Source of the DNA: Candidatus Eiseniibacteriota bacterium
Lineage (GTDB): Bacteria > Arandabacterota > Arandabacteria > Arandabacterales > Arandabacteraceae
DNA: 12,679 nucleotides
Direction of reading: 5' to 3'
NCBI GenBank assembly: GCA_043810925.1
Contig: JBDRNT010000116.1
Span: 1-12,679 of the forward strand
The translations under genes and the position numbers were made by a program. This document shows positions 1 through 12,679 of the stretch, piece by piece (positions within the stretch are counted from its first letter, which is position 1; the number at the start of each line of letters is the position of its first letter). The notes below the pieces were generated by a model, which had not been told where the DNA came from, made no database searches, and saw only the letters and a list, made by a program, of their open reading frames with translations.

Positions 1-140
1 TTCCTGAACTCATTGCTGCCATCGAAGAATTCATTGAGATCAACAATCAGAATCCAAAACCCTTTACATGGACCAAGAAAGTGGACGAGATATTGGAAAA
101 AGTCGGCCATTGTAAAGCCGTTATTGAGACACTACACTAG
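1..140 (+). mobile_element. Right end of an IS630-family insertion sequence (C-terminal fragment of the transposase gene, 5'-truncated by the window)
   Basis: The frame starting at nt 3 reads PELIAAIEEFIEINNQNPKPFTWTKKVDEILEKVGHCKAVIETLH* (TAG at 138-140). The N..PKPF.WTK..DEIL tail is characteristic of IS630-family DDE transposases. The element ends ...GAGACACTACAC-TA-G, consistent with the TA (CTAG) target of IS630. It is not in the ORF track because it has no start codon in the window. Confidence 0.85.
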
Positions 141-691
141 CAGAAGTGCAGGTAATGAGTGGCAAATGTGATGAAGTCCGTAAGATTCACGGTCCCGTCA
201 CAGTTAAAGTCACAGCACGGATTAGCCCCCAGGAAACACTGGGCGAACTGAACGAAATCGATAAGATTTACCTGGCAATCGCCATTAATGTCGGGGCTGG
301 CGACAAAAATGGGTGGTGTCGGGCCGGCCGCTCCACTGAATGTGGAGACCACTGAGAAGGTGACATTTCCGCATCCACCCTCTCTGAAGTAGGTGAAGTT
401 GACGACCGGGTTACCCACGGGAACAACCTGGGTCTGCGGATTCTGACCCGGGCAGAAGCAGATGAGCGGGCCTGCGGCCGTACATGTTATCCTCGTTCCC
501 ACAGGATAGCCGGCCGCCTCCGTAGCGGTTACCTGAATGGCACCCATGTCCCCGGTAGGACAGATTATGGCAGTTCCAGGATTGCAGCCTGGAGTACCGA
601 TACCGGCAGCAGATACGGTTACGGCCAGGCAGATATTTCCATACACAAGGCACAACAGAACAGCGAGCAGAACAGTGGTAATGATTCGCAT
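137..691 (-). CDS. Secreted cysteine-rich protein with a C-terminal dockerin-like / EF-hand-like duplicated Ca-binding motif
   Basis: 184-aa ORF with a GGAGGT SD at 700-705 (minus strand) and an N-terminal hydrophobic signal peptide (MRIITTVLLAVLLCLVYGNICLA). It has two DxNxDxxVNLxDF repeats (DINGDCQVNLIDF, DFNCDGTVNLTDF) and 14 Cys. Confidence 0.8.
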   Translation of the reverse strand: MRIITTVLLAVLLCLVYGNICLAVTVSAAGIGTPGCNPGTAIICPTGDMGAIQVTATEAAGYPVGTRITCTAAGPLICFCPGQNPQTQVVPVGNPVVNFTYFREGGCGNVTFSVVSTFSGAAGPTPPIFVASPDINGDCQVNLIDFVQFAQCFLGANPCCDFNCDGTVNLTDFITFATHYLHFC

Positions 692-841
692 CGTTGACTA
701 CCTCCATCGGGGTCCTGTGCTGCGCCACACCAAAAAGCCCTCAACTCACCTCCTTCCACAAGGGCACTCTTAGCAGCTTCTCTTGACGCGTGAACTTCTA
801 TCTACTGTCCTATCACATCCGAGCAGACTTTTCAAGGAGGA

Positions 842-955
842 AGGAATTCGGTGACAGTTTACGAATTCCTGAGGCGGGGTGGAAATCTTGTGACAGTTTG
901 AAGATTCCCGGAATGTCACCGCTGAGGGTGGTCAATTAGTAAACTGTCACCGAAT
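842..955. repeat. REP-like / MITE-like inverted-repeat element A (three hairpin units)
   Basis: 846-867 ATTCGGTGACAGTTTACGAATT and 934-955 AATTAGTAAACTGTCACCGAAT form a 22-bp inverted repeat with 1 mismatch. An internal third unit lies at 881-909 (GGAAATCTT-GTGACAGTTTG-AAGATTCCC). Confidence 0.85.
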
Positions 956-1797
956 CAAGAGACGTTCTGGGCGCAGCGAAACCCGACGTTGTCGTACGCA
1001 GTCGTGGCACTTAGATGGTAGCGAGTGCTCGCCCGCAGGTACTCCGGCCCACCGAACCACGAGCCACCCCGAAGGACTTGTGTTGCACCCGCTTCCGGAC
1101 CACGTGGATCGGACTCGGCGGACTCCCCGTAGTAATCAGAGCCGTACCGGTCGCTGCACCATTCCCAGACATTGCCTGCCATGTCAGACAGTCCATACCC
1201 GTTGGGAGGATAACTGCCGACGGGTGCGGGATAGGCATAGCCATCAGCGTCACTGCCAGCTCGCTTCCCGGTGTCATAGTTGGCCCGGTGTGTGCCACCC
1301 GCATCGGGGAGGTCATCACCCCAGGCATATCGCTTGCCCGCCAATCCACCGCGGGCGGCTTTCTCCCATTCCGCCTCGGTCGGAAGTCGCTTGCCTGCCC
1401 ACCGGGCGTAGGCCTCCGCATCATAGAATGTCACTCCGGTGACCGGCTGGTCCGGGCCATTGTACTTAGGGTCATTCCAGAACGGAGGCCGTGAGTTACC
1501 GGTTTCATCCAGGAAGCGTTTGTAGAGCGCGTTGGTCACTTCGTACCTGTCTATGTAGAACGCACTGATATGAACCATGTGTTGAGGCCGCTCATCGTTA
1601 TGGCCGTGCCGGTCGGGACTGCCCATCAGGTAATCCCCCGCAGGGATCAGAACCATCTCCGCGCCGTCCCTTGCAGTGATCGTTGCGGTCGGGCCCTCGG
1701 CCGGCATCCGGCCTGCCGCAGGCCGCCCGGCACACCCGGCCGCGAACATCGACAAAACCAGCATCAGACAGAGCCATCTGACGCCAACCGCTCTCAT
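955..1797 (-). CDS. FGE-sulfatase domain (SUMF1/EgtB/PvdO family) lipoprotein, lacking the FGE catalytic cysteines
   Basis: Family motifs: MVLIPAGDYLMGS, ERPQHMV, YEVTNALY, PVTGVTFYDA, RLPTEAEWEKAARGG, PNGYGLSDMAGNVWEW, RGGSW, VGFRC. Lipobox-like LSMFAAGC (Cys22). SD GAGGGAG upstream at about 1804-1810. Confidence 0.92.
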   Translation of the reverse strand: MRAVGVRWLCLMLVLSMFAAGCAGRPAAGRMPAEGPTATITARDGAEMVLIPAGDYLMGSPDRHGHNDERPQHMVHISAFYIDRYEVTNALYKRFLDETGNSRPPFWNDPKYNGPDQPVTGVTFYDAEAYARWAGKRLPTEAEWEKAARGGLAGKRYAWGDDLPDAGGTHRANYDTGKRAGSDADGYAYPAPVGSYPPNGYGLSDMAGNVWEWCSDRYGSDYYGESAESDPRGPEAGATQVLRGGSWFGGPEYLRASTRYHLSATTAYDNVGFRCAQNVS

Positions 1798-1814
1798 CTT
1801 TCACTCCCTCCGAT

Positions 1815-1927
1815 AATTCGGTGTCAGCTTACAAATTCTTAAACTGCTTCATGCCACTATGTCGGGTATTCTATGAATTTGTAAGCTGACACCAAATTTC
1901 GACACCAAATTTCCTGTCGCCGGATTT
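1815..1927. repeat. REP-like / MITE-like inverted-repeat element B with a tandem duplication at its right end
   Basis: 1815-1838 AATTCGGTGTCAGCTTACAAATTC and 1875-1898 GAATTTGTAAGCTGACACCAAATT form a 24-bp inverted repeat with 1 mismatch and a 36-nt spacer. GACACCAAATTTC is tandemly duplicated (1888-1900, 1901-1913), and a degenerate half-copy CTGTCGCCGGATTT follows at 1914-1927. Confidence 0.85.
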
Positions 1928-1933
1928 TATGGA

Positions 1934-1959
1934 GAATGCCGGCCCGAAGGCCAGCATTC
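1934..1959 (-). terminator. 3' hairpin (terminator or stabiliser) of gdhA
   Basis: On the minus strand the RNA reads GAAUGCUGGCC-UUCG-GGCCGGCAUUC: an 11-bp stem with one U-G pair and a C(UUCG)G tetraloop, 35 nt after the gdhA stop. The U-tract is poor (UCCAUAAAAU). Confidence 0.65.
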
Positions 1960-1994
1960 CCATATCACTCCAGGCCGGTTCGCGGTTTGTGCAT

Positions 1995-3359
1995 CTACCC
2001 GACTATGCCCAGGTCAAGCATGGTGTCCGCAACCTTGACGAAGCCTGCCATGTTGGCGCCGGCGACATAGTTGCCGATCAGGCCGTAGTGCGCGGCGGTC
2101 TCATGACACTGGCGGTGGATGCTTTTCATAATGTCATTGAGCTTGCTGTCCACTTCCTCACGAGACCAGCTATAGCGCATCGAGTTCTGGGTCATCTCGA
2201 GCCCCGATACCGCTACACCACCGGCATTCGCGGCCTTGCCCGGCCCGTAGAGGATCTTCTCATCGACGAAGATCTTGATACCTTCGGGCGTGGTCGGCAT
2301 GTTGGCTCCCTCAGAGACAACATAGCAGCCGTTCTTGATGAGGTTGGCAGCGTCCTTAGCGTTTATCTCATTCTGGGTAGCACTCGGGAATGCGGCTTCG
2401 GCCTTGTGGTTCCAGAGCGGATTGTGATCCATCTTCTTGTCCACAGGCGTGTAGACCGCCTTGGGATACTTATCGGCGTACTCCTTGATCCGGCCGCGAC
2501 GGACGTTCTTAAGATCCATGACGAAATCGAGCTTCTTCCTGTCGATTCCAGCCTCGTCATAGATGTAGCCACCGGAATCGGACAGCGTCACCGGCTTGGC
2601 ACCGAGATCGAGGAGCTTCTCTACCGTATACTGCGCAACGTTGCCGGAGCCGGATACCAGCGCGGTCTTCCCCTCAAGGCTCTCACCGCGAGTCTCAAGC
2701 ATCTCGGCCGCGAAATAAACGGCACCGTACCCGGTTGCCTCGGGCCGGATCAAGCTGCCGCCCCAGTTGAGGCCCTTGCCGGTGAGAACGCCGGTAAACT
2801 CGTTGCGGAGTTTCTTGTACATTCCGTACATATACCCGATCTCGCGCCCGCCGACCCCGATGTCTCCTGCCGGTACGTCCGTATTGGGGCCGATATGGCG
2901 GAAGAGTTCCATCATGAACGACTGGCAGAAACGTGCGACTTCCGAGTCAGACTTGCCCTTCGGATCGAAATCGGAACCACCCTTCCCACCACCCATGGGC
3001 AGGGTCGTGAGAGCGTTCTTGAAGACCTGCTCGAAGGCCAGGAACTTAAGAATGCCGAGGTTCACGGTCGGATGGAAGCGCAGTCCGCCTTTATAGGGAC
3101 CGATCGCGCTGTTCATCTCGATACGAAAGCCCCGGTTCACATGATACTCACCCTTATCATCTTCCCAGGGCACGCGGAATATGATCAGGCGCTCGGGCTC
3201 TGCGATCCTCTCGATGATCTTCGCCTTCCGGTACTCAGGATGCTTCTTGAGCACCGGACCCAGCGTAGGCACCACTTCCTCCACGGCCTGAATGAATTCA
3301 GGCTGTGCGGGGTTCTTTGCCTTCACTTTTTCCACAAAATCTTTCAGGTAGTCACCCAC
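1995..3359 (-). CDS. gdhA: NADP-specific glutamate dehydrogenase (about 454 aa)
   Basis: Motifs GPYKGGLRFHP, LKFLAFEQVFKN, MGGGKGGSDF, DVPAGDIGVG, RPEATGYG, GSGNVAQY, EGANMP, KAANAGGV. Start reassigned from 3458 to GTG at 3359, which has AGGAGG at 3370-3375 and matches the usual GdhA N-terminus. Cofactor specificity is inferred from the family. Confidence 0.96.
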   Translation of the reverse strand: MGDYLKDFVEKVKAKNPAQPEFIQAVEEVVPTLGPVLKKHPEYRKAKIIERIAEPERLIIFRVPWEDDKGEYHVNRGFRIEMNSAIGPYKGGLRFHPTVNLGILKFLAFEQVFKNALTTLPMGGGKGGSDFDPKGKSDSEVARFCQSFMMELFRHIGPNTDVPAGDIGVGGREIGYMYGMYKKLRNEFTGVLTGKGLNWGGSLIRPEATGYGAVYFAAEMLETRGESLEGKTALVSGSGNVAQYTVEKLLDLGAKPVTLSDSGGYIYDEAGIDRKKLDFVMDLKNVRRGRIKEYADKYPKAVYTPVDKKMDHNPLWNHKAEAAFPSATQNEINAKDAANLIKNGCYVVSEGANMPTTPEGIKIFVDEKILYGPGKAANAGGVAVSGLEMTQNSMRYSWSREEVDSKLNDIMKSIHRQCHETAAHYGLIGNYVAGANMAGFVKVADTMLDLGIVG

Positions 3360-3429
3360 GTGTCCAATCCCTCCTTTTGGAATGACTCTTCGTTTTTCGG
3401 GAAGATTCCCGACTGGACATACTCCCTGA

Positions 3430-3458
3430 TTTATAACACGGAAAGATGGCGTGGTCAA
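3430..3458 (-). promoter_or_regulatory. Putative sigma70 promoter for gdhA
   Basis: Minus strand TTGACC (3458-3453), 17 nt, TATAAA (3435-3430), with TG one base upstream of the -10. The -10 lacks the conserved final T. Confidence 0.55.
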
Positions 3459-3504
3459 GCCCGAAGGATGTCATGGTCGGGGCAAGAAAAAAGGCTTAAT
3501 CCTG

Positions 3505-3533
3505 TTGACAAACCAGGCCGGAATGGCTAAACT
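3505..3533 (+). promoter_or_regulatory. Sigma70 promoter for the leader ORF / ABC exporter operon
   Basis: Perfect TTGACA (3505-3510), 17 nt, TAAACT (3528-3533). An A-tract upstream (3487-3492) resembles an UP element. Confidence 0.75.
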
Positions 3534-3674
3534 TCTTTTTTAAGAAGTGTTCAAGTACGAAGCGACCTTTACCGAGTAAGGAGATTACACACGCAGTTTA
3601 ACCGCAGCCGGGTGATTGTTATGATCACTATATAACAAATTCGGACCCGATGCAGGGACGAGAGGAGGCAGGCA

Positions 3675-3773
3675 ATGACAAACATGATCGACATATTTGT
3701 GTTTGACCTTATCATTGTGCGTGTTCTCCGCAAGTGGTCCGACGGTTACGGGGGTTGCCATAGAAGGTCCTGA
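3675..3773 (+). CDS. Putative attenuator leader peptide, 32 aa (MTNMIDIFVFDLIIVRVLRKWSDGYGGCHRRS)
   Basis: Perfect SD AGGAGG at 3663-3668, 6 nt before ATG 3675; TGA at 3771-3773. It lies between the promoter and an intrinsic terminator and is too short for the supplied ORF track. Confidence 0.72.
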   Translation: MTNMIDIFVFDLIIVRVLRKWSDGYGGCHRRS

Positions 3774-3797
3774 GTAACTCAACAACTGGTAACGCTC

Positions 3798-3840
3798 AAC
3801 CCGCCGGATCGCCTGGGTGGTCCGGCGGGTTTTTATATTT
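3798..3840 (+). terminator. Intrinsic terminator (attenuator) upstream of the ABC exporter genes
   Basis: AACCCGCCGGA (3798-3808) pairs perfectly with TCCGGCGGGTT (3821-3831). The stem extends by TCGC/GTGG with G-U pairs, and the U-tract TTTTTATATTT covers 3830-3840. Confidence 0.9.
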
Positions 3841-3908
3841 CCGGGCCGGACTCGTGAGAAACTGATCGGCTTTGCAGAACCGCAGAGCCTTTGATACGGA
3901 GCAAGAGG

Positions 3909-5708
3909 ATGGAATCCGCTTACTACGAAGACGAAAAACATGACGGGATAGGTTCCCGGCAGGCACTCGCGCGACTGCTTCCGCTCCTCAGGCCGCACCG
4001 CGGATGGCTGCTTATATGCTTTTTGCTCCTGGCGGCCTCGAAGGTGATCTTCCTGATCGGACCTAATCTGATCCGGCACGCCATCGACGTGGATATCGCC
4101 GGGCGCGACTACCGGGGTCTGATCGGCACGGTACTGCTGTATGTTCTGGCTCAGGGCGTGTTCTTGGTCACCAACTATCTGTTCAGGATCAGGATGGAAA
4201 CGATCGGCCAGAGAGTGATGATCGGGCTGAGAAGGCGTCTCTTCGATCACATTGTCCGGATGTCGGTCTCCTTCTTTGACCGCAACCCTATCGGAAGACT
4301 GATGGCACGCGTGGAGTCGGACACCGAAGCCCTCCGGAGACTGTTCACGAACACCGTGGTGGCAATGATCGGGGCCGTGCTGCTTGTGGTGGGGATGTTT
4401 GTCTGGATGTTTACTATTTCCCCGCGTCTGACGGCGGTTGTCGCGATCATAGTCCCGGTCGTCAGCGTGGCTTTATACTTCTACCACCGCGTGACGACTC
4501 CCAAGTGGCTCGAGATACGAAAGCGTATGGCCGACGTCACGGCATCGCTTACGGAGTTTATCCAGGGGACTGAGATTATCCAGATTTTTGACCGGACAAA
4601 AGAGATTCGCCGGCGAATGGATGAGATCAACCGGAGAAAATATCAGACGCAGCTCAAGGCTGAGTTGATCGTGGTTGTCATGTTCAACTTCATCTTCTTT
4701 ATGGAGTCACTCATTATTGCGCTGGTGCTCTTCTTCGGAGGCCGCTGGGCGGGTGCAGGAGATCTGACTATTGGAACGCTGGTGATGTTTATCACATACG
4801 TACGGATGTTCTTTGAGCCGGTACATATTGCGGCTGAAGAGATCGCGGTTGTTCAGAAGGCCATCGCCGGGGCCAAGCGGATATTCGGTCTTCTCGATAC
4901 GGATGAGGCGATTCCTGAAACGGTGCGGCCGGTAGAGTGGCCGGGGCTTAACTCGGAAATCGCTTTCGAGAACGTCTGGTTTTCGTACACGGGTGATGAC
5001 AACTATGCTCTTCGGGATGTGTCATTCACGATCCCCAAGGGCAAGCAATATGCTCTTGCCGGCGTTACAGGTGGTGGGAAGTCCACCGTGATCAACCTGC
5101 TCCTCAGGTTTTATGACCCGCAGAAGGGCCGTATTCTTGTCGATGGGATCGATATCCGTGAGATCTCGCTTGAGGATCTGCGGTCGAGGATTGGCCTGGT
5201 GCTTCAGGACATCTTCCTCTTCCCCGGGAATGTCGGCAGCAACATCGCGCTCTCCGCGGGCGATTTCGACCATGACCGCGTGGTCGCCGCTTGCAGTAAG
5301 GTCGCAGCGGACCGTTTTATCGAGTCCATGCCGGACAGGTATGAGACCGAGCTTTCCGAGCGTGGCGCAAACATAAGCCGGGGCGAGAGACAGCTATTGT
5401 CATTTGCCAGGGCCCTGGTCTCCGACCCGGAGGTCCTCATCCTGGACGAGGCCACGAGCTCCGTCGATCCGGAAACCGAGCGGTTGATTCAGGACGGGCT
5501 TGCCGCCCTGATGAGCGGCCGGACTTCGATTGTGATCGCGCACCGGCTCTCCACGATCCTCAATGTGGACCAGATCATGGTGATCCGGGAAGGCGAGCTG
5601 ATAGAACGGGGACGACACGATGAACTCCTCGCGCAGGGAGGCTATTACTCAAAGCTCTTCCAGCTACAGTTCTCGTCCGCAAATGGGATGGGAGTGGACA
5701 GATCATGA
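3909..5708 (+). CDS. ABC exporter, fused TMD-NBD half-transporter (MdlB/BmrD-like subunit)
   Basis: Hydrophobic N-terminal TMD, Walker A GVTGGGKST, Q-loop VLQD, degenerate signature ISRGERQ, canonical Walker B LILDEATS, H-switch AHR. ATG at 3909, preceded by GGAG at 3898-3901, is preferred over TTG 3891. Confidence 0.94.
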   Translation: MESAYYEDEKHDGIGSRQALARLLPLLRPHRGWLLICFLLLAASKVIFLIGPNLIRHAIDVDIAGRDYRGLIGTVLLYVLAQGVFLVTNYLFRIRMETIGQRVMIGLRRRLFDHIVRMSVSFFDRNPIGRLMARVESDTEALRRLFTNTVVAMIGAVLLVVGMFVWMFTISPRLTAVVAIIVPVVSVALYFYHRVTTPKWLEIRKRMADVTASLTEFIQGTEIIQIFDRTKEIRRRMDEINRRKYQTQLKAELIVVVMFNFIFFMESLIIALVLFFGGRWAGAGDLTIGTLVMFITYVRMFFEPVHIAAEEIAVVQKAIAGAKRIFGLLDTDEAIPETVRPVEWPGLNSEIAFENVWFSYTGDDNYALRDVSFTIPKGKQYALAGVTGGGKSTVINLLLRFYDPQKGRILVDGIDIREISLEDLRSRIGLVLQDIFLFPGNVGSNIALSAGDFDHDRVVAACSKVAADRFIESMPDRYETELSERGANISRGERQLLSFARALVSDPEVLILDEATSSVDPETERLIQDGLAALMSGRTSIVIAHRLSTILNVDQIMVIREGELIERGRHDELLAQGGYYSKLFQLQFSSANGMGVDRS

Positions 5709-7555
5709 AAACAAACTCCAAACATATACGGTGGTTCTGGAAGTATTACCGCAACCACAAAAGGGCGCTGACCGTCCTTCTGACGGTGTCGTTTCTGTCG
5801 AGTGCGATTCTGGTAGTACAGCCGATCCTGCTTAAGAACATATTCGACCTGCTTCAGTCAGGGGAGACCCGACCGACCAGGCTGCCCTTTATGAATGAAT
5901 GGATTGAGGGCGTGACAGGCGGTGAGATCACCAACTATGTGATCCTGCTGATCATCTTCGGGCTGGCGGGATTCGTGGTGAGATCGTTTCTGGTAGGACA
6001 TCGTGCCTACCTAAATATAAGGTTCGAGCGCGAGTTCAGACAGGCGGCGTTTGACGGCGTTATCGGGAAAGGACCGGATTTCTTCAACCGGTTCGGCACC
6101 GGCGATCTTGTAACCAGGATGACCGACGACGTGTCGGAGGACAAACTCGCGTGGTTTGCGTGCAGTGGCATCTTCCGGTTCTACGAGTCGCTTACGGTGA
6201 TCGCTTTCAGCCTGGTGATGATGCTCTCGATCAACCCGGTGCTGACGGCCTGGACGGCGGGGCCCCTCCCGATATTGATCCTCATCTACATGAGGAGTTC
6301 GTCGCTTCTTGACCGGAGATTCGATTTCCTCCAGAAGAAGATATCGATCGTAAACGACACGATGGAAGCGTGTTTCTCGGGCATCCGGGTGATCAAGGCA
6401 TACGTCCGTGAGAAGGACCAGAAACAGCGGTTCGCCGACGCAACAGAGGGTCGCAGGCAGGCGGAGATCGCAGCCGTGAGAACCCACACTGTGATCGAGT
6501 CCTTGTGGATGTATATCTGGCAGCTGGGAATCGTGATAGTGCTGCTGGCAGGCGGGTATTACGTCATCAACGGGAGGCTCTCGATCGGTGAGTTCATCGC
6601 GTTTGACTCCTACGTGTTGTTCCTGATCGTGCCGATGTTTGATGCAGGCAACTTCCTTGTAAGAGGACTGAGGGCGCTTGTATCAGTCAAGCGTCTGGCG
6701 GAGCTCGAAGAACATCCCGCGATGATCAACGCGGAAGAGACTCGACGGGGAGTCTCGACCAGGGCGAAGGGGCACGTGGAATTCGATGGTGTATCGTTCC
6801 GCTTCCCGGGTCACGACAGAGATATCCTGAGTGATGTCTCATTCGCCGTCGAGCCGGGCCGCCGGATTGCTCTCGTGGGTCGTGTGGGATCGGGCAAGAG
6901 CTGGGTCGTACGGATGATCCCGCGACTGGTAGACCCCACAGGAGGCAGTATACGCATAGATGGTACCTGCCTCAGGGAGTATGATATACATGCCATCAGA
7001 CAGCAGATCGGGTACGTACCCCAGGAGCCGATCCTGTTCTCGGACACGATCGAAAACAACATCAGGTTCGGGCGGGCAGACGTCACGGACGAGACTATTG
7101 ACTGGGCGATCGAGGTATCACAGTTGCGTGATGAACTCAATACCTTTCCCGAAGGAATCCGGACCAAGATCGGTGTTCGGGGTGTGTCGATCTCGGGCGG
7201 ACAGAAGCAGCGGGTCGCACTGGCCAGAGCGCTGGTCGGAAAACCCAGGATCCTGATTCTCGATGACTGCACGTCGGCGCTCGACGCGAGTACCGAAGCG
7301 GTTCTGTGGGACAGGCTGCACGAGGTCATGCCGGATCTCACGTGCTTCATAATCACGCATCGTCCGGCCACCCTCGAGCTCGCCGACAACATCATCGTAA
7401 TGGATGGCGGTAAGATCGTCGAAAGGGGCGACCATCCGGGCCTTATCGAGCAGGGCGGCATCTACCGGAAGCTCTATCACCGGATAATGCTTGAGGAAGA
7501 AATAGAGACCGGGGAACACTCCGAGTTCCGGAGCGACCCCGCTGAAGGCAACTAA
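5705..7555 (+). CDS. ABC exporter, fused TMD-NBD half-transporter (MdlA/BmrC-like subunit)
   Basis: TMD with TGDLVTRMTDD, Walker A GRVGSGKS, Q-loop VPQE, signature ISGGQKQR, degenerate Walker B LILDDCTS, H-switch THR. ATGA overlap with the upstream stop suggests translational coupling. Confidence 0.94.
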   Translation: MKTNSKHIRWFWKYYRNHKRALTVLLTVSFLSSAILVVQPILLKNIFDLLQSGETRPTRLPFMNEWIEGVTGGEITNYVILLIIFGLAGFVVRSFLVGHRAYLNIRFEREFRQAAFDGVIGKGPDFFNRFGTGDLVTRMTDDVSEDKLAWFACSGIFRFYESLTVIAFSLVMMLSINPVLTAWTAGPLPILILIYMRSSSLLDRRFDFLQKKISIVNDTMEACFSGIRVIKAYVREKDQKQRFADATEGRRQAEIAAVRTHTVIESLWMYIWQLGIVIVLLAGGYYVINGRLSIGEFIAFDSYVLFLIVPMFDAGNFLVRGLRALVSVKRLAELEEHPAMINAEETRRGVSTRAKGHVEFDGVSFRFPGHDRDILSDVSFAVEPGRRIALVGRVGSGKSWVVRMIPRLVDPTGGSIRIDGTCLREYDIHAIRQQIGYVPQEPILFSDTIENNIRFGRADVTDETIDWAIEVSQLRDELNTFPEGIRTKIGVRGVSISGGQKQRVALARALVGKPRILILDDCTSALDASTEAVLWDRLHEVMPDLTCFIITHRPATLELADNIIVMDGGKIVERGDHPGLIEQGGIYRKLYHRIMLEEEIETGEHSEFRSDPAEGN

Positions 7556-7691
7556 CCCGCAGGGTCATCGCGGGCATATTACTCACAGATGTGGGCTGGA
7601 ATTGGGTCTATGTAGTTGTGGTTTAAGGTATTATGTGGATGGTTCTTAAACCTGTTTAAGGATGGAGGCCATGAGGGTCCGAGGGATGTTC

Positions 7692-10600
7692 TTAGCTTCT
7701 GGCCGTGCGGATGACGCGGGCGGACCAGGCGCGGAGATCATCAAGAAGCACATAGATTGTCGGCAACACCAGGAGCGTGATCACAGTTGAGAAACCGAGT
7801 CCTCCAACGATTGCGCGCGCCATCGGAAAGTAGGGCGGCCCACCACCACCGATTTGCGTTGTAACGATACACAGCGGTACGAGACTCAGGATCGTCGTAC
7901 CCGCAGTCATCAGAATCGGCCGGAGACGTGCTCCTCCCGCCTCGACGAGCGCCTCGTCCCGTTTCACGCCCTTGGCTCGAAGTTGATTCACGTAGTCAAT
8001 GAGCACGATACCGTTATTGACCACGACACCTATGAGAATCAAGATACCTATCATCGCCATGATGGTCATCGTGGTACCCGTGATCATGAAAAACCAGAAG
8101 ACACCCACTATCGCAAACAGGATTTGTGACCAGATAGCTGCGGGAAACAGAAGCGATTCAAAAAGAGAAGCCATCACGAAATAGATCAAGGCCAGCGCAA
8201 GAAGCAGGTTTACAAGCATCGTGTTGAAGGCCTCTTCCTCCCGGTCGAAGCTCTCCCCATAGTTCCAGGTGTACCCTGCGGGCATATCGAAATTCGCGAG
8301 TGCCTGCGCTATCTTGTCCTTGGCCTCACCCACTGTCAGACCGTCAAGGTTAGCAGTAACTCCGAGTGACGTTGTCCGGTTCTCGCGATGGATGCTCTGC
8401 GGCCCGCGACTGACCGAAAAATCCGCAAGTGACGCGAGCATGACCGGCTGGTTCTCTCCGTTGAAAAGCGGCAGATTCTGAAGGTGCTCGAGTGTCCGTC
8501 TGTCGCCTTCCTGGAATTCAAGCCGCATCGGCACTTCCCCGTCCTCGCTTTGAAACGGCCGCAAATTGATGCCTCTCATCGCCGCCGATACGACGTTGGC
8601 AATCTCCTGGGTCGAGAACCCATACTGCCGTGCACGATCCCGGTCGACCACCACGTGTACCTCTTCCTCGCCGACCTCGGCCTCGGAGCGAACATCGTCA
8701 AGACCGGGGACCCGTGACAGCACCCAGGCCACGTCGTGGGAGAGATCCACAAGCACCTCGCTGGACTTGCCCGTAAGCTGGACACGGACTGACTGTTCGT
8801 CACCGGTAGGATCACGATGATCGAAGGACGGATTCGCTATCGCCAGGCGGGGCAGACCCTCACGGATGGCATCGCGGATCTCATCCATCGACTTCGATGC
8901 CTCCTTTCCCTTCTTAAGAAGAATGGTCGACATCGCGTAGTTTCCCTGGTAGTAGCTGTAGACCGACTCGACGTCGAAGTCATCCTTATGCGAGAACAGA
9001 TAATCCTCGTATGTGTCCACGGCGTTTTCCACCTTCTCGACGGTGTAATGGCCGTTTATGTGGTAATGTAGCCTGATTCTGCGGTCCTCCGGTTCATCGA
9101 ACATATCCTTCTTCACAACCTGGAAAGGCAGCGCAACGCTTGCCAGGAGGACGATGACCAAACCGACTGTGGCTCGCCGGTGCCTGAGCGACCATTCAAG
9201 GAGACGCCGGTAGTGTCCCGTCAGGCGCCTGACTGCGGCACTCGACTGGTCCCTGCGCGGGGGCTTTACCCGCGATACAAGCAAGGGAACAATGGTCTGC
9301 GCCATGATGAGTGATGCACCAAGCGCAATTACCAGGCTGATCGCAACATGCTTAATATAGATCGCGATCTGATCATTTGCACTTACGATATTGGGCAGGA
9401 AGACGATTGCAGTCGTTAGTGTACCCGCCGTGATCGCAAGGGAAACCTCGCTGACTCCGAGAGGGATCGCTCTGGCAGGGGTGGGATCGACCAACTGATG
9501 GCGATGGATACTCTCTGTAACCACAACGGCATTGTCGACAAGCATGCCTACTGCCAGCATCAGTCCCATCATAGTGAGAATATTGAGAGAGACACCGATG
9601 AAATACATGAACGCCATGGCGATCAAAAGCGAGAATGGAACAGACATCACGACGATCAACGTGGTGACAAACCGGCGCAGGAAAAAGAACAGGAGGACCA
9701 TCGCCAGCAGTCCTCCCATAATGCCCGATTTCAAGAGCTCGTTTATCGAGCTCACAATCCCCTCGGCCATGTTATCCAGATAGAAGAGCCGTATGCCCGC
9801 CATCTCCGGAAGCCGGCTGATCTCGTCGATTTCGGCAATCACCAGTTCAGCGACTTCAACGGTGTTGGCTCCGGCCTCTTTAAAGACATCGAGCCCGATG
9901 GCATAGCGCCGGTCGAGATGACGACCATACGTCAGTTCGGGATTGTCGTAGGTGACATCGGCTATGTCGCTCAAACGAACACCCGCGGCCCCAACAACAA
10001 TGTTCCGGATCTCATCGACATCCTTAAGTTCGCCCACAGGCCGGACGACGAAACGGCTGTTGTTGTCGGTGATCTTTCCCGCGGTAACGAGGAAATTGCT
10101 GCGTCGAAGTTCCTCCACGAGGCCTCCGATGTCAACCCGGTGTGAGATGATCCTGTCGGCGGAGAGTCGGATCTGGATCTCTTTCTTTTCGACACCATAG
10201 AGATCGATCTTGGCAATGCCCTCGATGCGTTCCAGCCGCCGCTTGAGGTTGCGGTTGAGCATGTCGTAGGAGTCCGAAAGATCACGATCGCTTGAGATGC
10301 GGATCTGGAGCATTTCCATATCGGTCGTTGACCATTTGCGGACATGAAACCGCTCGAGATCGTCGGGGAACAGATGCCTTATGCCCTCCAGTTTCTCCCT
10401 GGCCTCGAGTGACTTGATATCGGTATTTATACCCCAGTCGAATTCTATCCCGATCCACGTACCGCTTTCCCACGTATTGGACTCCATTTTCTTGATTCCG
10501 CTTATCGTTGCAAGCACCTCTTCAGCCGGCCGCGTGATCCGCCGTTCGATCTCCTCGGGTGTCGAGCCGGGATAGGGAATCTCGATGCCGACATAGGGCA

Positions 10601-10724
10601 CGTCGATATCCGGCAGGAACTCAAGCGGCAGCATCTGGCTTGCGATCACTCCGATCACAATGAAGCAGGCAAACACCATGAAGGTGGTGACGGGTCGCCG
10701 GAGCGATGTGTTTGTAATATTCAT
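7692..10724 (-). CDS. RND efflux transporter permease, AcrB/AcrD/AcrF family
   Basis: 1010 aa. Motifs RRPVTT, YPGSTPEEIE, GMLVDNAVVVTE (TM4), MASLFES, GVVVNNGIVLID (TM10), RLRPILMT, PMARAIVGGL. Two large periplasmic loops. Confidence 0.95.
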   Translation of the reverse strand: MNITNTSLRRPVTTFMVFACFIVIGVIASQMLPLEFLPDIDVPYVGIEIPYPGSTPEEIERRITRPAEEVLATISGIKKMESNTWESGTWIGIEFDWGINTDIKSLEAREKLEGIRHLFPDDLERFHVRKWSTTDMEMLQIRISSDRDLSDSYDMLNRNLKRRLERIEGIAKIDLYGVEKKEIQIRLSADRIISHRVDIGGLVEELRRSNFLVTAGKITDNNSRFVVRPVGELKDVDEIRNIVVGAAGVRLSDIADVTYDNPELTYGRHLDRRYAIGLDVFKEAGANTVEVAELVIAEIDEISRLPEMAGIRLFYLDNMAEGIVSSINELLKSGIMGGLLAMVLLFFFLRRFVTTLIVVMSVPFSLLIAMAFMYFIGVSLNILTMMGLMLAVGMLVDNAVVVTESIHRHQLVDPTPARAIPLGVSEVSLAITAGTLTTAIVFLPNIVSANDQIAIYIKHVAISLVIALGASLIMAQTIVPLLVSRVKPPRRDQSSAAVRRLTGHYRRLLEWSLRHRRATVGLVIVLLASVALPFQVVKKDMFDEPEDRRIRLHYHINGHYTVEKVENAVDTYEDYLFSHKDDFDVESVYSYYQGNYAMSTILLKKGKEASKSMDEIRDAIREGLPRLAIANPSFDHRDPTGDEQSVRVQLTGKSSEVLVDLSHDVAWVLSRVPGLDDVRSEAEVGEEEVHVVVDRDRARQYGFSTQEIANVVSAAMRGINLRPFQSEDGEVPMRLEFQEGDRRTLEHLQNLPLFNGENQPVMLASLADFSVSRGPQSIHRENRTTSLGVTANLDGLTVGEAKDKIAQALANFDMPAGYTWNYGESFDREEEAFNTMLVNLLLALALIYFVMASLFESLLFPAAIWSQILFAIVGVFWFFMITGTTMTIMAMIGILILIGVVVNNGIVLIDYVNQLRAKGVKRDEALVEAGGARLRPILMTAGTTILSLVPLCIVTTQIGGGGPPYFPMARAIVGGLGFSTVITLLVLPTIYVLLDDLRAWSARVIRTARS

Positions 10725-10736
10725 GAGCCGGCTCCG

Positions 10737-12679
10737 CTAGCTCTTGCGGTCCACTACAGAGTAGACGACCGGGATTACAACGAGGGTCAGCAGTGTCGAC
10801 ACGGTCAACCCGCCGATCACGGTGATCGCCATCGGCGAGCGGATCTCGGACCCTTCGCCGAACCCGATGGCCAGTGGCAGGAGCCCCAGCGCCGTGGTGA
10901 TCGTCGTCATCAGAATCGGTCTCAGACGCAGGCGTCCGCCCTGCATAATCGCATCCATCTTGGCCATACCCTGTGCCCGAAGCTTGTTTATCAGATCTAT
11001 GAGCACAATGGCGTTATTGACAACGATGCCTGCTAGAAGAATCGCCCCTATGAATACAACGACACTTATAGTAGAGCCCGTGACGGCAAGTGCCAGTACG
11101 GCCCCGATCAACGCCAGCGGAATCGTAAGCAGTATCACAAACGGGTGGAGAAACGACTCAAACTGCGACGCCATGACGAGATAGACCAGGAAGACAGCAA
11201 GCAGAAGCGCAAACTGCATCGAGCCGAATGAAACCGCCATCTCCTCACTCTGCCCCGCGAGCCGCACACCGATCCCCGATGGAACCGGAACCCTGGCCAG
11301 GATACCGTTTATCTCCTCAGTCGCCGCTCCCAGGTCACCGTGGCGAAGATTGGCTGTAACCAGTGCGACACGCTCCTGGTCGATGCGCCGAATCTCGCCC
11401 GGTCCCGTGTCGACAACGATATCTGCAACGGCCTCGAGTGGAATCGGACGATCGCTCTCGGGATTGACTAGCAGGTTGCGTATGCGCTCGATCGAGTTGC
11501 GATCTTCCTCGCGGGCACGAACGAGGACGTCTATCTTCCGGTCATGCCAGGAATACCGGGTTGCGACCTCCCCGCGTACCTTATCCACGACACGATCGGC
11601 GATCTGATAGACCGGTAGGCCGAACGCGGCCGCGCGATCACGATCGAAACGAATCTGGATCTCGGGATGACCGCTCTCCATCGTGGTCTTGACATCCGCG
11701 AACCTCGAAGACGCCTCCAGACGGCGGGCAATGTCATCACTTACGCTCTTCAGGCGGTCGAGCTCGAAGCCTGCGATCTCGATCTCTACGGGTGTCCTGA
11801 AGGTGAAGAGTGTGGGTCTCGAGAACTTGTACTGGACCCCCGGCATCGAGGCAAGTTCACCGCGTAGGCTTGCCATAACATCTTCTTCATCATCCCTCGT
11901 AGAACCGGGTACAAGCACGACTGCAAGCTCTCCCCAGTTCTCCCCGCCCTGCTCCGGATTGGCATCCATGCGGTTTCCTGTACCCGCGACCGAGAAAGTC
12001 GTGGTAACCCTGTCCACCTTCCGGGCTGAGGCCTGTATGTCGGCGATCGCCCGGTCTGTAACGTCAAGCGGCGTGCCCGGTGGCAGGCGAAACTCCACAC
12101 TGAACTCTCCCTGTGAGAGCTGCGGTATGAGTTCAACACCGAGTATCGGTATGAGAAACACGGCGATCACAAACAGCCCAAAGGCTGTTGCCATAACCAC
12201 CCGTCTGTGTGCCAGAGCCCATTCGAGCAGTACCGGGTAGCGCTCCTCAAGCGTCCCGTAGACGCGCTGAAACGCGTTGAGACCCGGAGTCATGATCAGA
12301 AGCAAGAGCCGTGCGATCCCACGCGTGAGCCTCAAGATCAGCCTCGCCAGGAAAACAGGAACAGCCATGAAGACAAGGCCCCGGATCCGTCCGGCCATGC
12401 GCCGGAACTTCCCCGTGGGCTCCACCCCGGTTTTGGCCGGCGGCGGGTCGACTGCGGCGTCTTTGCGACTCTGCTGCGAAGCCAGCATGGGAATCAATGT
12501 AAGTGCAACCACCAGCGAGGCAAGCAGCGCGAACGTCACTGTGAGAGCCTGATCGCGGAAAAGTTGGCCGGCGATCCCCTTGACGAAGACCAGCGGAAAG
12601 AAGACGGCAATCGTGGTCAGGGTGGATGCGGTCACAGCCATCCCCACCTCGCTTGCCCCCTCCCGGGCAGCCGTGAGGG
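10737..12679 (-). CDS. RND efflux transporter permease, AcrB/AcrD/AcrF family (5'-truncated by the window edge)
   Basis: The frame stays open to the window end (LTAAREGASEVGMAVTASTLTT...), so 12647 is not the real start. Motifs GQLFRDQALTV, MASQFES, GIVVNNAIVLID, RLRPILMTT, PMAITVIGGL. It ends 12 nt before the next RND gene. Confidence 0.94.
   Translation of the reverse strand, partial: LTAAREGASEVGMAVTASTLTTIAVFFPLVFVKGIAGQLFRDQALTVTFALLASLVVALTLIPMLASQQSRKDAAVDPPPAKTGVEPTGKFRRMAGRIRGLVFMAVPVFLARLILRLTRGIARLLLLIMTPGLNAFQRVYGTLEERYPVLLEWALAHRRVVMATAFGLFVIAVFLIPILGVELIPQLSQGEFSVEFRLPPGTPLDVTDRAIADIQASARKVDRVTTTFSVAGTGNRMDANPEQGGENWGELAVVLVPGSTRDDEEDVMASLRGELASMPGVQYKFSRPTLFTFRTPVEIEIAGFELDRLKSVSDDIARRLEASSRFADVKTTMESGHPEIQIRFDRDRAAAFGLPVYQIADRVVDKVRGEVATRYSWHDRKIDVLVRAREEDRNSIERIRNLLVNPESDRPIPLEAVADIVVDTGPGEIRRIDQERVALVTANLRHGDLGAATEEINGILARVPVPSGIGVRLAGQSEEMAVSFGSMQFALLLAVFLVYLVMASQFESFLHPFVILLTIPLALIGAVLALAVTGSTISVVVFIGAILLAGIVVNNAIVLIDLINKLRAQGMAKMDAIMQGGRLRLRPILMTTITTALGLLPLAIGFGEGSEIRSPMAITVIGGLTVSTLLTLVVIPVVYSVVDRKS

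Follow-up and report, generated by a model that had tools for sequence, protein, structure and literature searches.

What decides whether a transcript approaching a heterodimeric ABC exporter stops short of the exporter genes or continues into them? The question is raised by a locus in a Candidatus Eiseniibacteriota genome (contig JBDRNT010000116.1), where a short leader open reading frame (uORF) and a terminator stand between a promoter and two ABC genes. The whole stretch of DNA analyzed, 12,679 nucleotides in length, is referred to below as the window.

Layout of the leader and its predicted folds

The elements of the leader and the genes that follow are these:

3505–3533, + strand: sigma-70-type promoter (−35 TTGACA at 3505–3510, 17 nt, −10 TAAACT at 3528–3533; 10/12 consensus)
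3663–3668, + strand: Shine-Dalgarno sequence (SD) AGGAGG of the uORF, 6 nt before the ATG at 3675
3675–3773, + strand: leader ORF (uORF) of 32 codons, SD-led and overlapping the antiterminator strand
3734–3747, + strand: predicted antiterminator strand (codons 20–25), whose partner is the terminator 5′ arm 3798–3812
3750–3797, + strand: predicted inner helices of the antiterminator (3754–3760:3787–3793 and 3750–3752:3795–3797, with apical 3771–3774:3778–3781), as in the MFE structure
3798–3840, + strand: intrinsic terminator (5′ arm 3798–3812, loop, 3′ arm 3817–3831, T-rich tail)
3845–3852, + strand: candidate pairing partner for the terminator 3′ arm (3819–3826) once this is released, p 0.02 in the window
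3909–5708, + strand: ABC exporter subunit 1, 599 aa, with an intact Walker B and a degenerate signature; TmrA/TM288/BmrD-like
5705–7555, + strand: ABC exporter subunit 2, 616 aa, with Asp for Glu in Walker B and a consensus signature; TM287/TmrB/BmrC-like

The two proteins match BmrD (subunit 1, E 8e-106) and BmrC (subunit 2, E 4e-86), and subunit 1 fits TmrA and TM288 better than BmrD. The motif pattern of a heterodimer, with one degenerate nucleotide site, is kept in all ten loci (10/10) that hold both genes. An identity as CydDC was rejected, the scores lying far below the cut-offs. Synteny of the divergent gdhA is found in only 1 of 15 loci; this gene is therefore not part of the system.

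A first-pass annotation of the locus had proposed a leader-peptide attenuator, and the promoter, the SD and the 32-codon ORF on which it built are all present. The promoter as a lone match is not above chance (5 sigma-70 matches in the window against 6.6 expected), but a match of at least 9/12 is located 60–260 nt 5′ of the uORF in 47 of 51 leaders, and this conservation makes it credible. Transcription would start at about 3540. An independent start at 3840–3909, which would bypass the leader, is unlikely: no promoter was found there in the window, and in 8 of 51 relatives only 15–35 nt separate the U-tract from the ABC start.

The strong terminator said to precede the ABC genes is borne out by a stem at 3798–3831 of 15 pairs (−29.2 kcal/mol), followed by a T-tract. 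As also claimed, 3734–3745 equals 3817–3828 at 11 of 12 positions. The competing fold exists in the predictions: a transcript ending at 3812–3816 pairs 3734–3745 with 3801–3812 (∼11.5 expected pairs; z −2.7 against 200 shuffles), and in the full-length RNA the terminator folds (14.7 pairs) while the antiterminator falls to about 0, which agrees with the proposal that the one excludes the other. Among 41 terminator-like hairpins of the window's own genome, only that of the ABC leader has an upstream 12-mer with at most one mismatch from the 3′ arm. The short helices that the annotation had nested inside the antiterminator (3745–3749:3789–3793 and 3754–3757:3783–3786) are complementary as described, but they are not the actual inner helix; they were rejected on energy (−15.3 kcal/mol against an MFE of −30.7 with different helices). 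Apart from this detail the original observation stands as a whole. The apical hairpin 3771–3774:3778–3781 contains the uORF stop codon. Downstream, modeled pairing of 3845–3852 with 3819–3826 may lock the read-through state; a partner of this type reaches p <0.05 in only 13 of 51 leaders.

The 5′UTR holds a candidate anti-antiterminator, which was absent from the first-pass annotation and is added here:

3602–3610, + strand: anti-antiterminator element 1a, pairing with 3743–3751, with one mismatch in the window copy
3641–3647, + strand: anti-antiterminator element 1b, pairing with 3736–3742, in the MFE structure of 3540–3760

The helix of element 1a is predicted to form in naked window RNA ending at 3760, and, of the ungapped 5′UTR helices in the window, that of element 1b scores best (p 0.08 relative to shuffles). 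The anti-antiterminator of the window is nonetheless weak: freeing the antiterminator strand costs 7.5 kcal/mol, against 7.5 kcal/mol with shuffled sequence (p 0.08–0.37). Across the family, this cost exceeds the shuffled-5′UTR mean in 46 of 51 leaders. Element 1a is 90.5% paired, with 10 both-side changes (0/500 shuffles), in 20 group-1 leaders that were selected because the element was visible in them. A strict test for the anti-antiterminator is passed by 19 of 51 leaders, and duplexes between 5′UTR and antiterminator strand with free bulges gave a mixed picture, the cognate pair being best in only 4 of 27.

Conservation, spread and a Rex-type operator

The leader is conserved in relatives of the ABC pair, with compensatory changes in the antiterminator pairs. 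All 12 of the 12 orthologues found by protein carry the cassette ahead of the same exporter. When metagenomes were searched with the RNA pattern alone, 11 of 11 hits preceded this exporter, as did 30/30 (4 of them training sequences) and 14/14 of the model hits inspected. The cassette occurs in 13 of 18 genomes of the window's own phylum and in up to 93 of 151 genomes of the phylum Zixibacteria. Because the leaders are kin, such counts overstate independence. The antiterminator is 92.9% paired with 11 both-side changes (0/500 shuffles) in a register picked after viewing the data; in the first register the figures are 87.5% and 8/500. The terminator is paired in 96.2% of cells (26 leaders). In 20 leaders of a divergent group, one arm position has a partner in the antiterminator in 18 and lacks one in the terminator, again in 18, and in a third sequence group (8 loci) both antiterminator strands are altered together.

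Twenty orthologues had no hit with the second model; three of these have no recognizable leader and two no called terminator. The same model had no hit (0/19 and 0/14 genomes) in the phyla to which the two next-best ABC matches belong, nor in own-phylum genomes lacking a close orthologue (0/5), each set being one that contained no positive genome. The search for paralogous leaders within the window's own genome gave four hits, of which the real one is the window leader; the other three are weak (E 0.06–0.9), and the two of them inspected have neither uORF nor ABC gene. On a quick tree, the exporter operon probably came from Zixibacteria together with its leader. Rfam 15 covariance models gave no match in the window at E up to 1; in five related loci Rfam returned a tRNA and two terminator-type matches far below the gathering score. 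The leader family is uncatalogued; the kind of control is already known, and the basic mechanism is not new.

A subgroup carries a further element. At the uORF end of 13 of 41 divergent Zixibacteria leaders lies a Rex-type operator (at most two mismatches), which overlaps the uORF stop codon in 8 of 8 leaders measured. An initial reading of this palindrome as a CRP box was dropped for Rex, since the site neighbors and the published Rex consensus TTGTGAA-N4-TTCACAA (PMC2883068) point to the latter. Rex-type sites at the right spacing number 68 genome-wide, against 6, 10 and 5 in controls; the 11 neighboring proteins scanned include rex twice, sat, nuoB, an indolepyruvate oxidoreductase and an aldehyde dehydrogenase, and a rex gene is present in 4 of 4 Zixibacteria genomes checked. 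Visual inspection showed no promoter at a constant distance from the box. The window leader has no Rex operator (its best site has five mismatches) and its genome, 91.7% complete, no Rex match: the window copy is the version without operator.

We suggest tentatively, and as the less probable case, that these leaders constitute an uncatalogued family of attenuators, which was handed down through much of Zixibacteria, reached a second phylum along with the exporter, and includes one dual-input branch, with a predicted Rex operator over the uORF stop codon and antiterminator tip, ∼150 nt past the inferred start. In that branch the NADH/NAD+-sensing repressor Rex could act as a roadblock, gating the decision that the ribosome controls or setting its timing; efflux would then be coupled to both redox state and translation stress.

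Ribosome position as the candidate input

By sequence and covariation, the strand 3734–3751 in the uORF has three competing predicted outcomes. Paired with the 5′UTR it would form an anti-antiterminator enclosing the SD and uORF; paired with the terminator 5′ arm it would form the antiterminator; otherwise the terminator would form. It is likely, in our judgment, that the leader is a ribosome-dependent transcription attenuator, reporting slow or stalled translation and switching on a heterodimeric type IV ABC exporter. During normal translation, as RNA polymerase synthesizes the arms of the terminator, the ribosome would be moving over the strand and the inner helix, ending at a stop codon 23–29 nt before the terminator arm. 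The antiterminator could then not nucleate, the 5′UTR would catch the strand, and transcription would end near 3835. If a ribosome were instead held within about the first 15 codons, 3734–3797 would stay free, allowing the inner helix to zip onto the emerging 5′ arm and the polymerase to read into the exporter genes.

The uORF is arranged accordingly in the family at large. Of 51 leaders, 49 have an SD-led uORF that spans the antiterminator strand, an arrangement seen in 3.4% of shuffles; the uORFs are 23–33 codons long, the strand begins at codon 13–22 (mode 18), and the stop codon lies 23–29 nt from the terminator arm in 42 leaders and 23–40 nt in all 51. With a ribosome modeled on the last uORF codons, the predicted stability of the antiterminator drops from −31.7 kcal/mol to values that range from −5.7 (codon 26) to −18.7 (codon 32), a loss of 13–26 kcal/mol that leaves it weaker than the terminator (−29.2 kcal/mol); this fits the earlier suggestion that full translation favors termination. 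At equilibrium the terminator wins in the full-length RNA of 26 of 27 leaders, by 0.8–16 kcal/mol, and read-through would therefore need kinetic trapping. The effect of an upstream footprint on the cost of freeing the strand is only weak: the cost falls by >0.5 kcal/mol in 25 of 51 leaders at codon 1, in 16 at codon 5 and in 34 with the ribosome six codons upstream of the strand. For the window, the cost of 7.5 goes to 4.2 (codon 1), 4.6 (codon 5) and up to 8.9 kcal/mol (codon 15). The equilibrium scans located no stall window, positions upstream of the strand being barely separated.

The sign of the response is suggested by three amino-acid attenuators of Zixibacteria (L131, L134 and L140): a Trp leader before trpE and Tyr-rich leaders before chorismate-mutase genes. 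Here strand and arm are 54–58 nt apart, stop codon and arm 25, 26 and 42 nt, and the control codons end about 3–7 codons before the strand. These share the geometry of the ABC leaders, which supports the view that a stall gives read-through. The first-pass interpretation is supported by the competing fold and by the conserved leader with its compensatory changes, and ribosome stalling probably turns the pump on. Since RNA and spacing are conserved but reading frame and peptide are not, a general signal is probable: drugs that target the ribosome, or any shortage that makes these codons slow to translate.

The shared layout also fits a classical amino-acid attenuator, in which ribosomes would stall on Ile, Val or Leu codons when the tRNAs are uncharged, as do the 47% of Ile, Leu and Val in the control zone of the window and the 14.1% of Ile in the 51 leaders against 7.3% in the N-termini of own-genome genes. 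Part of this excess of Ile and Asn may, however, be A+T bias, since the background is one genome. The real Trp and Tyr leaders have clear runs, whereas none of the 51 leaders has a same-residue run of more than two or a residue filling four of the last eight control codons; the commonest control-codon residue varies among 13 amino acids, and downstream lies an exporter with no biosynthetic pathway or synthetase genes. We regard this explanation as very unlikely.

Equally improbable is a ligand-dependent arrest peptide, a nascent chain stalling the ribosome with a particular small molecule, perhaps the exporter substrate. A hydrophobic control zone nearly without acidic residues (Glu 0.5%, Asp 2.2%) and the narrow distance from start codon to strand are what such a peptide might show, but codons 2–12 have no conserved position (top residue at most 14 of 51), and the conserved-looking C-terminal residues follow changes of frame while the RNA stays the same. 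No Pfam or NCBIfam match was found for the uORF product.

A switch thrown at the 5′UTR by a metabolite, a small RNA or an RNA-binding protein, or through access to the uORF SD, with elongation secondary, is to us no more probable. The 5′UTR is 135 nt long and structured, with conserved elements; in naked RNA the SD is frequently predicted to fold back onto the uORF (probability 0.76 in the window and >0.5 in 19 of 27 leaders, a strict SD:uORF helix test being passed by 11 of 51 and not by the window); and one subgroup contains an embedded DNA operator. Against this, the 5′UTR ranges in length between about 50 and 175 nt, its conserved bases are the partners of the antiterminator strand, no Rfam match was obtained at E up to 1, and the uORF is retained far above chance. 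Least probable is a leaky terminator with a competing strand that merely fixes exporter expression at a low level: the dominance of the terminator at equilibrium, the small effect of modeled ribosomes upstream of the strand and the few orthologues with no leader or an eroded one would suit it, but a fixed damper would give two phyla no need to conserve an SD-led uORF, a constant stop-to-arm spacing and a third covarying helix.

Significance and relation to known attenuators

If translation-dependent attenuation is indeed at work here, ribosome-sensing control of a multidrug-type exporter would be old and widely distributed among uncultured Zixibacteria, and such control would move between phyla along with its operon. 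The experimentally shown systems compared here, as represented by the portions of the reports drawn on, are mainly from Firmicutes and Actinobacteria. The family supplies dozens of natural variants, three covarying helices and reference attenuators of the same layout, so that a laboratory host could be used to test which minimal rules a sequence-independent stall sensor obeys. In one branch, the Rex-type operator within the switch would link redox sensing and attenuation in an unusual way and offer a clue to the purpose of the exporter.

The spacing of strand, stop codon and terminator arm is like that of trp/phe/tyr-type attenuators, with a similar G-rich/C-rich pairing; those have Trp or Tyr runs and biosynthetic genes, and the ABC leaders have neither. 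Terminator/antiterminator switches before ABC transporters, heterodimeric exporters included, are also described, in the parts of the reports used here, for patAB of Streptococcus pneumoniae (PMC4319486), with no mention there of a leader peptide, and for the ‘ABC-leaders’ of Naville and Gautheret (PMC2965389), the five shown being from Firmicutes and Gammaproteobacteria.

For vmlR of B. subtilis, the consulted portion of PMC9226507 describes a uORF within an anti-antiterminator, which a stalled ribosome blocks, allowing the antiterminator, much as proposed here. Peculiar to vmlR in that account are a 3-codon uORF sensing initiation arrest, a NusG pause, an SD-sequestering hairpin and an ABC-F target; the window family, in contrast, has a long uORF carrying the antiterminator strand itself and a membrane exporter as target. 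The mycobacterial whiB7 leader, in the sections of its description on which we rely (10.1101/2023.06.02.543512), has a uORF variable in length and sequence; efficient translation leads to an intrinsic terminator before the gene, and a stall, whether caused by drugs or by shortage of any amino acid that the uORF encodes, to an antiterminator. Compared by description, the window family shares the variable uORF and would share the other two features, but the whiB7 leader controls a transcription factor, is alanine-enriched and belongs to another phylum.

Closest in subject is bmrB-bmrCD of Bacillus subtilis, to which the first-pass annotation had likened the locus; the likeness holds for the logic and fails for the layout, namely terminator position, gene order and uORF length. 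In bmrB (PMC4191407, in the part cited here), a translated leader ORF with anti-antiterminator, antiterminator and terminator precedes a heterodimeric multidrug-type ABC exporter; the window family shares this plan, with translation predicted and the anti-antiterminator a candidate. According to the same part of that source, bmrB has 53 codons, and all three hairpins, the terminator included, lie in its coding region; in the window family the uORF has 23–33 codons, the terminator stands 23–40 nt past the stop codon and the candidate anti-antiterminator partner sits in the 5′UTR. Gene order is reversed relative to bmrCD, the BmrD-like subunit coming first in the window. By analogy, then, the window leader would work like bmrB, vmlR and whiB7, but by its layout and gene order it is not a member of the bmrB family.

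Layout of the leader and its competing folds

The ABC exporter genes of the window follow a leader whose proposed coordinates were all found correct on re-inspection of the sequence:

3505-3533, promoter
3663-3668, Shine-Dalgarno (SD) sequence of the leader ORF (uORF)
3675-3773, uORF of 32 codons
3798-3831, terminator of 15 pairs with a T-tract
3909-5708, ABC gene 1 (subunit 1)
5705-7555, ABC gene 2 (subunit 2)

The copy of the terminator 3′ arm said to lie within the uORF (3734-3745, 11 of 12 positions) is indeed present, and is unique to this terminator among 41 terminator-like hairpins of the same genome. Folding confirmed that the two structures exclude each other: in a transcript ending at 3812-3816 this antiterminator strand pairs with the terminator 5′ arm, and the full-length RNA adopts the terminator. 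The inner helices drawn in the first-pass annotation did not hold (−15.3 kcal/mol versus −30.7 for the minimum free energy (MFE) fold); the inner part of the MFE antiterminator pairs 3754-3760 with 3787-3793 and carries an apical hairpin containing the stop codon. Rfam gave no match to the window leader. Because no internal promoter was found after the window terminator, and because the spacer between terminator and ABC start is just 15–35 nt in 8 of 51 leaders, an internal promoter driving the ABC genes appears unlikely.

Each protein is a half-transporter with ABC_membrane and ABC_tran domains, neither passing a curated NCBIfam cut-off among the best 25 families listed. Walker B is intact and the signature degenerate in subunit 1; in subunit 2 Asp replaces the catalytic Glu and the signature is consensus, a pattern kept in all ten loci with both genes. 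Compared with solved structures, subunit 1 is matched best among bacterial entries by TmrA, TM288 and BmrD, and subunit 2 by TM287, TmrB and BmrC (TmrA, TmrB and TM287 being the names we presume for the matched entries). From domains, motif pattern and structure matches the pair is a heterodimeric type IV exporter. In one clade (loci L003, L006, L009, L027, L052) subunit 1 carries an insertion of ∼15–20 residues at about residues 277–290, which splits search matches in two. The exporter gene occurs in two copies in genomes G179 (contigs C114, C233) and G203 (C1, C23); both G179 copies retain the leader (L137, L138).

Elsewhere in the window, all on the reverse strand, are genes for a secreted protein with a weak GC-type dockerin match (137-691), a lipoprotein with weak GldK/EgtB/PvdO-type matches (955-1797), an NADP-specific glutamate dehydrogenase (1995-3361; divergent from the leader, and a neighbor in just 1 of 15 loci checked) and two adjoining RND permeases, one complete and one cut by the contig end (7692-12647; convergent with the ABC pair).

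Distribution and origin

The leader is conserved in relatives, with compensatory changes. A protein search of species genomes returned 14 loci, 12 of them full-length (71–95% identity); promoter, uORF, antiterminator strand and terminator were present in all 12; the remaining two, a 52% fragment lacking upstream DNA and a 31% paralogue, showed none of these elements. A metagenome scan by RNA pattern alone returned 11 hits, each immediately upstream of the exporter gene and each having an SD-led uORF. A covariance model detected the leader in 13 of the 18 genomes from the window's phylum (relatives of the window's genome are submitter-labeled Candidatus Eisenbacteria); the other five have no close orthologue either. 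The same model found it in 62 of 151 genomes sampled from a second phylum, here the set containing a record labeled Zixiibacteriota, and the top 30 loci (four being training sequences) all lie upstream of the same gene.

A second model, built from divergent Zixibacteria leaders, recovered hits in 93 of these 151 genomes; all 14 strong hits outside its training set precede the exporter gene. Twenty weaker hits comprised seven upstream of the exporter gene, three amino-acid attenuators and ten that were neither. Among 20 orthologues without a hit, ten have a clear cassette (eight of a third sequence type), three a weaker one, two no called terminator and three no cassette; two were not fully readable. 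In L169 and L178 the terminator is apparently eroding; L161, L164 and L173 are orthologues without a recognizable leader, L161 having an SD-led short ORF and no terminator. Searches of two other phyla found the leader in 0 of 19 and 0 of 14 genomes. At L005/L081, a record submitter-labeled Ignavibacteriales has a leader identical in sequence to that of G061, a genome placed in the Zixibacteria set.

A quick tree of 53 subunit-1 sequences groups the 13 rows from the window's phylum as a clade (SH-aLRT 98) nested, with one Zixibacteria family, in a 22-row clade (SH-aLRT 100); these rows and that family both carry the window-like (group 1) leader. Applied to 23 of the tree's rows, an AU test rejected holding the Zixibacteria rows together (p 0.001), the group having been named after seeing the first tree and the outgroup branches being long. 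Nesting, shared leader and AU test together suggest that operon and leader were transferred as one.

Selection on the leader and proposed direction of control

On comparative grounds we judge the antiterminator to be selected in its own right, beyond the terminator. It is the nascent MFE structure in all 16 leaders tested (z −1.2 to −4.4). Across 26 group-1 leaders 87.5% of cells are paired in the register first proposed (both-side count reached by 8/500 shuffles) and 92.9% in a shifted register picked after seeing the data (0/500); 20 divergent leaders show both-side changes at 4 of 9 pairs (0/500), kinship among leaders inflating significance throughout. Slid controls were lower for cells paired and both-side cells in all three tests; one slide exceeded the covariation score in the first register. 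A single arm position matches the strand in 18 of 20 divergent leaders, and within the terminator it forms a mismatch in 18 of 20. A fixed, leaky terminator as the explanation is given a small chance.

The uORF, to judge from its variation, is selected as a frame and not as a peptide. In a working set of 51 leaders (27 less one near-duplicate, plus 25 of 26 further, one at a contig end being left out), 49 have an SD-led ORF that begins 30–70 nt ahead of the strand, runs across it and ends 20–42 nt before the arm, versus 3.4% in shuffles. The uORF has 23–33 codons, the strand starts at codon 13–22, and stop-to-arm distance is 23–29 nt in 42 of 51. Frame relative to the strand varies within both groups, and an arrest peptide seems improbable. 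Ile and Asn are raised and Glu nearly absent relative to N-termini of the same genome; among the 51 peptides there are no residue runs above two, and none has one residue filling four of the last eight control codons. An amino-acid attenuator is given a similarly small chance.

A third helix is formed by a 5′UTR element complementary to the strand, lying 45–95 nt ahead of the start codon in group 1 and closer in the divergent group. In 20 group-1 leaders, selected for a visible element, 90.5% of cells are paired, with 10 both-side changes (0/500 shuffles). Freeing the strand is costlier with the real than with a shuffled 5′UTR in 46 of 51 leaders (12 shuffles each); 14/32 and 5/19 leaders pass a strict ungapped test. 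The window copy is imperfect (3602-3610, 3641-3647) and its cost of freeing the strand is not above shuffles; naked window RNA ending at 3760 folds with the element paired. We hold it doubtful that a factor acting on the 5′UTR is what governs the switch.

The sequence comparisons establish the pairings, the exclusion of one by the other and their conservation. A general sensor of ribosome stalling that switches the exporter is the likely explanation, and its direction and signal we infer as follows. A ribosome stalled upstream of the strand would let the antiterminator form and transcription read through into the exporter genes; one reaching the uORF end would weaken the antiterminator and, aided by steric and timing effects, bring about termination. 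The earlier proposal that full translation favors termination agrees with the model, in which a footprint on codons 26–32 leaves the window antiterminator with between −5.7 and −18.7 kcal/mol of its −31.7, the terminator standing at −29.2. With the modeled ribosome at the stop the core helix can still form (probability 0.97 in nascent RNA), and steric and timing effects must therefore contribute as well. At equilibrium 26 of 27 full-length leaders favor the terminator, and upstream footprints move the balance by ∼1 kcal/mol in median, so that "before codon 15" for the stall is no more than an estimate from geometry.

In amino-acid attenuators, by their established logic, a stall upstream of the strand should give read-through. 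The three caught by the second model are classical ones from Zixibacteria, the phylum of the divergent leaders (L131:297-460 and L140:295-448, both in minus-strand orientation, and L134:308-481): a four-Trp leader precedes anthranilate synthase, and Tyr-rich leaders precede chorismate mutase genes (an AroH-type enzyme and a chorismate mutase/prephenate dehydratase/DAHP synthase fusion). Their strand-to-arm (54–58 nt) and stop-to-arm (25, 26 and 42 nt) distances match those of the ABC leaders, a shared geometry that supports, by analogy, stalling as the cause of read-through.

Rex-type sites and known systems

In 13 of 41 divergent leaders (L085, L088, L092, L094, L096, L100, L101, L102, L114, L116, L122, L123, L149) the antiterminator tip, at the uORF end, is TTGTGAA-N4-TTCACAA with at most two mismatches, the Rex consensus of S. 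aureus (PMC2883068) as applied to Zixibacteria. The TGA of the palindrome is the uORF stop codon in all eight leaders with a computed offset. The core palindrome occurs 68 times in five such genomes; controls with altered spacings gave 6 and 10, and a reversed control 5. Its sites include ones upstream of rex, sat, nuo and further redox genes. All four of these genomes that were tested encode Rex; it has no match in the window's genome, and none of the 32 group-1 leaders, the window's included, has a site with fewer than four mismatches. Verified sites in PMC2883068 are at promoters, whereas the leader site lies ∼150 nt downstream of the inferred start; we therefore read the putative Rex site as one that may act as a roadblock. 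Alternatively, a hairpin may have come to include the stop codon by chance and been maintained by descent. Arrays of Rex-type palindromes spaced ∼64–75 bp occur in several Zixibacteria genomes, at G147:C1:379059-379215, G182:C29:18919-19063, G182:C30:71700-71780, G111:C54:261-340 and G147:C19:319-400; G120:C27:35795-36529 holds five palindromes in 735 bp, three sharing a spacer ∼200 bp apart, perhaps a repeat array.

This is a real ABC-exporter leader whose probable control is of a kind already known. Attenuators ahead of ABC transporters are common (PMC2965389, PMC4319486), and the supplementary ABC-leader alignments of PMC2965389 could bear on novelty. In the mostly open-access literature covered, searches turned up neither an account of this family nor one of an attenuator holding a Rex site, and no paper combining "Zixibacteria" and "transcription attenuation". 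The logic resembles that of bmrB (PMC4191407), vmlR (PMC9226507) and whiB7 (10.1101/2023.06.02.543512); bmrCD is chloramphenicol-inducible and gives protection from phleomycin and bleomycin (10.1101/2025.01.13.632840). The likeness to bmrB–bmrCD drawn in the first-pass annotation extends to this working logic but not to layout: relative to bmrB, the uORF here does not include the terminator and the two genes stand in the opposite order, which places the window leader outside the bmrB family.
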